A stretch of DNA of 64,000 nucleotides from Dehalococcoidia bacterium (GTDB lineage: Bacteria; Chloroflexota; Dehalococcoidia; Lucifugimonadales; VXLM01). Shown one piece after another: positions 1 through 64,000 of this stretch. Numbering within the stretch: position 1 is the stretch's first letter; every line of letters starts with the position of its first letter. Position numbers and translations under genes: made by a program. The DNA lies in NCBI GenBank assembly GCA_009841605.1, contig VXLM01000122.1:11198-75197 (forward strand), given 5' to 3'. A model generated the notes under the pieces. It ran no database searches. It worked only from the letters and a program-made list of their open reading frames with translations, and was not told where the DNA came from.

Positions 1-87
1 GTGATCTGGGCCGTAGTGGACACGCTGCTGCCGATCACGCTCGGCATTACCGGCTGTCACCTCTGGTGCGCGACCTCCGAGTCCTGA
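1..87 (+). CDS. 3' end of a hydrophobic, probably membrane, protein (partial)
   Basis: Frame 1 reads VIWAVVDTLLPITLGITGCHLWCATSES then TGA at 85-87. It is truncated by the window edge. Confidence 0.4.
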   Translation: MIWAVVDTLLPITLGITGCHLWCATSES

Positions 88-121
88 GGCAACACACCCG
101 CTAGCGAACGCGATAACCCGG

Positions 122-1630
122 CTATCGCACGAGATCCCGCGCCTCGACGATTGTCCTGAGCTTGGCCTCGGCGACCTGAGCCGAGGCCACGGGATTGTCG
201 GCGTACGTCGCGAATCCGCAATCGGGTGTCAGGAACACACGCTCCCGCCCGAACAGATCGACGGCGCGTGAGATTCGCTGCCGGACAACCTCCATCGGCT
301 CCACGTCCGCCGTCTTTGGGTTGACCACACCCACACCGATTCGCCGGTCGCCGGGTAGGGCACTGAGTACCTCCACGTCGCCCGCGCGCGGAGTCGCAAG
401 CTCTAGGAAGAGCGTGCCCACGTCCACCCGCTTCAGCACGTCGACGAGCGGCCCATATCCCCCGGTGAGCGCGGCAGACTCGTCCGGCGTCCAGTTCCCC
501 CTGCACACGTGAAGCCCGAGCCGCTCCTGGGGAAGGCCCCGCACGACCTCGTTCAGGAGACCTGCGGCGAAATCGAGTTCCGGGCCCGGTTCCAGTCTCT
601 CACTCAACGCCCCGCACATGAAGGTGCGTTCCGTGCTCTTCCCGCCTAGTACGACCTCCGTGAGCACCGGTTCATCGAACTGCACCAGCGTCGCCCCCGA
701 TGCCAAGAGGAAGTGCGTCTCCTCTCTCAGCACCCGGACGACATCACCCGCAAGCTCATCACGAGTCTCGTACGGACGCTCGGTCAGGCAGTCGAGCCAC
801 ATCGTACGGGTGAGCAGGTAAGGCCCCGGCAGGGCGACCTTCGCAGGTCGCTCGGAGTAGGTTCGTGCAAATTTAAACTCGTGGACGGCCAGAGAGCGAC
901 TTCGTCCGAGCTTGCCGTACACTACAGGATGCCGCACCTCGCCTGCGGGCACGTCGAGGGCCCGAAGTTCCCTACGGAACTTCTCAGCGTCATCAACCAT
1001 AGCGGTCAGATCGCTGAGCGGGATGAGCTGGCAGTTGTCCAGCAGTCTACCTACGAAACTGGCGTAGTTGTCCCTTCGCTGTTCCCCATCTGTGAGAACG
1101 TCCACGCCCGCTCGGATCTGGGCGTCGATAGAAAGCTGGACAGCGTCATCCGCCGTCGCTCGAAACTCCTCGTCACTCAGCCTTCCTTCGAGCCGGTCGT
1201 GTATCGCCCGAAGCATCCATCCCGGTCTCGGCCAGCTTCCTATGCCCATCACCGATAGCGGCGCTATCTCCGCCGCCTGCGAGGGCTTGGGAAGCGAATC
1301 GGGCACCGACACCTCCACCCGAAGCTGCTGTGAGAGGGCAGGGGAATCTGCTCGACTGCCAATCCTTTCGGTGAAGGCGCCCTTGCACACGAGGAAACTT
1401 CGCCTGCCGCCGCTCTTCGTCCAAGAGACCAGCTCGTTGCCGGTCAACCGACACCACGCGGGCAGCTCGATCTCCACGGTCGAGTCGGTGGAGAGTATCT
1501 CCAGCAGTCCGCCCGGCTCCAGTGGATCGATGTGCCTGCGAATCAGGAGAAGCAGCCCGCCGCCGCAATCAAGGTCGCCCCCGTCAAAGCTGGCGTCGGG
1601 TTCGTGGGTGTGCTGGTCGACGAGGTCCAT
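122..1630 (-). CDS. Fusion of an N-terminal TusA-like sulfur-carrier domain and a cobalamin-independent methionine synthase II (MetE C-terminal barrel) family enzyme
   Basis: The N-terminus FDGGDLDCGGGLLLLIRR...PAWCRLTGN is TusA-like. The C-terminal part has GIGSWPRP, TDGEQRR, VQFDEP and the Zn-ligand motifs HVCRGN, FLE and PDCGF. Confidence 0.85.
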   Translation of the reverse strand: MDLVDQHTHEPDASFDGGDLDCGGGLLLLIRRHIDPLEPGGLLEILSTDSTVEIELPAWCRLTGNELVSWTKSGGRRSFLVCKGAFTERIGSRADSPALSQQLRVEVSVPDSLPKPSQAAEIAPLSVMGIGSWPRPGWMLRAIHDRLEGRLSDEEFRATADDAVQLSIDAQIRAGVDVLTDGEQRRDNYASFVGRLLDNCQLIPLSDLTAMVDDAEKFRRELRALDVPAGEVRHPVVYGKLGRSRSLAVHEFKFARTYSERPAKVALPGPYLLTRTMWLDCLTERPYETRDELAGDVVRVLREETHFLLASGATLVQFDEPVLTEVVLGGKSTERTFMCGALSERLEPGPELDFAAGLLNEVVRGLPQERLGLHVCRGNWTPDESAALTGGYGPLVDVLKRVDVGTLFLELATPRAGDVEVLSALPGDRRIGVGVVNPKTADVEPMEVVRQRISRAVDLFGRERVFLTPDCGFATYADNPVASAQVAEAKLRTIVEARDLVR

Positions 1631-1714
1631 CGAATACGTATCGCTCAGGCCGTTGTCGACGGACGCCTAGACCCGTTTCCATTTGGATAGGACGGCCGGG
1701 CCGAAGGGGGAGTA

Positions 1715-1753
1715 TCCCCTCTCCCGTTGTGGGAGAGGGTTAGGGTGAGGGTG
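1715..1753. repeat. REP-like intergenic repeat (hairpin/G-quadruplex motif), copy 1
   Basis: TCCCCTCTCCCGTTGTGGGAGAGGGTTAGGGTGAGGGTG, with a near-identical copy at 4430-4468. Confidence 0.85.
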
Positions 1754-1792
1754 TTCTTTGAGTGGTAGACCAAAATATTATGGAACCGATGA

Positions 1793-2155
1793 TTAATACG
1801 TGACACTGGGAGTCCCGTCGGAGAGAAACTCCACCAGCTTCGCGCCTCCCACCATCACGGCCCCGTCGACGAGGTTGTTCTCATCAAGTCCCCGTTTCTT
1901 GAAGCAGGGCGCGCACACGTAGATCGTCCCTCCCCCTTCGGCAAAGACGTCCATCAGCTCCTTGAGTGGCATGAACCCCTCCTCGTGGACGTCGTCGACG
2001 TAGCCCTTCTGCGACACGCGGACGCCCTCGGTGCTCAGGAACACCATCGTCTCCTTCTCCGACCCGAGCGCGGCGTTGGCGACTACGAAGGCCACCGTCG
2101 CCTTGTCGGTATTGTCTTTGGCGCAGGTGAGACTGACGCAAAACTTTCCGGCCAT
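1793..2155 (-). CDS. DsrE/DsrF-like family protein
   Basis: 120 aa with the pattern KATVAFVVANAA...VFLSTEGV...IYVCAPCFKKRGL typical of the DsrE family. Confidence 0.85.
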   Translation of the reverse strand: MAGKFCVSLTCAKDNTDKATVAFVVANAALGSEKETMVFLSTEGVRVSQKGYVDDVHEEGFMPLKELMDVFAEGGGTIYVCAPCFKKRGLDENNLVDGAVMVGGAKLVEFLSDGTPSVTY

Positions 2156-2180
2156 GCTTAATTCCTCTCCGATTCGTCGT

Positions 2181-2411
2181 TTAGTTGCTTGTCTGTTCGA
2201 TCCAATAGTCCGGGTGCTCGGCGCGGACCAACCGCCGTCCGGTCAGTCTGCACCACGCGGGCAAGTCCTCCGGCGCTCCCAGGTCGCGAGTCGTTAGCTT
2301 GAGTACGTCCCCGGCGGCGAAATCACGCATCCGCGTTCTCAGCAGGATGAGTATCTCCCCGCAACCCATGTCGCCCGCATCCCACTCGTCGACGACGTTG
2401 AGGTCATCCAT
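2181..2411 (-). CDS. TusA family sulfur carrier protein
   Basis: 76 aa: WDAGDMGCGEILILLR...GDVLKLTTRDLGAPEDLPAWCRLTG, a TusA/SirA fold with a variant Cys motif. Confidence 0.85.
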   Translation of the reverse strand: MDDLNVVDEWDAGDMGCGEILILLRTRMRDFAAGDVLKLTTRDLGAPEDLPAWCRLTGRRLVRAEHPDYWIEQTSN

Positions 2412-2537
2412 CTGACGGAAGCCCGGAGTTACCCGACGCTGGGTAGGGTGATGATTTCATGCCTTTGCCGATGGAATTGGGTTCAGACTTCCCGCTCCGG
2501 AATGCTGGTGCCGAAGACGGCCCGAACAACGTGGAAC

Positions 2538-2567
2538 ATACTATTTCGGCCCTCCGATATCCGTCAA
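2538..2567 (-). promoter_or_regulatory. Putative sigma70 promoter for the tusA-dsrE-metE-like cluster
   Basis: On the minus strand, TTGACG-18 nt-TAGTAT lies about 125 nt upstream of the tusA ATG. Confidence 0.45.
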
Positions 2568-2660
2568 GCGCCGCCGCAAGCTTTCGTTTGCTTTATCATA
2601 GCGGTCTCTCCATGTAAGAGACTCTCGCTCAACAGTCATAATGTTGGAAGGACTTGCGGC

Positions 2661-3398
2661 ATGTACGACGTGACATCGACCCACCTCGACCTCGAACGCA
2701 GCAGCGTTGACACCGCCGCCCTGCCCGTCGGCGCCATCGAGCAGCACGGTCCGCACCTGCCGCTATCCGTCGACTGGTTTCAGGGCGAGATCGTGGCGAG
2801 GCAGGTGGCTGAGCGCCTCGACGCCTTCCTCCTCCCCGGCATTCCCTACGGCTGTTCGCAGGCCCACACGGGTTTCCGAGGCACGATATCTCTTGCCCCC
2901 GAAACGCTAGGAGCGGTCGTGACCGACATCGCAGAGAGTCTGCTGGAGGAGGGGTTCCGTCGCATCGCTGTGCTCAACTTCCACGGCGGCAACCTGATTC
3001 TGAAACTCGCCGTGCGCGACCTGAACCTCAGCCAGTCCATTGGCAAGGTCGTCCTCGTGAGCCCCGGTCAGGACGCAGGCGCAAAGCTGGACGACATACT
3101 GGACGGCTACCCTGACGAGCAGCACGCCGGTGAACTGGAGACCTCTGTCATGCTGCACCTAGCTCCCGGACAGGTGGGCGATTCTCGCGTCAACCACGTT
3201 CCCGACGTCGGCCCCGTGTACTTCGACTACCTGCCCATGAAGGAGTTCTGTCCCGACGGCGTATGGGGCCGCTCCAGCCTCGCCACGGCCGAGAAAGGAA
3301 GGCTGGTGATCGAGGGCATGGTGGACTACACCGTCGACTACCTCCAAGACACCTTCACGAGTCTTGGCGTGCCTGCCCAGAATTCCTCAGAGGATTGA
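2661..3398 (+). CDS. Creatininase family amidohydrolase
   Basis: Motifs LPVGAIEQHGPHLPLSVD, NFHGGN and HAGELETS. The likely start is ATG 2661. Confidence 0.9.
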   Translation: MYDVTSTHLDLERSSVDTAALPVGAIEQHGPHLPLSVDWFQGEIVARQVAERLDAFLLPGIPYGCSQAHTGFRGTISLAPETLGAVVTDIAESLLEEGFRRIAVLNFHGGNLILKLAVRDLNLSQSIGKVVLVSPGQDAGAKLDDILDGYPDEQHAGELETSVMLHLAPGQVGDSRVNHVPDVGPVYFDYLPMKEFCPDGVWGRSSLATAEKGRLVIEGMVDYTVDYLQDTFTSLGVPAQNSSED

Positions 3399-3403
3399 GC
3401 TAC

Positions 3404-4405
3404 ATGAAAATACTGGAAAGAGTGCTCATCGCGGGCGGGTCTGAGCCGCACTCGAGGGCGTTGGCGGGTGTCCAACAGCTAGAGAACGGTGACCTCCTGG
3501 TCGGCTACCGTCTCGCCAGCCGTCACGTCGTGGGCGACCACGACATGATCGACGATGGAGCCGTCGTGACAACGCGCTCCTCGGACAGCGGACGCACGTG
3601 GTCTGAGCCGCACCCTGTCGCTGCCCTGCCGGGCTGGGACTGCAGCGGCGGCAATCGCATGGTACAAACGCCCGACGGCGACCTCGTCATGTTCGTGATG
3701 AAGGCCCGTCGTGTCGGCTCGCCGGAGTCCCACGTCCACCCTATATGCTCCACCGACGGAGGCCTGACATGGGGCCCCATGGGTGAAGAGCTCGCCCTCT
3801 TCGACGCCTCCACCGAGCCTCACGCCATGGACCACGCCCTGATCACGAGTGACGGCGACTGGATGCTCCCCATCTACGGCGCGGACGAACCGGGTGGCAG
3901 CACCCACGCCGCCGTTGCGTTCTCATCCGACATGGGCAGGACGTGGGGACACAAGACGGTCGTGGCCCGTTCCTCCAAGATCATCTTCTACGAGCCCGCC
4001 GTGATAAGGCTGCCTGATGGCCGGTTCATGGCCGTGATCCGCACGCAGGAACCTCCCTTCGACAGCTACCTATCCTACTCCTCCGACGAGGGCCGCACGT
4101 GGACGGAGCCCCGTCCGCAGCCGTTTCAGGGTCAGACCCCGTTCCTCTTCCAACTCCGCTCCGGAGCCGTAGCCTGCTTCTATCGCGACCGCGACCCGAA
4201 GCGACCCGGTGTGAGCGTAAGCATGACTGCTGACGGCGGCGAAACGTGGAAGTATGCCGCGCAGGTCTATCAGGGAACCGACTGGAATTGCGGCTATCCC
4301 TCGGTGGTCCGACTCCCGGACGGGCGCCTCTTCTGCGTCTACTACTCCTGCTACGAGGCCTTCAACTCCGAGGTCCACGGTGTCTACCTCAGCGAGGATG
4401 AGTAA
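3404..4405 (+). CDS. Sialidase-like BNR/Asp-box beta-propeller protein
   Basis: Repeated Asp boxes SSDSGRTW, STDGGLTW, SSDMGRTW, SSDEGRTW, TADGGETW, and a C-terminal GYPS motif. Confidence 0.85.
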   Translation: MKILERVLIAGGSEPHSRALAGVQQLENGDLLVGYRLASRHVVGDHDMIDDGAVVTTRSSDSGRTWSEPHPVAALPGWDCSGGNRMVQTPDGDLVMFVMKARRVGSPESHVHPICSTDGGLTWGPMGEELALFDASTEPHAMDHALITSDGDWMLPIYGADEPGGSTHAAVAFSSDMGRTWGHKTVVARSSKIIFYEPAVIRLPDGRFMAVIRTQEPPFDSYLSYSSDEGRTWTEPRPQPFQGQTPFLFQLRSGAVACFYRDRDPKRPGVSVSMTADGGETWKYAAQVYQGTDWNCGYPSVVRLPDGRLFCVYYSCYEAFNSEVHGVYLSEDE

Positions 4406-4429
4406 CGGGAGTTGCTGCGACGAAGAAAG

Positions 4430-4468
4430 TCCCCTCTCCCGTCGTGGGAGAGGGCTAGGGTGAGGGTG
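4430..4468. repeat. REP-like intergenic repeat, copy 2
   Basis: TCCCCTCTCCCGTCGTGGGAGAGGGCTAGGGTGAGGGTG, with 2 mismatches to copy 1. Confidence 0.85.
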
Positions 4469-4625
4469 AACACAGCGATCACGTCACTCTACTGTACGTA
4501 ACGAAACTACAGTATTCAGGTAACAGCGGATTGGGCGATAATTGACCGTCCTGTTACAATCACGCCGGTCCTAGATTCGATGATGCACCAAATTTTCTCG
4601 GGCTATTGAGTAGGGGAGACGCATC

Positions 4626-6101
4626 ATGCCACTAATCCCAAAAGTGATGAGCACTCAGCATCCGGACAACGCCACGCCGGCCCCAAATGCCGACAAAAGG
4701 GGAGTGCTGAAAGGCGAAGGCGAGGTCGCCGAGGCCGTCAGCGTTTTCGCCATGGGTTGCGACGAGCAGATGTGGGACTCCGAGGGCAAGGAAGCCGACA
4801 ATCAAGTAGTCCGCAAGCTGCTCACAAACTACCCGGCCTTCTTTCGGCAGGAACGGTTGCTTGGTCGCGACATCGCCCTGACGCTGCGCGTGCCGAATCC
4901 GCGTATCGAGCGCGACATGCGAAAGTCGATGGTCGAGGCACTCCAGAGCGTGCCCTCGGCCTGGGATACGGTGCAAGGCTTCTATGGCGATGCGCAATTC
5001 GCTCCCATCCAGGAGGTCATCCTTCCCATGACGACCTCAGCCGAGGAGATATCCCTGGTTGAGGCCTACTATCGAAAGATCATCGTCGGACAGGAGGACC
5101 GGGACCTGCTCGACGGCCAGTCCGTCAAGGACTGGGTGGGAGAGTTCCTCCCAAAGCGCCTTCGGGTGATTCCCCTCATCGAGGACATGGAGCATATTCT
5201 CCACAGCGACCGCATCGTGGAGGAGTACGTTCGGGACAGGGACCTTCCGTACCAGCGGGTGTTTCTCGCTCGGAGCGACCCCGCGCTCAACTATGGCATC
5301 GTAGGTGCCGAACTGATCCTGAAAGTCGGACTCCTGCGTCTGCACAACCTTGAGCAAAAGCTGGGCATCCCCCTCTATCCCATCATCGGTGCCGGGTCGG
5401 TGCCGTTCCGGGGTCACCTGACCCCCGTGAACGTCGAACGCGCCTTCACCGAGTATCCTACCGCTCAGACCTTCACCGTCCAGTCCGCGTTCAAGTACGA
5501 CTACGGTCAGGACACCGTCCGCAACGCCATCTCGCAGATCCACGACCACGAGCGCGGCGAACCCGTACCCGTTGAGCAGGGGCGGGCCGTCGAGATAATT
5601 GAAAAGACAACCGCCGAGTATCAGTCACAGGTGCAGCGTCTGGCCGACACCATCAGGAACGTCTCGTCGCATGTCCCGAAACGCCGAGAACGCAAGATGC
5701 ACGTCGGACTCTTCGGGTATGGCCGCTCCCTCGGCGGCGTCGGCGGCGTGACCCTTCCTCGCGCCATCGGCTTCTCGGCCTCCCTCTACTCCATCGGCGT
5801 GCCGCCCGAGCTTCTTGGACTCGGTGCGCTCGACGATGACGATCTCGCCTTCGTCCGTGAAGTGTATCCCAGCTTGGACGGCGATCTGCGGGCGGCCCTG
5901 CAGTTCGCCAACGAGCGACACGTCAAAGAACTGCTCGGAGATCCCTACATGGACATTCTTGGCCGGTTCACCGACGAGTTGGACCGGGTTCACGAGGGCC
6001 TGACCAGCGCCATCTGGGCCAGCCTCAACCGCGACAGCTCTACCGTCGGGATCGACCACTACATCCAGGAGGCCGCCCACCTCCGTCTCTTCCTCGGCTA
6101 G
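4626..6101 (+). CDS. ppcA: Archaeal-type phosphoenolpyruvate carboxylase
   Basis: 491 aa with IPKVMSTQHPDN, EQMWDSEGKEAD, RVFLARSDPALNYG, PFRG, TVQSAF and GLFGYGR...LPRAIGF. Confidence 0.92.
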   Translation: MPLIPKVMSTQHPDNATPAPNADKRGVLKGEGEVAEAVSVFAMGCDEQMWDSEGKEADNQVVRKLLTNYPAFFRQERLLGRDIALTLRVPNPRIERDMRKSMVEALQSVPSAWDTVQGFYGDAQFAPIQEVILPMTTSAEEISLVEAYYRKIIVGQEDRDLLDGQSVKDWVGEFLPKRLRVIPLIEDMEHILHSDRIVEEYVRDRDLPYQRVFLARSDPALNYGIVGAELILKVGLLRLHNLEQKLGIPLYPIIGAGSVPFRGHLTPVNVERAFTEYPTAQTFTVQSAFKYDYGQDTVRNAISQIHDHERGEPVPVEQGRAVEIIEKTTAEYQSQVQRLADTIRNVSSHVPKRRERKMHVGLFGYGRSLGGVGGVTLPRAIGFSASLYSIGVPPELLGLGALDDDDLAFVREVYPSLDGDLRAALQFANERHVKELLGDPYMDILGRFTDELDRVHEGLTSAIWASLNRDSSTVGIDHYIQEAAHLRLFLG

Positions 6102-6105
6102 ACCC

Positions 6106-6762
6106 TCACTCCTCGCTTCCGTCGAGGTGGCGGGCATCGTTGAACCTGATGATGCTCCACAGATCAAAGTTGGTGCGCGTCCGGCCGTCTTCGTGCCACT
6201 TCTCCACGTCAATGGAGAACTCGAAAATAGCCGTGTTGCGAATCCTGAGAGTCCACAGCCGGTCCGTGCCCAGGAGCCGGTAGATGACATGGGTCAATAT
6301 GCCGCCGTGGGAGAAGACCAGCACCCGGTCATCGTTTTCGTGCTCGGAAATAAGCCTGTCCACGATAGTCCCCGCCCGAACCAGGATTTCATCGTGGGTC
6401 TCGGCCCCTTCTATTGCGTCAAAGTTGCCATTCGCCAGGAAGTCCCTTATTTGCTCGGGGTACCGCTCCTCGATCTCCGCCCAGGTGAGCCCGGAAAATG
6501 TTCCCACGTCGTGCTCCATCAGTTCGTCCCACAACTCGATCGGGTTGTCCCAGTTGGAAGAAGCGATCTGTGCGGTTTCGAGCACCCGGCTCAGCGGACT
6601 GGAGTAGATGTGCGTGGGCGTGTAGTCCTCACGCGCCAGCCGCGACTTCAATCGGTTAGCCTGTAAGCGGCCGGCATCCGATAACGGAAAGTCTGCTCGG
6701 CCCTGCCAACGCCCCTCGGAGTTCGCCGTGCTCTCGGCATGTCGAATTAGTATCAAGTTCAT
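6106..6762 (-). CDS. Histidine phosphatase (phosphoglycerate mutase) family protein
   Basis: LIRHAESTAN, SSPLSR and VFSHGG motifs. The start is reassigned to ATG 6762. Confidence 0.88.
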   Translation of the reverse strand: MNLILIRHAESTANSEGRWQGRADFPLSDAGRLQANRLKSRLAREDYTPTHIYSSPLSRVLETAQIASSNWDNPIELWDELMEHDVGTFSGLTWAEIEERYPEQIRDFLANGNFDAIEGAETHDEILVRAGTIVDRLISEHENDDRVLVFSHGGILTHVIYRLLGTDRLWTLRIRNTAIFEFSIDVEKWHEDGRTRTNFDLWSIIRFNDARHLDGSEE

Positions 6763-6942
6763 AACGCGCACAGGCGCAGAGTTTACCACACGACGATGGC
6801 CGAATTCCGCTGTGTCATTTCGGTCGAGCCGGTCTAGGCCTGGTTCTCCGACGCCAATACCAGTTATGCAGTCCCTAGACCGCAAAGCATTAACGCCATA
6901 CAATATGCCCCGCACATTACACGTGAAGAGGTAACACGACAA

Positions 6943-7680
6943 ATGGAACCGACGAATTCGAGCGCGCTCACGCTCAAGAAGCGCATTCACGCTGGAGAGC
7001 AGTTGCTCGGCGTAAGCGTCCCACCTACCACTCAAAAAGGGCGTCTCGAAGACATCATCGCTTCGGGGCCGTACGACTTCGTCAGCACCGACAGTCAGCA
7101 CACCGCCTTCAATGAGGAGACCATCGTCGCATTCTGCGAGATGGCTGCTGAAATCGGGATCCACGTTCAGTTCCGAATCAAGCACACTCGCCTAACTTAC
7201 TTGATCGGCAACTATCTCGATCTCGGCCCCACCGGCGTCGAGGTCCCACAGGTCGAGACCGAGGAAACGGTCGACGAGGCCGTCGGCAACTTCTACTACA
7301 TCCCCGATGGAGTCCGAAGCTGGGGAGGCCGCACCCGCCTCGGCTTTGCAGAGCGCGGCGGCGATCATGTCGCCTACCGCAAGTGGTGGAACTCCACCGG
7401 AGTCCTCTGGATTCAAATCGAGTCTCTCCACTCCGTTTCCAACGCGCACATCCTCGCCAAGCCCGGCGTCGACTGCCTCTCGTTCGGCCCGATGGACTTG
7501 ACGCTCGATATAGAAATCCACCCGAATCACCCGTTCCGGTCCGTCGACGACTGTGTGAAGCACGTTCTCAAACAGCTCGAAGGCACCGGAACCAAGCTGG
7601 TCCACCGCAACAACACGTCCGACACCCGTCAGAAGTACATCGACATGGGCGTTCCGATCTTGCTTGAACTGGCCCGCTAG
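6943..7680 (+). CDS. HpcH/HpaI aldolase family protein
   Basis: DFVSTDSQH, LDLGPTGVEVPQVE, IQIES and FGPMDL. Confidence 0.85.
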   Translation: MEPTNSSALTLKKRIHAGEQLLGVSVPPTTQKGRLEDIIASGPYDFVSTDSQHTAFNEETIVAFCEMAAEIGIHVQFRIKHTRLTYLIGNYLDLGPTGVEVPQVETEETVDEAVGNFYYIPDGVRSWGGRTRLGFAERGGDHVAYRKWWNSTGVLWIQIESLHSVSNAHILAKPGVDCLSFGPMDLTLDIEIHPNHPFRSVDDCVKHVLKQLEGTGTKLVHRNNTSDTRQKYIDMGVPILLELAR

Positions 7681-7709
7681 AATCACAACAAAAAAGGAAG
7701 CAGCACAAC

Positions 7710-8669
7710 ATGGCACAACTCGGCAGCGGCGAATACACGTATGAGGTCTCCGGCGACAATTGGGGCGAACTGCCCGACGGTTGGATCTATCAGGAGGCAA
7801 CGGCAGTCGCAGTAGACAGCAGCGACAATGTCTACGTATTCAACCGGGGCGGGCACCCGGTCATCGTCTTCGACAGCGACGGGAAATTCCTGCGCTCCTG
7901 GGGCGAGGGTATCTTCGATACGCCACACGGGATCACCATCGGTCCCGACGACTCGGTGTACTGCGTCGACAACGGCGACAGCACAATAAGAAAACTCACG
8001 ACCGATGGGAAGCTGATATTCACACTGGGAGATCCTGGCAATCCGGCTCCTGCCATGAGCGGCAAGCCGTTCAACCGGCCTACGCACGTGGGCGTCAACC
8101 CCCGCAACGGGATTCTCTACGTCGCCGACGGATACTCAAACGCGCATGTTCATACCTATGATCCCGATGGCAATTACCTTGGCACGTGGGGAGAGTCAGG
8201 CACCGACGTGGGACAACTCAACATCGTCCACAACATCGACATTGACAGCGACGGGTACGTCTACATCGGCGACCGGGAAAACCACCGCGTGCAGATCTTC
8301 GATGAGAACGGTAAATACGAGACGCAGTGGGTGAATATGTCTAGGGCCGCAGCCGTGTACATCGACAAACGAGGCGAGAGCGACATCGTCTATGTTGGCG
8401 AGTACTTCGCGGGGATCGCGTCGAACGTGATAGGCACCGATCTCGGCCCTCGCGTGTCGATCTACCAGACCGACGGTACACTCTTGGCGCGAGTCGGACG
8501 AGAGAGCTACGGCGACGAGCCGGGCAGGTTCTACTCGCCGCACGGCATCGCGGTAGACTCAAAGGGAGACATCTATGTTGCCGAGGTGTCGTACAGCGAC
8601 TACGGCAGTAAGATGGAGCCACCTCGCGAGCTGCGGTCGATGCAGAAGCTGGTCAAGACAGGGGCGTAG
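7710..8669 (+). CDS. NHL-repeat beta-propeller (peptidyl-alpha-hydroxyglycine lyase-like) protein
   Basis: Repeats PHGITIGPD, YVADGYSN, YIGDRENHRVQIFD and PHGIAVDSKGDIYVAE. Confidence 0.85.
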   Translation: MAQLGSGEYTYEVSGDNWGELPDGWIYQEATAVAVDSSDNVYVFNRGGHPVIVFDSDGKFLRSWGEGIFDTPHGITIGPDDSVYCVDNGDSTIRKLTTDGKLIFTLGDPGNPAPAMSGKPFNRPTHVGVNPRNGILYVADGYSNAHVHTYDPDGNYLGTWGESGTDVGQLNIVHNIDIDSDGYVYIGDRENHRVQIFDENGKYETQWVNMSRAAAVYIDKRGESDIVYVGEYFAGIASNVIGTDLGPRVSIYQTDGTLLARVGRESYGDEPGRFYSPHGIAVDSKGDIYVAEVSYSDYGSKMEPPRELRSMQKLVKTGA

Positions 8670-8672
8670 ACT

Positions 8673-9971
8673 TTAGGGACCGCTGCTTGTCCACTCATCC
8701 GTGTCGGCGTCGTACGCTTCGACCGTCTTTTCGGTCGCCCCGCCAGCGACCAAAATCCGACCGTCGTTGAGCAGGGTCGCAGTGTGTCCGGAGCGCTCTA
8801 CTGACATCGGGGCGATCTCCGACCACGCCCAAGTCATTGGATCCATGTACTCCGCAGAGTTGACCGGACCGCTTGCGATTGACCCCCCAATGGCAATGAC
8901 TCTACCGTCCGGAAGCAGTGTGATGGTGTGCTTCATTCTTCCATGCACCGTGTCAGGGGCCTTGCTCCATTCGTTCGTCTTCGGATCGAACACTTCGCTT
9001 CCGGGAATTATGCCCCCCTTGGCTCTTGACATGCCGAAGCCTCCCGTGAACAAGACGGTGCCGTCTGAGAGCACGATCGCCGTATTCGCGAACGTCTTAC
9101 GGGCCATCGTAGCCGTCCGCATCCACTCGTCGATGGAGGGGTCGAATACCTCGGAAGACGCTAGCCCTTCGGCCTGATTGTACCCGCCCGCGATGAGCAC
9201 CCTGCCATCTTTCAGCACCAAGGCAAGGCCGCCGCTGTGCCCCTCGCGCATGTCGCTTGCTCGAGACCACGTGTCCGTTTGCGGGTCGTAGATTTCGGTC
9301 GACAGCAGCGCCCCTACAGCGGAGATGTTCGCAAGAATGCCCATGCCGCCCAGGGTTTGGCCTACTCCTCCTACGACTGCCACCCTGCCGTCGTGAAGAG
9401 AAAGCGCAAAGTGCCCCCGGCGCACCGTTCGCATGCCCTCGTGCTCCGACCACTTCCCTGTACTGGGATCGAATATCTCAGTTGTGCCTAATAGTTCGAG
9501 CTTTTCATTCATCCCGCCCGTTACCATCACTCGACCGTCCTTCAGGAGCGTGGCGGAATGTTCCGTTCGAGCCTCTTTCATCTCATCCGCCGCGAACCAG
9601 CGGTTCGTCTCAGGTTCGAATATCTCGACTGTACCGAGAGGATTGAACCCCTCATCCATTCCTCCCACTACCAACACACGACCGTCCCGAAGCAGTGTAG
9701 CGCTATGATTAACCCGAGATTGCATCATCGAGCCGAGGGAGTCCGAGCTCTCGGCGGTTGGAATTGCTTCGATAGTCGGCGTCGCACGCACTTCGGTGCC
9801 AATTGGGCTCGGGTTGACTTTAGGATCGGAGGGCAGTGTGTGATCGTCACCGGAGCTGCAGGCTGCCAGAGTGATGAGGGTAATGATTCCGGCAAGGGTC
9901 GCTGCTGACGCACACATTGACGAGCGCGCAGTCCGTCTCAATTGGCATTCACCGTAGGGGCGTCTAGGCAA
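8673..9971 (-). CDS. Kelch-repeat lipoprotein
   Basis: Lipobox LAAC and seven repeats of R..HSATLL.DGRVLV.GG...E.FDP...W. The start is uncertain. Confidence 0.85.
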   Translation of the reverse strand: MPRRPYGECQLRRTARSSMCASAATLAGIITLITLAACSSGDDHTLPSDPKVNPSPIGTEVRATPTIEAIPTAESSDSLGSMMQSRVNHSATLLRDGRVLVVGGMDEGFNPLGTVEIFEPETNRWFAADEMKEARTEHSATLLKDGRVMVTGGMNEKLELLGTTEIFDPSTGKWSEHEGMRTVRRGHFALSLHDGRVAVVGGVGQTLGGMGILANISAVGALLSTEIYDPQTDTWSRASDMREGHSGGLALVLKDGRVLIAGGYNQAEGLASSEVFDPSIDEWMRTATMARKTFANTAIVLSDGTVLFTGGFGMSRAKGGIIPGSEVFDPKTNEWSKAPDTVHGRMKHTITLLPDGRVIAIGGSIASGPVNSAEYMDPMTWAWSEIAPMSVERSGHTATLLNDGRILVAGGATEKTVEAYDADTDEWTSSGP

Positions 9972-10242
9972 ATTCGCACCGCTCCCTGAGATCAGACTGT
10001 CGATAATAGATATGGTGGTGTCTATGCGTACCCGGCTTCGCCGCAGTCCTTGAATCCGGATTTACGCCTGAGATGGGACCCTCTTGTAGACAGTATCACA
10101 TACACAGTGACGGCGATGGATGACAATTTGGGAAACGCTGAGCTACATTTCATGTATGTGAATCAGGGTGTTGCGGCAGCAGCGTTGTCTTTGGTCCCAT
10201 CAGATATTAGAACCCCATTGCCGAATGACCGTTGTACTTACT

Positions 10243-12285
10243 ATGAGCATATTTCACCGTTTGAGCCGAAAGAGTCGCACGCTGGTACCGGTTCTTATCG
10301 CGACCACAATTTTGACGATGCTGATAATCGCATCGTGCGGGCAGGCGGCGAAACGTCCCACGCCTACAGCTATGCCGCTTCCCGCTGACGAAGCCGCCGA
10401 GTCACCCACACCTGCCACGGCCGGTGCATCTCCGATTTCAGATTCACCTCCCGCGGCTACAGACGTTCCCGCTGTACCTGAAGCAGCTACGCCCGTTCCA
10501 CAGCCGACAGCATTAGCTAGTCCCTCCGCTGTCCTCCCTCGCAGTCTTCCACACGAACTGCCGGAGCGCGATCTTCACACTCTGGCCGAACGACTCGGTG
10601 GAGTGCCGAAAGGCTCGCACCGGACATTGGATGCCGTTCCCATCGAAGAGCAAGTTGGAGATCAACAACAGTTCTTCGTGGTAGACATTGATACCGACAC
10701 GACGTATGTGGTCGACGCGACGCTTCAGGTCGTCAGTCCCAACGCATACTGGTATGTGGATGAGGTGCTGGACATTTCGGACGAGGACCTGCGACTGGCC
10801 GCGAGCGAGTACGAAAGCAGCATTCGACCCCAGATGTTGGAGTCCTTTGGTGATGTGTGGAACCCGGGAGTGGACGGCGATTCCCGGCTGACCATCCTTC
10901 ACTCCGATCTCGGTGGTGGAGTTGCAGGGTACTTCGATTCGCGCAACGAATTCCCACGGCATACGCATCCCCATAGCAACGAGCGGGAAATGCTCTTCAT
11001 GGACGGGGCTGCGTTCCGGCCCGGCACGCCCGAATACATGAAGGTGTTGACTCATGAACTCCAGCACGCCATCCACTGGGCGCACGATCAGGGAGAGGAG
11101 GCTTGGATCAACGAGGGCCTGTCGGAAGTGGCAACGGAACTGGTCGGCTACTCGCCGACCTTCATCGAAGCATTCCTTGGAAGACCGCAGACTCAGCTCA
11201 CATTTTGGGTGGAAGGCGCCGGCAGCATACCTCACTATGGCGCCGCTACCCTCTTCATGCTCTATTTGCTCGAACACTACGGCGACTCCGGCAGCCTCCA
11301 TGAACTCATTGCCAACCCTGCCGATGGTGTCGAGGGCATCAACGATTTTCTCCGTCCGCATGGGAAAACATTCGACGAGGTATACGCCGACTGGATAGCC
11401 GCCAACTACCTCGATTCGGAGACGGGACTATACGGATATTCCGATCATCAAGTACAGGTCTCACGGATCGACCAAATTGACGAGCTAGGAAAGACGACGG
11501 GATACCTCGCGCCGTATTCATCGAGGTACTTTGATTTCTCAACACTGTCCGGTGACATCAAAATCGAATTTCAGGGCGATGCGACCACGCGGCAGGTGCC
11601 TACCAGGTGCCATAGTGGGGACCGGTGTTGGTGGGGCAACCGTGGCGACTCCATTGACACCACGCTGACCCGCGAGTTCGATCTCACGGACCTTTCGGAG
11701 GCGACGCTCGAATTCATGGTGTGGTTCGACATCGAGGAGGGTTGGGACTATGCCTACGTGGAGGCGTCACCCGACGGAGGTGAGACCTGGATCATCTTGG
11801 AGGGCGACCACACCACCGAGGAGAACCCAGTAGGCAACAGCTACGGACACGGCTACACGGGGGCGTCCCTAGGCTGGCTTCAAGAACGCATCGACCTCAC
11901 CCAATTTGCGGGATCAAAGCTGCTGGTCCGATTTGAGTACATTACCGATGCCGCGGTGTACGAGAATGGTCTCGTGATCGACGACATAGGAATACCGGAA
12001 CTCGAGTTCCTTGATGATGCTGAGAGCGACGGTGGGTGGAGCGCACGGGGATTCGAGCGTATCGACAACGTCGTGCCCTTGAATTACGTCGTGCTTGTCA
12101 TTGAGCGCGAGCGTGACGGGACCGACACCGTGCGCCGAATGGAAATCGACCAGCATGGGCACGGTGACATCGCGGTAAGAGGACTGGGCGACGAAGTGTG
12201 GAACACTGTCGTGGTGGTCTCACCCCTTGCCCGTAACACGCATCAACTCTCCCAATTCACCTTGAGGATACGGGAAGGCTCTTAG
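10243..12285 (+). CDS. Secreted or lipid-anchored Zn metallopeptidase with immune inhibitor A-like C-terminal domain
   Basis: Lipobox IASC, P/T/A-rich linker, HELQH...WINEGLSE zincin motif, and a WFDIEEGWDYAYVE...RFEYITD domain. Confidence 0.8.
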   Translation: MSIFHRLSRKSRTLVPVLIATTILTMLIIASCGQAAKRPTPTAMPLPADEAAESPTPATAGASPISDSPPAATDVPAVPEAATPVPQPTALASPSAVLPRSLPHELPERDLHTLAERLGGVPKGSHRTLDAVPIEEQVGDQQQFFVVDIDTDTTYVVDATLQVVSPNAYWYVDEVLDISDEDLRLAASEYESSIRPQMLESFGDVWNPGVDGDSRLTILHSDLGGGVAGYFDSRNEFPRHTHPHSNEREMLFMDGAAFRPGTPEYMKVLTHELQHAIHWAHDQGEEAWINEGLSEVATELVGYSPTFIEAFLGRPQTQLTFWVEGAGSIPHYGAATLFMLYLLEHYGDSGSLHELIANPADGVEGINDFLRPHGKTFDEVYADWIAANYLDSETGLYGYSDHQVQVSRIDQIDELGKTTGYLAPYSSRYFDFSTLSGDIKIEFQGDATTRQVPTRCHSGDRCWWGNRGDSIDTTLTREFDLTDLSEATLEFMVWFDIEEGWDYAYVEASPDGGETWIILEGDHTTEENPVGNSYGHGYTGASLGWLQERIDLTQFAGSKLLVRFEYITDAAVYENGLVIDDIGIPELEFLDDAESDGGWSARGFERIDNVVPLNYVVLVIERERDGTDTVRRMEIDQHGHGDIAVRGLGDEVWNTVVVVSPLARNTHQLSQFTLRIREGS

Positions 12286-12292
12286 ACGAACT

Positions 12293-12898
12293 CTAGAGTT
12301 CGTCCAAGCGGTAGTAACTGTCCTTGTTGACGCCCTCCGTGTCCCCCTCTGGGGCCGCACCTGCGAGAAGCTCGTCGATCCACGTCTTGAGCGTGTCGAT
12401 GTCGATCTCGCCGACCCACCGTCGAGCCACCGTTCCGTCGCCGTCGACCACGAACGTCACAGGGATGCCTACGACTCCATAGTCGATGGAGATGCGTCCC
12501 CCTACGTCGAGGCCGTTGGGGTAGGTGACTCCGAACTCATCGAGGAACCGTTTCGCGGGCTCCGGGGTGTCCTGAATGTTCGCGCCAACGAAGAGAACAT
12601 CTTTGTCTTGATAAACTTGCGACGCGGCCTCCAGGTCGCGGGCCTCCGTGCGGCAGGGGGGGCATGTCGATGTCCAGAAGTTGATGACCACGACTTTGCC
12701 GCGCTGTTCGGATAGCGTGATATCGCCGTCACCGAGCAACTCCAACCGAAAGTCGGGAGCGGGTTGATCGACCCGGGTAATGCCGCTCAGTCCCGTGATG
12801 GAAGACCTGTTGGACAGTCCCCATGCCAAGAGACCCACAAGCCCCACGATGAACAGTGTGCCTACGACGAGGATGCCAATGCGTAGGGTGATGCTCAC
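12293..12898 (-). CDS. TlpA/ResA-like thiol-disulfide oxidoreductase
   Basis: N-terminal TM helix, APDF, INFWTSTCPPC and YGVVGIPVTF. Confidence 0.88.
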   Translation of the reverse strand: MSITLRIGILVVGTLFIVGLVGLLAWGLSNRSSITGLSGITRVDQPAPDFRLELLGDGDITLSEQRGKVVVINFWTSTCPPCRTEARDLEAASQVYQDKDVLFVGANIQDTPEPAKRFLDEFGVTYPNGLDVGGRISIDYGVVGIPVTFVVDGDGTVARRWVGEIDIDTLKTWIDELLAGAAPEGDTEGVNKDSYYRLDEL

Positions 12899-12996
12899 GG
12901 CGTGGTGACAGGAGCCAAAGAGGACTCAAGCAGATGCGAGAACTGCACTCGGGCAGGAGAGTGTCGATAGTGCGAACGGTCAGAGCGCAACTGCAA

Positions 12997-14280
12997 CTAA
13001 CCGGAACTCGGCTGAATACGCTCGGACTCCGGTATCTCGACGATGTCCACGAGGGCGGCAGTTACTAGGACCCGCTCCGAGTATTCGAACTGTGGCCAGC
13101 AGGCCACCAGCGTAATATCGTTCAAGCCTGAGTCCGACACGGCGAACTCACTCGCATGGACGACGTCGGTTCTGTAGACCTGATATACGTATCTGTCGTT
13201 GCCTGCGTCCAATTGGATGGTGAATTGCTCTCCTCGCTTGAACCGAGCGGCCAATTCAGGCAAGTGGCGGAATATGTTGCCCTCGCCGCTAATAGGACTT
13301 TCGAGGTGACCGAAGTACCAGCCCTGACCCGAGGTTCCGGGCTTCGCCGTGGTTGGGATGTGTCCCACGACGTGTTTCGGAGTCTCCCACGTGCGGCTGT
13401 CATCCTCTTCGACGACTTCGAGCTCTTCGACAGTGGCTCTCAGGCCGATTTCGGGAATTATCATTCGCGTGGCGAATTCAGGCTCTGGGATGGCGGGCGT
13501 CGCGCGCTTAAAGTTGGATTCAAGCAACGCGGCTATCATCTGTTCGTTCGTCGTCGGATTCCGGTTTGAATTTGGCGAGATAACGCGTATCGACGAGCTA
13601 TTTCCCGCGGTGGGCTCGATCTCAAACTTCTCGATGTCAATCTGATCGACAGCTGTCTGCTCCTCCGGTTCAATGCCCACGTATCCGGGGCGTCGGGCCT
13701 GCAGAAGGACCAATTCCTTGATAGCCGCGCCGATACGACCGTTTTCGGGCACAGCGATCATACTTATCTGCTCTGTGCTGGGAGTCCAAGCATCGGATTC
13801 TTCTACCCTATAGGCTGGGACATCAAGAGGTGCGTCTATGGGTGCCTGCACCGTTTCCGGCTGTCCTGGCGAAGTCAGCTTCTCAGTGTCGAAGACTGGA
13901 GTTTCGGGGTCCACCGCCTCTGTCCGGGTGGCTGCCTCCGATGCATTCGACGTTCCCCTAGCCACGCGATGCTCTGGGTGCGAGGCGGCAGACGCCATCT
14001 CAATCGCTTGGGACTGTCCTACGTCGGGGTGGCTTTCAGCATCGACATAGGCGGATGAAAGCCCACCGGAGAGGGTAGGGCGTTGTACCTGATGAACTAG
14101 GTCGTCACGCCCCATCTTCGTGAACTGGGCGTATGCGTAGTACCCGCCGGACGCAGTCAGCAACAGCGCCCCGACGGCCAGCATCACCGCGCCGGCTACT
14201 CTGTATCTGCTAGCTCGCAATGCTGCACCAAATCTTCTCTGTGAGGCCAACGTTCTCGACCAATTGCGCAGCGTCTCCAA
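12997..14280 (-). CDS. Sortase with long low-complexity N-terminal linker
   Basis: TM anchor, then C-terminal VGHIPTTAKPG, FGH, ITLVACWP...R (His/Cys/Arg triad). Confidence 0.8.
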   Translation of the reverse strand: METLRNWSRTLASQRRFGAALRASRYRVAGAVMLAVGALLLTASGGYYAYAQFTKMGRDDLVHQVQRPTLSGGLSSAYVDAESHPDVGQSQAIEMASAASHPEHRVARGTSNASEAATRTEAVDPETPVFDTEKLTSPGQPETVQAPIDAPLDVPAYRVEESDAWTPSTEQISMIAVPENGRIGAAIKELVLLQARRPGYVGIEPEEQTAVDQIDIEKFEIEPTAGNSSSIRVISPNSNRNPTTNEQMIAALLESNFKRATPAIPEPEFATRMIIPEIGLRATVEELEVVEEDDSRTWETPKHVVGHIPTTAKPGTSGQGWYFGHLESPISGEGNIFRHLPELAARFKRGEQFTIQLDAGNDRYVYQVYRTDVVHASEFAVSDSGLNDITLVACWPQFEYSERVLVTAALVDIVEIPESERIQPSSG

Positions 14281-14406
14281 AGCCTCACGGTTCGGTACTG
14301 GCTTCCTTACTGTATAGTATACACCCGATCATTTGTTGTCGACTCGAAGGCTCTCTACGAGCGAAAACTGAATCGCAAGTCTCCCATCTCACGAAGGATT
14401 TCTCTC

Positions 14407-15954
14407 ATGTCCGAACCCAAGCGCATCGTATTGAATGACGACGGATGGATCATGTCGCAGATCATGACTCCCGTGACGACGGCTGTACTCAAGGAGCGGA
14501 TCGTCGATACCTACGTGGACTCCGGGCTCGACACCCTCTCCTGGTGCATGGGAGATACGGGCCGTCAGCGTTACGAGACCTTGGATATTCTCGCTCAACC
14601 CAACTATCTTCCACAAGGTCGCGAGAACGATCTGGCGGCCCAAAACTTGCGGCGGCTCATCGACTCCGACGGTGGGCCCGTCACGATCTTCACGAAATTC
14701 TGCCATGAGATAGGCCTCAAGTTCCTGCCGTCGGTCAGGATGAACTCTCACTACGACCGCTCTGTTGCCGATGATGTCGGCAGCATTCGGCAAGACCATC
14801 CGGAGTACCTGCTCGGTCAAGCGGATGAGGAATTCGTACCGAACACAACCCAGTGGGGCATTCGCACGGGGCTCGACTACGCCCGACCGGAGGTGAGGTC
14901 GCACGTCGCCGCATTGGTTATCGACCTGTTTGAGCGCTTCGATACGGACGGGGTGGAACTCGACTTCATGCGCCATCCGGCGTTCATCCGCGTCGAAGAG
15001 GCGTATGGCAGCCGTCATCTGATAACGGACATGCTGCGGCGGATCAGGGCGCGCATGGACGAGGTATCCGCCTCCAGCGGGCGGGATCTTGAGATACTGG
15101 TCCGCGTGCCGCCGACCCTGGCTGACTCGGCGCGAATCGGGCTCGACGTGGAGACGTGGATACGGGAGGGGATTGTCGATACGGTAGCTGCAGGAGGAGG
15201 CTTCATTCCGCTGCACGCGCCAGTCGAGGAGTTCGTAGACGCGGCGCAAGGCACCGACTGCCAAATACTGGGGGCAATCGAATCGCTGCGTCCGGCGACG
15301 GAGGAGGAGTCTGTCCAAGCCATAGCCTCGCGCCTGTATGAGGGCGGGGCGTCGGGCCTATACCTCTTCAACTTCTGGCACAAGTCAGCGGACTGGAAGC
15401 GGCGGGTGCTGAATGTCCTGACCGACCCCGACCGACTCGCGCGTGCCACGAAGCGATACGAGATGGAGTACATGGAGCGACTCACGCCAAACGATCTACA
15501 CTCATACGCATTCCGGTATGCGGTGCCTGCAGTGCAACTTCCGGTCGGTCTGGGCTTCAACCTGACCGGGCGAGGGACGGGACTCTCACTCACGATTGGC
15601 GACGACGTCGAGCGGGCCGCGGCTGACGGCGAAATCGCGTGGTGCACGCTGGAGTTGGGATTCAGCGACATCTCCGCGGAAGATGAGATCGAGGTGTTGG
15701 TCAACGGTGTTCCGCTGCCATCCGAAACGGCGACACGGCGATTTGGGACGTGGAGCCGACAGGAGTGGACAAAGTTCCCCGATCGTCTCGCCGAGGTAGA
15801 CTACGACGGCGGGGTCATCGAGTACGAGCTGGACGGTCCGCCTTTCAGAAAGGGCGAGAACGAGATCGAGATTCGCACGGTCATGCGGACGGTCATGAAG
15901 GGTGAGATACTTTCCCTTCGCCACGTGGAACTGCAGATAGAGTATGACGTCTAA
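14407..15954 (+). CDS. Glycosyl hydrolase-like 10 (TIM-barrel) family protein
   Basis: LNDDG, SVRMN, LDYARPEVR, DGVELDFMR and GLYLFN. Confidence 0.7.
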   Translation: MSEPKRIVLNDDGWIMSQIMTPVTTAVLKERIVDTYVDSGLDTLSWCMGDTGRQRYETLDILAQPNYLPQGRENDLAAQNLRRLIDSDGGPVTIFTKFCHEIGLKFLPSVRMNSHYDRSVADDVGSIRQDHPEYLLGQADEEFVPNTTQWGIRTGLDYARPEVRSHVAALVIDLFERFDTDGVELDFMRHPAFIRVEEAYGSRHLITDMLRRIRARMDEVSASSGRDLEILVRVPPTLADSARIGLDVETWIREGIVDTVAAGGGFIPLHAPVEEFVDAAQGTDCQILGAIESLRPATEEESVQAIASRLYEGGASGLYLFNFWHKSADWKRRVLNVLTDPDRLARATKRYEMEYMERLTPNDLHSYAFRYAVPAVQLPVGLGFNLTGRGTGLSLTIGDDVERAAADGEIAWCTLELGFSDISAEDEIEVLVNGVPLPSETATRRFGTWSRQEWTKFPDRLAEVDYDGGVIEYELDGPPFRKGENEIEIRTVMRTVMKGEILSLRHVELQIEYDV

Positions 15955-17021
15955 CGGACCGTAACCATCCTGCCCGTTTCCGAGGACTCAATCGCGGCCT
16001 CAATAATGTCCAGCACGTGGACCATGGCCTCTATCGACGCGAGGGCAGTTTCGCCGTCGCGTGAAGCGTGGAGGAACTGTCGAACGAACTCCTCGCCAGC
16101 GACTCCGCCGTAGGCCGGAGAGCTTGGGGGCGTGAAAGAGTAGTCGCGGACACCACCAGAAGCCCATCCGTCGGCGATGCTGTTTAGACTGTAGCCTCCT
16201 CGCTCGGAGAGGGGGATGCGGACGTATCCCTCCGTGCCTCTCAGGGCCATGAAGGCGTCGTACCTCGCGCCGGAGTACCCTGATGAGCTCCCCACTAGAT
16301 GATATCCCGCGTGGATGGTGCCGAGTACGCCGCTCTTGAACCTGACGACAAGGCAAGCGGTGTCCTCCACGTCGATGGGAAAGGGGTTCTTGGTGTCCAC
16401 CATGGCGGACACCGACTCGATCCGGTCGTCGAGCAGGTAACACAGGGCGTCGATGTGATGGCACCCCAGCCACGACAAGATGCCGCTGCCCGCCTTCGAC
16501 TTGTCGAACAGCCAGAAGTTTGGGTCGCGGTAACGCACCTGTGAGGTCACTTGCCTAGCTTCTACGGCCATGATGTCTCCCAGCGTGCCTCCGTTTACGG
16601 CGCGCTTGACGTCGAGGATGACGGGATCGTTCCGAAACGTCAGCATGGTGCCCATCGTTAGGTTCTTGCCCCCGGCGGCATCGGCGATACCGCGAAGGCG
16701 GTCCGCCGTCAGGGCTCCAGGTTTTTCGAATAGGGCGCCCTTGCCTGCGTCGATCGCGGCGTCGAGCACTGAGGGGCACTCGTCGTTTCGTACGGAGACC
16801 AAGAGAGCGTCCACATCGTGCTTCAGCATCTCTTCCAGATTCTCGGACTCCGAGACGATCTTCGAGGACGCCTGTCGGATGGCGTCCCGATCGCCGCCAC
16901 CCAGGTGGCAGACATGGACGGCTTCGACTTCGGGCAGCACCTCCAGGGTCCGCATGTGCATGAGCGAATGGGGGTTTTCGGTAGTGACAAAGCCGACGGA
17001 GAACCGGTCTTGAGTAGGCAC
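15951..17021 (-). CDS. Gfo/Idh/MocA family oxidoreductase
   Basis: EKPG, GSGILSWLGCHHID, DVEDTA, and C-terminal AAIESSETG. Confidence 0.85.
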   Translation of the reverse strand: MPTQDRFSVGFVTTENPHSLMHMRTLEVLPEVEAVHVCHLGGGDRDAIRQASSKIVSESENLEEMLKHDVDALLVSVRNDECPSVLDAAIDAGKGALFEKPGALTADRLRGIADAAGGKNLTMGTMLTFRNDPVILDVKRAVNGGTLGDIMAVEARQVTSQVRYRDPNFWLFDKSKAGSGILSWLGCHHIDALCYLLDDRIESVSAMVDTKNPFPIDVEDTACLVVRFKSGVLGTIHAGYHLVGSSSGYSGARYDAFMALRGTEGYVRIPLSERGGYSLNSIADGWASGGVRDYSFTPPSSPAYGGVAGEEFVRQFLHASRDGETALASIEAMVHVLDIIEAAIESSETGRMVTVR

Positions 17022-17079
17022 AGAGGGTTCCTCCTAAAGAGACTGTATGAAGGCAAAGCCGCCTTGCGGGAAGTACGAG

Positions 17080-18192
17080 CTATTCCGACAGGGCCGTCCG
17101 AAGGCTTTCGGCGACTATCTCCGGCTCACCGTCCGTGAGATTGTGGGCGACGAGCAGGAGGGAGTCTGCTCCGGCGGTGTCGGCACGGATGCGGGGCGAC
17201 ATGTTGCTCAGGGCCTCGATAACGCCGGGAGCGTCCTTGCCCAGGGCTTTCGTATCGAGCGTTACGTTCAAAGCGATGGCCATGTAGTTGTCGGAGGCTT
17301 CAATCGACGTGGCCGCGACAGAATCGAGGCCGCTCACGGCGTCTTGGATGATTCCGAGCTTTCCTCCGGCCATTAGGAGGCGCTCCTCGTGGTCCATTGC
17401 GAACCACTCACTCACGGCGGTGACGAGGCCGACAATCTCCTGCCGGTCCATCTTCATGGCGCGTCCGAACGGTTTGCCCGGAGAGATGAATCCATGCCCC
17501 ACGGCCGCATCGACTAAGTCCTTTCGGCCACACAGGAATCCTGTCGAGTGGGGGGCACCCATGTACTTGCCGCCGAAGCAGGCCAGGTCGGCCTTCTGGG
17601 CGTTTTCGAGGAAGTAGTCGATCGGGTAGATCTGGGCCGCGCAGTCGGCGAGGATGGGCAGGCCGTGGTCGTGGGCGAGTTTGGTCGCATCGTCATAGCT
17701 GACGACCGAGTCGGTGTTGTTCTTGGTCACGAGGTAGACGATGCCGGCCGTCGAGGGGCCGATTGCCGCCTCCATCTGCTCGATGGAGCAGCCGTTCTTG
17801 TCGCCGACCTTTACGAGCTTTCCTCCCGGAACGCTGTAGGCCCGGTCGTAGCCGTAGGACTGCGCTTCCTGGAAGACGAAATCGTTCTTCAGCCCGGTCG
17901 TGTCGGGGATCTGCGCCATCTTATCGGGGTCGCTGCCGGTCATCAGGGCCGCGGTGCTGAGGACGAGCGCGGAGAAGCAGCCGGACGTAGGGTAGGCCGC
18001 CTCGACGTCGAGCGCCTCGGCGATCAACTCGCCGGACTTCTCCAACAGCTCGGCCATCTCGACCCAGTAGCCACTGGCCTCGTCCATTGCCCGCTGGACT
18101 GCCGGGGAAGGCGTGGAGCCTCCCCAAACCGTCGTGTTGCCGCTTGCGTTGATGACCGGACGCGCGCCCAGTCGCGTGTAGATATCTGTCAT
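17080..18192 (-). CDS. SelA-like/DgaE family PLP-dependent enzyme (paralogue 2)
   Basis: MTDIYTRLGARPVINASG, ADLACFGGKY (PLP Lys) and GRAMKMDRQEIVG. Start at ATG 18192. Confidence 0.85.
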   Translation of the reverse strand: MTDIYTRLGARPVINASGNTTVWGGSTPSPAVQRAMDEASGYWVEMAELLEKSGELIAEALDVEAAYPTSGCFSALVLSTAALMTGSDPDKMAQIPDTTGLKNDFVFQEAQSYGYDRAYSVPGGKLVKVGDKNGCSIEQMEAAIGPSTAGIVYLVTKNNTDSVVSYDDATKLAHDHGLPILADCAAQIYPIDYFLENAQKADLACFGGKYMGAPHSTGFLCGRKDLVDAAVGHGFISPGKPFGRAMKMDRQEIVGLVTAVSEWFAMDHEERLLMAGGKLGIIQDAVSGLDSVAATSIEASDNYMAIALNVTLDTKALGKDAPGVIEALSNMSPRIRADTAGADSLLLVAHNLTDGEPEIVAESLRTALSE

Positions 18193-18283
18193 GTTCAGCC
18201 TTCCGAGTTGATTTTCCCGCACTGCATAAACGAGAAGCTGTCCTAATTCATCGCTTTTCAGATACGGCGCCTGTGTTCGGCGG

Positions 18284-19408
18284 TTAGCGTAGCGCAGCGC
18301 GCAGGCGTTCCGCAATAACCTCCGGCTGGCCTTCGTGGAGCGTGTGGAGGGCGATGCGTATTGAAGCGTCCTGGTGACCGACGAGTATGCTCGGCGTCCC
18401 CCCAGCCAGTTCGTCGGCAACCGCGTGTCCGGTCACCGAAATCACCTCCGGGTCGAAATCTACCATCAGGGCTGCCGATGCGTGACTCTCGATGCGCTCG
18501 AAATCGGTCGAAACACCCGCAACGTCGTCGACGGCGCTTTGGATGATCTGTGCCATGGCAAGAAGGCCGAGTATCCTGTCCTCGTGGTCAATGGTCAGCC
18601 ACTCTTCGAGGGCGACGACCATGCCGACGATCTCCTGCCGGTCGACCTTCATCGAGCGACCGAAAGAGCGGGGCCGATCACCCGACTGCGAGGCGACGAA
18701 TCCCTGACGAGTGGCGTCGTGCACCAGATCGGCGCGTCCACAGAGAAAGCCAGTCGAGCTCGGCGCACCGAAGTATTTTCCTCCGAAGCACACGAGGTCG
18801 GCGGCACCAGAAATCCACCGCATCCGGTCGATGGGGTACGCCTGGTAGGCGGCATCGACTATGACCGGGACATCGTGTCTGCGTCCGATGTCCATGGCGT
18901 CGGGGATCGAGACAGTTGACGGGTCTTCGGCTCCGCGCGTCTTGTCGACGTACCCGATGCCCGCGGTATCCGGAGTTACGGCCTCTTCCATTTCCTGCGC
19001 GGTGCATCCCTCCTCGTCCCCAATCACGACGAGCGTACCGCCGGGGACGACGTAGCACCTATCGTAGAAGTAGCGCTGCTTTCGCTGGAAGATGAACTCG
19101 TGCTTCATGCCCGTCGTGTCGGGCAGTTTGCCAAGGTCTTCCTTCTCAGGACCGGCCATGACTCCCGCGGCGGCGTGGAGGATGGCGGAGGCGCAGCCTG
19201 ACGTGATGAATGCCGCCTCCACGCCGAGGAGCTCGGCGACCCGTTCGCCCGTGCGGTCCATGAGCTCGGGCATGGAGCAGTAGTAGTAGTCTGCGTCTTC
19301 CATGGCCTGTTTGGCTCTGGCGGTCGGTGTCGAGCCGCCGAGAAACGTCTTGTTGCCGATGCCGTTGATTACAGGCGTGACGCCTAGCCGGCTGTAGATG
19401 TCGGTCAT
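18284..19408 (-). CDS. SelA-like/DgaE family PLP-dependent enzyme (paralogue 1)
   Basis: MTDIYSRLGVTPVING, VDAA, ADLVCFGGKY and GRSMKVDRQEIVG. Confidence 0.85.
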   Translation of the reverse strand: MTDIYSRLGVTPVINGIGNKTFLGGSTPTARAKQAMEDADYYYCSMPELMDRTGERVAELLGVEAAFITSGCASAILHAAAGVMAGPEKEDLGKLPDTTGMKHEFIFQRKQRYFYDRCYVVPGGTLVVIGDEEGCTAQEMEEAVTPDTAGIGYVDKTRGAEDPSTVSIPDAMDIGRRHDVPVIVDAAYQAYPIDRMRWISGAADLVCFGGKYFGAPSSTGFLCGRADLVHDATRQGFVASQSGDRPRSFGRSMKVDRQEIVGMVVALEEWLTIDHEDRILGLLAMAQIIQSAVDDVAGVSTDFERIESHASAALMVDFDPEVISVTGHAVADELAGGTPSILVGHQDASIRIALHTLHEGQPEVIAERLRAALR

Positions 19409-19427
19409 GGTTTCCCTCGTTTGGGAC

Positions 19428-20411
19428 TCACTCGAAGGCCGATGCGTCCCAGTCGACCCACTCGCGGATGCCGCTCGCCTCTACCACCCGACGGTATCCC
19501 TCGATATGTTCCTCCGAATATCCCACCTGGGCGGGGAAGTGCGGGCCGGTGTCGAGGCCGAGGACGCGGAGGCGCAGCCGTGCGTCGGGGCCTTCGCCCA
19601 TTCCCGATCCCGAAAGCTCCCCCGGCCTGACGGCGTTGATCTGCGGGTCGATCTGCATGGCGAGTTCGATACGGTCGAACTCGTCCCAACGTTTTTCCTG
19701 AACGAGCTTCCAGCGGTGCAAGGAGAGGCGGGGAGCGACGTTGGCCATGAAGTCGGTAAATCCTCTCGCGCCGAGCTTGTAGCCGATGGACATGATGCTG
19801 CCGTTGCTGATGAAGCTTACACGCTCTCCGAAGAGGCGGATCATGCTCATGTATTGCTGCGCGTTAGGGGAAGACCACTTTATGCCCGCGAAGTTCTCGA
19901 TCTCCGCGAGGCGCTCGATCAGCGACTGCGAGAAGCTGTACCCGGCCGGCATCGCCCAGGGCGTGTTGTACGCCATGATGCCGATATCGGCCCGCTCGGC
20001 GATGTAATCGTAGTGAGCGAATATCTCGTCCTCGGTTGGCTGCAAATAGCGAGGTGGGGCACACTGGATGTAGTCCATCCCAAGATCGGCGGCGTACCGG
20101 GCCTTACGTGCGGCGCGTCGTGCGCTCAACTCGAACACGCCAATACCCGTCGGGGCCCTGCCATCGGCAGTCTCCACCAACGTGTTCGCCATCGCCTGCC
20201 ATTCGTCATCATCGAGGAAGTACCCCTCTCCCAGTCCGCCCGCGATGAAGATGATCGCGTTCCCCTCGCCGATGCCCTGGTCTATGAGCCAGTTGATATG
20301 CGCCTTCGAGCGGTCGAGCTGCAGGTTGTACTCGTCGTCGTTGAACGTCGGCAGGGAAACGGCTATGCCTGCCAGGTTTTGTCTTCGGGTTGCTGAGTTC
20401 ATGTACTCCAT
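19428..20411 (-). CDS. DapA/NAL (dihydrodipicolinate synthase) family lyase
   Basis: PTFNDD, GGLGEG, PPRY, YNTP and GIKWS (Schiff-base Lys). Start at 20411 or 20402. Confidence 0.82.
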   Translation of the reverse strand: MEYMNSATRRQNLAGIAVSLPTFNDDEYNLQLDRSKAHINWLIDQGIGEGNAIIFIAGGLGEGYFLDDDEWQAMANTLVETADGRAPTGIGVFELSARRAARKARYAADLGMDYIQCAPPRYLQPTEDEIFAHYDYIAERADIGIMAYNTPWAMPAGYSFSQSLIERLAEIENFAGIKWSSPNAQQYMSMIRLFGERVSFISNGSIMSIGYKLGARGFTDFMANVAPRLSLHRWKLVQEKRWDEFDRIELAMQIDPQINAVRPGELSGSGMGEGPDARLRLRVLGLDTGPHFPAQVGYSEEHIEGYRRVVEASGIREWVDWDASAFE

Positions 20412-20612
20412 CCATTTTGTCCGTTCGTCGAATGGTCTTCGGCGATGGCCCAATTCTCAAGTTTGAGGTCGGGCACTCGCTCGAAGTGACGTACGTTGTT
20501 TGTGACTATGGTTGCATTGAGGCTCAGCGCGTGGGCGGCAATCATCGTGTCGAGGACGCCAATTGGGTTTCCCTGCGCTTCAAGATGCGCCCGGAGATGT
20601 GCATGTCTCGCC
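20399..20612 (-). pseudogene. vapC: Truncated VapC (PIN-domain) toxin remnant
   Basis: Only the C-terminal HLRAHLEAQGNPIGVLDTMIAAHALSLNATIVTNNVRHFERVPDLKLENW is present. There is no N-terminal LDTN motif and no credible in-frame start. Confidence 0.8.
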
Positions 20613-20849
20613 TCAAGACCAGTCGCGCTCCTCCGCGGGCATGTCTCGTGGTTCCACAGAAAAGTCGTCCGATACGGCCGGCACCTTTTCAAAGAACTCG
20701 CGCCAAATCGAGTCTTTCTTGGGAGATAGGACGACTCTATTGCCGTCCTTCTCGATATAGACCTCCGAACCTTCGAAACGGAATTCCTTAGGTATCCGGA
20801 CAGCCTGGCTCCGTCCGTTCATGAAAAGCTTGGCGACCTTACGCGTCAT
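20613..20849 (-). CDS. vapB: VapB antitoxin (AbrB/MazE/SpoVT fold)
   Basis: AKLFMNGRSQAVRIPKEFRFEGSEVYIEKDG, with RBS GAGGAAG upstream of ATG 20849. Confidence 0.9.
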   Translation of the reverse strand: MTRKVAKLFMNGRSQAVRIPKEFRFEGSEVYIEKDGNRVVLSPKKDSIWREFFEKVPAVSDDFSVEPRDMPAEERDWS

Positions 20850-20877
20850 TTGATTCTTCCTCATGGCTTACCGCAGC

Positions 20878-20887
20878 GGTATATACC
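20878..20887. promoter_or_regulatory. Palindrome upstream of vapB, candidate autoregulatory operator
   Basis: Perfect palindrome GGTATATACC about 30 nt upstream of the vapB start. Confidence 0.45.
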
Positions 20888-20952
20888 ATAACACCTCACG
20901 CCGTCACGAGATCATCAATGCGTGTAGTAATCGAATTTCTTGGGAGGTAGAG

Positions 20953-21609
20953 TTAGTCTAGTGGTATCGGTGAATCACATTCGGTGAGTACACTTCTGAC
21001 AACGCTGGAAAGCTCACGAGACCGATTTGTCAGCTGCTTGATATAGCGCTCAATTTCAGGTCGCGGATTTTCAACCAAGAACGTGAGAAGAATTTTGACT
21101 AGCTCGATTTTTGCAATTCTCTTTTGGATGTGGAAATGCTGATTCAGACTTATGTCCCGGATGGTTTGCCGGGCCGTTTGGAGCCGCTTCTCACTCAAGC
21201 CCGATCTTGGGATCAGGTCCCCCGTATGAAGATCGAACTGAAAGTAATTCTCCGGGCGTTCTTGTCTTGAAGCTGCACAAGGGTTGACATAACCACCCTT
21301 GGGCCACTTGTCCCTTTTGAATATCGAATTGCACGCATTGCAGGCGAACACCCAGTTAGACCATTCATACACAAGTTCGGGAAACTTGCTCTTTGGCTTG
21401 AAGTGGTCAACCTCGCCACGCTCAAATTCTTCGCAGTAGCCACAGATACCATGAAAACGTGCCCCAAGCTCATCGCGGAAGTCCTGCCAGCGGGCATCGG
21501 CCGGTCTCTTGCCTGCGCGGTCACGATAGAAGGCAATCCACTTTGGAGTGAGTGCCATTCGAACTTGATGGAGGCTAGGTGGCTCCTCGCCGCGATCAAC
21601 CCAGTGCAT
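20953..21609 (-). CDS. HNH endonuclease, Septu/retron PtuB-like
   Basis: CGYCE, EVDHFKPKSKFPELVYEWSNWVFACNACN. Its start overlaps the ATPase stop (TAATG). Confidence 0.85.
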   Translation of the reverse strand: MHWVDRGEEPPSLHQVRMALTPKWIAFYRDRAGKRPADARWQDFRDELGARFHGICGYCEEFERGEVDHFKPKSKFPELVYEWSNWVFACNACNSIFKRDKWPKGGYVNPCAASRQERPENYFQFDLHTGDLIPRSGLSEKRLQTARQTIRDISLNQHFHIQKRIAKIELVKILLTFLVENPRPEIERYIKQLTNRSRELSSVVRSVLTECDSPIPLD

Positions 21610-22850
21610 TATTGGGATGGGGAATTCGGGCTGGAGCTACGCGTGGATTCGTTGAGAATGGACCGGAGTTCATCCAACTCTGTCGCGAGCGGACCACCAA
21701 TGAGGTCACGCCGGACGGTTTCCCGCAGGCGATTCAGTTCACTAGCCTGTTCGTCCGTCAGGCCATCGATCTGCCGCAATTCCTGCAGGCGTTCGATATT
21801 TTGCACGGTCTCAAGGTCGGTAGGGCTTGGCACGTCAAGAAAGCTGCGTAGAATCTCGTCCGCCGACCAGCCGACGATATCTTGCTCGTTCCGAGAGACC
21901 GTGACCTTCCCATGCTCATCCCGTTCCAGCAGTTGTACTTGACCTGCTTTCAGCCCCGCGAGCATGAGTGGAGAGTGAGTAGAGCAGAAGATCTGAATAT
22001 TGGGGAAATGTTTGGTGAGGGCCGGAATGATACCCCGCTGCCAAGAAGGGTGGAGATGGGCGTCGATCTCGTCAATGATCAGGATGCCGCTTTCGTTCTC
22101 GATATCTTTGGGATAGTCGTAATACTCCGCCATCCCAATCAGAAGATGGGCAAGCCACTGCACGAGGGATTGTGTACCCTGGCTAAGAACATTGAGAGGT
22201 ACGAGACCATCCGGTGTAACGAACTGCGGGAACAGGCCGCGCTTATCTTCGTCTACACGCACGAATCGGATCGAGTAGCCCTCAGTTATTTCAGACGCGA
22301 TGGCCACTGTCTTATCGATGATATTTCTGATCGTAGGGCTGCTTCTCCGGTACGCCCGGTAGTCAAGTTCAATAATCTTTTGAACTACGGCTTCGTCGCT
22401 AATCGACGAGGCGTAGGTGTGTATTAATCTTTCTCTTTTGCGTAACTCCTCGCTTTCTTCTGTCGAGTTGTCGGTGGCGTCACGCTTATTAGGAACTGTG
22501 GGCACTCTTGCACGAAAATCGGTACTGAGGCGAATAGCAGGTACGAATGAGCTGTATCCAACCCGCGTCATAAGGCTCACAATGTCATCGAACTTATCTA
22601 TATCGATAGGAAAACGATTCTCAAACACCTTCCTCTCTTCGCCAAGCTCGACTCTGAACCTAGCAGCCTTAGCCCTCAGTAGCTTTTCTGGCAAACTGAA
22701 TGGATATACGGCGATCTCTCCAAGCGCCAACAGCACAGTAGACTTGCCTGAGTTGTTAGGCCCTGCGAACACATTGACGTGCTCGTCAAAATCAAACTCA
22801 ATCTCGTCGAAGGGCCCGAGATTGGTAAAGAAGAGCTTGCTCAAGTGCAT
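21609..22850 (-). CDS. ABC-like AAA ATPase, Septu/retron PtuA-like
   Basis: Walker A GPNNSGKST, signature LSQGTQS, Walker B LIIDEIDAHLHPSWQ, and STHSP. Confidence 0.85.
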   Translation of the reverse strand: MHLSKLFFTNLGPFDEIEFDFDEHVNVFAGPNNSGKSTVLLALGEIAVYPFSLPEKLLRAKAARFRVELGEERKVFENRFPIDIDKFDDIVSLMTRVGYSSFVPAIRLSTDFRARVPTVPNKRDATDNSTEESEELRKRERLIHTYASSISDEAVVQKIIELDYRAYRRSSPTIRNIIDKTVAIASEITEGYSIRFVRVDEDKRGLFPQFVTPDGLVPLNVLSQGTQSLVQWLAHLLIGMAEYYDYPKDIENESGILIIDEIDAHLHPSWQRGIIPALTKHFPNIQIFCSTHSPLMLAGLKAGQVQLLERDEHGKVTVSRNEQDIVGWSADEILRSFLDVPSPTDLETVQNIERLQELRQIDGLTDEQASELNRLRETVRRDLIGGPLATELDELRSILNESTRSSSPNSPSQ

Positions 22851-22916
22851 TTTGCGCCTCGGACTTACAATAGGGCGTATGGCTAACGCAGTATCCCTTG
22901 ATTATACATCAGTCCG

Positions 22917-23675
22917 TCACGATATCATCAAGTCGCCGCCGTTGATGTCGAGGGATGCGCCAGTGATGTAAGCGGCACGGTCGGAGGCGAGGAAGGCGAC
23001 GAGCTCGGCGACTTCCCACGGCTCGGATATGCGGGAGATCGGGAAGCTTCGGAGGTAGGCATCCAGCTGCTCCGGGGTGACGTTCTCCTGCACCATCTCC
23101 GTGTTTACCAGGCCCGGACAGACGGCATTGACTGTTATGCCGTACGGAGCAAACTCTTTTGCCGCAGCGCGTGTGAGGCCGAGGATTCCCGCCTTCGCGG
23201 CCGTGTAGTGGGGGCCGCCTAGCGTACTGACCGCCTTGCCGGCCGTGGACGAGAAGTTGACGATCCTGCCCCAACTATTCTGTTTCATGTAGGGGAGCAC
23301 GGCCCTACTGAAGAGGTATGTTCCTTTCATGTTGACGTCGATGACGAGGTCCCACTCGTCCTCTTCCATGTCGGCAAGGGTTGTTGAAAACAGGATGCCC
23401 GCGTTGTTGACTAAGATGTCGATCGACCCGTACGTATCCGCGGTGGACGCCACCACCCTGTCCACGTCCGCCTTGACCGTCACGTCGCCGGGTGCGGCCA
23501 ATGCGGCATCGCCCAAAGAATCGGCGACTCTTGTGGCAGCGTCGGCGTTCTTGTCATTCACGACGACATTTGCTCCAGCTTCTACGAAATGCTGCGCCAC
23601 CGCGCGACCCATGCCCTGTCCGCCTCCCGTTACAATTGCGACTTTGCCGGTGAAATCGTCATTTACTGGCATCAA
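22917..23675 (-). CDS. SDR family (FabG-like) oxidoreductase
   Basis: TGGGQGMG, NNAG, YTAAK and ITGASLDINGG. Confidence 0.9.
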   Translation of the reverse strand: MMPVNDDFTGKVAIVTGGGQGMGRAVAQHFVEAGANVVVNDKNADAATRVADSLGDAALAAPGDVTVKADVDRVVASTADTYGSIDILVNNAGILFSTTLADMEEDEWDLVIDVNMKGTYLFSRAVLPYMKQNSWGRIVNFSSTAGKAVSTLGGPHYTAAKAGILGLTRAAAKEFAPYGITVNAVCPGLVNTEMVQENVTPEQLDAYLRSFPISRISEPWEVAELVAFLASDRAAYITGASLDINGGDLMIS

Positions 23676-23869
23676 ACTTTGCTCCCAGACCTACTGTTCA
23701 TCTGTTATTTCCCGGTGTTTTCAGAGGACAACCCGAGCATATAAACGCATATCAACGGTGTCAACACAAAAGCCGTCTGCAGCTGGCGGTCCCGTGATTT
23801 GCTAGTCACGGTGTTGATGCTCTGCTACACTTCGACGCGCTCCCAGTTCCATGTTGCTAAGGGGGAAGT

Positions 23870-24157
23870 GTGGCGCTCACTTCCGATGAGGTTCGGCATA
23901 TCGCCCTGCTTGCTCGCGTGGGCATGACCGACGATGAGATCGAGGTCATGCGCGAGCAGTTGTCGGGCATCTTGGAGCATTTCCAGGTTCTCCAACAGGT
24001 GGACACCGATGGAGTGGAGCCGACGGCCCACTCTGTCGAAACCCAAACCGTCTTGCGCGATGATGAACCGCTGGACTGCGTCCTACTGGATAATGCGCTG
24101 GCAAACGCGCCTCACCGTGATGGCGACTTTGTTCGTGTCCGAGCGGTCCTCGATTAA
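23870..24157 (+). CDS. gatC: Asp/Glu-tRNA amidotransferase subunit C
   Basis: EVRHIALLAR...VDTDGVEPT...LRDD...NAP, directly upstream of gatA. Confidence 0.93.
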   Translation: MALTSDEVRHIALLARVGMTDDEIEVMREQLSGILEHFQVLQQVDTDGVEPTAHSVETQTVLRDDEPLDCVLLDNALANAPHRDGDFVRVRAVLD

Positions 24158-24160
24158 TCC

Positions 24161-25624
24161 ATGCCCCACGTTGATCTCAAAGGCTTGACGGCACGCGGCG
24201 CGCGCGAGCTGCTCGACAACGGCGATGTCTCGTCGGTCGAGTTGACTCAAGCATACCTCGAGCGCATCGAGGAGATTGAGCCGTCGGTCAAGTCCTTCGT
24301 CACCCTGACTCCGGAGCTTGCGCTGGAACAGGCTCGGTTGGCCGATGAGCGCATAGCATCGGGTACCGCATCTCCGCTTACGGGAATCCCGATGCAGCTC
24401 AAGGACAACATGGCCACCAAAGGAGTGGCTACGACCTGCTCATCGAGGATGCTCGAAGGCTTTGTCCCGCCTTACGACGCAGCCGTTACCACCAAGTTGT
24501 ACTCGCAGGATGCCGTTCTCGTGGGGAAGGGGAACCTCGACGAGTTTGCGATGGGGTCGTCGACTGAGAATTCCGCGTTCTTTCCAACACGAAACCCATG
24601 GAATCTCGACCGCGTGCCAGGGGGAAGCAGCGGGGGGCCGGCGGCGGCGGTCGCGGCGGGCCAGTGCGCGTATTCTCTCGGCTCAGACACGGGAGGAAGC
24701 ATCCGGCAGCCTGCGGCCCTGTGTGGCGTAGTCGGTCTGAAGCCGACCTACGGCCTTGTTAGCAGGTACGGACTTGTGGCGTTTGCCAGTTCGCTAGACC
24801 AGATCGGCCCGATCACCAAGGACGTGGGCGACGCCGCGATCGTACTGAACGCCATCGCCGGGCACGATCCACGTGACTCGACATCCATCGACCGCGACTT
24901 GCCCGACTACACGAGTGCTCTCACCGGCGACATAAGAGGCCTCCGAGTCGGCGTGCCGAAAGAGTATTTCGTTGAGGGCATGGAACCGGGCGTGGAAGAT
25001 GCCATTCGCAAGGCCATCGGCACACTCGCCGATCTTGGCGCGGTCGTATCCGAAACGTCCTTGCCCAGCACACCCTACGCAATGGCGGTGTACTACATCG
25101 TTGCTCCTTCTGAGGCTTCCGCGAACCTCGCGCGATACGACGGCGTGAAGTACGGCTATTCGACGGACACACCGGGGGGCATGTGGGACTCTCTCGAAGA
25201 CACGAGACGGGAGGGGTTTGGCCCGGAGGTCAAGCGGCGCATAATGATCGGGACGTACGCCCTGTCGGCAGGATACTATGACGCGTGGTACAAGAAGGCG
25301 CTGCAAGTTCGGACGCTCATACGGCATGAGTTCGATCAGGTCTTCCAAGAGTTCGACGTTCTCGTTTCACCTACCTCGCCGTCGGTCGCCTTTCCATTGG
25401 GTGATAAGACCGCCGACCCATATATGATGTACCTCAACGACGTGTTCACTCAGCCGGCGAACATCGCAGGCATTCCCGCAATCTCTATTCCGGCGGGGAT
25501 GAGCGACGGTCTGCCCATAGGGCTTCAGTTCATGGCGTCCCATTTGCAGGAAGCGAATCTCCTTCGCACCGCTCACGCCTATGAGCAGGCTACCGACTGG
25601 CACACGCTTCAGCCCGATCTCTGA
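24161..25624 (+). CDS. gatA: Asp/Glu-tRNA amidotransferase subunit A
   Basis: KDN, DEFAMGSSTE, PGGSSGG, GSDTGGSIRQPA and SANLARYDG. Confidence 0.97.
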   Translation: MPHVDLKGLTARGARELLDNGDVSSVELTQAYLERIEEIEPSVKSFVTLTPELALEQARLADERIASGTASPLTGIPMQLKDNMATKGVATTCSSRMLEGFVPPYDAAVTTKLYSQDAVLVGKGNLDEFAMGSSTENSAFFPTRNPWNLDRVPGGSSGGPAAAVAAGQCAYSLGSDTGGSIRQPAALCGVVGLKPTYGLVSRYGLVAFASSLDQIGPITKDVGDAAIVLNAIAGHDPRDSTSIDRDLPDYTSALTGDIRGLRVGVPKEYFVEGMEPGVEDAIRKAIGTLADLGAVVSETSLPSTPYAMAVYYIVAPSEASANLARYDGVKYGYSTDTPGGMWDSLEDTRREGFGPEVKRRIMIGTYALSAGYYDAWYKKALQVRTLIRHEFDQVFQEFDVLVSPTSPSVAFPLGDKTADPYMMYLNDVFTQPANIAGIPAISIPAGMSDGLPIGLQFMASHLQEANLLRTAHAYEQATDWHTLQPDL

Positions 25625-25856
25625 TCGACATACGTATTCAGTGTTCATGCGGGAGCCGGAAGTTTTCTGAGACCAGGCGTTATATTTGGGGTGTTTCAAA
25701 GGTTGGGAATGCACCTCCCCTGTGCGTCTCGATACGCCTCAAATGAGTAGCGGAAGCCGGACTATATTGACAAGACGTTGCTAGGTCTGTAACGTGCAGG
25801 CATAGAGTCCATTCGTCGTGAACCATACCCGCGTCGCACCGGACAAGGAGGCAGAC

Positions 25857-26354
25857 ATGGCAACGGACACCGCAGAACGAGGGCCCTACCACATTCTGCT
25901 TGTGGAAGATAATCCCGGTGATGTTGAGCTCACCAGGGAGATTATCGAGGAATCGGAACACGATGCCAGCGTAGTCGTCGTGGGCGATGGAGAGCCGGCG
26001 ATGATGTACCTACGCCAGGAGGGTGAGTACGCCCGAGCCGATCGTCCCGATCTCATCCTGCTCGATCTGAATCTCCCGATGAAGGACGGCCTGGAAGTCC
26101 TGAAGGAGATGGCTGCCGATGAGAGCCTGAGCACGATTCCCGTGATGATCCTTACGGGAACGGAGGCGGAAGAAAGTCTCCTCGAATCGTACAACATCCC
26201 TGTCAGTCGCTTCAGCAGGAAACCCATCGAGCTCAGCCGGTTCAACGACGTGGTCAGTTGGCTGGACAATCCCGCCGCTCACCGCCCGATTGTCGCGCCT
26301 CCGCCTCCTCCACCGGCCCCTGAATCCAAGAAAAGGTGGTGGTGGCCGTTCTAA
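25857..26354 (+). CDS. Single-domain response regulator (Rcp1-like) with Pro/Trp-rich tail
   Basis: [22 protein letters not shown] and KP. RBS AAGGAGG precedes ATG 25857. Confidence 0.88.
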   Translation: MATDTAERGPYHILLVEDNPGDVELTREIIEESEHDASVVVVGDGEPAMMYLRQEGEYARADRPDLILLDLNLPMKDGLEVLKEMAADESLSTIPVMILTGTEAEESLLESYNIPVSRFSRKPIELSRFNDVVSWLDNPAAHRPIVAPPPPPPAPESKKRWWWPF

Positions 26355-26396
26355 CGGCGCGCCATTAACGAGGACGGAGCTAGCGGGGAGGGTAAT

Positions 26397-28091
26397 GTGG
26401 TCGTGCACGGCGAGATGAGCCGGGAGCAGCTTGTTGCCGAAGTCGACGACCTGCGGCGACGTCTTTCCGACCTACGCGGAGAGCAAGACTTCCGAAGTGG
26501 GTCCGGAGAAGTTCCGGAAGCACCGTCCTTCGCATATCACAACCCTTCGCCGGTCGTACGCTTTGACTCGACCGGCACCGTGCTCACCATCAACCCCGCC
26601 GCGGTGGAGCTCATCGGCCCTGAGGCGATGGAGGGAACTTCTCTCGTCAGTCTGCTGCCGTCAATGTCGAGCGTGAATCTCAGCCAAACGATTGCCACAG
26701 ACTCTCATATCGATTTTGAGACCGAGATCGGGGATCGGTGGTTCCACTTCGTCGTCGTCGGGATAAGCGATTACGGGGTAGGGCACCTCTACGGCTACGA
26801 CATTACCGTGAGGCATCGCGCCCAAAACGCGCTGCGGGGCAGCGTCGCCGAGCAACGCCGGCGTACGCGAGAGCAGGAGACCCTGTCCAACATCGCTCGG
26901 GTAATCGGCTCCTCCCTCGCGATTGAGGAAGTGTACGAGCGATTCGCCCGCGAGGTCGCCCAACTCATACCGTTCGACCGGATCGTCATCAATCTCACCG
27001 CCGACCGGCCCGGCTATATGGTGGATACCTATCAATCGAGCGCGGTCGAGGTGCCCGGCCGTGCGCCTGACCAGTCGTACTCGGTCGAGGGCACTCTATC
27101 GCAAGCAGTCATCGACTCCCAGCGGTGCATCGTGTTCCAGCCGGGAAACGAGTCGGAGGCTGCGTCGGAATATGACGGGCTGATCGGCGCTTACGGGATG
27201 GGCCTCCGATCGTTCCTCTCGGCACCGCTCTTGTATCGCGGCGAGCCGATTGGTTGTCTCAATCTTCACTCCCTGACGGGATCCGCCTACTCCGAGCGAC
27301 ATCGGCTGCTCGCCGAACGTATCGCCGTCTACATTGCGGGCGCCATCGCCAATGCCCAACTTCACTCCCAGGTCACCAGGCAGTCGGAAGAACTGTCGCG
27401 CTCAAATCGGGAGTTGGAACAGTTCGCTTACGTCGCATCGCACGACCTCCAGGAACCTCTTCGCATGGTGTCGAGCTATGTGGCGCTGTTAGGACGTAGG
27501 TATGGGGGCCAGCTCGATGAGCGCGCGGACAAGTACATCCACTTCGCGGTGGACGGCGCCAATCGAATGCAGGGACTGATACATGACCTTCTGGCCTATT
27601 CGAGAGTCGGAACACGGGGTGCTGAACTGGTCGCAACGGATACAGTACCCGTCCTCGAGGAGACCCTGTCCAACCTGGAAGTCGCCATCGTTGAGAGTCA
27701 GGCAAAAGTAGTATACTCCGATCTTCCGTGGGTGATGGGAGACCCGTCGCAACTGCGGCAACTATTTCAGAACATTATTGGCAACGCGCTGAAATTCCGG
27801 TCGGAGAGCCGCCCGCGCGTGGAGCTTGGCGCCACACGAGAGGGCGAATACTGGACGTTTTCGATCCGGGACAACGGCGTAGGATTCGATCAGAGGTACG
27901 CAGAGCGGATATTCGGAGTCTTCAAGAGGTTGCACCGAAACGCCGAAATCCCCGGCACGGGAATCGGCCTCGCGATCTGCCAGCGAATCATCGACCGGCA
28001 TGGAGGTCGCATCTGGGCTGAATCCAAGCTGGGGGAGGGAACGTGCTTTTACTTCACCCTGCCCGCAGTTGGCGAATATGGAGAGTCATAG
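26397..28091 (+). CDS. PAS-GAF sensor histidine kinase
   Basis: NPSPV PAS-like segment, GAF domain, H-box FAYVASHDLQEPLR, N-box NIIGNALKF, DNGVG and GTGIGLAIC. Confidence 0.92.
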   Translation: MVVHGEMSREQLVAEVDDLRRRLSDLRGEQDFRSGSGEVPEAPSFAYHNPSPVVRFDSTGTVLTINPAAVELIGPEAMEGTSLVSLLPSMSSVNLSQTIATDSHIDFETEIGDRWFHFVVVGISDYGVGHLYGYDITVRHRAQNALRGSVAEQRRRTREQETLSNIARVIGSSLAIEEVYERFAREVAQLIPFDRIVINLTADRPGYMVDTYQSSAVEVPGRAPDQSYSVEGTLSQAVIDSQRCIVFQPGNESEAASEYDGLIGAYGMGLRSFLSAPLLYRGEPIGCLNLHSLTGSAYSERHRLLAERIAVYIAGAIANAQLHSQVTRQSEELSRSNRELEQFAYVASHDLQEPLRMVSSYVALLGRRYGGQLDERADKYIHFAVDGANRMQGLIHDLLAYSRVGTRGAELVATDTVPVLEETLSNLEVAIVESQAKVVYSDLPWVMGDPSQLRQLFQNIIGNALKFRSESRPRVELGATREGEYWTFSIRDNGVGFDQRYAERIFGVFKRLHRNAEIPGTGIGLAICQRIIDRHGGRIWAESKLGEGTCFYFTLPAVGEYGES

Positions 28092-28094
28092 GTC

Positions 28095-28562
28095 ATGACA
28101 ACGACTGAGGTCGGACCCCCTATAGAAATCCTGATGGTCGAGGATAACCCCGGCGACGTAGAACTCGCGCGAGAGGCGCTTACCGACGCCAGCGTGAGGA
28201 AGAACCTAACCGTTGCCGAGGACGGAGAACAGGGACTTTCCCTTCTCCGTCGGGAAGGGCAGTACGGCAACGCTCAGCGGCCAGACCTCATCCTGCTTGA
28301 CCTCAACCTTCCGACCATCAATGGCCGCGAGGTGCTTGCCGAGATCAAGTCCGACCCCGAACTGCGGCGAATTCCGGTTGTCATCCTGACCAGTTCAGAA
28401 GACGACAACGACGTGCTGGAGACCTATAACCTGCACGCAAACGCCTACGTCGTAAAGCCCGTCGACCTCGACAAGTACATGCAGGTCATCAAGGCAGTCG
28501 AAGGGTTCTGGCTCGGTTTCGTCAAGCTGCCTTCAAGAGGTCGCTTGGGCGAACTCGCATAG
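28095..28562 (+). CDS. Single-domain response regulator (Rcp1-like)
   Basis: [23 protein letters not shown] and YVVKP. Confidence 0.92.
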
Positions 28563-28609
28563 AGGATGTGCCGGGGAGCGGCATCCGCCTCGTGGAGTAC
28601 GGTCTCCGG

Positions 28610-30193
28610 CTAGGCGATCTTGAAGGAATACAGGTCGCAATAGCGGCTGTAGAACCGCACCTTGATGCCGTTTGCCACGACGCTCGCGGGAAGCTCCGCT
28701 CGTCCCTCCCAACTCACGACGTGGGTGGTTGAGTCGCCGGTGAAGGTGTCGCACGACGACCGCTCGTAGCCCGGCACGACGTTGTCGTCGGCGTCGGTGA
28801 GCTCGACGGCAAGGAAACCCTTGTCGACACAAGCAGCGTTTACCACGAGCGTGGATCCGGAGCCGATGACGGTATGGGTGCCCATCACCCCTTCGCGGGC
28901 GTCGGTGGTGAGGGACACGAACCCTTCCGGGCGAAGGGTTGCCAGGCCCAGCCCGGTCTGCCCGCCGTTCCACCCGGGGCGGGCTTCCGGTACGTCGAGT
29001 CCCTCCGGCTCCCCGAACATCCACCAGTCGTGGTGCAGGTCTGATCCCGCGTAGTAGATGCGAATCTCGTCATCGAGGAAGATCGGCTGGCTGCAGGTCT
29101 CGGCCATGAAGCGGTCCCACTCGTCCGCTGATGTAGCGATGAACGGCACGCCGCGGTTCACGCGGTCCCAGCGGAAGCCGTCCCGGGAGTGCAAAAGGTG
29201 CAGGTCCACCGTGTTGTAGGTGCGATGGAAGATGGGCATGAGACCGAGCCACAGATCGCCCACGCGGAAGCGCACCAGCCCGTAGAACTCGTCGTCGAGC
29301 ACGTCGTCCGTGTCGTCGGGAACGAGCATTTCGCTGAGCACTGGCCACTTGGTGATGTCGTAGCTGGTTGAAGAGAAGACCCGCCGCTTCGCCATTCGCC
29401 ACGAGTCGTGCGGGAAGTGGGCGGGACCCCAACCCGGCACGCGGGCGAGTTTGGGGTTCATCGGCGGTTCCTGCATGGCCCTGGCGCGAGTGTCCAGATA
29501 GTACATGCCCGTTTGCTCGTCCGCCGTCAGGATTATCACGTCACCGAGCTGACGGTCGGACATCTGACCTATCGTAAAGGGCGTATCGTCGTATCGCGTC
29601 CAGCTACGTCCGTCGGCAGAGTATGCGGCTGAGATGCGCGAGTCCTCCAGGCCCGTGAAGGCGTTCCAATAAATGGCTTTGTATCGCTGTGAATCGTCGT
29701 TTTCGAACGGGTCTCTAAGGACCGAGCAGGCATGTATGCGTCCATCCTCCGCGTTGCCGAAGCAGATATTCGTCTTCCTTCCGTCGACCGTTCGGTAATC
29801 GAGCTCGGGCTTCGTCCAGGTGATGCCGTCCTCGGACTCGGCATACAGGAGCCGGTTGTCAATCGTGGCGTCGTAGGACGCAATGGCAGCGACCTCTTCC
29901 TTCTTCCGGCCCTTTCCCGACCGTTCGAGGCGCATGAACTCGTCGTAGTCCCACCCCATGTCCTCATACCAGAGCTTGTAGATGGACTCGCGCTCGTCCC
30001 AGTGGACGTTCCAAGTATTCGTGCGGAAGTAGCTTGTGATCTCCCACGGCTTATCCGTTTTCACGATCGGGTTGTCCGGGTGCTTGACAGGAGTGTGCAT
30101 CACTCGTGTAACGAAGTTCACGTATTCGATCACGTGGTTGTCCACGAGCAACTGTGGGGTTTGGCCTATGTAGATCGGTTTCGGAGTCGGCAC
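28610..30193 (-). CDS. Five-bladed beta-propeller glycoside hydrolase-like protein
   Basis: KHPDNP, YKLWY, YAESEDGITWTKP, SRDGFRW and GLATLRPEGFVSL. Confidence 0.65.
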   Translation of the reverse strand: MPTPKPIYIGQTPQLLVDNHVIEYVNFVTRVMHTPVKHPDNPIVKTDKPWEITSYFRTNTWNVHWDERESIYKLWYEDMGWDYDEFMRLERSGKGRKKEEVAAIASYDATIDNRLLYAESEDGITWTKPELDYRTVDGRKTNICFGNAEDGRIHACSVLRDPFENDDSQRYKAIYWNAFTGLEDSRISAAYSADGRSWTRYDDTPFTIGQMSDRQLGDVIILTADEQTGMYYLDTRARAMQEPPMNPKLARVPGWGPAHFPHDSWRMAKRRVFSSTSYDITKWPVLSEMLVPDDTDDVLDDEFYGLVRFRVGDLWLGLMPIFHRTYNTVDLHLLHSRDGFRWDRVNRGVPFIATSADEWDRFMAETCSQPIFLDDEIRIYYAGSDLHHDWWMFGEPEGLDVPEARPGWNGGQTGLGLATLRPEGFVSLTTDAREGVMGTHTVIGSGSTLVVNAACVDKGFLAVELTDADDNVVPGYERSSCDTFTGDSTTHVVSWEGRAELPASVVANGIKVRFYSRYCDLYSFKIA

Positions 30194-30315
30194 GTTATAC
30201 CTCGACTATCAAAGGGGTTTCCGCTAAAGAACCGACGCATCGACAAGGCCGGAAGGCAGGGCGATGTTGGGTGTTCCCGTTCCGTATCCGCGATGTGCCG
30301 TGGAGGCGAGCCGTA

Positions 30316-31014
30316 CTAGCCCTGATCGATCACGTCCTGAGGGACTTCGGAGCGGTCTTGCGGGCAGTAGCCGATGGCCTGCCTGTTGTGCTCGATGTCA
30401 TAGAGGGGCCAGTTGCTGTCGGACACGCCGAATACGCGCTCGTGGGTGACGTCCTCGGCGGTGAGGGCGGCTTCGAAGACCCGGACGCAGTCGCCATGGC
30501 TGAGCTGGTGCGGATGACCGGGCAGGTCGCGATCTTTGTTGAAATTTCCGATCCTTACGGATACTACGCCAATGCCGTGCCGCGCCGAGAACATATCGCC
30601 CATGGCTTCGCCGAAGACCTTGGTGATGGTGTAGTAGCTGTCCGGGCGGGTAGGGAGGTCGGCGGTACGGGTGATGCTACGGGGATAGTGTGAGGAGGGA
30701 TGCACTCCCCCGCGACTGGCGAACACGACCCGCTTCACGCCGTGTGCGAGGGCAGCCTCGAAGACGTGCCTTGTTCCGACCATCGATTGGAACGCTTGCT
30801 CCCAGTCTCCCCCCACGTTGCTCAGATGGATCGTCGCGTCCATTCCCTGAGAGGCGTGGTTAACGGCGTCCCAGTCGGTGACGCTCGCCACCGTGTAGTC
30901 GGCGATCTGCGGCGTCGGTCGAATGTCCAAGCCGCGAAACTCGTGCCGGTCCTTCAAGTGCGTAATCAGGTGCTGGCCTATCTGTCCCGCCGAACCCGTC
31001 ATCAGTACGCGCAT
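30316..31014 (-). CDS. NAD-dependent epimerase/dehydrogenase (uronate dehydrogenase-like)
   Basis: TGSAGQIG, PDSYYTITKVFGE, SVRIG and LSHGD. Confidence 0.82.
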   Translation of the reverse strand: MRVLMTGSAGQIGQHLITHLKDRHEFRGLDIRPTPQIADYTVASVTDWDAVNHASQGMDATIHLSNVGGDWEQAFQSMVGTRHVFEAALAHGVKRVVFASRGGVHPSSHYPRSITRTADLPTRPDSYYTITKVFGEAMGDMFSARHGIGVVSVRIGNFNKDRDLPGHPHQLSHGDCVRVFEAALTAEDVTHERVFGVSDSNWPLYDIEHNRQAIGYCPQDRSEVPQDVIDQG

Positions 31015-31309
31015 ATGCCTGTCTCCTTGGTTTTGCGAACTAAGCACGTGGGAGTGTACGGACGGGCAGGGGACGTGTCAAACGTAGAGGGCGGATGCCA
31101 AGCGTGAATGAACCGAACTGAGGGGGCGCAGTTCGTCATACTCTAAGCGACCAATATGGGTCGTGATTAGCTCGAGATAGCGGCGGGAATTCCCCAAAAT
31201 TTACGTCATTTGACGCCACTTAGCGTCATTTTGCTACTTATTGTCAAGTTCAGGCGAAACAGACAGGAACCGTATGTGTCCAATATCGAGACGCTTTCGC
31301 CATTGGCTC

Positions 31310-32527
31310 TCACTCGACCTCGGTCATGCGGACGTTCATCCGCTTGGACGGAGAGTGTCCTGTGAAGGAATACTTCGCGGTGGTGACGTAGTCGCCTCGG
31401 TCAACCTCACCGGAGCCGTCAACATCCAGGTGCACCTCGACTGCGTAATCTCCAAATGGCCTCGGCTCCTGATAGTTGATGGTGTACCGGAACCTTCCTG
31501 GGTCCGACTCTTCCGTTGAGAAGTTGGGAATTAATCGCTCGGTAATCCGGCGTTTCCCCAAGTCGGGCCTGCTCAGGTCCTCGAGCCTGATGTAGAGGGT
31601 GTCGCCCGTTATCGGCTCCGTCGCTCCCACAAACTCGATGGTACCGCGAATGGTTGGGAGTGCAGGAGGCTCGGCGCTGATCGGATCCAACTTCGGTGGG
31701 GACCCGGGTGTGAGTTGGTAAACGTCGTCGTTTATGTGGAGATTGACGACCGTATCCGGCTCAGGGAACGCGCCGATCGTGATTTCCCAATCGGCCGTGT
31801 CGATCACGGCGGCGCAGGCGATGTCCGCAGATGCCGGCACGACGTTGTAGACCTCAACGTCGATGCTGTCCTCGTCGCGAAGTCGGCGGACGGCTTCATA
31901 TCCATTGGGACGCGCACAGGCGTTGGGCTGAAGCGAAGTGACCTTCAGCACATACGTATTCGGGTCTTCAGGGGACGTCGTAAGCTCGAAATCGGTTATC
32001 GGCGCCTCCACACGCACCAATGCCTCGGTGTCCTCGGCCTGCTCTATGATCACCGGTTCTAACGTCACGTTAATGGAGTTGAGCACACTTGAACCGACTG
32101 CCGTGGTCGCGGGATATTGAGCAGTCCATGCGAAGTCCCCTTCGGAGATGTCACTTGAGTTGTCGGCGTCGAGGTGGACACGGACCCTGTACGTGTCCTT
32201 AGGCTCCAACTCCCGATGCTCGATCAGATACCTGTAGGTCGGCAGATCTGAGGGGTCGACGGTTACGTCACGAATGACCTGCTCGACGAGGGTCTTGCCC
32301 GCGTCGTCTTGAATGCTGATGTCTTCCAGCCGGACGTAGATTGTCGCGCCGCTGATTCGATTCTGAACGCTTTTAAAGGTGATTTCGCCCTCGATGAGCT
32401 TGTTGCCTCGTCTGCTCGGTTGGGGCTTCGGCGTTGCCGTCGGCTCGCTGTCTCCGCCGTCACTTGCACAAGCGATGGCGATGGGCGCGAACAGCGCGAT
32501 CAGACCGACTATCAGCCACGTCTTCAT
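31310..32527 (-). CDS. Lipoprotein with two YbaY-like domains
   Basis: Lipobox AIAC. The module I.G.I.F...YVRLEDIS...RVHLD.D.S...GD occurs at both the N- and C-terminus. Confidence 0.65.
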   Translation of the reverse strand: MKTWLIVGLIALFAPIAIACASDGGDSEPTATPKPQPSRRGNKLIEGEITFKSVQNRISGATIYVRLEDISIQDDAGKTLVEQVIRDVTVDPSDLPTYRYLIEHRELEPKDTYRVRVHLDADNSSDISEGDFAWTAQYPATTAVGSSVLNSINVTLEPVIIEQAEDTEALVRVEAPITDFELTTSPEDPNTYVLKVTSLQPNACARPNGYEAVRRLRDEDSIDVEVYNVVPASADIACAAVIDTADWEITIGAFPEPDTVVNLHINDDVYQLTPGSPPKLDPISAEPPALPTIRGTIEFVGATEPITGDTLYIRLEDLSRPDLGKRRITERLIPNFSTEESDPGRFRYTINYQEPRPFGDYAVEVHLDVDGSGEVDRGDYVTTAKYSFTGHSPSKRMNVRMTEVE

Positions 32528-32724
32528 TTTTTCGTGCTTCCTCCTGTATTCGATAACGCATTTCGGTACGACGCGTTATCAGTCCCGGATGGTGACACCG
32601 GGCAAGACGGAGCTTCCCCGTACAAGAAACGTACCACTGCCAAGCCTTCCCCGTCCAGACGACGCACCATCCATTCATGCTCAATGCTACAATGGCGCGC
32701 ACATATTGAACGATGGAGAGCACC

Positions 32725-33609
32725 ATGTCGGACTTTACGGGAGTCTATCCGGCGATTATCACACCGATGACTGCTGCCGGGGACCTGAACGAAGAGGCGT
32801 TTCGCATTGTCTACGAAGGCAACGTCCGCGCCGGCGCACACGGGTTTTGGGTTGCCGGAGGGACAGGCGAGAGCGTCTATCTCACGGAGGCTGAGAACAA
32901 CCGCATCGCCGAGATGGCCGCCGACCAGAACGGCGGTCGTGTGAAGAACATCATGCACGTCGGGGCGGCAACGACCACGCAGGCAGCGCGTCAGGCCGAG
33001 CACGCCGCCAAAGCGGGAGTCGAGGCGATCTGCGCGGTTCCTCCGTTCTTCTACGGTGTGGAAGACGAGGCGATCGTTGAGTACTACCGCGTCGTCGGCA
33101 GCGCCGCCGACCTGCCGCTGTTTGCCTACAATCTCCCGCACGCCACCGGGGTCGACATCGTCCCCGAACTCATGGCGAAGATACAGGACAAAGTCCCGCA
33201 GCTGAGAGGACTGAAGCACTCTTCAACTGAGTTCCACAACGTTGCCGCATATGTCGAGATGGGGCTGGACTGCTTCATCGGCAGTTCGCTGCTGATGGCT
33301 CCCGCTCTCGCGATAGGCGCGGTGGGTTGCATCGATGGCCCACTGTGTATCGTTCCGGAGCTTTGGGTGGACATCTGGAACGCTCATCGCGCGGGGGACG
33401 GAGAGGCAGCGCTTGCCGCTCAGAGGCGTGCCACCGAATTCGTGACGCTCAGCCGCACCATTCCGTTCCCGGCAGGCTTCAAGGCCCTGTGCGAAGCTCG
33501 CTTTGAAATAGAGTGCGGCGACCCGCGGCCTCCCTTTCCGCCGGCTTCGGAAGAGCAGAAGATGGGTCTCATAGCGACCGCGAGGTCTCAAGGCTGGCTT
33601 GATCTCTAA
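32725..33609 (+). CDS. DapA/NanA family lyase
   Basis: GVYPAIITP, GGTGE, PPFF, YNLP and GLKHS. Confidence 0.88.
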   Translation: MSDFTGVYPAIITPMTAAGDLNEEAFRIVYEGNVRAGAHGFWVAGGTGESVYLTEAENNRIAEMAADQNGGRVKNIMHVGAATTTQAARQAEHAAKAGVEAICAVPPFFYGVEDEAIVEYYRVVGSAADLPLFAYNLPHATGVDIVPELMAKIQDKVPQLRGLKHSSTEFHNVAAYVEMGLDCFIGSSLLMAPALAIGAVGCIDGPLCIVPELWVDIWNAHRAGDGEAALAAQRRATEFVTLSRTIPFPAGFKALCEARFEIECGDPRPPFPPASEEQKMGLIATARSQGWLDL

Positions 33610-33624
33610 CCACACAGAGTCGCC

Positions 33625-36600
33625 ATGAGCTTCGCGTCGGCACAAATTGATCCCTCATCGTCCTTGGCGGTGAGGACGTTCCTCTTTGCAGTCGCCCTCG
33701 TCCTAATGTTGTTCCTCCTGAGCGCGGGTGGCGCTGGAGGGCAGGAGGCGGACGACCACGGGAATACCATAAGCGCCCCGACCAACCTGCCCCTTGGGTC
33801 TTCCATTGAAGGACGTATCGACCCGGCCGACGATCAGGACGTGTTTAGGCTGGACCTGTCGGGTAGATCAGGGACGACGGATGTATGGATATACACCACT
33901 GGCCAGCTTGACACCGTCGGATATTTGTTCGACAGCAGAGGCAACCGACTGTTGGCCAACGACGACAGTCGTATGATCAACAGGTGGAGTAATTTTCATC
34001 TCCATGCCAGTCTCAGGCCAGGAGTCTACTATGTAGCCGTTGTCAGTTACTTGAGTCAGCATATTGGAGACTACACCCTGTACGCAGAGACCGTATCTGA
34101 CATCGGTAACACAATCGGCACAGCCACTCGCCTGAGTATGGATGCCCCAACTCCCGGCACGATTGGTTCTCAAAACGATGCTGGCTACTTCAGACTGGAG
34201 TTTACCGAGCCCACAGACGTGGTCGTCTACGCGAAGAATCCCAGTCTCTTCCGCTACCTAGAGTCGCAGAATACATGGAGTCGTTTGCCACTTGAACCTC
34301 TTGAAGTCCAAGTGTTCGACAGCGGAAATGAAGAGATCACCATAAATGTCTATCCCGAACCGCGTGCCGGGCAGCGTGATGGCTTCGAAATTCGCGACGA
34401 TTTCGGCCCTGGAACGTACTACGTCAAGATCAGCGCTCCAACCGATGTCACCAACTACCCCGTGCCGTACACAATCCACGCCTTCGAAGATGTGAGGTAC
34501 ACCGACTTCATCGATGAATGCGAAGCCAAAACAAGCCAGTTGAACGACCCTCTAATCAGCGACTCCCTGTATGCGTGTCAGTGGCACCTGGACAATCCCA
34601 GCGAGACGGATATCAATGTCGAACCTGTGTGGGAGGAAGGCATCAAGGGCGAAGGTGTTAATGTCGCAGTAGTCGACGACGGCATGTACTACACCCACGA
34701 GGACCTGAGAGACAATATAGACACGTCACGGAATCACGACTATACCGGCAACGAGGACATATACAGCCCGTTCGAGCATCATGGCACCCACGTCGCCGGC
34801 CTCATTGCGGCACGAGATAACAATATCGGGGTGCGTGGCGTTGCACCGCGAGCCACTGTTTACGGGTATAACTTCCTCGCCGGCGAAAGGACAGTTTCAA
34901 ACATAGCGGACGCCATGTCGCGAAACGCTGGCGTTACCGCAGTGTCCAATAACAGTTGGGGTCCTCGTGATGGACCCGGGCTCGATGGAGCCAATGCCTT
35001 CTGGAAACGATCAATAGAAAACGGGGTTAGAGTGGGTTACGGCAACAAGGGAACGCTGTATGTTTTTTCCGCTGGCAATGGACACGAGGAGGGTGACAAC
35101 TCAAACTTCGATGAGTACGTCAATCACTACGCCGTGACCGCGGTCTGCGCCGTGAATGACCACGACACCAGGAGCGGCTTCTCAGAATTGGGGGCCAACC
35201 TATGGGTCTGTGCGCCGTCAAATGATGAAACAGACTTTCACCAGGGCATCCTCACCACCGAAAACTCTGACCGTTACTACGAAGAGTTCGGTGGGACATC
35301 CTCGTCGACTCCCATCGTTGCAGGCGTGGCGGCGCTGGTGCGAAGCGCCAATCCCGATCTCACGTGGCGGGATGTGAAACTGGTCCTTGCCGGGTCCGCG
35401 CGGAAGAACGACGCTCGGAACACCGGGTGGCAGGAAGGAACGTGGAAGTACGACGCCCAATCTGAAGAAGACCGCTATCACTTCAACCACGAGTATGGGT
35501 TCGGAGTTGTCGATGCAAAGGCCGCCGTCGATCTTGCAAAGAAATGGCGCAGCCTTCCGTCTTTGGAGAGCGTGCCGCTGACGTCGAATTCGCTGAACTT
35601 GGTCATTCCCGACGCACCCATTATCGGCCCTCCCGCGACGGTCGAGACCGCACTCAGATTGAGTTCCGGTGTAAAGTTCGTCGAGTTTGTAGAAATCAAC
35701 ACGTCCTTCCGTCACGGATCCTTCCGCGACCTCACAATCGAGCTAGAGTCTCCGTCCGGCGCCGTCTCTCAACTGTCCGTACCATTCGACACGCGCACCG
35801 ACGAAGATCGCTCATTTGCACATGTGGATCTGAACGGCTCGTTTCGCTTCGGTTCCGCGAAACATCTGGGCGAAGACCCGAATGGCACATGGAAGCTGCG
35901 GATCACCGACCACATACCGACGGTGGGGGGAGCCCTGGATTCGTGGAACATCAAGGTTTATGGGCATGAGAGTCCACCCGGCGCGCCCACCTTGAACTCC
36001 GTCATGGCGGACGTTGGAACTCTCACGGTCGCGTGGAACGCTCCCGCCGACACGGGGAGTTCGCAAGTCACCTCGTATGACTTGCGGTACATACAGACCT
36101 CCACCGACGAGACGATAGACTCCAACTGGACTGTGGTCGAAGACGTTTGGAATACGGAATCGGCCGGGGGCTTCGAGTACGCCATACCCTCGTTGGTCGG
36201 CGGGGCTTGGTATGACGTTCAGGTACGCGCCGTCAATCGTGCCGGAGCCGGATCTTGGTCGGAGCCCTTAACCGGAATGCCGATACCGATAGTTTCAGGC
36301 GTCTGTGCCGCCAGTGGTGTGGTGGTCCGTCCCGACCTCAATCCGGGACTGGTGTCCGACTGCAATGCGCTCTTGGCGACCCGTGATGCCCTCGCGGGAA
36401 GCGCGACACTGAACTGGTCGTCGAACGCTCTCATGGGAAATTGGCAGGGTGTAACCGTAGAGGGAACCCCGAAGCGTGTCACGGAGTTGGACCTACACGA
36501 TATGGATCTGAACGGGGCGATACCCACAGAGCTGGGCAGGCTTTCCGAATTGAGACGGTTGGCCCTTTCGAGGAACCAATTGACCGGAACGCTTCCTGCA

Positions 36601-39057
36601 TGGCTTGGCGACCTCACTCATCTGGAAGAGTTAACGCTCTGGGGGAATCGGTTGTCCGGGCCGATACCTTCGTCGCTTGGCAGCCTCACTAACTTGCATG
36701 AACTGTACCTCTCCCAGAACCGTTTGACTGGATCAATACCGGCATCCCTCGGCGACCTCACCAATCTGCGAGAGTTATCGCTGTGGCGAAACGAACTGAC
36801 TGGACCACTTCCTGCGGAACTGGATGGCCTTGCTAGTCTGCAGAGACTAGTGCTGGCGGACAACGAACTGACGGGAACGCTGCCTGTTTGGCTGGGTGAT
36901 CTGCCCAACCTCCAGGCGCTATCACTTTGGGGCAACAACCTTAGCGGTTCCATACCGCAAGAATTAGGGGAAATCGCTAATTTAGAAGAGATCTATCTCG
37001 CCCAGAACAAGCTGAGCGGCCCGCTACCGAGTTCGCTGGGCAACCTCGCAAACCTCGAAGTTCTGTCACTCTGGCGGAATCTCTTGACGGGTCCAATACC
37101 CCCTGAACTCGGTAATCTCACGAACCTCGAGCAACTGCTTCTCAGGGAAAACCTGTTGACAGGGTCAATACCTAAGTCGCTAAGTAATCTTGACAACCTT
37201 CAGCGGTTGACCCTTCGACAGAACCTGTTGGATGGGTGCGTCCCCCCAGGATTGCGGGATGTGGCAAGAAATGACTTTGATGACCTCAGTCTGCAATTCT
37301 GTGATGTTCTCTTGGAAAGTCTGAGCATTTCTCCAGGGGAACTCGTCCAGCCGTTCGATCCGTACCGCACCGGCTACACGGCCTTGTCCAGCGCGGCGCG
37401 TGTGACGGTGACTCCCGTGAGCGAACACGACGCGGTCATCGAGTTCCTCGACCGGAACCAACGGCCTATCGCTGACGCCGACACCTCACTGGAGGGCCAT
37501 CAAACTGACCTTGGTATTGGCGTCACGGCCATCAGGGTTAGGGTGACATCGCATGATGGCCTATCGATCAATACGTACACGATTGCGGTGAGCAGGGCGC
37601 CCAGCGCTCCATCTATCAGCGAGGTATGGTCGGGTGACCGTGAACTCAAGGTCTTGTGGACTTCTCCCACGGAGACCGGTGGCTCCGATCTGACCGCCTA
37701 TGATCTTCGCTATATTCGGACCATTGCCGACGAATCGGTAGAGTCCAACTGGACGGTGGTGGAAGACGCGTGGACTGCTGTCGCGAGTGAGAGTTTGGAA
37801 TATACCATCACCGGGCTGACGGGTAGCACGCAATACGACGTGCAGGCGCGAGCGGTGAGCCGTGTTGGAGCAGGCCTATGGTCCGAGACCGCCACGAGTT
37901 CGACGGCACCCAGTATCTGTGTCACCGGAGGCGCGGTATCCGATGCGACCAATACTTGGCTGATCTCCGATTGCGAGGCCCTGCTATCGGTGCGGGACAC
38001 GCTCGTAGTGAGAGGTTCGCTGGGCTGGTCGGCGGACACTGCCATCTCCGACTGGAAGGGGATCACCCTGCAAGGCAATCCCGCGCGTGTGACATCGCTG
38101 AATATTCGGGCCGAGGGACTGGGTGGCTCTATTCCAGCCGAACTGGGCCGACTTTCGAGCCTCACCTATCTGAACCTTCGCAATAACAACCTTAAGGGGT
38201 TCATCCCACCTGAGTTGGGCAACCTGACCAACCTGAGGGTCTTGGGTCTAAACAATAACGAACTACGGGGGCAAATTCCGGACCTCAGCGACCTGACGAA
38301 ATTGGAGCAGCTCTACCTGTCGAATAACGACTTGAGCGGTGCTTTACCGGCTTGGCTAGGCACTTTGAGAAATGTAAGAGAGCTCTGGCTGTGGGGTAAC
38401 GAACTGAGTGGCGCAATCCCGGACTTGAGGGGAATGACGTCCCTCGTTCGACTGAAGCTGCAGAGCAACGAGCTGACGGGTGGCGTCCCGGCCTGGTTTG
38501 GCGATATGGATGGCCTTGTGTACCTCTATCTTCATAAGAACCCACTTGGTGGGACGATTCCACCAGAGTTGGGAGAAATGAGCAGTCTTCGGTACCTGTG
38601 GCTCCACACGACCGAGTTGACCGGAGGTATACCGCAGGAGTTGAGTCAACTCTCCGGCCTCAGGGATTTGAATCTACACTCCAACAGCCTGAGTGGTTCA
38701 ATCCCTTCTGAACTGGGCGGCATGACAAGCCTGACGCGCCTGCGGCTCCATCGCAACCAACTGAGCGGCAGGATTCCGTCTATGCTTGGTGACCTGGACA
38801 CCTTGCGCTCCCTCTGGCTGCACGGGAATATGCTGGAAGAGTCGATTCCTGCCGAGTTAGGAAGGCTGACAAACCTGGAGAGGCTGTGGCTCAGCGAGAA
38901 TAGACTAACAGGACAGATACCGTCGGAACTGGACGGGCTTGCCAAGCTGAGCCAGTTGCGCCTTGCAGAAAACCGGTTTACCGGCTGTGTACCGGCAGGT
39001 TTGAGCGAGGTGCCGGACAACGATCTCGACGAACTCGACTTGGATGTCTGCTCCTAG
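33625..39057 (+). CDS. Large secreted S8 (kexin/furin-like) serine protease with PPC-like, P-domain, FN3, LRR and cadherin-like modules
   Basis: Catalytic triad VVDDG/HGTHVAG/GGTSSS, oxyanion AGNG, P-domain ending G.W.L.I.D, two FN3 domains (YDVQ.RAV) and two blocks of 24-aa LRRs (L.G.IP..LG.L..L). Confidence 0.9.
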   Translation: MSFASAQIDPSSSLAVRTFLFAVALVLMLFLLSAGGAGGQEADDHGNTISAPTNLPLGSSIEGRIDPADDQDVFRLDLSGRSGTTDVWIYTTGQLDTVGYLFDSRGNRLLANDDSRMINRWSNFHLHASLRPGVYYVAVVSYLSQHIGDYTLYAETVSDIGNTIGTATRLSMDAPTPGTIGSQNDAGYFRLEFTEPTDVVVYAKNPSLFRYLESQNTWSRLPLEPLEVQVFDSGNEEITINVYPEPRAGQRDGFEIRDDFGPGTYYVKISAPTDVTNYPVPYTIHAFEDVRYTDFIDECEAKTSQLNDPLISDSLYACQWHLDNPSETDINVEPVWEEGIKGEGVNVAVVDDGMYYTHEDLRDNIDTSRNHDYTGNEDIYSPFEHHGTHVAGLIAARDNNIGVRGVAPRATVYGYNFLAGERTVSNIADAMSRNAGVTAVSNNSWGPRDGPGLDGANAFWKRSIENGVRVGYGNKGTLYVFSAGNGHEEGDNSNFDEYVNHYAVTAVCAVNDHDTRSGFSELGANLWVCAPSNDETDFHQGILTTENSDRYYEEFGGTSSSTPIVAGVAALVRSANPDLTWRDVKLVLAGSARKNDARNTGWQEGTWKYDAQSEEDRYHFNHEYGFGVVDAKAAVDLAKKWRSLPSLESVPLTSNSLNLVIPDAPIIGPPATVETALRLSSGVKFVEFVEINTSFRHGSFRDLTIELESPSGAVSQLSVPFDTRTDEDRSFAHVDLNGSFRFGSAKHLGEDPNGTWKLRITDHIPTVGGALDSWNIKVYGHESPPGAPTLNSVMADVGTLTVAWNAPADTGSSQVTSYDLRYIQTSTDETIDSNWTVVEDVWNTESAGGFEYAIPSLVGGAWYDVQVRAVNRAGAGSWSEPLTGMPIPIVSGVCAASGVVVRPDLNPGLVSDCNALLATRDALAGSATLNWSSNALMGNWQGVTVEGTPKRVTELDLHDMDLNGAIPTELGRLSELRRLALSRNQLTGTLPAWLGDLTHLEELTLWGNRLSGPIPSSLGSLTNLHELYLSQNRLTGSIPASLGDLTNLRELSLWRNELTGPLPAELDGLASLQRLVLADNELTGTLPVWLGDLPNLQALSLWGNNLSGSIPQELGEIANLEEIYLAQNKLSGPLPSSLGNLANLEVLSLWRNLLTGPIPPELGNLTNLEQLLLRENLLTGSIPKSLSNLDNLQRLTLRQNLLDGCVPPGLRDVARNDFDDLSLQFCDVLLESLSISPGELVQPFDPYRTGYTALSSAARVTVTPVSEHDAVIEFLDRNQRPIADADTSLEGHQTDLGIGVTAIRVRVTSHDGLSINTYTIAVSRAPSAPSISEVWSGDRELKVLWTSPTETGGSDLTAYDLRYIRTIADESVESNWTVVEDAWTAVASESLEYTITGLTGSTQYDVQARAVSRVGAGLWSETATSSTAPSICVTGGAVSDATNTWLISDCEALLSVRDTLVVRGSLGWSADTAISDWKGITLQGNPARVTSLNIRAEGLGGSIPAELGRLSSLTYLNLRNNNLKGFIPPELGNLTNLRVLGLNNNELRGQIPDLSDLTKLEQLYLSNNDLSGALPAWLGTLRNVRELWLWGNELSGAIPDLRGMTSLVRLKLQSNELTGGVPAWFGDMDGLVYLYLHKNPLGGTIPPELGEMSSLRYLWLHTTELTGGIPQELSQLSGLRDLNLHSNSLSGSIPSELGGMTSLTRLRLHRNQLSGRIPSMLGDLDTLRSLWLHGNMLEESIPAELGRLTNLERLWLSENRLTGQIPSELDGLAKLSQLRLAENRFTGCVPAGLSEVPDNDLDELDLDVCS

Positions 39058-39154
39058 ACGGCGGTCCGCGTTAGGGTGAATGTCAACATCGTGGTGCAAC
39101 TCAGCCGGACTTCGGCCGACGGTTAGGGAAGAGGTGTAGGCTTGGAGCAGTCAG

Positions 39155-39265
39155 AGGGTGTCTAAAAACCCTTCCGTTCACCCTGAGCCTGTCGAAGGGT
39201 CGAGGGACTGTTCATGGTTCGACAAGCTCACTACAAGCGGTTTCCGACGACTTATTAGACACCCT
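39155..39265. mobile_element. MITE/REP-like element between convergent genes
   Basis: Terminal inverted repeats AGGGTGTCTAA...TTAGACACCCT. Internal inverted repeat TGAGCCTGTCGAA...TTCGACAAGCTCA. Confidence 0.7.
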
Positions 39266-40123
39266 TTAGCCGATGTCCGGGTAGTGCAGCGGGAGTCCAG
39301 TTGTCCCTACATCGTACCGGGTGATGTGCCACCTGCCTATGTTTGCGCCAAGGAGCATGTCCCGGTCTCGTCCACAGAAGGCGATGTTGGTCGGAGCGGC
39401 AATAAGCGTGCCCTCGAAGTCCTCGGCGAGGATGTCGACCTGTCCGTCCGTCGTTCGACGGTAAATCACGTCAGGTCTGTACATAGACACATAGAGATTG
39501 CGGTCGGTGTCGAAGGCGACGCCGTCGGGGACGGTCCTCGGGAACTCGACAACGGTCTCGTGCCGGCCCGGACTGCCGTTGGCCTCGATAGCAATCCGAT
39601 CAACGCGGGGAGGGTTGACACTCATGGCGACGTAGATATCGTCGCCGTCCGGGCCGATGCAGAGTCCGTTGGGAAACTCCTTCGGTCGCCTGTCCCATAC
39701 CTCCGCGTCGCCTCCCGGTCGTATGCGGTAGATCACGCCGTTGTCTTTGTGCCAGTCGCCCGAATCGCAAACGTACAGGTTGCCGTCGGCATCGAAAGCG
39801 GGATAGTTCGGCACCCGGAACGGCTCATCATCAGTGCCGATCGAGTAAACCGACACTACGCCGCCCTTCGTAATTTTCATCACAGCCTTGTTGCCGGCAT
39901 CACAGGCGTAGATATTGTGGTCTGCGTCCAGTGCCATACCGAGTACAAAACCGCTCGTGTCGGCGAACTGGACGACCTCCTGCCCTTCGATGTCGATTCT
40001 GTAGACTTGCCCGGCCTCGCCTCCTGCATAAGCGTAGCCGTCAAGCCCCCAGGCTATGCCCTCCGGGTGGTCCAGTCCTTCTACAAAAACGGATACCTGC
40101 GTGTCGTTATTCAGAAGACTCAT
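39266..40123 (-). CDS. SMP-30/gluconolactonase/LRE family protein
   Basis: HPEG, PNYPAFD, FPNG, PDGVAFD and PTNIAF. Confidence 0.87.
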   Translation of the reverse strand: MSLLNNDTQVSVFVEGLDHPEGIAWGLDGYAYAGGEAGQVYRIDIEGQEVVQFADTSGFVLGMALDADHNIYACDAGNKAVMKITKGGVVSVYSIGTDDEPFRVPNYPAFDADGNLYVCDSGDWHKDNGVIYRIRPGGDAEVWDRRPKEFPNGLCIGPDGDDIYVAMSVNPPRVDRIAIEANGSPGRHETVVEFPRTVPDGVAFDTDRNLYVSMYRPDVIYRRTTDGQVDILAEDFEGTLIAAPTNIAFCGRDRDMLLGANIGRWHITRYDVGTTGLPLHYPDIG

Positions 40124-40190
40124 GACTCCTCCAACAGGATCATAAGGATCATCCTGTCCTAGGCAGGATCAGGTTTGTCCTTGCTCTCGC

Positions 40191-40961
40191 TTATTCGCGC
40201 TCCAACATGAAGCCGTTGTTGAGGAAGGCGCCGTCGACCGGGATGGCCGTCCCGCTGATGTGCGCCGATTTTTCGCTGCACAGGAATATCACTAAATCTG
40301 CCACTTCTTCGGGATAGGCCTCCCTGCCGGCGGGCATCCTCTTCAGGCGCTGTGCCTGTAGCGTGGGCTCGCGTTTGTAGACCATCTCCGTCATGGGAGT
40401 GAGCACCATGCCGGGACAAACGGCGTTGACGTTGATGCCGTACTCCGCCCACTCCAGTGATAACACACCCGCGAGTCCGATCAGGCCCGCCTTGGCCGGA
40501 GTGTATGCGCCTCGCTCCGGCACCGGAGCCCTCGCAGCGACCGACGACATGAAGACGACCCGTCCGCCTTCACCCTGTTCCACTAACCTCTTGCCGACGG
40601 CTTTGCTGAACAGGAACGCGCCGGTCAGGTGCGTGTTGAGAGCTCTGCTCCAGTCCTCCGCCGCCAGTTCCAGCACGGGCGCCCTGATGTTGTTTCCGGC
40701 GCAGTGGACGAGGAAGTCAACTCTGCCGAAGTGGTCGACCGTTCGCTGCACCGCCTCTTCCACCGAATCTTCGCAGGTGACCTCGACTTCTATGCCGATC
40801 GCTCTGCCACCCCGGGACGAGACATCGTCGGCGATTTCGTCGGCCCGGGGTGCGTCCACGTCGGCAACTGTTACGCCGACACCCACATCGGCGAATGCAC
40901 GGCTCACCGCGGATCCGATCCCGCCGGCTCCGCCAGTCACGATAGCCACCTTGCCCTGCAT
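40191..40961 (-). CDS. SDR family oxidoreductase
   Basis: TGGAGGIG, YTPAK and VNAVCPG. Confidence 0.88.
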   Translation of the reverse strand: MQGKVAIVTGGAGGIGSAVSRAFADVGVGVTVADVDAPRADEIADDVSSRGGRAIGIEVEVTCEDSVEEAVQRTVDHFGRVDFLVHCAGNNIRAPVLELAAEDWSRALNTHLTGAFLFSKAVGKRLVEQGEGGRVVFMSSVAARAPVPERGAYTPAKAGLIGLAGVLSLEWAEYGINVNAVCPGMVLTPMTEMVYKREPTLQAQRLKRMPAGREAYPEEVADLVIFLCSEKSAHISGTAIPVDGAFLNNGFMLERE

Positions 40962-41086
40962 CTTCGGCCTCCTCGCTTGGCTGGAGCGAAATATATACCT
41001 TCCCACGACAGCCGGTCAATCGCGCCCTATCGTGGCCTTTCATTTGTGAGTACAATGGCCGGAAATCAGAGCGGACGGAGGTACCC

Positions 41087-41923
41087 ATGGGCAGGCTAGA
41101 CGGCAAGGTGGCTATCGTTACGGGAGGCGCTCAGGGTATCGGCGGAGCAACCGCGAGACGGTTGGCCGAGGAAGGGGCCAAGGTACTCATCGCCGACATC
41201 GACGAAGTGATGGCGGAGAAGAATGCGGAGGGGATACGGGCGGCAGGCAACGAGGCGGACGCGGTCAGAGTTGACGTGAGCAAGCACTCCGACATCAGGA
41301 TGATGGTTGAGCGTGCGGTGGAGAAGTGGGGTCGCCTGGATATCCTGTTCAGCAACGCCTTCGACGTGCTGACAGCGGGCAGCGGCGGGGCAGTGGAGGT
41401 GTCGGAGGAAGACTGGGATTCTCAGATGGCCGTGCTGCTCAAGGCCATCTTCCTCGCCGTGAAGTACGCCGTGCCGGAGATGAGGAAGGTTGGGGGCGGA
41501 AGTATCGTGAATGTCTCGTCGGTGCACGGCATGTTCGGTGCTCCCGGTGTGCTGGTCTACGAGACGGCCAAACACGCCGTGATTGGGGCGACCAGGCAGA
41601 TGGCAACCGAGTACGGCCCGGACGGCATTCGGGTCAACGCCGTGCTTCCCGGACACATGCTCACCGAGCGCCTTCGCGAGCACATGTGGAAGGACAATCC
41701 CTCAGGCCTGGAGTTCTTCAAGAACCAGTATCCGCTGCGCGACGTGGGGCGAGCCGAGGACATCGCCAACGCCGTGCTTTTCCTCTGCTCCGACGAGGCT
41801 TCGTTCATCACGGGTCATCCCCTGGTCGTGGACGGAGGTCATTCGATACAGCTTCAGGAGAACTTCGGCGTGCGCCAAGGGCATTACCTGCAGGACAACC
41901 CGGAAACGCAGCTGCCTTATTAG
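41087..41923 (+). CDS. SDR family oxidoreductase
   Basis: TGGAQGIG, YETAK and FITGHPLVVDGG. Confidence 0.9.
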   Translation: MGRLDGKVAIVTGGAQGIGGATARRLAEEGAKVLIADIDEVMAEKNAEGIRAAGNEADAVRVDVSKHSDIRMMVERAVEKWGRLDILFSNAFDVLTAGSGGAVEVSEEDWDSQMAVLLKAIFLAVKYAVPEMRKVGGGSIVNVSSVHGMFGAPGVLVYETAKHAVIGATRQMATEYGPDGIRVNAVLPGHMLTERLREHMWKDNPSGLEFFKNQYPLRDVGRAEDIANAVLFLCSDEASFITGHPLVVDGGHSIQLQENFGVRQGHYLQDNPETQLPY

Positions 41924-42454
41924 GTCTGACGGAGACATCGACGGAGGAAGGAGCTCTGTTTCGAGCCTCGATGGTTCCTGACACCGTATGGGGCGTTTCA
42001 CTCGTTTGTCATACGGTTTCCCCTAGAGGATTGCTTCACTTTGTCCGCCTCCTATAGGTCCTTTTTTCGTCTTTCTTCGAGCTGCCCAAACGGCCAAGGA
42101 AGTGGGTCTAGCTTGACTTCGGGGAACCGCTGTGATAAATCCCTTGCACCTCTGGCGTTCCTGAATCTTGAGCGTTTGAGCCAAAGCCTGATTGAAGTCC
42201 TATACTAGTAAAATTACTTTACGAATTTCGTAGATAAATTCCCAAATGTGTGGTAGTTGTTATCACCCACTTTGGAAACCCTGTTTGAGCAAACACAGAA
42301 AACTCGAAAGGAACAAGACGGCGTAGGAAGGTTCTCACATTTCACAACGGACGATTGAAACCGAGTCTCTCGAATCTGGAAGCGAACAATCGGAGTGCTA
42401 AGCGAAGTGCTTTAGAACGCCTTGCGAGGCTGGATCGTGAAGGAGGGAGAATTC

Positions 42455-45382
42455 ATGAAGTACAGTCTGTTGAAGTTAGGATCTGTTGCACTGATTGTCG
42501 CCGCGGTGGGGTTGATCGTTTCGATCGCATGCGGCACCAGTGATGAGGAAGCTGCTCCTACGCCTGACGTGGCGAAGATAATCCAGGACGCCGTAAACAG
42601 CGTTCCACAGGGAGCTAGCGCCGCTGAAATTCAAAATCTCGTCTCGGACTCGGTAGCTTCTGCGCTTGCCAATCAGCCGGCCGGCGTTACGCGGGCTGAT
42701 GTTGAGGCGGCAGTCAACGCTGCTTCAGCGGGCCAGCTTTCGGCCGCCGATGTGCAGCGAATCGTCGACCAGTCGATTCGCAACCTCCCGGCCCCCGAGC
42801 CTGCCGAGATCGACGTGGGGCAGCTGCGGTCCCTTGTCCAGCAGTCGGTTGCCGCATCCGTTCCTGAAGGTGTGAGTGCTGCCGACATTAACCGGATGGT
42901 TCAAGCGGCTGTGGGTGCTGTGCAGGCCGGAGCCGTTACGCGAGGTGACTTGGAAGACCTCGTAGCCAAGTCCATCCAGGAAGTCGCCGGAGACCAGCTA
43001 ACTGCTGCCCAGGTGCAGGAAATCGTGGACGCGTCTCAGGCGGCGACCCAGGCTGCCGTTGATGCCTCGCTGGAGGCGACGCAAGCCGCGTTGGATGCGT
43101 CGCTGATGGAGACCCAAAGCGCGGTGGACGCGTCGTTGGCTGCCTCGCAAAAGTCTGTGGACTCGGCATTGATGGAGACCCAGAGTTCGGTCGAGGAAGC
43201 TGCAATGGCGGCCAAGGCTGCCCAAGAGGCCGCTGAGATGGCTGCCTCCGAGGCGGCGATGGCCGTGATCGAGCCGGTGCAGCCGTACGGCAAGCCGCTC
43301 GGAGTTGGTGGGTACTTCGACTACCGCTTCACCGGTCCGAAGCCCACTACGTTCCAAGAGTCCCCGATGTCGGCGGAGCTAGTGAGGCAGGGTCAGCTTC
43401 CACCGCTCATGGAGCGGCTACCGGTGCCTGAGGACGTGCATGTCGTTCCGCCGCCTAACGAGATCGGCACCTATGGCGGGACGTGGCGGGCCACAAGGCA
43501 CAACCAGCGTTATCTGCAGCAGTACGCCAACGGCCATCCGCTGCAGTTGAACGCGGACGGCGCGAGCTACGTCGAGCGCGTGGCAAAGGGAATGGATCAC
43601 TCCGAGGACGGGAGAGTGTACACGTTCTTCCTCCGCAGGGGCGGCAAGTGGTCGGGCGGTTCCGACCTCACCTCCGAGGACTTCCGCTTCACGTGGGAGG
43701 ACATCAACTACTATAACAATGCTGCCTCCAAGGCGGCGGGACTTTCAGGAAACGGCCTTGGTCCTGACACTCCCTACAGTCGTGCGCGAGACCCCGTTAC
43801 CGGGGAGGGCGCGAAGTTCGCGGTGATCGACGACTACACATTTAGCTTCACGTTCGATTCCCCGAACTACACGTTCTTCGCGGGAACGACGAGCGCGCGC
43901 GGTCCCGTGTCCTGTGGTTCGGGCTGGTGCTGGTACACGTCGGACGAGTACGCTAAGCAGTTCCATGAGAAGTACGCGGACTCTGCTGCCCTTGCGAAGA
44001 TGGTAGCGGATGGCGAGTTCGAAGACTGGACGAAACTCTTCCAAAATAGGGTGTCCTGGACGAGGTGCGGTTCCGACTGCATTGAGAACGGTCAGCCGTC
44101 CGCCGGCGCCTGGAAGATGGAGTACTTCCTCGATGACCAGTCGTCCATGGTGCGCAATCACTACTACTTTGGTGTCGACCCCGATGGGAACCAACTTCCC
44201 TACGTGGACGGCATCATCAACTTCAAGATGGAGAGCGTGGACGTCGCAATCCTGCGCGCCATGCAGGGCGAGTCCGACCTGGATGCCGACACTCTCTCAC
44301 GCCAGATGAGCGGAATCCCTCTGTTCATCACGAACATGGAGAGGGGGGACTACAGCATCTACCACTGGCCCGACCTTTCCGGTGGCGACCACTCGCTCTT
44401 CTTCAACCAGACTTGGAACGAAGACAAGGAACTCGGCAGGTGGCTTAGGACGCAGGACTTCCGAATAGCGCTGTCCCTTGCTATTGATCGCCATGCGATT
44501 AACAACATCGTCTTCTCGGGAGTGGGGTATGCCCAGAACTATGTCGTCCACGAGACCTCGCCCCACTACCCTGGCAAGCGCTTCGAGACGATAGACGCCA
44601 TACCGCAAGACATCGCCAGGGCCAACCAGATCCTCGATGGGCTCGGACTCGTTGACACGAACGGGGACGGCCTTAGGAATAGGCTGGACGGCGGCGGAAA
44701 TCTTGAGATTTATACCGGAGTGCCCGGCCTTCGGGTGCCGGTAGCTGAGCTGTTGGAGTCGGACTTCGCGAAGATCGGCATTAAGCTCGATTGGAAGGAA
44801 GACGGCGGTCACTGGGGTCTCATCAGGCAGAACCAGCAGTACCTCGGGATCTCAAACGTCAACGGCAGTTCAAACCTGTGGGCACGTGGCAATCCTGTTG
44901 CCCCCTATCGCTCAGGTGAGCCACAGGGGCCGTTGATCGGGCAGTACCTGACTAGCGGTGGTCAGGAAGGCATGGCTCCCACCGGGCCCGACCCTGACTT
45001 CCTGCCATTGGCGCCTGATGGCACCTGGCCTGCGGATGCGACAGGTAACATCAAGTTCCTGCTCGATAGCTGGACGGAAGGAGCGCAGCTTCCCGACCAC
45101 GACCCGCGGAAGATAGAGATCGGTCAGGCGATGAGCAGGGTGGTCGCGCTTGAGAAGTACCAGCTCGGAACGATTGCCTTCACGGGCTTCAGCCGCGGTC
45201 TCATCGTCAAGCGGAACAACTTCAGGAATGTCCCCGAGAGGCAGATCAGGTACGAGCACGGCCTGTACAACATGGTCAACGCCTTTGAGGACGGCATGGA
45301 CAACTACCACAATCCGGGCAACCGCTCGCGTCGCTACACGAGCAAGGCGGTCTTTGCCTCCGGCGAGACCATCAGGCCGTAA
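42455..45382 (+). CDS. ABC transporter substrate-binding lipoprotein (family 5) with long helical repeat N-terminal extension
   Basis: RBS AGGAGG, lipobox SIAC, ESPM...LPP..ERLP, GTYGG, LRRG.KWS, GNQLPYVD and FRIALSLAIDR. Confidence 0.85.
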   Translation: MKYSLLKLGSVALIVAAVGLIVSIACGTSDEEAAPTPDVAKIIQDAVNSVPQGASAAEIQNLVSDSVASALANQPAGVTRADVEAAVNAASAGQLSAADVQRIVDQSIRNLPAPEPAEIDVGQLRSLVQQSVAASVPEGVSAADINRMVQAAVGAVQAGAVTRGDLEDLVAKSIQEVAGDQLTAAQVQEIVDASQAATQAAVDASLEATQAALDASLMETQSAVDASLAASQKSVDSALMETQSSVEEAAMAAKAAQEAAEMAASEAAMAVIEPVQPYGKPLGVGGYFDYRFTGPKPTTFQESPMSAELVRQGQLPPLMERLPVPEDVHVVPPPNEIGTYGGTWRATRHNQRYLQQYANGHPLQLNADGASYVERVAKGMDHSEDGRVYTFFLRRGGKWSGGSDLTSEDFRFTWEDINYYNNAASKAAGLSGNGLGPDTPYSRARDPVTGEGAKFAVIDDYTFSFTFDSPNYTFFAGTTSARGPVSCGSGWCWYTSDEYAKQFHEKYADSAALAKMVADGEFEDWTKLFQNRVSWTRCGSDCIENGQPSAGAWKMEYFLDDQSSMVRNHYYFGVDPDGNQLPYVDGIINFKMESVDVAILRAMQGESDLDADTLSRQMSGIPLFITNMERGDYSIYHWPDLSGGDHSLFFNQTWNEDKELGRWLRTQDFRIALSLAIDRHAINNIVFSGVGYAQNYVVHETSPHYPGKRFETIDAIPQDIARANQILDGLGLVDTNGDGLRNRLDGGGNLEIYTGVPGLRVPVAELLESDFAKIGIKLDWKEDGGHWGLIRQNQQYLGISNVNGSSNLWARGNPVAPYRSGEPQGPLIGQYLTSGGQEGMAPTGPDPDFLPLAPDGTWPADATGNIKFLLDSWTEGAQLPDHDPRKIEIGQAMSRVVALEKYQLGTIAFTGFSRGLIVKRNNFRNVPERQIRYEHGLYNMVNAFEDGMDNYHNPGNRSRRYTSKAVFASGETIRP

Positions 45383-45403
45383 GACAATATCGGCGTCCAT
45401 AGT

Positions 45404-45441
45404 CCATCGCGGGGGCCTCTGGAAGGAGGTTCCCGCGATGG
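45404..45441 (+). terminator. Strong hairpin downstream of the SBP gene
   Basis: CCATCGCGGGGGCCTC-loop-GAGGTTCCCGCGATGG. The U-tract is weak. Confidence 0.55.
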
Positions 45442-45471
45442 TGTGTGTTGAGAATCTAGGAAAACGCGAAA

Positions 45472-46434
45472 ATGAGATACTTCACTGCTGAAGAAGCTCC
45501 ATATGTCATCCCTGATCGGTGGGAAGACGAGGCCACGAGGCTGCTGAAGGTGGGCTGGAAAGGCCGCCTCGTGACGGGCCTCTCCCAGTCGGCCTACCGT
45601 TCCTATGTCTTCCCGGTGGTCAGTCCCGCGGGAGTCTATGTCACCACCGAACGCTCCGCCAGCGATCACCCTTGGCACCAGTCGGTCACCATCGGCAGCG
45701 ACCGGTTCTACACCTACCTGCAGAGCCCGGAAGGCCCGGTTGAGCAGCCACCCCTCAATATGTATTGGGACTGGCCGTTTCAGGGACGCGATGCCGGACG
45801 CATCATCAGCAGCGTGGTCGACGAGCGGACTGAGCGCGCCGAGGACCATCTCGAAATTACGCAGAGGCTCCAGTGGCAGGGGCCGGAGGAGTATGGCGTC
45901 GGAGCCTACCGGCGCGTCCTCGCCGATGAGGTCCGCATCATAGACGTGCGCCCAGGCGACGTGGCCAACATCATTGATGTGCGGAGCCAGGTCCGTCCGA
46001 CCGACTGGGACCTCCGCATCGGGCCATGCCGGCACGGGTACTTCACCATCCGAGTAGCCGACCACCTTCGTGTGGTCGATCGGAATGGGGACAAGGTTGG
46101 CGGCAAGCTCACCGCGTCGGGCGGTCGGGTAGGGGAGAAGGAAATTCGCTGGCAGCTGGCCGACTGGGTGGACTACTCAGGCAAAGACGAGCAGGGCCGG
46201 ATGGCGGGTGTAGCCATCTTCCAATTCCCGTCGGTAGCTAACGTCCCCTGGTACCTCGTTGACTACGGCTCGGTACGAATCAACCCGCATCGCATGTCTC
46301 ACCGATACATCAAGCGAGGTGAGATGCTCGATCTCGCGATTCGCGTCGTCGCGCACGACGGCGACGCCGAGGAAGCGGGAATCGCCGACCTGTACGCTTC
46401 CTTTGCCGACGAGGTTGGGATCTCGACGAACTAG
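45472..46434 (+). CDS. DUF6807 ('PmoA family') soluble protein
   Basis: YVFPV.SPAG, DHPWH, IRVA and WVDYSG. No TM helices. Confidence 0.7.
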   Translation: MRYFTAEEAPYVIPDRWEDEATRLLKVGWKGRLVTGLSQSAYRSYVFPVVSPAGVYVTTERSASDHPWHQSVTIGSDRFYTYLQSPEGPVEQPPLNMYWDWPFQGRDAGRIISSVVDERTERAEDHLEITQRLQWQGPEEYGVGAYRRVLADEVRIIDVRPGDVANIIDVRSQVRPTDWDLRIGPCRHGYFTIRVADHLRVVDRNGDKVGGKLTASGGRVGEKEIRWQLADWVDYSGKDEQGRMAGVAIFQFPSVANVPWYLVDYGSVRINPHRMSHRYIKRGEMLDLAIRVVAHDGDAEEAGIADLYASFADEVGISTN

Positions 46435-46493
46435 GTCGTCGTCGAACCCATTATGTCCCGGCCGGATTCGAGACTTCTCACTTAAGGGGGAAT

Positions 46494-47609
46494 TTGCGCC
46501 CTACACAAAAATACCGCGCCGGTGTAATCGGTCTCGGCTGGATGGGGATGCTCGCCGATGTTGCCGTTGTCTATGAGCGGGGGGCGTACTCCGTCGACGA
46601 TGTTGAACGTCCAACACCTGAGTTGGACGTGCATCGTGAGTTTCACTATCACCAGAACGTCGGCGGGGCAAATATACCTCACACGTGGGCCGAAGTCTTC
46701 CATGACCGTCCGGACGTTGAGCTCGTGGCGGGAGCGGAGCGCGACCCTCAACGACTCAAAGCCTTTGGCGAACGATACGGCGTGGACGCGCTCTACACCG
46801 ACGCGGAAGAGATGCTGCACAACGAGTCGCTTGACATCGTCGCCGTGGCCACCAACGTCAAGGGACGCGCCGACCTGACGTGCCTTGCCGTCGAATGCGG
46901 CGCCAAGGCAATAGCAATCGAGAAGCCTATAGCGCACACGCTCCACGAGGTCGACCGCATAGTCATTGCCTGCGCCGCCGCCGGCGTGCCGCTCGTCGCA
47001 GGGGCGACGCCGGCGAACCACCCCTCATACGGGCGAGCGAAGGAACTCATCTCAGACGGCGCAACCGGCGACGTTGTCTCCATCGAGGCGGAGGCTCCCG
47101 CCTCTCAGAAGCCGCACTGGATGTACTTCGTAGACGACATGCCCTTGTGGGTCGTAGGCGTGGGCGACCGGGAGCGGCGCGATAGCGGTAGTGACGAATT
47201 TGTTGGGCAGGGACTAGCGCAGACACGAGGCGAAGCCGTCGTGCATTTCCGAAAGGGCGCAGGACTCGTTCGAGTGTCCGGTACTTCCGGCGAGATAGTG
47301 CTGGACAGCAATCCCGGCTCCCATTGGAGACTATGGCAGGACGTGGACATCGGGACCGGTGTGCGACGTGTGGAGATACCGTGGCCCGCGCCCCAGTTCG
47401 AAGGTGGTTACAACGCGGTGTGCGGGCTGTCCGACCTGATAGACTGCCTGGAAGGCAGGCTCGTCGAGCCCAAGAACTCTGGGCGAAGGGCGGCAATTGC
47501 GCTCGAAGTTGAGATCGCCCTCAAGCAATCGGCGGCCAACGGCGCCGCCAGAGTCGATCTTCCGTTGAAAGACAGGTCGCTCGGCCTCAACTACGACTGG
47601 TTCCGCTAG
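46494..47609 (+). CDS. Gfo/Idh/MocA family oxidoreductase
   Basis: IGLGWMG, LDIVAVAT, EKPIA and ALKQSA. Confidence 0.85.
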   Translation: MRPTQKYRAGVIGLGWMGMLADVAVVYERGAYSVDDVERPTPELDVHREFHYHQNVGGANIPHTWAEVFHDRPDVELVAGAERDPQRLKAFGERYGVDALYTDAEEMLHNESLDIVAVATNVKGRADLTCLAVECGAKAIAIEKPIAHTLHEVDRIVIACAAAGVPLVAGATPANHPSYGRAKELISDGATGDVVSIEAEAPASQKPHWMYFVDDMPLWVVGVGDRERRDSGSDEFVGQGLAQTRGEAVVHFRKGAGLVRVSGTSGEIVLDSNPGSHWRLWQDVDIGTGVRRVEIPWPAPQFEGGYNAVCGLSDLIDCLEGRLVEPKNSGRRAAIALEVEIALKQSAANGAARVDLPLKDRSLGLNYDWFR

Positions 47610-47720
47610 AGAAATGTCGCTCGGTTCCTACCCATAAAGTGCGACGCGACGTTTACTGCTTCTAGTGCGTAAGGTATAATCAGCATATCGCGTAAGACCT
47701 TTTCCCTTCGGACCGCACCA

Positions 47721-48350
47721 ATGCAGAAAGCGAATTCCTTCAAAGCGACAATCGTCTCCGTAGCCGTACCCTTGGCCGTACTCGTGGCCTTGATGTGGAT
47801 TGTTGGAATGGTCAACGCCCTCCTTGACTACCGGCTGAGCGAGTACGGCGTCGTCCCGCGTACAGTCGACGGGCTGATCGGCATTCCGCTGATGCCGTTC
47901 CTCCATGGCAGCTTCGATCACCTCGTCGTCAACACCCTGCCAATGGTGGTGCTGGGTGGACTTGTGGCGATTCATGGAAGCAGGAAATTCCTCACGGCGA
48001 CGGTGTTCATAACGCTCGTCGGGGGCGGAGCATTGTGGGTGGTTGGGAGAACCGCCGTCCACGTTGGCGCGAGTGGGCTGATCTTCGGATTCTTCGGCTA
48101 CCTTATCGCTAGAGCCTGGTACACTCGCAGCCTCGTCGCGGTGCTGATTGCCGTTGTGGTGGCCGTCGTATACGGCGGAATTCTTCTCGGCGTGCTGCCC
48201 TTCTTCCAGGAGGGAGTCTCTTGGGAAGGACACCTTACCGGTCTCATTGCGGGGGCGCTCGCGGCCCGACTAATGTGGAAGGAAAATCAGCCGGAAGAGG
48301 CCGAACAGGGCATGTCCGAGCAGGCCTCGGGGCCCGACGGATTTCGTTGA
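47721..48350 (+). CDS. Rhomboid family intramembrane serine protease
   Basis: PFLHGSFDHL..N, HVGASG and SWEGHL.G. Confidence 0.9.
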   Translation: MQKANSFKATIVSVAVPLAVLVALMWIVGMVNALLDYRLSEYGVVPRTVDGLIGIPLMPFLHGSFDHLVVNTLPMVVLGGLVAIHGSRKFLTATVFITLVGGGALWVVGRTAVHVGASGLIFGFFGYLIARAWYTRSLVAVLIAVVVAVVYGGILLGVLPFFQEGVSWEGHLTGLIAGALAARLMWKENQPEEAEQGMSEQASGPDGFR

Positions 48351-48376
48351 CACTCAGATTTTCCCTATGTTAGAAT
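48347..48376 (+). promoter_or_regulatory. Sigma70 promoter of the atp operon
   Basis: TTGACA-18 nt-TAGAAT with an extended -10 TG. The -35 overlaps the rhomboid stop codon. Confidence 0.7.
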
Positions 48377-48413
48377 CCAGTCGCCCTAAGGGGTACTGTT
48401 CTGAGGCTGTGCG

Positions 48414-48617
48414 ATGCGGTTGGTTGCCCGATTATTGGGTGTCGGCTGGTACGTCGCAATCTGCATCGTAGGCGGCGTGTGGGGTGGTGTCTGGCTGGAC
48501 GACAGGCTGGTTACCAGCCCGCTATTTTTGCTGATTGGCCTCATGTTGGGGATAGTGATTGCAGGAGCAGGTATCTATTTGATGCTCGCACCGCTGTTCT
48601 CGACAGACGGTGAGTAG
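48414..48617 (+). CDS. AtpZ/AtpI family (ATP synthase gene 1) membrane protein
   Basis: G.WLDDRL.TSP.F.L.G pattern, first gene of the operon. Confidence 0.8.
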   Translation: MRLVARLLGVGWYVAICIVGGVWGGVWLDDRLVTSPLFLLIGLMLGIVIAGAGIYLMLAPLFSTDGE

Positions 48618-48638
48618 ACGGAGGAGATTGACGAGAGC

Positions 48639-49980
<1,342 letters not shown>

Positions 49981-50054
49981 GCACGCCAAATAGGTGAACC
50001 GACGCTGAGGTACGGCCTTGAAAGGGCCGGCAGCCTTCGCGTCAAGGAGAGAGC

Positions 50055-50555
50055 ATGGAAGCCCTAGGACTACACCTGCCGCAGTTGATTGCGCAGATCG
50101 TCGGCTTTCTCGTCCTGCTGTTCATCCTCAGCAAGCTGCTCTACAAGCCGCTGCTCAAAGTCATAGACGAGCGCTCGGCCAAGATCAAGGAGAGCCTCGA
50201 GGCGGCTGAGAGCGCGAAAGAGCAGGCTGCTGCCAGCCAGGAGCAGATGCAAGAGGACATACGGAAGGCGCGCGAGGAGGGCCAGCAGATGATCGCGCAG
50301 GCCCGCGACGTTGCCGCCCGATTCCGTGACGAGGAGATGGCGAAGGCGAGAGACGAGATCGCCGCCGAACGGGCGAAGGCCGAGGCCGATATCCAGCGTG
50401 AACGTGACGCGGCCATCGAGGACCTGCGACGCGAGTTCGCCGGACTCGCCATCAGCGCGGCAGAGCGCGTGGTGGAGCGCTCGCTTAGCGAGTCGGACCA
50501 CCGCGACATCATCGACAGGGTGCTCGACGAGAGCGGTACCATAGGAAAAGGATAG
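50055..50555 (+). CDS. atpF: F0 subunit b
   Basis: N-terminal TM helix, YKPL...IDER and a coiled coil. Confidence 0.95.
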   Translation: MEALGLHLPQLIAQIVGFLVLLFILSKLLYKPLLKVIDERSAKIKESLEAAESAKEQAAASQEQMQEDIRKAREEGQQMIAQARDVAARFRDEEMAKARDEIAAERAKAEADIQRERDAAIEDLRREFAGLAISAAERVVERSLSESDHRDIIDRVLDESGTIGKG

Positions 50556-50672
50556 ACCTTAGCCTGACCTCCTCAAAGATGTCTTTAGGGTTGAGGAGAT
50601 TTCGGGAGGCACGTTCGTGATGGCAGAAAATCACGGACTGCCGCGGAACGAGACGGAGTAAACGAAGAGACT

Positions 50673-51215
50673 ATGCCACGATATCCGTCGGCAAGAAGGT
50701 ACGCACAGGCCGTGTTCCAGATTGCACTGGAACACGACAGCCTCGACATGTGGGTGGAAGACCTGCAGACGCTGGCCGACCTGCTTGAAGACAGCGAGGT
50801 TGCCGCGTTCCTCGACGCCCCGCAGGTGCCTGAAGCAAAGAAGCTAGAGACTATTCAACAGTTGGTTGGCGAATCGGTGAGCACACTGGCGGCAAACCTT
50901 GTCGCCCTTCTGGCAACGAAGAATATGACGTTGCTTATGCCCGGCATCTTGGAGCAGTTCACCGTTATGGTCGACCGTCATCGCGGCATCGAGTGGGCCG
51001 ACGTCACGACGGCCGTGCCGTTGGACGACGCTCAGCAGAACGAAGTGTCCCGGCTCCTGAGCGGCATCGTTGGAAGCGAGGTCAGCCTGCGCACCTATGT
51101 TGAGCCGGAGCTTATCGGCGGCATCGTCGCGCGGCTGAACGACCGTGTCATCGACGGGAGCGTGCGCAGCAAACTGAGGAACATGCACCGGCAGGTAGTG
51201 GAGCAAATCGGATAG
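50673..51215 (+). CDS. atpH: F1 subunit delta
   Basis: ARRYAQA, VTTAVPL and LIGG...VIDGS. Confidence 0.95.
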   Translation: MPRYPSARRYAQAVFQIALEHDSLDMWVEDLQTLADLLEDSEVAAFLDAPQVPEAKKLETIQQLVGESVSTLAANLVALLATKNMTLLMPGILEQFTVMVDRHRGIEWADVTTAVPLDDAQQNEVSRLLSGIVGSEVSLRTYVEPELIGGIVARLNDRVIDGSVRSKLRNMHRQVVEQIG

Positions 51216-51271
51216 AACAAAGCGCGTATTGCCAACTCATGACGAGCAATGCGCTATAGCCGGAGGATTAC

Positions 51272-52783
51272 ATGGCAGTACGAGGACAGGACATAGCGTC
51301 CGTAATCAAGCGTCAGATCGAGGAGTTCGGTCAGGAACTCACCATGGTCGACGTTGGCACCGTCGTAGAGGTGGGAGACGGCATCGCCCGTGTCCACGGC
51401 CTCTCCGGTGTCGGAGCGAACGAGCTCCTTGAGTTCGAGGGCGGTGTCATTGGAATGGCGCTGAACCTCGAAGAGGATAGCGTGGGCGCCGTCATCATGG
51501 GCGACCCGCTCGCGGTCAAGGAAGGCAGCGAGGTGCGCGGCACCGGTCGCGTCGCCGAGGTGCCCGTCGGCGAGGCTCTGCTTGGCCGGGTCGTGGACGG
51601 TATCGGCAGGCCCATCGACGGCAAGGGGCCGATCCGCACGACCGAGACGAGGCCCGTCGAGTTCCTCGCCCCGGACGTGGCCTCCCGCGAGCCGGTGAAT
51701 GTCCCAATGCAGACCGGCGTCAAGGCGATCGACGCGATGGTGCCCATCGGCCGCGGACAGCGCGAGCTCATCATCGGCGACCGCTCAACCGGCAAGACCG
51801 CCATCTGCACCGATACGATCATCAACCAGAAGGGCGGCGACCTCATCTGCATCTACGTCGCCATCGGCCAGAAGGTCGGCAAGGTCGCGCAGCTGCAGGC
51901 TATATTGGAGCAGAACGGCGCGATGGACTACTCCATCATCGTGGCCGCCAACGCCTCCGACCCCGCTCCTCTCCAGTATCTCGCTCCCTACACAGGCTGT
52001 GCCATGGGCGAATACTTCATGTACAAGGGCCAGGACGCCCTCATCATGTACGACGACCTCTCGAAGCATGCGTGGGCCTATCGCCAGATGTCCCTTCTGC
52101 TCCGACGACCTCCCGGACGCGAGGCCTATCCCGGCGACGTGTTCTTCCTGCACAGCAGGCTGCTCGAACGGGCCGCCCGCGTATCGCAAGACCTCGGCGG
52201 CGGTTCGCTCACTGCGTTGCCGATCATCGAGACGCTGGCTGGCGACGTGTCGGCATACGTTCCGACCAACGTGATCTCCATCACGGACGGCCAGATCTAC
52301 CTGGAGCCGGAGCTCTTCGCGTCAGGCATTCGTCCTGCCGTAAACGCCGGTCTCTCGGTATCCCGCGTCGGAGGAAGCGCCCAGACGCGAGGCATGAAGG
52401 GTGTGGCCGGTCGTATGCGTATCGAACTCGCACAGTACCGCGAGCTCGCTACCTTCGCGCAATTCGGGACCTCCGACCTCGACGCGGCTACCCGAAGGCA
52501 GCTCGAACGAGGCCAGCGCGCAGTCGAGGTTCTCAAGCAGGACCAGAGCGTTCCGCTGCGAATGGAGCAGCAGGTCACCATCCTCTTCGCCCTCATCAAC
52601 GGCCACCTCGACGACGTCGAGATATCCAAGGTCATCAGCTTTGAACGAGCGTTCCACGATTTCATAAGCTCCAACCACCCGGAGATCCTCGATAGCATCG
52701 CCGATGCCAAGGATGTTACGGACGAGACCGGCGAATCGCTGAATAAGGCCATCCAAGACTTCAAGGAGAGCGTGCCGTACTAG
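51272..52783 (+). CDS. atpA: F1 subunit alpha
   Basis: [29 protein letters not shown] and SITDGQ. Confidence 0.98.
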
Positions 52784-52789
52784 ATCGAA

Positions 52790-53080
52790 ATGCAAGAGCA
52801 GCGTCGAGTCCTCGTAGTCGGAAGGGACACGGACGATATGGACACCGTAACCTCGACTCTTGAGGGTAGTGGCTACTCCGTGACGGGAACGCTGCACGAC
52901 GATATAGCCATCGACCTCGCGGCGTCGTCCGAGTTCGACGCCATTCTGATGGCAGACATGACACAAAAGGAGCGGACCGAGCTGAGAGGCGAAGTCTTGA
53001 GGAAACAGCCGAAGATCAAAGTGGTGCAGGCCGAAGGCCCGGAATCGGTGCTGACACTGCTGAAGCAGGCCCTGCGGTAG
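52790..53080 (+). CDS. Hypothetical 96-aa degenerate receiver-like protein inside the atp operon
   Basis: Fills the atpA-atpG gap with 6-nt and 10-nt spacers. Alternating beta/alpha pattern VLVVG...FDAILM...KVVQ. Confidence 0.7.
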   Translation: MQEQRRVLVVGRDTDDMDTVTSTLEGSGYSVTGTLHDDIAIDLAASSEFDAILMADMTQKERTELRGEVLRKQPKIKVVQAEGPESVLTLLKQALR

Positions 53081-53090
53081 GGAAGAGAAA

Positions 53091-53966
53091 TTGCCAAGCG
53101 TAAGACAGCTTAGGCGGCGCATCCGAAGCGTCGAGAATACGGCGAAGATAACGAAGGCGATGTCGATGATCGCGGCATCGAAGATGCGCCGCGCCCAGGA
53201 GATGGCCCTTCAGAGCAGGCCGTACGCTGAGGACATGCGCAGCCTCCTCGCCGACCTTGCGGCCCAGCCCGCCCCGGACGACGAGGAGTACATCCATCCC
53301 TTGCTCCGCCGCCGCGAGATCAAGCGGGCGGAGATCGTCGTCATAACCCCCGACCGCGGACTCACGGGCGGACTTCACAGCAGGATCAACCGCGTCGTCG
53401 GCGAGTTCATCTTGGAGCGACAGAAGGAAGGCGTCGAAACGAGCGTCATAGCCGTCGGACGGAAGGGCCGCGACTTCCTGGTGAGGACGGGACAGGACGT
53501 GCGGGCCGTCTTCAGCGACCTCGGCGACCGGCCTGAGCTTGAGGACGTTCGCCCAATCGCCACTCTTGTGAACGACGAATACAGCGAGGAGCGCGTGGAC
53601 GCCGTGTATCTGGCCTACGCCGACTTCGTGAGCACGGTCACGCAGAGGCCGGTTGTGCAGCCACTGCTGCCTGTCGTGCCCGCTGAGCTCGAATACAAGG
53701 ACATGGTCGGGTACATCTACGAGCCCGACCCCCTAACCGTCATGGCCGCCCTGCTGCCGCGCTTCGTGGACATGCAGGTCTACCACGCGATCTTGGAGAG
53801 CGTGGCGAGCGAGCAGTCGGCCAGGATGGTTGCCATGCGGAACGCGACGGACAACGCCAACGACATGGTTTCCGACCTCACGTTGGAAATGAACAAGGCA
53901 CGTCAGGAGTCGATCACGTCCGAGTTGTTGGACATCGTGGGCGGCGCGGCGGCCGTCGAAGCATAG
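53091..53966 (+). CDS. atpG: F1 subunit gamma
   Basis: KITKAM, DRGL.G, SEQSARM.AM..ATDN and RQESIT. Confidence 0.97.
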   Translation: MPSVRQLRRRIRSVENTAKITKAMSMIAASKMRRAQEMALQSRPYAEDMRSLLADLAAQPAPDDEEYIHPLLRRREIKRAEIVVITPDRGLTGGLHSRINRVVGEFILERQKEGVETSVIAVGRKGRDFLVRTGQDVRAVFSDLGDRPELEDVRPIATLVNDEYSEERVDAVYLAYADFVSTVTQRPVVQPLLPVVPAELEYKDMVGYIYEPDPLTVMAALLPRFVDMQVYHAILESVASEQSARMVAMRNATDNANDMVSDLTLEMNKARQESITSELLDIVGGAAAVEA

Positions 53967-53973
53967 AGAGTAG

Positions 53974-55416
<1,443 letters not shown>

Positions 55417-55427
55417 AGACAACAAGA

Positions 55428-55859
55428 ATGCCGCTGACACTCGAAATAGTAACTGCCGAACGGGTTGTCTACTCCGAAGAGGTGGATGTGCTTGTCGCCC
55501 CCGGAGTCGTCGGAGAGCTCGGCGTCCTGCCGAGTCACGCCCCCCTGCTGACCATCATGCAGCCGGGCGAGATTCGCGTCGACAAGGGGGAAGAGCAGAC
55601 CTACATCGCCGTCAGCGGCGGGTTCCTCGAGGTCATCGGTGACAAGGCGACGATTCTTGCGGATACGGCCGAGCGAGCTGAGGAGATTGATGAGGCCCGC
55701 GCCGAGGAAGCCGTCAAGCGAGCCGAGGAGCGAATCGCATCGGCTTCTTCCGCATTCGACTTGGAGCGCGCCCTCGCATCGGTAAGACGCTCGCAGGCCC
55801 GTCTCAAAGTCGCCCGACGACGCACGCGCGCCCCGCGACCGGAGATGCCCGCAGGGTAA
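55428..55859 (+). CDS. atpC: F1 subunit epsilon
   Basis: GELGVLPSHAP, SGGFLEV and a C-terminal helical hairpin. Confidence 0.96.
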   Translation: MPLTLEIVTAERVVYSEEVDVLVAPGVVGELGVLPSHAPLLTIMQPGEIRVDKGEEQTYIAVSGGFLEVIGDKATILADTAERAEEIDEARAEEAVKRAEERIASASSAFDLERALASVRRSQARLKVARRRTRAPRPEMPAG

Positions 55860-56010
55860 GCATCCTTCCGGATCGGGACGCTCGCGCACGGGGACTCCCG
55901 ATGTTGAAGCGCATTCCAGTGATTTTATCCTAATCCGCTGAGTCGCTTCGTACAGGCGTCCATACTGTTTGGCAGTGGTTGAATCATAGTGCTTGTGCAT
56001 GCCGCAATCC

Positions 56011-56039
56011 TTGACTTACGCACGGTTCGATGCTACGAT
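56011..56039 (+). promoter_or_regulatory. Sigma70 promoter upstream of citrate synthase
   Basis: TTGACT-17 nt-TACGAT with an extended -10 TG. Confidence 0.6.
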
Positions 56040-56170
56040 TCCTTAGCCCTTTCCGAGCTGTCTGAGACGATTTCAGGCCCCTTGGGAGCGGGCATTTTCG
56101 ATGATTGTTCTAAGCGGCGTGTAGGCATCTGAAGTGATCCCCGCGCCGTGTTGTGGAGGTTCCGGCGTCA

Positions 56171-57319
56171 ATGGCCAAAGACTCCAAAGTGGAGCTCAAG
56201 AAGGGTTTCCGGGACGTTTACTTCGACCGCACGACGACGAGCCTGATCGTCGGAAAACCCGGAAAGCTGCTCTACCGTGGCTACACCATTGACGACCTCG
56301 CCGAACACTCCACCTTCGAAGAGACCAGCTATCTGCTCCTGTACGGGGCGCTTCCCACCTCCTCTCAGCTCGACTGCTTCACCTCTGATCTCAAGGTTTC
56401 TCGTGCCCTCCCCGATGAAGTCCTTCAAGTCATCGACTTAATCAAGGACGCCCATCCGATGGATGTCCTGCGGACTGCAGTATCCATCATGGGGCTGTCC
56501 GACGCCGATGTCATGGACGTTACTCCTGAGGGAGCCTTGACAAAGGGTGTGCGCATGACGGCTGCTCTCCCTACCATAGTTGCGGCCCACCATCGCCTGC
56601 GCACCGGCAATGAACCGATCGCGCCGAACGGCGAACTTGACCACGCCGCCAACTTCCTGTACATGCTCAAGGGAGAGACGCCCGATCCGCTGGATGCTCG
56701 CTTGATCGACAAGGACTTCGTCCTGCACGCGGAGCACGGGGCCAACGCTTCGACCTTCGTAGCGAGGGTGGCTGCCTCCACACGCGCCGACTTCTATGCT
56801 GCTCTAACCGCCGCGATTGCCACGCTGAAGGGGCCCCGACACGGAGGGGCTGCCGAAGGCGCAATGAGAATGGCGGAGGAGATAGGGAGCGTCGAGAACG
56901 CAGAGGCGTACGTAAATGCCAAGCTCGAGGCCCGTGAGCGAATAATGGGCTTCGGTCACGCGGTATACAAGGATGTGGACCCGCGCGCGAAGCACTTGCG
57001 CGCAGGCGCGAAGGCCCTCGGTGAGCGAGAAGGTCAGACCAAGTGGTACAGCATCATCGATGCGGTGACCAAGACCAAGGCGATGCAGCGCAGGTCGCGC
57101 GCCGGGTTGAATCCGAACGTCGACCTGTGGGCGGGAGCGGTCTATTCTCTTCTCGGAATTCCCGAAGACCTCTTTGTGCCCCTGTTCGCGATTGGTCGAA
57201 TGCCGGGTTGGGCAGCTCACATCGTTGAACAGTTAACCGCAAGAGACATCCTCCGTCCACGGCTCCTGTACAACGGGCCGGAGGATGCAGAGTACGTTCC
57301 TATCGAGGATCGTACGTAG
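56171..57319 (+). CDS. Citrate synthase / 2-methylcitrate synthase family
   Basis: LLYRGY, HPMD, HAEHGANAST, GPRHGGA, MGFGH and PNVD. Confidence 0.92.
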   Translation: MAKDSKVELKKGFRDVYFDRTTTSLIVGKPGKLLYRGYTIDDLAEHSTFEETSYLLLYGALPTSSQLDCFTSDLKVSRALPDEVLQVIDLIKDAHPMDVLRTAVSIMGLSDADVMDVTPEGALTKGVRMTAALPTIVAAHHRLRTGNEPIAPNGELDHAANFLYMLKGETPDPLDARLIDKDFVLHAEHGANASTFVARVAASTRADFYAALTAAIATLKGPRHGGAAEGAMRMAEEIGSVENAEAYVNAKLEARERIMGFGHAVYKDVDPRAKHLRAGAKALGEREGQTKWYSIIDAVTKTKAMQRRSRAGLNPNVDLWAGAVYSLLGIPEDLFVPLFAIGRMPGWAAHIVEQLTARDILRPRLLYNGPEDAEYVPIEDRT

Positions 57320-57348
57320 GAACCCAGAGCGCACGGAGGGGGTGTGCA

Positions 57349-57576
57349 GTGCCGGAGCAGGAACAGGCCGCAGCTAGTGATGATTGCTCGCATCGCTGGA
57401 TGATTGAAAGTCCGAATGGACCCACCAGCATGGGCACATGCATGGACTGTGGCGCTGTGGGAGAGTTCAAGAATTCCGTCCCGATTTCCGGTTGGGACAG
57501 AGACGGTTCCAGAGCGAAGAAGAACGCCGCCAATAAGAACGCGAGCGCGGCACGAGCGGGGACCAAGTCCGGTTAG
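57349..57576 (+). CDS. Small putative zinc-ribbon protein
   Basis: RBS GGAGG and CSHRWMIESPNGPTSMGTCMDCG, followed by a terminator. Confidence 0.7.
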   Translation: MPEQEQAAASDDCSHRWMIESPNGPTSMGTCMDCGAVGEFKNSVPISGWDRDGSRAKKNAANKNASAARAGTKSG

Positions 57577-57604
57577 ATACCGACACGATAGATGAGATAG
57601 GTCT

Positions 57605-57631
57605 AGGGACACCCCAAGAGGTGTCCCTTTT
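57605..57631 (+). terminator. Rho-independent terminator
   Basis: AGGGACACC-CCAAGA-GGTGTCCCT followed by a T-run. Confidence 0.75.
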
Positions 57632-57655
57632 GGTTTGATGGAGGCTTGTTTTCAC

Positions 57656-58822
57656 ATGGGGCGCACCCCTGAGGCCGAGATTCGTGGGCGCATCGCGTCA
57701 AACGGCCCCATCACGTTTGCCGAGTTCATGGAGGTGGCGCTCTATCACCCGAACGGCGGGTACTACACGCAGGACCGGCAAGACCCGGCCCACAGGGACT
57801 ACTACACCAGCCCTTCCGCCCACCCCGCCTTCAGCGCGCTCGTTGCCGTCCAGCTAGAGATCATGTGGAAGGCTCTAGATTGTCCTGTCCCGTTCCACGT
57901 CGTGGAGATGGGGGCCGGCAGCGGCCTCATGGCCCAGGACATTACCGACTATGTAGGCCAACACCTGTCTCCCTTCGCTCAGTCAATGCACTACTTCACG
58001 GTGGATAAGGCAGGCGGCGAGACTCCCCGTGGAGTAATCGGCTGCGTCCTGTCCAACGAGCTGATAGACGCCTTCCCAGTACACCGCTTCGAGATTGCGG
58101 ACGGCAGACTCGTCGAGCTCTTCGTCGATGTGGACCCCGACGGTAAGTTTCGCTCCGTTACCGGCGAGCCGTCGACGCCTGCGCTTGCCCAACGACTCGA
58201 TAGGCTCGGCTTGGAGTTGCCCAATGGCACGCGAGGCGAAATCAACCTTCGAATCAGTGAATCGGCAACGCGGGTATCCGAGATCATCGAGCGGGGGTTC
58301 GTCGTTACCATCGACTACGGACACGAGGCGAAAGAACTATACTCGCCCGAACGTTCACGTGGCACCCTTCAGACGTACTACAAGCATACGTCCGGCTCCA
58401 GCCCGTACCAGTGGATAGGCCGTCAGGACATCACCGCGCACGTGGACTTCACCACGGTGATCGACGAGGGTCGCAACGTCGGCCTGGAGCCGCTTTCTCT
58501 GATGACGCAGGCGGAATACCTCAATCGGCTGGGACTGAAGGTGTGGGCCGACCGTCTGCGCGACCGGGATATATCGCCTCGTGACGTTCGCGCCAACGCC
58601 ACGGCGCTGAGGGACCTGGTCGATCCTGATGGTCTTGGCGGATTCAAGGTGCTCATCCAGGAGAAGGACACCGAACTGGAAGATGTCAATCGGCTCTTCC
58701 CGTCACCAGCGTGCGTGGAACAGTTGCCGATGCCTCTGCTGCGGAGCGATCACGTCCCCCTATACGAGGGCGGATATTCCTCAGATATATGGAATTTCGA
58801 AGTTTTGCCGAAGGACGAGTGA
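57656..58822 (+). CDS. SAM-dependent methyltransferase, MidA/NDUFAF7 family
   Basis: FAEFM..ALY.P..GYY, EMGAGSG, SNELIDAFP, IDYG and QDITAHVDF. Confidence 0.9.
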   Translation: MGRTPEAEIRGRIASNGPITFAEFMEVALYHPNGGYYTQDRQDPAHRDYYTSPSAHPAFSALVAVQLEIMWKALDCPVPFHVVEMGAGSGLMAQDITDYVGQHLSPFAQSMHYFTVDKAGGETPRGVIGCVLSNELIDAFPVHRFEIADGRLVELFVDVDPDGKFRSVTGEPSTPALAQRLDRLGLELPNGTRGEINLRISESATRVSEIIERGFVVTIDYGHEAKELYSPERSRGTLQTYYKHTSGSSPYQWIGRQDITAHVDFTTVIDEGRNVGLEPLSLMTQAEYLNRLGLKVWADRLRDRDISPRDVRANATALRDLVDPDGLGGFKVLIQEKDTELEDVNRLFPSPACVEQLPMPLLRSDHVPLYEGGYSSDIWNFEVLPKDE

Positions 58823-58846
58823 GTCCGAACCCTCGCCCGATGCGCT

Positions 58847-60061
58847 CTACGAAGAATTGAATACCCGCACCGTCTGAATCTGGGGAGTGCCGTAGCGCTC
58901 AGTTACGAAGGCAATGTGGCTCCCGTCGGGCGACCAAACGATAGGCCCTCGATTCCCATCGAGATTCTTCGTTTGGGCATTTGTGAGATTTCTCAAATTT
59001 CCCCCTTCAAACTGCATCACATAGATGTCAGCGCCGGCGCTCACCAAAGTATCGTCGATGGGAAAGTTCGGTCGACCCTCAAAGGCAATCCACGCGCCGT
59101 CCGGAGACCAGGATGGCCTGGAGTCCTCCAAGCTGGTTGTCTGAGTGCGGTTGAGTATGTCGTTCCCGTCGGGGTCCATGATGTAGATTTCAAAGTCGAC
59201 GGGATTGCCTGCTGTGGCGTCATCTCGTCGTGCGGCTTCGGTAAGCTCACTGCCGAACCCGGACTTCGGACGGTTCGAGGAGAAGGCAATAACCCGGCCA
59301 TCGGGCGACCAGGCCGGGAAGACGTCGGCGTCCTCATTATCCGTGAGTTTGGTGAGGCCGGAGCCGTCGGCGTTAACGACGTAGATCTCGTGGTCTCCAT
59401 CCTCTCGCGACTGAAATGCAAGTCGCCGGCTGTCGGGCGACCAAGTCGGATTGCCATCGAAGAAGAAGTTGAAGGTGAGTCTCGTTTGGCCGCTGCCGTC
59501 GGCGTTCATCACGTACAGTTCCGGTCGTGGCGCGGCTCCGGGAAATTCCGGCGCGTCGCTATGGAATGGTACCGGGGTGGGCCCGAGCTGCGGTGGAGGA
59601 TCGGCGTCCCGATTCGAGGTAAAGGCGATCTTCGTACCGTCCGGCGACCAGATCGGTCGAGAGTACAGTTGGGCGGGGTGAACAGTTAGGCTGGTCAGGC
59701 CGGACCCGTCCGGCCTCACACGGTGAATGTCGGTCTTCCCCTCCGTCCGACTGAGAAAAGCGATCCACTCACCGTCGGGAGACCACGAGGGTTCCATGTC
59801 CTTGGCTTCGCGGTCCGTGATCTTCACTCGCGTGGTGCCGTCGGCGTTCATCACGTAGATGTCCTGATTGCCCGTCTCGTCCGACGAGAAGGCAACCCTG
59901 GCGCTGTCTGCCGACCACGACGGGGCGCTCTCGCCCAGCGCATCGGGAGCCCCATTAAACAAACAACCCCCGGCGGTCGTGATAGCTATGATCCCGGCAA
60001 TGACCCCGACGACAATCAGTCCCCTGTCGGTGCGTCCCTTTATTTTCTTCGGCTTTTGCAT
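58847..60061 (-). CDS. TolB-like PD40 beta-propeller membrane-anchored protein (copy 2)
   Basis: Repeated P.WSPDG..IAF.S and IYVMNADG. Confidence 0.88.
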   Translation of the reverse strand: MQKPKKIKGRTDRGLIVVGVIAGIIAITTAGGCLFNGAPDALGESAPSWSADSARVAFSSDETGNQDIYVMNADGTTRVKITDREAKDMEPSWSPDGEWIAFLSRTEGKTDIHRVRPDGSGLTSLTVHPAQLYSRPIWSPDGTKIAFTSNRDADPPPQLGPTPVPFHSDAPEFPGAAPRPELYVMNADGSGQTRLTFNFFFDGNPTWSPDSRRLAFQSREDGDHEIYVVNADGSGLTKLTDNEDADVFPAWSPDGRVIAFSSNRPKSGFGSELTEAARRDDATAGNPVDFEIYIMDPDGNDILNRTQTTSLEDSRPSWSPDGAWIAFEGRPNFPIDDTLVSAGADIYVMQFEGGNLRNLTNAQTKNLDGNRGPIVWSPDGSHIAFVTERYGTPQIQTVRVFNSS

Positions 60062-60356
60062 ATCCCGTCGCTTCGCCCGGAAGTGACCTCGCTGTCACTC
60101 CAAGCATTCCATTACGCGTATTCGCGTCGCATCAGACGTACTTTCAACTGCAAGGCTACCTCGTTCTGCTGATTATCATCCCTCCGGTCTGCGGCCGCAA
60201 AGCGAAGTTCGCATCCTCCACTTTAGGTCGATGCCACTGTTTCGCATCGATGACGCGCCAGTGATTGAGAGGTCAAACATCGGCCTTAGGAGTGGGAATC
60301 GAGGGTGAAGGGACCTTTGGCAGTAGAAGTCCTGTGAACCCCTCGCCCGACGCGCT

Positions 60357-61583
60357 CTACGAAGGATTGAATATTTTTATCGTCTGAATCTGGGGGGTGC
60401 CGTAGCGCTTGGTTACGAAGGCGATGTGGTTGCCGTCGGGCGACCAAACAATTGGGCCTTCGTTCCCTTCTTGGTTCCGGGCCTTTGCCCCGGTGATATT
60501 GGTCAGGTCTGCGCCTTCAAACCGCATCAAGTAAATGTCATTTGCCGAGCCTCTTTGCGTGAACATAAGGTGCGGCTGGGCCTCGAAGGCGATCCACGAT
60601 CCGTCAGGAGACCAGGACGGGCCGGAGTCTCCCAGACTGGTTGTTCGTGTCCAGTTATGTATACCGCTTCCGTCCGGTTCCATAATGTAGATATCAAAGT
60701 CGACAGGCGCAGCGGTACGTATGACGGACACTCGGCGTGCGGCCTCAGAAAGCTCCCTGCCGAATTCCGTTTTCGCGCGGTTCGACGAGAAGGCGATAAA
60801 GCGCCCATCCGGTGACCAGGCCGGAAAAACGTCGGCGTAGTCATTGTCGGTTAGATTCGTCAGGCCTGAGCCGTCTACGTTGACGACGAAGATTTCTTGG
60901 TCTCCGTCGGCCCGAGACTGGAATGCAATTCGTTGGCTGTCCGGCGACCACGTCGGGTTGCCGTCAAAGAAAAAGTTGAAGGTCAGCCTTGTCTGGCCGC
61001 TACCGTCGGCGTTCATCACGTAGAGTTCCGGTCGTGGCGCGGCTCCAGGGAATTCCGGCGCGCCGTCATGGAATGGCACCGGAGTGGGCCCGAGCTGGGG
61101 AGGAGGATTGGCGTCGCGATTCGACGTGAACGCGATCTTCGTGCCGTCCGGCGACCAGATGGGCCGAGAGTACAGTTGGGCGGGGTGAACAGTTAGGCTG
61201 GTCAGGCCGGTCCCGTCCGGCCTGACGCGGTGAATGTCGGTCTTCCCCTGTGTACGACTGAGAAAGGCGATCCACTCACCGTCGGGCGACCATGATGGAT
61301 CCATGTCCTTGGCTTCGCGGTTCGTGAGGTTCACTCGCCCGCTGCCATCGGTGTTCATCACGTAGATGTCCAGGTCGCCCGTCTCGTCCGATGAGAAGGC
61401 GACCTTGGTGCTGTCGCCCGACCATGACGGGGCGCTGTCTCCCAGCGCATCGGGAGCCTTGTTCAAAGCAATACCGGCGACTACCCAACCTCCTACGGTC
61501 GTGACAGCTATGATGGCTACTATAGCCCCGACGACTATCATGCCGCGGTCGCGGCGGCTCTTTAGCTTTTGCGGCTTTTGCAT
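60357..61583 (-). CDS. TolB-like PD40 beta-propeller membrane-anchored protein (copy 1)
   Basis: Same repeats. Close tandem paralogue of 58847-60061. Confidence 0.88.
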   Translation of the reverse strand: MQKPQKLKSRRDRGMIVVGAIVAIIAVTTVGGWVVAGIALNKAPDALGDSAPSWSGDSTKVAFSSDETGDLDIYVMNTDGSGRVNLTNREAKDMDPSWSPDGEWIAFLSRTQGKTDIHRVRPDGTGLTSLTVHPAQLYSRPIWSPDGTKIAFTSNRDANPPPQLGPTPVPFHDGAPEFPGAAPRPELYVMNADGSGQTRLTFNFFFDGNPTWSPDSQRIAFQSRADGDQEIFVVNVDGSGLTNLTDNDYADVFPAWSPDGRFIAFSSNRAKTEFGRELSEAARRVSVIRTAAPVDFDIYIMEPDGSGIHNWTRTTSLGDSGPSWSPDGSWIAFEAQPHLMFTQRGSANDIYLMRFEGADLTNITGAKARNQEGNEGPIVWSPDGNHIAFVTKRYGTPQIQTIKIFNPS

Positions 61584-61692
61584 GATTTCCCCCTTACACT
61601 AAACGCGACCACGCTCCAATTCCAAGCATACCACTAACGTAACCCGACTGCATCAGCCCAGCTTTCGGTCACAAGAACCGTTGCACAGACCG

Positions 61693-61917
61693 TGAGCCGG
61701 TGAGACATTTTGAGAAAATGAGACGGTTTGAGAATCCTGCTTACGCCCTCTTTTTTCTCGTCATTCTCGATTTGTCTCGGTCCATTTTGCCCGTCCGGAA
61801 GGGGCGTTTGAACCTGTTTCCGCGAGGCGCACCGTGTAGACAACGCCGTGGTGAGACATTTTGAGAAGAAATTCGAGCGGCAAGAATTTTCCCGCCCTTT
61901 TTCTCAATTCGTCTCAC
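61693..61917. repeat. Intergenic cluster of direct and inverted TGAGAC-N4-TGAGAA repeats
   Basis: GGTGAGACATTTTGAGAA at 61699-61716 and 61850-61867. Variants at 61719-61734, and inverted at 61764-61780 and 61901-61917. Confidence 0.7.
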
Positions 61918-62070
61918 ACGGTTCGTGCTTCTAGGCTCGATTGTCCGTTGCCGTTTCAGCGACGCTTACAACATAGTCCATGTGTTCTCGTAGGTCAAAC
62001 GGGGAACGGGTCACGCACTCTGAAGACCGGGTTGCCTGCCGTCACTCCTTCACAATACGCTGTAGAAGAG

Positions 62071-63501
62071 ATGCCGTCCACTACCTCATACGACGCGGTT
62101 GTCATCGGAGCGGGCCCGAATGGGCTGTCGGCGGCCATCGTGCTGGCCCAAGCGGGCAAGTCGGTCCTCGTCGTTGAGTCGAAGGATAGCGTAGGCGGTG
62201 GTATGCGTTCCGCCCAACTGACCCTGCCGGGCTTCGTTCACGATGTCTGCTCGACCGCATACCCCCTCGGCGCGGGGTCGCCGTTCTTCAACTCGCTCCC
62301 GCTTGCCGAACACGGCCTCGAATGGGTCCATCCGACTGCTCCCGTGTCCCATCCCTTTGACGACGGAACGACCGTCGTACTGTATCGCTCGGTAACAGAA
62401 ACGGCCGGTGGGCTGGACTCCGACGCTGAGGCATACCGCAAGCTCATTGGGCCACTGGTCACGGGTTGGGATGATACCGTCGATTACCTACTGTCTCCCT
62501 TTCGGAGCATACCGTCACATCCCATTTCCATGGCGCGCTTCGGTCTGACCGGAACTCGGTCGGTCGAATCGGTGGCTCGGAGCAGGTTTGAGGGTCAAAG
62601 GGCACGGGCGCTGTTCGCGGGGATAGGCGCCCACTCCATGCTCCCCCTTGACCGCGCCTCCACCGCCGCGGTGGGACTGGTGCTTAGCATCGCCGGACAT
62701 GCCGTGGGTTGGCCCTTCGCCCGCGGTGGCGCACAGTCGATTGCACGAGCGCTGGCGTCGTACCTGGAGTCGCTCGGAGGAGAGATCGTCACGAACCGGA
62801 GAATCGAGTCCCTCGATGAACTGCCCGATAGCAGGGTGGTGCTCTGCGATATCTCGCCCGCACAGCTGCTGGAGATCGCCGGTGATAGGCTCGATGACCG
62901 TTACCGTCGACGCCTCGAGTCGTATCGATATGGGGTCGGCGTGTGTAAGATCGACTTCGCGCTGGACGGGCCGATCCCTTGGAAGGATCCCATGGTTGCG
63001 TGGGGAGGAACAGTCCATGTCGGGGGAACACTCGCGGAGATTGCCGATGCTGAGGCTGGGGTATGGGAGGGCAAAGTCCCCGAAAGGCCGTTCCTGCTCG
63101 TCGCTCAGCCCAGTCTGTTCGACGACTCCCGCGCACCAGAAGGGAAACATACGGCTTGGGCGTACACACACGTCCCCCACGGCTCGACGTTCGACACGAC
63201 CGACCGCATCGAGGCTCAGATTGAGCGCTTCGCTCCCGGTTTCCGCGACCGGATACTGGCAAAGCACGTCATGAATCCGGCCGCGCTGCAGGCCTATAAC
63301 GCGAACTACGTCGGCGGCGACATCAACGGAGGCGTTCAGGACTTTCGGCAGACGTTTGCCCGGCCAATGCTTCGCTGGAACCCGTACTCCACCTCGGTCA
63401 AGGGCCTCTACATATGCTCCGCTTCCACGCCGCCGGGCGGAGGCGTTCACGGCATGTGCGGTTACCACGCGGCCCGGTCGGCATTGCGAGAGGTGTTTTA
63501 A
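62071..63501 (+). CDS. Phytoene dehydrogenase-like FAD-dependent oxidoreductase
   Basis: VIGAGPNGL, GF.HDVCS and CSASTPPGGGVHGMCG. Start at ATG 62071. Confidence 0.88.
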   Translation: MPSTTSYDAVVIGAGPNGLSAAIVLAQAGKSVLVVESKDSVGGGMRSAQLTLPGFVHDVCSTAYPLGAGSPFFNSLPLAEHGLEWVHPTAPVSHPFDDGTTVVLYRSVTETAGGLDSDAEAYRKLIGPLVTGWDDTVDYLLSPFRSIPSHPISMARFGLTGTRSVESVARSRFEGQRARALFAGIGAHSMLPLDRASTAAVGLVLSIAGHAVGWPFARGGAQSIARALASYLESLGGEIVTNRRIESLDELPDSRVVLCDISPAQLLEIAGDRLDDRYRRRLESYRYGVGVCKIDFALDGPIPWKDPMVAWGGTVHVGGTLAEIADAEAGVWEGKVPERPFLLVAQPSLFDDSRAPEGKHTAWAYTHVPHGSTFDTTDRIEAQIERFAPGFRDRILAKHVMNPAALQAYNANYVGGDINGGVQDFRQTFARPMLRWNPYSTSVKGLYICSASTPPGGGVHGMCGYHAARSALREVF

Positions 63502-63609
63502 ATGGCTGTCCGCGTCGGGATCGAGTATTGTATGCGGAGCATAATTGCGTCCCATACCTGCATCGAATCGCGCTTGCCTGCATCGAATTGACTGAAGGAG
63601 AGTTTGTCC

Positions 63610-64000
63610 ATGAGCCCTAGAACACTCAAGATGCTGCTCGCCGGACTCGGTGTCGGCACGCTCGCAGTTGTGACCCTGGCGTGTGGCTCTCAAGAGGTGG
63701 ACGAACCGGCAGAGGACGTGGCAAGCCCCACGGTCGAGCAGGCAGCCCCTTCTCCCCCGCCCCCCCCGACTGTACCCCCCACGACCGCGCCGTCACCCGA
63801 ACCAACGGCAACACAGGCGCCCTCAACCACGAACCGGAGCAGCATAGGCGATCCCAGGAAAAACGATGGCGGCGCCCTCAACGTCACCTCAGTCGTCGTT
63901 GACGGTAGAGAGTACGAAGTCGCCAAGATTCTCTCTCAGGATGCTATTCCGGCGATCTTCAATCCAAACTTCTACACTCCCGAAGAAGCGGAACATCAAT
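63610..64000 (+). CDS. Lipoprotein, probably DUF3179 family (partial)
   Basis: MSPRTLKMLLAGLGVGTLAVVTLAC lipobox, P/T linker and ILSQDAIPAIFNP. It runs off the window. Confidence 0.6.
   Translation, partial: MSPRTLKMLLAGLGVGTLAVVTLACGSQEVDEPAEDVASPTVEQAAPSPPPPPTVPPTTAPSPEPTATQAPSTTNRSSIGDPRKNDGGALNVTSVVVDGREYEVAKILSQDAIPAIFNPNFYTPEEAEHQ

Follow-up and report, generated by a model that had tools for sequence, protein, structure and literature searches.

A widespread TusA–DsrE–TusA::MetE-barrel gene module that may move sulfur or selenium

The locus and its spread

The window, a 64,000-nucleotide stretch of DNA from a Dehalococcoidia bacterium (GCA_009841605.1, VXLM01000122.1:11198-75197), carries near its first letter three co-oriented open reading frames on the minus strand (2181-2411, 76 aa; 1793-2155, 120 aa; 122-1630, 502 aa). 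An earlier note on this DNA had read them as a standalone TusA, a DsrE protein with a CAPC motif, and a 502-aa TusA::MetE-like fusion, and the coordinates and Pfam matches agree with that reading. The features of the locus are as follows.

2538..2567, minus strand: sigma-70-like promoter candidate upstream of TusA (consensus scan)
2181..2411, minus strand: standalone TusA-like carrier, 76 aa (open reading frame and PF01206)
1793..2155, minus strand: DsrE-family protein, 120 aa (PF02635)
1631..1792, minus strand: spacer between the DsrE and fusion genes, 162 nt (sequence)
1361..1630, minus strand: N-terminal TusA-like domain of the fusion, residues 1-90 (PF01206; alignment to 1DCJ/3LVJ)
1256..1360, minus strand: linker of the fusion, residues 91-125 (alignment and AlphaFold pLDDT)
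122..1255, minus strand: single MetE-type (Meth_synt_2) barrel, residues 126-502 plus stop (PF01717)

Both TusA matches are barely over threshold (PF01206 cut-off, 28.6 bits), at 29.2 bits for the standalone protein and 29.1 bits at residues 27-83 of the fusion; the DsrE protein scored 51.4 bits with PF02635 and the 502-aa fusion 105.8 bits with PF01717. Pfam found no Meth_synt_1 domain on the fusion, nor any methyl-donor-binding domain or SAM-type fold. The Pro/Ser/Ala linker proposed earlier between the TusA domain and the barrel is seen in the alignment as a variable P/S/A-rich part followed by a conserved VEVSIPxSLPxP segment. In the AlphaFold model of the fusion (pLDDT, 87.0; pTM, 0.88), only residues 91-101 are disordered (pLDDT below 50), and residues 111-130 reach 95-96.

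The spacer between the DsrE and fusion genes is 162 nt long here, whereas it measures about 20-45 nt in the majority of other loci; the long form occurs also in L029, a locus that is 99% identical. Inside it lies a REP-like palindrome (1718-1737) with a second copy at 4433-4452, and the RNA contigs in the spacer match this repeat only, with loose ends on both sides. The consensus scan for promoters found three sites against 0.4 expected, and the candidate at 2538..2567 has the form TTGACG-16/18-AATAGT/TAGTAT; two metatranscriptome contigs from a single study span 2305-2508 with zero to one mismatch. Together, the candidate and these contigs give a weak hint only of a promoter. No SAM or cobalamin riboswitch was found upstream of the operon.

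Conservation of the fusion and of its gene linkage in other genomes had been set beforehand as the test of the proposal, and both were found. The same order of the three genes is seen in 80 loci of many phyla, with DsrE upstream of the fusion in 79 and the standalone TusA in 74; three of the six loci without the latter sit at contig edges. The best 120 homologues of the fusion are all 497-529 aa long and at least 72% identical, and species-representative genomes hold at least 498 relatives. Within three genes on either side of the fused loci, neighbors fall into 303 clusters, none further being common to the loci, and the triad is intact where the flanks differ. The three genes almost certainly constitute a functional unit.

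Fused barrels form one clade in the tree (SH-aLRT, 100; stem length, 1.09) in which phyla are interleaved. At least eight phyla carry the fusion (Chloroflexota, Acidobacteriota, Latescibacterota, Planctomycetota, Verrucomicrobiota, Binatota, Myxococcota, and Pseudomonadota), with identities of 61-99%, and it is also found on Paracoccus chromids. The sequences indicate that the module is of single origin and has spread by horizontal transfer. It is carried by 7 of 15 congeners, and PF01053 sulfhydrylase/lyase genes are present in all congeners, with or without the triad, showing no anticorrelation. Two to four PF02574 homocysteine methyltransferases occur in every tested genome; the MetH activation domain was found in 0/5 tested genomes, and a convincing canonical MetE N-barrel was missing in 4/5, with a 72.5-bit PF08267 match in genome G027. 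The module is accessory and not the sole methionine route.

Zinc site and cysteines

The barrel carries the motifs HVC (H374, C376), LELA (E410), and PDC (C471) in translation, and its zinc ligands H374, C376, E410, and C471 are the equivalents of E. coli MetE H641, C643, E665, and C726. The earlier note had called these ligands intact, and all four are conserved in 40/40 fused proteins. Alignments with 3RPD, 1YPX, and 1T7L place S132, E183, and D319 at the homocysteine-binding Ser22, Glu73, and Asp188 of 3RPD, and these three residues and H374 are conserved 54/54. Both sets of residues map onto those whose roles define core methionine synthases in the excerpted text of Price et al. 2021 (PMC7857596). 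Because the homocysteine-binding residues are invariant, the zinc-bound thiol is most simply homocysteine and not a carrier persulfide. Judging from these residues, the barrel is probably an active alkyltransferase with a Zn/homocysteine site.

The best PDB sequence match of the barrel is 3RPD (E = 1.7e-21), and the top Foldseek matches are MetE C-terminal barrels, 3RPD, and 1YPX. Assignment to canonical two-barrel MetE was rejected (TIGR01371, 67.8 bits; cut-off, 929.95; no Meth_synt_1). By score, the barrel likewise does not fall into the four described families of core methionine synthases, all NCBIfam methionine-synthase models being far below cut-off (151/406 for PRK04326, the best; 100/313; 95/392; and 86/258). 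The barrel also has clade-specific cysteines, namely, C281 and C339 (each 40/40 in fused proteins) and, in most cases, C200. C281 sits three residues past W278, the aligned counterpart of a Thermotoga maritima MetE Trp that we take to stack on folate. No Cys/Sec exchange was seen at any of the conserved cysteines in the alignments of module proteins.

The standalone TusA reads GDMGCGE and the fused domain GDLDCGGG, each with a PAWC motif farther on. As noted earlier, these GD(L/M)(D/G)CG motifs replace CPxP in both domains: the CPXP active-site motif, given as characteristic of TusA in excerpts of PMC11094781, is absent from both copies (C-G-E-I in the standalone protein, C-G-G-G in the fusion). 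Cys17 and Cys54 of the standalone protein align with E. coli TusA Cys19 and Cys56, as do Cys22 and Cys60 of the fusion in the full-length alignment to 1DCJ/3LVJ; by these alignments, Cys17 and Cys22 occupy the TusA sulfur-binding position (E. coli Cys19). Cys17 is invariant (95/95 tblastn alignments), and Cys22 is conserved in 40/40 fused proteins and in 91/92 of a larger alignment, the exception being a pseudogene (L106), a decaying copy in which C22 and C281 are both lost and an in-frame TAG has appeared. The second cysteine, in PAWC, is present in both TusA domains as the earlier note had pointed out, but it is not special: since Cys54 and Cys60 align with E. coli Cys56, a second cysteine is normal for TusA. 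The same cysteine occurs in E. coli and Aquifex TusA, where it is not the sulfur-binding one according to the excerpted literature, and it is replaced by Ala or Ser in 6/40 fusions.

The DsrE gene is present in one copy in the genome and encodes VCAPCF, a C81-x-P-C84 motif (C[AS]PC across homologues) in which both cysteines are invariant (20/20, and 91/91 in a larger alignment). Its closest solved relative is 3MC3, identified as an archaeal DsrE3A in excerpts of PMC11094781, and C81 lies at the 3MC3 active-site cysteine position. Membership in the DsrE3A subgroup was rejected, as the motif of that subgroup in excerpts of PMC4175335 is Cys-X7-Cys and not the C81-x-P-C84 seen in 20/20 proteins.

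Genomic context and related systems

In Paracoccus ferrooxidans, a SufS-type desulfurase lies beside an operon of TusA, DsrE, two open reading frames, the fusion, SelA, and TrxB. This SelA is genuine (565 bits; cut-off, 268), and a gene for a UGSC selenoprotein, containing an in-frame TGA, is found 3 kb from the module. A cysteine desulfurase neighbor had been predicted from the window, as had an OsmC neighbor, which we observed in the L077 neighborhood and next to sister barrels (see below). SelA, SelB, or SelD is encoded in the flanks of 14 of the 80 loci, against a chance expectation of about 0.7-1.2, and in those of L120 and L125 as well; these occurrences involve three different genes and at least five independent lineages. 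The flanks of the other 66 loci have no sel gene, and the genome to which the window belongs carries SelA, SelB, and SelD on contigs other than that of the module. SelD and/or SelA is present in 43/44 examined triad genomes, neither being found in G348, whose completeness is not established. Given the high background, this co-occurrence carries no information: nearly every genome in the window's order uses Sec, and no enrichment was seen where the background was measurable (in Burkholderiales, SelD in 113/151 and SelA in 39/151 genomes; among six triad carriers there, SelD in four and SelA in three). The genomic context points to selenium at least as much as to sulfur, and we regard the odds of a selenium-related physiological role as about even. 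The sulfur relay proposed in the earlier note is partly supported: it retains a conserved unit and an intact zinc site, but the thiol on zinc is most simply homocysteine and the context is also one of selenium.

Next to the closest nonfused sister barrels lies a 1-Cys OsmC-like gene (8/11 loci) or a tandem rhodanese (3/11 loci), with no sel genes near any of the 11, and this partner set and the TusA/DsrE set are mutually exclusive. C339 is kept in the fused and sister clades alike (103/103). The pairing of sister barrels with OsmC-like and rhodanese proteins suggests that coupling to chalcogen carriers predates the fusion. Neighbor annotation covered 89 proteins out of the 303 clusters; it contained no persulfide dioxygenase, SQR, or CstR-type regulator and no alkene or coenzyme M genes of the kind that would accompany the epoxyalkane:CoM transferase named in the earlier note. 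No Dsr, sHdr, or tRNA-thiolation genes were found near the module. Redoxin neighbors occur at some loci, a MetY-like PLP enzyme is a divergent neighbor in Binatia (L095), and a PhnD-type ABC transporter that could import a phospho- or phosphono-amino acid is inserted within the L103 operon.

We found no description of a TusA–DsrE–TusA::MetE-barrel module in the literature, in line with the earlier statement that no characterized system of such architecture was known to its author. Among described systems, MesA-MesD (Price et al. 2021, PMC7857596, excerpts) are likewise single MetE-type barrels without the folate-binding N-barrel and share the zinc ligands (H, C, E, C) and homocysteine-binding Ser/Glu/Asp; the solved MesD, 3RPD, is both the nearest PDB sequence match and a top fold match to the module barrel. 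MesD needs a dedicated protein partner, MesX, in whose stead the module has TusA and DsrE. Unlike MesA-MesD as excerpted, the module has no corrinoid protein or DUF1852 partner, and its barrel has the N-terminal TusA fusion and the additional invariant C281 and C339; TusA and DsrE have 0 occurrences in that paper. The algal/protist MetE-fusion (Rao et al. 2024, PMC10861871, excerpts) similarly joins a core-MetE barrel to a thiol-bearing swinging-arm carrier tied to a disulfide-oxidoreductase-type module, and its methyl donor is not known, as for the module described here. However, it is eukaryotic, its carrier is a phosphopantetheine (PP-binding) domain, its redox part is a C-terminal CzcO/Pyr_redox_2 domain, and it lacks TusA and DsrE (TusA, 0 occurrences in the excerpts).

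Other systems resemble the carriers. YedF (TIGR03527; Lin et al. 2015, PMC5322559, excerpts) combines TusA/SirA-like and CxxC DsrE-like domains, mirrored by the TusA and CxPC DsrE of the module, and is genomically linked to SelD (strongly), Sec lyase, and other Sec genes. The two share the CxxC motif (invariant C[AS]PC in the module, CGXC in YedF), but YedF has its domains fused, with CPXP and CGXC, whereas in the module each has its own gene and the motifs are CG[ED]x and C[AS]PC; YedF also lacks a MetE-type barrel partner. Membership in YedF was rejected (no match at E ≤ 0.01; 0/5 triad genomes over the cut-off). The TusA-DsrEFH-DsrC, TusA-TusBCD, and sHdr TusA/DsrE3 relays (PMC11094781 and PMC4175335, excerpts) have the same folds, active cysteines at the same aligned positions, and adjacent genes, and carry Cys persulfide or thiosulfonate. 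The module differs from them in lacking CPXP, in having a C-x2-C DsrE rather than a single Cys or C-x7-C, and in its terminal acceptor, a MetE-type zinc barrel. In MetM/MetO (GapMind 2026, PMC13759103, excerpts), a carrier protein likewise brings sulfur for homocysteine/methionine synthesis, but the carrier is ThiS-like with a thiocarboxylate and the protein families are unrelated.

The SdmABC system of Methanococcus (PMC11097638, excerpts) obtains selenium from methylated selenides by zinc-type methyltransferases that belong to the MetE/UroD superfamily, the methyl group ending on a thiol as we propose for the module, and selenium depletion induces it together with TusA/TusD. It differs in being archaeal, in needing the corrinoid protein SdmA, in using coenzyme M as the acceptor, and in having a UroD-like MT2 barrel rather than Meth_synt_2, with no TusA fusion. 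By analogy, the mechanism of the module may resemble that of SdmABC.

Proposed mechanism and alternatives

We hypothesize that the module is a self-contained, horizontally mobile enzyme system whose catalytic part would be a folate- and corrinoid-domain-free MetE-type zinc barrel, with L-homocysteine bound on the zinc as in core methionine synthases. C281, C339, and, in most cases, C200 would line the side that in canonical MetE accommodates methyl-folate. The fused TusA domain, on its short flexible linker, would serve this cysteine-lined side with Cys22 as the hand-over point, and the standalone TusA and CxPC DsrE would be the remaining members of the cysteine relay. We infer the following chemical steps: a methyl-chalcogenide (CH3-Se- or CH3-S-), either free or on Cys22 as a mixed selenenyl-sulfide or disulfide, would be the methyl donor; its methyl group would pass to the zinc-bound homocysteine thiolate to give methionine; the demethylated chalcogen would stay bound to the carrier, in perselenide or persulfide form, and move via DsrE (CxPC) and TusA to SelD (selenium) or to cellular sulfur acceptors (sulfur); and thioredoxin reductase-type reductants would reset the relay. 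For this carrier-coupled homocysteine methyltransferase as a whole, with either chalcogen, we estimate a probability of roughly 0.4. Exchange of S or Se between the cysteine relay and the active site appears reasonably probable, and the exact chemistry of methyl-selenide demethylation is doubtful. We know of no enzyme that moves a methyl group from a methyl-selenenylsulfide or methyl-disulfide onto a thiolate, and thiolates normally attack S or Se, not carbon. The lack of CPXP in both TusA copies also counts against the model.

If the relay does end at the zinc site, it would be a new mode for a MetE-type enzyme, with a protein-borne co-substrate, and the third independent partner-dependent core barrel after MesD/MesX and the algal MetE-fusion, which would bear on what core barrels use in place of methyl-folate. 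The module may be a route of sulfur or selenium transfer that has not been described before. If the link to selenium holds, it is a candidate to fill two long-standing gaps, namely, the way bacteria gain selenide from organic or methylated selenium and the way selenium is trafficked to SelD without loss in sulfur metabolism. Methylated selenium species are the dominant dissolved forms of the element in many waters. In its most specific form, which we consider rather doubtful, the module would be a selenium-salvaging methionine synthase that demethylates methylselenol, dimethyl(di)selenide, or Se-methyl amino acids directly onto zinc-bound homocysteine, with neither folate nor corrinoid, and passes a perselenide from Cys22 to DsrE, TusA, and SelD. 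Such a system would be the methyl-selenide demethylase that has been missing in bacteria, together with a dedicated relay of proteins keeping selenium apart from the far larger sulfur pool, and the sister barrel with OsmC-like and rhodanese proteins would be a second version of it. Weighing against selenium as the cargo are the 66 of 80 loci and the 11 sister loci without flanking sel genes, the location of the window genome's sel genes on other contigs, the lack of Cys/Sec exchange at conserved cysteines, and the failure of TusA and DsrE to match the YedF model.

The same parts could instead serve a persulfide relay running from a desulfurase or rhodanese through TusA, DsrE, and the TusA domain to the zinc site, where an activated homoserine held in the amino-acid pocket would alkylate the zinc-activated carrier persulfide and the resulting carrier-homocysteine mixed disulfide would be resolved by the CxPC DsrE or an OsmC-like protein; the enzyme would then be a PLP-independent, sulfane-sulfur-dependent homocysteine synthase. 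In a variant, CH3-S-S-Cys22 loaded from methanethiol would methylate homocysteine. A role of TusA, DsrE, and rhodanese in carrying sulfane sulfur is established (PMC11094781 and PMC4175335, excerpts), MetM/MetO makes homocysteine from O-phosphohomoserine with protein-bound sulfur (PMC13759103, excerpts), and the neighbors are suggestive, with a SufS-type desulfurase and TrxB flanking the Paracoccus operon, a MetY-like enzyme in Binatia, the possible phospho- or phosphono-amino acid importer in L103, and rhodanese rather than sel genes adjoining sister barrels. Yet an exact homocysteine-binding triad would fit a homocysteine nucleophile better than an SN2 reaction with a bulky leaving group, the module is not anticorrelated with PF01053, and its clustering with selA, selB, and selD is left unexplained, so that we regard such a synthase as unlikely. 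Distinctly unlikely, too, is a B12- and folate-independent accessory methionine synthase using a donor such as S-methylmethionine, DMSP, or betaine, in which the TusA domain, TusA, and DsrE would only protect, reduce, or regulate an oxidation-prone zinc-thiolate site, comparable to MesX of MesD or the extra domains of algal MetE-fusions. Alternative methionine synthases typically show such a patchy, transferable distribution, MetH activation domains and convincing MetE N-barrels are scarce in the tested genomes (0/5 and missing in 4/5), other core-MetE barrels need partners (MesX for MesD; the PP-binding domain and oxidoreductase in algae, as excerpted), and the DsrE type bears the automatic name "predicted peroxiredoxin," with redoxin and OsmC neighbors occurring. 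However, a tethered carrier with an invariant Cys plus two carrier genes (74-79/80 loci) is heavy for maintenance alone, the partners are sulfur/selenium transferases (TusA, rhodanese) rather than classic thiol reductants, every tested genome already has PF02574 enzymes, and the operon is not preceded by a SAM or cobalamin riboswitch.

Detoxification is improbable in our estimate. Here, the zinc site would methylate or cap a carrier persulfide or perselenide to yield methanethiol or methylselenol, or would pass sulfane S or Se to homocysteine, giving a low-molecular-weight persulfide. DsrE4-type proteins have been proposed to detoxify reactive sulfur species (PMC11094781, excerpts), selenium detoxification has been suggested for the CxxC DsrE-like domain of YedF (Lin et al. 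2015, PMC5322559, excerpts), methylation is the usual route of selenium detoxification (PMC11097638, excerpts), and OsmC, redoxin, and TrxB neighbors occur. Against this, the fusion has no methyl-donor-binding domain or SAM-type fold, the homocysteine/methionine pocket would need to hold a sulfonium donor, and the 89 annotated neighbor proteins include none of the persulfide-handling or regulatory proteins sought.

The carrier-coupled homocysteine methyltransferase that we favor is open to ordinary genetics and mass spectrometry, since some cultured and tractable bacteria carry the module (Paracoccus versutus, P. ferrooxidans, and Paraburkholderia sp. J67). Beyond these, it is widespread among lineages from soil and fresh water and those associated with sponges.

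The triad and its conserved residues

As the window corresponds to positions 11198-75197 of contig C83 in its own genome (G000), the fusion gene lies at the window edge, and no obviously related gene was found in the 11 kb past that edge. The earlier note had described three co-oriented genes here, and ORF listing of the window recovers all of them:

2181-2411, minus strand: standalone TusA, 76 aa
1793-2155, minus strand: DsrE, 120 aa
122-1630, minus strand: fusion of a TusA domain to a MetE-type barrel, 502 aa

The motifs claimed for them (GDMGCGE, GDLDCGGG, PAWC, VCAPCF, HVC, E410, and PDC) are likewise all found in the translations. Pfam assigned the 76-aa protein to TusA (29.2 bits versus a cutoff of 28.6), the 120-aa protein to DsrE (51.4 bits), and the 502-aa protein to TusA (residues 27 to 83, 29.1 bits) plus Meth_synt_2 (105.8 bits). 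Comparison with the ESM Atlas confirmed the same architecture and yielded nothing further. The AlphaFold model of the fusion (pLDDT 87, pTM 0.88) matched MetE C-terminal barrels, 3RPD, and 1YPX in Foldseek; its disorder is confined to residues 91 to 101, suggesting that the TusA domain is held on a short tether.

Residues of the fusion were mapped by alignment to MesD (3RPD) and Thermotoga maritima MetE, with roles as described by Price et al. 2021 (PMC7857596), and conservation was counted over 40 fused and 14 non-fused barrel rows.

Conservation of predicted active-site residues in the barrel alignment
S132, E183, and D319, homocysteine-binding equivalents: kept in 54/54 rows
H374, Zn ligand: kept in 54/54 rows
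C376, E410, and C471, Zn ligands: kept in 40/40 fused rows

Five further cysteines are listed as clade specific on the basis of this alignment. Among fused proteins, C22, C281, and C339 are each present in 40/40 rows, C200 in 36/40, and C60 in 34/40; the more distant non-fused barrels have C200 and C281 in 0/14 and C339 in 1/14. Across all fetched loci, including 11 from the closest non-fused relatives, C339 was present in 103/103, and C22 was present in 91/92 fetched loci. The sole C22 exception, L106 (positions 9726-11249, a Burkholderiales MAG), is a pseudogene, a decaying copy of the fusion with a TAG stop at E44 and the substitutions C22S and C281Y. No exchange of Cys for Sec was seen at the conserved cysteines in any fetched locus. 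Three residues before C281 is W278, whose counterpart in T. maritima MetE is also a Trp; as that Trp presumably stacks on folate, C281 would be on the side of the barrel that receives the methyl donor.

In the carrier proteins, the sulfur-binding Cys19 of Escherichia coli TusA aligns with Cys22 in the fusion and with Cys17 in the standalone TusA, and E. coli Cys56 aligns with the PAWC cysteine. Aquifex TusA is described as having the same cysteine pair, the second of which does not bind sulfur (PMC11094781). The C-x-P-C motif of DsrE, which is encoded by a single gene copy in G000, is invariant (C81 and C84, 91/91 fetched loci). Its first cysteine occupies the active-site position of 3MC3, a DsrE3A structure (PMC11094781), although DsrE3A is reported to carry C-x7-C (PMC4175335) rather than C-x-P-C. 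A metagenomic representative with 46% identity to the fusion (P0128) keeps the TusA-domain cysteines but has lost H374 and C471, two of the Zn ligands, and may represent a derivative with no catalytic function.

Spread of the module and an alternative partner set

The earlier note had staked its reading on conservation of the fusion and its gene linkage in other genomes, and both were found. Species-representative genomes contain at least 498 confirmed relatives of the fusion. Among the best 80 of these loci (61 to 99% identity), tblastn located DsrE upstream on the same strand in 79, the exception being L081, and a standalone TusA in 74. The TusA misses comprise three loci at the edge of a contig (L063, L088, and L102) and three that lack the gene (L081, L095, and L107); in L078, the standalone TusA is downstream on the opposite strand. 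These 80 loci come from Dehalococcoidia/Chloroflexota, Terriglobia/Acidobacteriota, Latescibacterota, Binatia, Planctomycetota, Verrucomicrobiota, Myxococcota, Eisenbacteria, Melainabacteria, and many Burkholderiales, and they include an isolate, Paraburkholderia sp. J67. Within the window's genus, the module is present in only 7 of the 15 other genomes, and DNA near-identical to the operon was found mainly in sponge metagenomes.

The best 120 homologues are 497 to 529 aa long and all at least 72% identical to the fusion. Sequences representing clusters at 50% identity were searched exhaustively and included only a few full-length fused representatives, two of which, P0121 (59%) and P0124 (49%), retain every key residue. 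In a quick maximum-likelihood IQ-TREE search on the barrel domain (54 rows, 40 of them fused), all fused barrels formed one clade (SH-aLRT 100, stem 1.09) with short internal branches and interleaved phyla. This topology indicates a single fusion event followed by horizontal transfer under strong constraint. The triad remains whole across loci with differing flanks; de novo clustering of 1402 ORFs gave 303 distinct clusters within three genes on either side and no further shared neighbor, the most recurrent clusters being lineage specific. An ABC cluster (c10) considered as a conserved neighbor was rejected as a generic ATPase cluster that includes ZnuC.

The closest non-fused barrels, represented by 11 sister loci, are about 40 to 46% identical to the fused barrel. 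In 8 of the 11 (L025 to L028, L116, L117, L121, and L123), an OsmC-like gene lies directly 3' of the barrel gene on the same strand, and in three of them (L025, L027, and L028), a tandem rhodanese follows. The OsmC-like protein has one invariant cysteine and reads SPV in place of the OsmC CPV; its sole NCBIfam match, below the cutoff, is the "OsmC-related (seleno)protein" domain. A 194-aa ORF of no known family in L025 proved to be an antisense artifact of the OsmC-like gene. The sister clade is rare: among 301 genomes sampled evenly across the phylum, 7 gave a match at E ≤ 1e-70, and two of those matches are fused forms. A literature search on OsmC, rhodanese, and methionine synthase found no paper.

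The OsmC-like/rhodanese set occurs in 0/80 fused loci. As the two sets are never shared, one barrel lineage is served by two alternatives, TusA with CxPC-DsrE or rhodanese with one-Cys OsmC-like protein, each consisting of a sulfane-S/Se transferase and a cysteine redox protein. By this comparison of gene neighborhoods, coupling to a chalcogen carrier predates the TusA fusion. Of the neighbors that the earlier note had named, DsrE holds almost throughout the fused loci, OsmC occurs in L077 and at the sister loci, and cysteine desulfurase was found in Paracoccus.

Selenium genes and a proposed methyl transfer

A search of plasmid proteins detected the fusion in Paracoccus versutus, in two records, and in P. 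ferrooxidans, each time on a chromid (57 to 58% identity over 96% of the length). On P. ferrooxidans pFER4 (L124, CP038202.1), the annotated order is LysR, two "hypothetical" ORFs, transglutaminase, a divergent cysteine desulfurase, TusA, DsrE, a 168-aa ORF, a 522-aa ORF, the fusion, selA, and trxB. NCBIfam identified the desulfurase as SufS family (478 versus a cutoff of 475), the SelA as genuine (565 versus 268), and the TrxB as such (386 versus 343). The two "hypothetical" ORFs, adjacent CDS at 2496-3065 (minus strand), are halves of one UGSC-family gene interrupted by an in-frame TGA; translation of this codon as Sec gives one protein containing ANUGSC, and the pair is thus a misannotated selenoprotein gene. 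A pair of ORFs without a family is common to this locus (6853-8937) and an Oxalobacteraceae MAG (L078, 6569-8555), inside or next to the module and 49 to 53% identical; the product of the first is about 168 aa long and has a hydrophobic segment at its N terminus, and that of the second is about 522 aa long with a signal-peptide-like start.

After the finding in Paracoccus, a HemN-like/SelB/NurA block that had initially been taken for unrelated synteny was reweighed. With tblastn, SelB was found near the module in L069, L073, L074, L076, L087, L089, L090, L093, L099, L102, L105, and L120, SelA in L102, and SelD in L101, L104, L125, and L094, where it follows the fusion by 0.64 kb. Of the original 80 loci, 14 have a sel gene in their flanks; all three genes are represented, and the loci belong to at least five lineages that are independent of one another. 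Flank lengths give a rough chance expectation of 0.7 to 1.2 loci, assuming three unlinked genes per genome. None of the 11 sister loci has one by tblastn.

Co-occurrence at the genome level is uninformative. The window's order is almost wholly Sec using (SelA in 38/41 and SelD in 40/41 genomes), so co-occurrence with the triad does not discriminate. In all 40 genomes having SelD (G000 and 39 relatives), its gene contains one in-frame TGA, which makes SelD itself a selenoprotein in this order. The sel genes of G000 are on contigs other than the window's, and the 64-kb window contains no tRNA gene. Outside the Chloroflexi, SelD occurs in 28 of 30 triad genomes; one of the two misses, G365, carries selA and selB on the contig with the triad, and the other, G348, showed neither SelA nor SelD. 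Among sampled Burkholderiales genomes, SelD is present in 113/151 and SelA in 39/151 (112/150 and 38/150 without genome G396, flagged as unpublished), compared with 4/6 and 3/6 triad carriers (at least one in 6/6), and these profiles do not discriminate the carriers.

Two known systems offer points of comparison. YedF, as described by Lin et al. 2015 (PMC5322559), joins a SirA/TusA-like domain to a DsrE-like one that bears the redox motif CGXC, is nearly confined to SelD-containing organisms, and lies next to Sec lyase and sel genes; like the triad, it pairs a TusA-like with a CxxC DsrE-like element. The YedF model did not match the TusA or DsrE of the triad and exceeded its cutoff in 0/5 triad genomes and 0/14 controls, giving no contrast. 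In Methanococcus maripaludis, selenium depletion is reported to raise TusA/TusD transcripts by 4.5 to 4.6 log2 and those of the SdmABC methyl-selenide methyltransferases, annotated as "uroporphyrinogen decarboxylases," by 5.6 to 7.8 log2 (PMC11097638).

As the homocysteine triad is conserved, the nucleophile on zinc is most likely homocysteine. Because chalcogen is all that TusA, DsrE, and rhodanese carry, they fit best on the side of the leaving group; a donor of the methyl-chalcogenide type would agree with both points. We propose that a methyl group would pass from such a donor to homocysteine, and that the carrier would then be left with a perselenide or persulfide. It is as a perselenide that Sec lyases and rhodaneses pass selenium on. 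We infer every chemical step of this scheme; the anatomy, conservation, synteny, and clustering are observed.

A sulfur version, close to the sulfur relay originally proposed, is an alternative; on chemical grounds, demethylation should be far easier for selenium, owing to its selenolate-type leaving group. A plain methionine synthase is another alternative. No NCBIfam methionine-synthase model comes near its cutoff on the fusion (best, PRK04326, 151 versus 406; canonical MetE, TIGR01371, 68 versus 930), and the carrier genomes have other candidates for this reaction. The methionine-synthase repertoire of G000 is unusual: it has three PF02574 homocysteine methyltransferases, neither a MetH activation domain nor a canonical MetE N-barrel, and four further single-barrel Meth_synt_2 paralogues (contigs C41, C12, C122, and C80; 31 to 34% identity to the fusion). 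The five tested genomes each have two to four PF02574 proteins, with the MetH activation domain in 0/5 and canonical MetE N-barrels absent or weak, and none of the MetH, MetE, and PF02574 profiles discriminates triad carriers. PF01053 enzymes occur in every congener but G008, which is without the triad; being found in carriers and noncarriers alike, they do not track it. Judged by this gene content, the module is accessory to methionine synthesis. A detoxification role is a further alternative.

The earlier note knew of no characterized system with such an architecture, and our literature search agrees, having found no description of a TusA::MetE fusion or of the triad. TusA is absent from the main texts of Price 2021 (PMC7857596), Rao 2024 (PMC10861871), the 2025 glycine-betaine paper, and GapMind 2026 (PMC13759103), as are "methionine synthase" and "MetE" from the main text of Lin 2015 (PMC5322559). 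The module unites kinds of protein that are already known, core-MetE enzymes and TusA/DsrE relays, and we see a realistic chance that it represents a new selenium-trafficking route.

Expression and local surroundings

No Rfam match was obtained in window positions 1-4000 at E ≤ 1, and 11 diverse loci gave just a tRNA and a tmRNA fragment; no riboswitch was thus found ahead of the operon in these regions. A candidate sigma-70-like promoter lies at 2567-2538. Downstream of it, the stretch 2305-2508 is covered, with zero or one mismatch, by two contigs from RNA libraries of a single study; they are the sole matches to unique operon sequence and give a weak hint that the operon is expressed, stretches without RNA contigs carrying no information on expression.

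A REP-like palindrome (CTCTCCCACAACGGGAGAGG, zero or one mismatch) occupies two intergenic spacers, at 1718-1737 and 4433-4452, and accounts for the unusual length of the DsrE-fusion spacer. The palindrome is all that several metatranscriptome contigs match, with loose ends on both sides, and it is therefore a dispersed repeat. Beside the triad, three genes are syntenic throughout the genus:

2448-3398: creatininase
3263-4405: BNR-repeat protein
4626-6101: archaeal-type phosphoenolpyruvate carboxylase (PF14010, 558 bits)

Hints from neighbors at other loci are scattered. In related Dehalococcoidia (L039, L040, and L042, about 6.7 to 8.7 kb in each), a Fur-family regulator (Zur) and ZnuA lie directly upstream of the triad, which could reflect zinc-responsive control of a zinc enzyme. 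Sulfatase and PhyH clusters neighbor the module in Latescibacterota and MFS transporters in Burkholderiales; an FGE-sulfatase is nearby in L098 and L108, a redoxin in L085, and the OsmC gene in L077. In L103 (3911-6516), a PhnD-type ABC transporter, consisting of a substrate-binding protein (TIGR01098, 158 versus a cutoff of 112), a permease, and an ATPase, is located between DsrE and the fusion, with the ATPase stop overlapping the fusion start, and L081 has a homologous permease and ATPase near its fusion gene.

Follow-up and report, generated by a model that had tools for sequence, protein, structure and literature searches.

CheY-like receiver domains (PF00072), represented among solved structures by TrrA (3a0u), AdeR (5x5j) and PorX (8tff), have a complete (β-α)5 fold that carries an acidic pair at the end of β1 (the Mg2+ site), a phospho-acceptor Asp at the end of β3 and a conserved Lys after β5. 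Pseudo-receivers, such as the PsR domain of CikA (PDB 5jyu), have the receiver fold without the phospho-transfer residues and are thought to act by protein binding; the N-terminal domain of KaiA and the plant PRRs are further pseudo-receiver domains. Those of the CikA type are domains of larger proteins and have all five β-α units.

Two other kinds of known system bear on the locus described here. F-type ATP synthases are regulated by the C-terminal domain of ε, by ζ in the α-proteobacteria, by AtpTheta in the cyanobacteria, by mitochondrial IF1 and by the C-terminal extension of the mycobacterial α subunit. Defence and accessory-gene hotspots are fixed sites at core genes where the cargo differs from one genome to the next.

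The gene in question, orf96, lies in a stretch of 64,000 nucleotides (the window) from the genome of a Dehalococcoidia bacterium. As the initial annotation held, just 6 nt separate it from atpA on its upstream side and 10 nt from atpG on its downstream side, inside a complete F-type atp operon:

48639..55859, + strand, complete F-type atp operon, in the order a, c, b, δ, α, orf96, γ, β, ε
48639-49703, + strand, atp subunit a
49684-49980, + strand, atp subunit c
50055-50555, + strand, atp subunit b
50673-51215, + strand, atp subunit δ
51272..52783, + strand, atpA (F1 α, 503 aa), upstream neighbour of orf96, 87-100% identical in the loci of the genus
52784..52789, + strand, atpA/orf96 spacer, 6 nt (ATCGAA), between the atpA stop and the orf96 ATG
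52790..53080, + strand, orf96, ATG start, 96 aa, TAG stop (stop codon included), predicted truncated (β-α)4 pseudo-receiver
53081..53090, + strand, orf96/atpG spacer, 10 nt, purine-rich (GGAAGAGAAA), precedes the atpG TTG start
53091..53966, + strand, atpG (F1 γ, 291 aa), TTG start, downstream neighbour of orf96
54019-55416, + strand, atp subunit β
55428-55859, + strand, atp subunit ε (143 aa)

In a consensus scan of 47500..56500, the + strand from 49608 to 56011 has no promoter-like or terminator-like site, which agrees with the earlier statement that none was visible around the ORF; the minus strand has two weak terminator-like hairpins, both inside the 5′ end of atpG (53113-53094 and 53173-53157). 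The best σ70-like promoter match of the region (48347-48376, TTGACA-18-TAGAAT with TG, 11/12) lies just upstream of a 67-aa ORF and atpB and is a plausible candidate for the operon promoter. The 67-aa ORF itself (48414-48617) is hydrophobic, sits directly upstream of atpB, is kept in all loci of the genus and in two further genomes (G008 and G090; 49-93% identity), and probably encodes a small membrane protein of the AtpI/AtpZ type belonging to the atp operon. It is preceded by the gene of a 209-aa membrane protein (47721-48350), also syntenic, for which the label ‘rhomboid?’ was given by eye only. At the far end of the operon, the ε subunit has a basic C-terminal tail (…RRRTRAPRPEMPAG); its last residues vary between members of the genus, where the consensus has x positions.

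Contigs assembled from sponge metatranscriptomes (RNA libraries of three studies) cover orf96 and bridge both of its junctions. Two run from atpA into orf96 without a difference (X15 record 3, 52546-52834; X16 record 10, 52600-52834) and two from orf96 into atpG (X16 record 12, 53031-53186; X20 record 29, 53030-53214), and one comes from a relative (X17 record 20, 52630-53077). The support that they give is modest, because one continuous transcript cannot be proven from assembled contigs and libraries made from RNA may also contain DNA. It is nevertheless probable that orf96 is co-transcribed with the atp genes, which the initial annotation had regarded as almost certain.

The protein is recognised as a receiver relative by its family rather than by its own sequence. 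A Pfam search with the orf96 protein gives no PF00072 match at E≤10; the single match, CRS1_YhbY at E 0.067, falls below the cut-off and was taken as chance. NCBIfam returns weak response-regulator matches (best CpdR, E 0.0039), and phmmer of the single protein against PDB sequences is weak too (AdeR, E 0.065). A profile built from 37 family members, by comparison, finds receiver domains of known structure at E 4.6e-8 to 1e-5, and 19 of the 37 members match PF00072 themselves (best E 1.2e-5). Homology of orf96 to the PF00072 receivers is therefore likely on these profile matches, with the window protein outside the curated model.

The AlphaFold2 model computed with the family alignment (pLDDT 90.5, pTM 0.81) has exactly four β-α units over all 96 residues (E6-10 H14-26 E30-34 H37-46 E51-55 H59-72 E77-81 H84-95). 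It thus follows the receiver order from β1-α1 to β4-α4 and ends after α4, without β5 and α5, so that the complete (β-α)5 fold is missing. Foldseek against the PDB ranks receiver domains at the top (PmrA, PorX, AdeR and 3crn, TMq 0.7-0.83), at a TMq of 0.8 for PorX, AdeR and 3crn, and places the CikA pseudo-receiver 5jyu at rank 22 (E 7.8e-4, TMq 0.71). The proposal of a truncated CheY-like receiver is borne out by the fold search suggested along with it. Clusters in the ESM Atlas, made up of hypothetical or ‘response regulatory domain’ proteins of about 100 aa from Chloroflexota, Myxococcota and Actinomycetota, point the same way, as leads only.

The active site is degenerate, much as had been suspected when the acidic pocket and the phospho-Asp were described as displaced and the canonical KP as missing. 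Opposite the DD of TrrA, where the acidic pair would bind Mg2+, orf96 has G11-R12, and the family consensus is GR. In the profile alignment with TrrA, the column of the phospho-acceptor Asp is the first Gly of a GGG that is typical of the family, and D56 of the window protein lies just after β3, one to two positions off that column. The motif after β3 is ADM, VDM, DGM, GGGM, GSGV or GGGV in nine atp-linked orthologues, so no Asp is conserved there, and since there is no β5 there is no position for the conserved Lys. The position that we take to be that of the receiver Thr/Ser, at the end of β4, appears to be Q80/A81 when judged by eye against CheY. In all, orf96 lacks four of the five receiver features compared, the other being the profile match, which PF00072 gives for 19 of 37 family members and not for the window protein itself. 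Since its phospho-acceptor pocket is unusable, the protein cannot serve as a phospho-switch in two-component signalling. A receiver-like fold combined with lost catalytic residues is what defines a pseudo-receiver, and on the predicted structure orf96 is a free-standing truncated one. Its likeness to CikA-type domains is known by fold match, and it differs from them in standing alone at 96 aa and in being cut after α4; we would describe it as a novel, truncated version of the receiver/pseudo-receiver kind.

That orf96 is a real gene is clear from its conservation. A word-indexed protein search returns 33 clusters at 48-94% identity, nearly all of 95-105 aa, and an exhaustive HMMER search of 1.84 billion representatives finds 41 proteins at E≤1e-3, of which 13 are at E≤1e-10. 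Across 66 pairs of 12 sequences from the genus, the median dN/dS is 0.087 for orf96, 0.031 for atpA and 0.048 for atpG. The set consists of gap-free orthologues (the window and 11 loci, dS about 0.6-0.7), leaves out L027, L037 and L040 for near-identity or length, and takes the first 846 nt of atpG. The gene is under strong purifying selection and its constraint is close to that of the F1 subunits; the dN/dS comparison proposed with the original finding thus identifies a selected gene. With a GC content of 0.588 and a GC3 of 0.742, slightly lower than those of atpA and atpG, orf96 resembles the window (0.595) in composition, which makes it an old resident rather than a recent import; recent horizontal acquisition is rejected on this composition. 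In the window atpA and orf96 share a reading frame; in-frame readthrough of the atpA TAG into orf96 is rejected, as the spacing differs in L034 (7 nt), L040 and L088. The genome that the window comes from has a single copy of the family.

Within the genus the position of the gene does not vary. Among 61 related genomes, orf96 is found in 16/16 of the genus (that of the window, G000, and 15 others), in every one of them between atpA and atpG, and the same gene order recurs in 3/3 metagenome contigs with genus-like atp genes (L088-L090). It is the sole gene of the gap in 13/16 genomes; two have a further 2.5 kb between the orf96 orthologue and atpG (G002 and G004), and one has extra genes on both sides (G013). 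In L088 the spacers around orf96 are about 180 and 65 nt long. The 6-nt spacer has a variant in the genus, GCCGAG, which is similar to the first letters of the ‘empty’ spacer that relatives have between atpA and atpG (e.g. GCCGACGGT in L069). The carriers are Dehalococcoidia MAGs, one of them named ‘SAR202 cluster bacterium’, and the DNA occurs mostly in sponge metagenomes: the host genus is a sponge-associated, SAR202-like member of the Dehalococcoidia.

Outside the genus the gap is another matter. The initial annotation had leaned on a highly conserved adjacency of atpA and atpG, and in this order the adjacency is not a tight one. A survey of 28 out-of-genus loci, among the best 30 of 78 genomes with an atpG match (81 searched), finds a gap of at least 92 nt in 16 (92 nt to about 4 kb). 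The gap measures 11-52 nt in 12/28 loci, 92-341 nt in 9/28, where the sequence is largely repeat-like and without convincing ORFs, and 421-1102 nt in 6/28; in the one remaining locus (G090), atpA lies 3.98 kb upstream of atpG. No member of the orf96 family was found in any of the 28 gaps, so that the survey of the interval places the family there within the genus only. The genes found in the gaps of relatives, and beside orf96 in three genomes of the genus, are as follows:

G037: HicB-like and HicA
G026 and G082: PaREP1-like protein, with or without a membrane protein
G036 and G049: proteins without a family match
G090: HEAT-N6_N4 methyltransferase, CfrBI-like type II endonuclease and two HicB-like genes
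G002 and G004 (in the genus): 119-aa acidic protein, GmrSD (PADLOC Orf5/HEC-06, E 1.5e-151) and DUF6197
G013 (in the genus): HSDR_N-like gene and HEAT-methyltransferase, on either side of the orf96 orthologue

This cargo is co-directional with the atp operon and unrelated to energy conversion, and among the inserts examined none showed an integrase or transposase. PADLOC matches cargo proteins of the relatives; for orf96 and for an out-of-genus homologue it returns no family. In this order the atpA-atpG gap is a permissive slot, into which unrelated co-directional cargo has entered again and again. Two inserts have direct repeats at their boundaries: in G013 about 33 nt of the 3′ end of atpA are duplicated before the orf96 orthologue (L037, about 4611-4645 and about 5960-5995), and in G002 the 2.5-kb GmrSD cassette is bordered on either side by the 8-nt GTAGGGAA (L031, about 6285-6300 and just upstream of atpG at 8800). 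Such repeats suggest site-directed or homology-driven insertion. The gaps of 90-340 nt in L057, L061, L070 and L073 are alike in containing GC-rich sequence of repeat-like character (e.g. ...CCCTTCGCYACGCTCAGGGTGAC...) as well as palindromes, which suggests that they hold small dispersed repeats and not genes.

The slot resembles the defence and accessory-gene hotspots in being a fixed core-gene site with differing co-directional cargo (RM, GmrSD, HicAB), and also in the 33-nt duplication of the atpA end that flanks one insert. It differs from them in lying inside an essential operon and in the absence of any integrase or transposase seen, and orf96 differs from the usual cargo in being a fixed resident and not a variable one. 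A defence-rich, promiscuous slot between atpA and atpG is arguably a more surprising result than orf96 as a regulator.

Homologues of orf96 outside the genus occur at 13 distinct loci (33-59% identity: L041-L047, G016, G055, G058, G320, L091 and L092, with L044 the same place as G026), and none of them has atp genes in its flanks. These flanks extend 6-8 kb on each side for most loci, L091 being a 2-kb contig and L092 having upstream sequence only. Where the homologue and atpG are on one chromosome, they are 380 kb (G026) and 814 kb (G055) apart. A profile search of 401 genomes of the class places only G000, G008 and G320 below E 1e-20; the class-wide tally at E≤1e-6 (228/401) is swamped by ordinary response regulators and is no count of the family. 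The first annotation had made its proposal depend on the ORF being present at this position in relatives and on homologues being found near atp genes. The former stands for the genus, with orf96 in the gap of 16/16 genomes; it fails in the 28 other gaps, and 13/13 outside homologues are without atp genes in their flanks.

On balance, orf96 is probably, if by no means certainly, a phosphorylation-independent adaptor that travels as a passenger in a permissive cargo slot, its partner being left unnamed. It would work by binding a partner protein without phosphorylation, as its fold suggests, and the binding face would probably be the one that β5 and α5 normally cover. In one genus of sponge-associated Dehalococcoidia it has become fixed in the atpA-atpG gap, a position that would give it transcription with the atp operon and need not name ATP synthase as its partner. 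Because the same gap holds unrelated defence and toxin-antitoxin cargo in relatives, operon membership there predicts function poorly. Three facts count against a passenger: orf96 is fixed in the gap of the genus where other cargo is sporadic, it stays there beside inserted cassettes (G002, G004 and G013), and its selective constraint approaches that of the F1 subunits. Being fixed there cannot tell the readings apart, however, since an essential operon protects any useful gene lodged within it from being rearranged.

If a partner is to be named, conserved gene order elsewhere hints at only one. In 7/7 loci found on genome contigs outside the genus (L041-L047), the homologue lies 60-160 nt upstream of a co-directional gene for a cytoplasmic Fe-S protein of 433 aa with a double 4Fe-4S motif. 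This protein matches the reductive dehalogenase (RDH) model TIGR02486 at E 1.6e-26, with 93.9 bits and thus below the 160-bit cut-off, and also matches QueG (E 5.2e-12). An NHL-repeat gene (ScyF-like, 5.3e-23) follows the Fe-S gene, sometimes with a DnaJ-domain gene between; the trio of pseudo-receiver homologue, RDH-like protein and NHL-repeat protein stands at about 6350-8800 in L041-L047. These neighbours were confirmed by tblastn and Pfam. The gene order suggests the RDH-like Fe-S protein as a partner, and orf96 might then be a dedicated partner or regulator of it that moved into the atp operon and still acts on paralogues encoded elsewhere. The genome of the window does keep two RDH-like paralogues (50% identity), which are unlinked to orf96 (G000 C101:40237-41400 and C48:44099-45247) and have no family member upstream. 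Yet these seven loci are closely related and amount to about two lineages, their Fe-S proteins being 93-100% identical in six of them and 80% identical in the remaining one, L041. Four other out-of-genus loci (G016, G055, G058 and G320) have different neighbours: TPR and trypsin-like proteins, a luciferase-like monooxygenase with a binding protein, URO-D, and PNPOx with DnaE. With the RDH match short of its curated cut-off as well, a dedicated RDH partner is rather doubtful.

The interpretation put forward at the outset was that a pseudo-receiver here binds F1 or couples the enzyme to a signal. In its fullest form, orf96 would be a genus-specific accessory or regulatory subunit of F1Fo, made together with α and γ, that binds F1 or the central or peripheral stalk and tunes activity or assembly; the pseudo-receiver would have been recruited from an RDH-associated context and would now be produced in step with α and γ in a sponge symbiont. 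As a small protein encoded beside F1 genes, orf96 would be of the same kind as the known regulators if it bound F1. The tight packing against both neighbours, the occupation of the gap in every genome of the genus and in all three metagenome contigs, a dN/dS close to that of atpG, the RNA-library contigs that bridge both junctions and a fully ameliorated composition all speak for such a subunit, and genus-wide fixation, retention beside cassettes and constraint are also what a true accessory subunit would be expected to show. The step from operon position to ATP synthase function finds no support in the comparison, however. Linkage to the atp genes does not recur across independent lineages: it is confined to one genus, where ε by contrast is not, and none of the 13 outside loci is near atp genes. 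Clearly unrelated cargo in the gap of relatives lowers the predictive value of that linkage, retention is uninformative for the reason already given, and spacing is not fixed, as L088 and the whole genes inserted on either side in G013 attest. The orf96 protein has no sequence likeness to any ATP synthase family in Pfam or NCBIfam, and none of ε, ζ, AtpTheta, IF1 or the mycobacterial α extension is matched in the Pfam, NCBIfam, PDB-sequence or fold searches, which upholds the claim that known regulators are unrelated to this fold. A complex prediction of γ, ε and orf96 scored 0.01 against a mark of 0.32, and, run without controls, says nothing either way. A role in ATP synthase is distinctly unlikely. 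Among the partners that can be named, only the RDH-like protein has comparative support, and ATP synthase has that of position.

That orf96 is instead a component of the mobile, defence or toxin-antitoxin cargo of the gap, for example a regulator or an antitoxin-like gene, is barely tenable: it shares the slot with TA, RM and GmrSD genes, and in G013 stands between an HSDR_N-like gene and a methyltransferase gene, but it is alone in the gap in most genomes of the genus, has no PADLOC match, bears no sign of recent transfer in its composition, and is fixed and strongly constrained.

The phosphorylation-independent adaptor carried in the slot therefore remains the preferred reading. The full-text literature searched, with subscription journals outside its scope, describes no gene that separates atpA from atpG, no atp operon that encodes a receiver domain and no ATP synthase regulator of SAR202 or sponge-associated bacteria. 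If orf96 did bind F1, it would be a new class of ATP synthase regulator, of a fold not known from these enzymes, a reading that comparison between genomes fails to favour. The locus does bring to light a small family of four-unit pseudo-receivers that stand alone and are uncharacterised, the window protein among them covered by no curated family model, and it gives a caution for annotation through guilt by association: the atpA-atpG junction in this order is a slot that collects unrelated genes, not a fixed adjacency. An essential operon here carries defence and toxin-antitoxin genes in its own orientation, an arrangement of which the literature searched yielded no description and which may deserve a study of its own.
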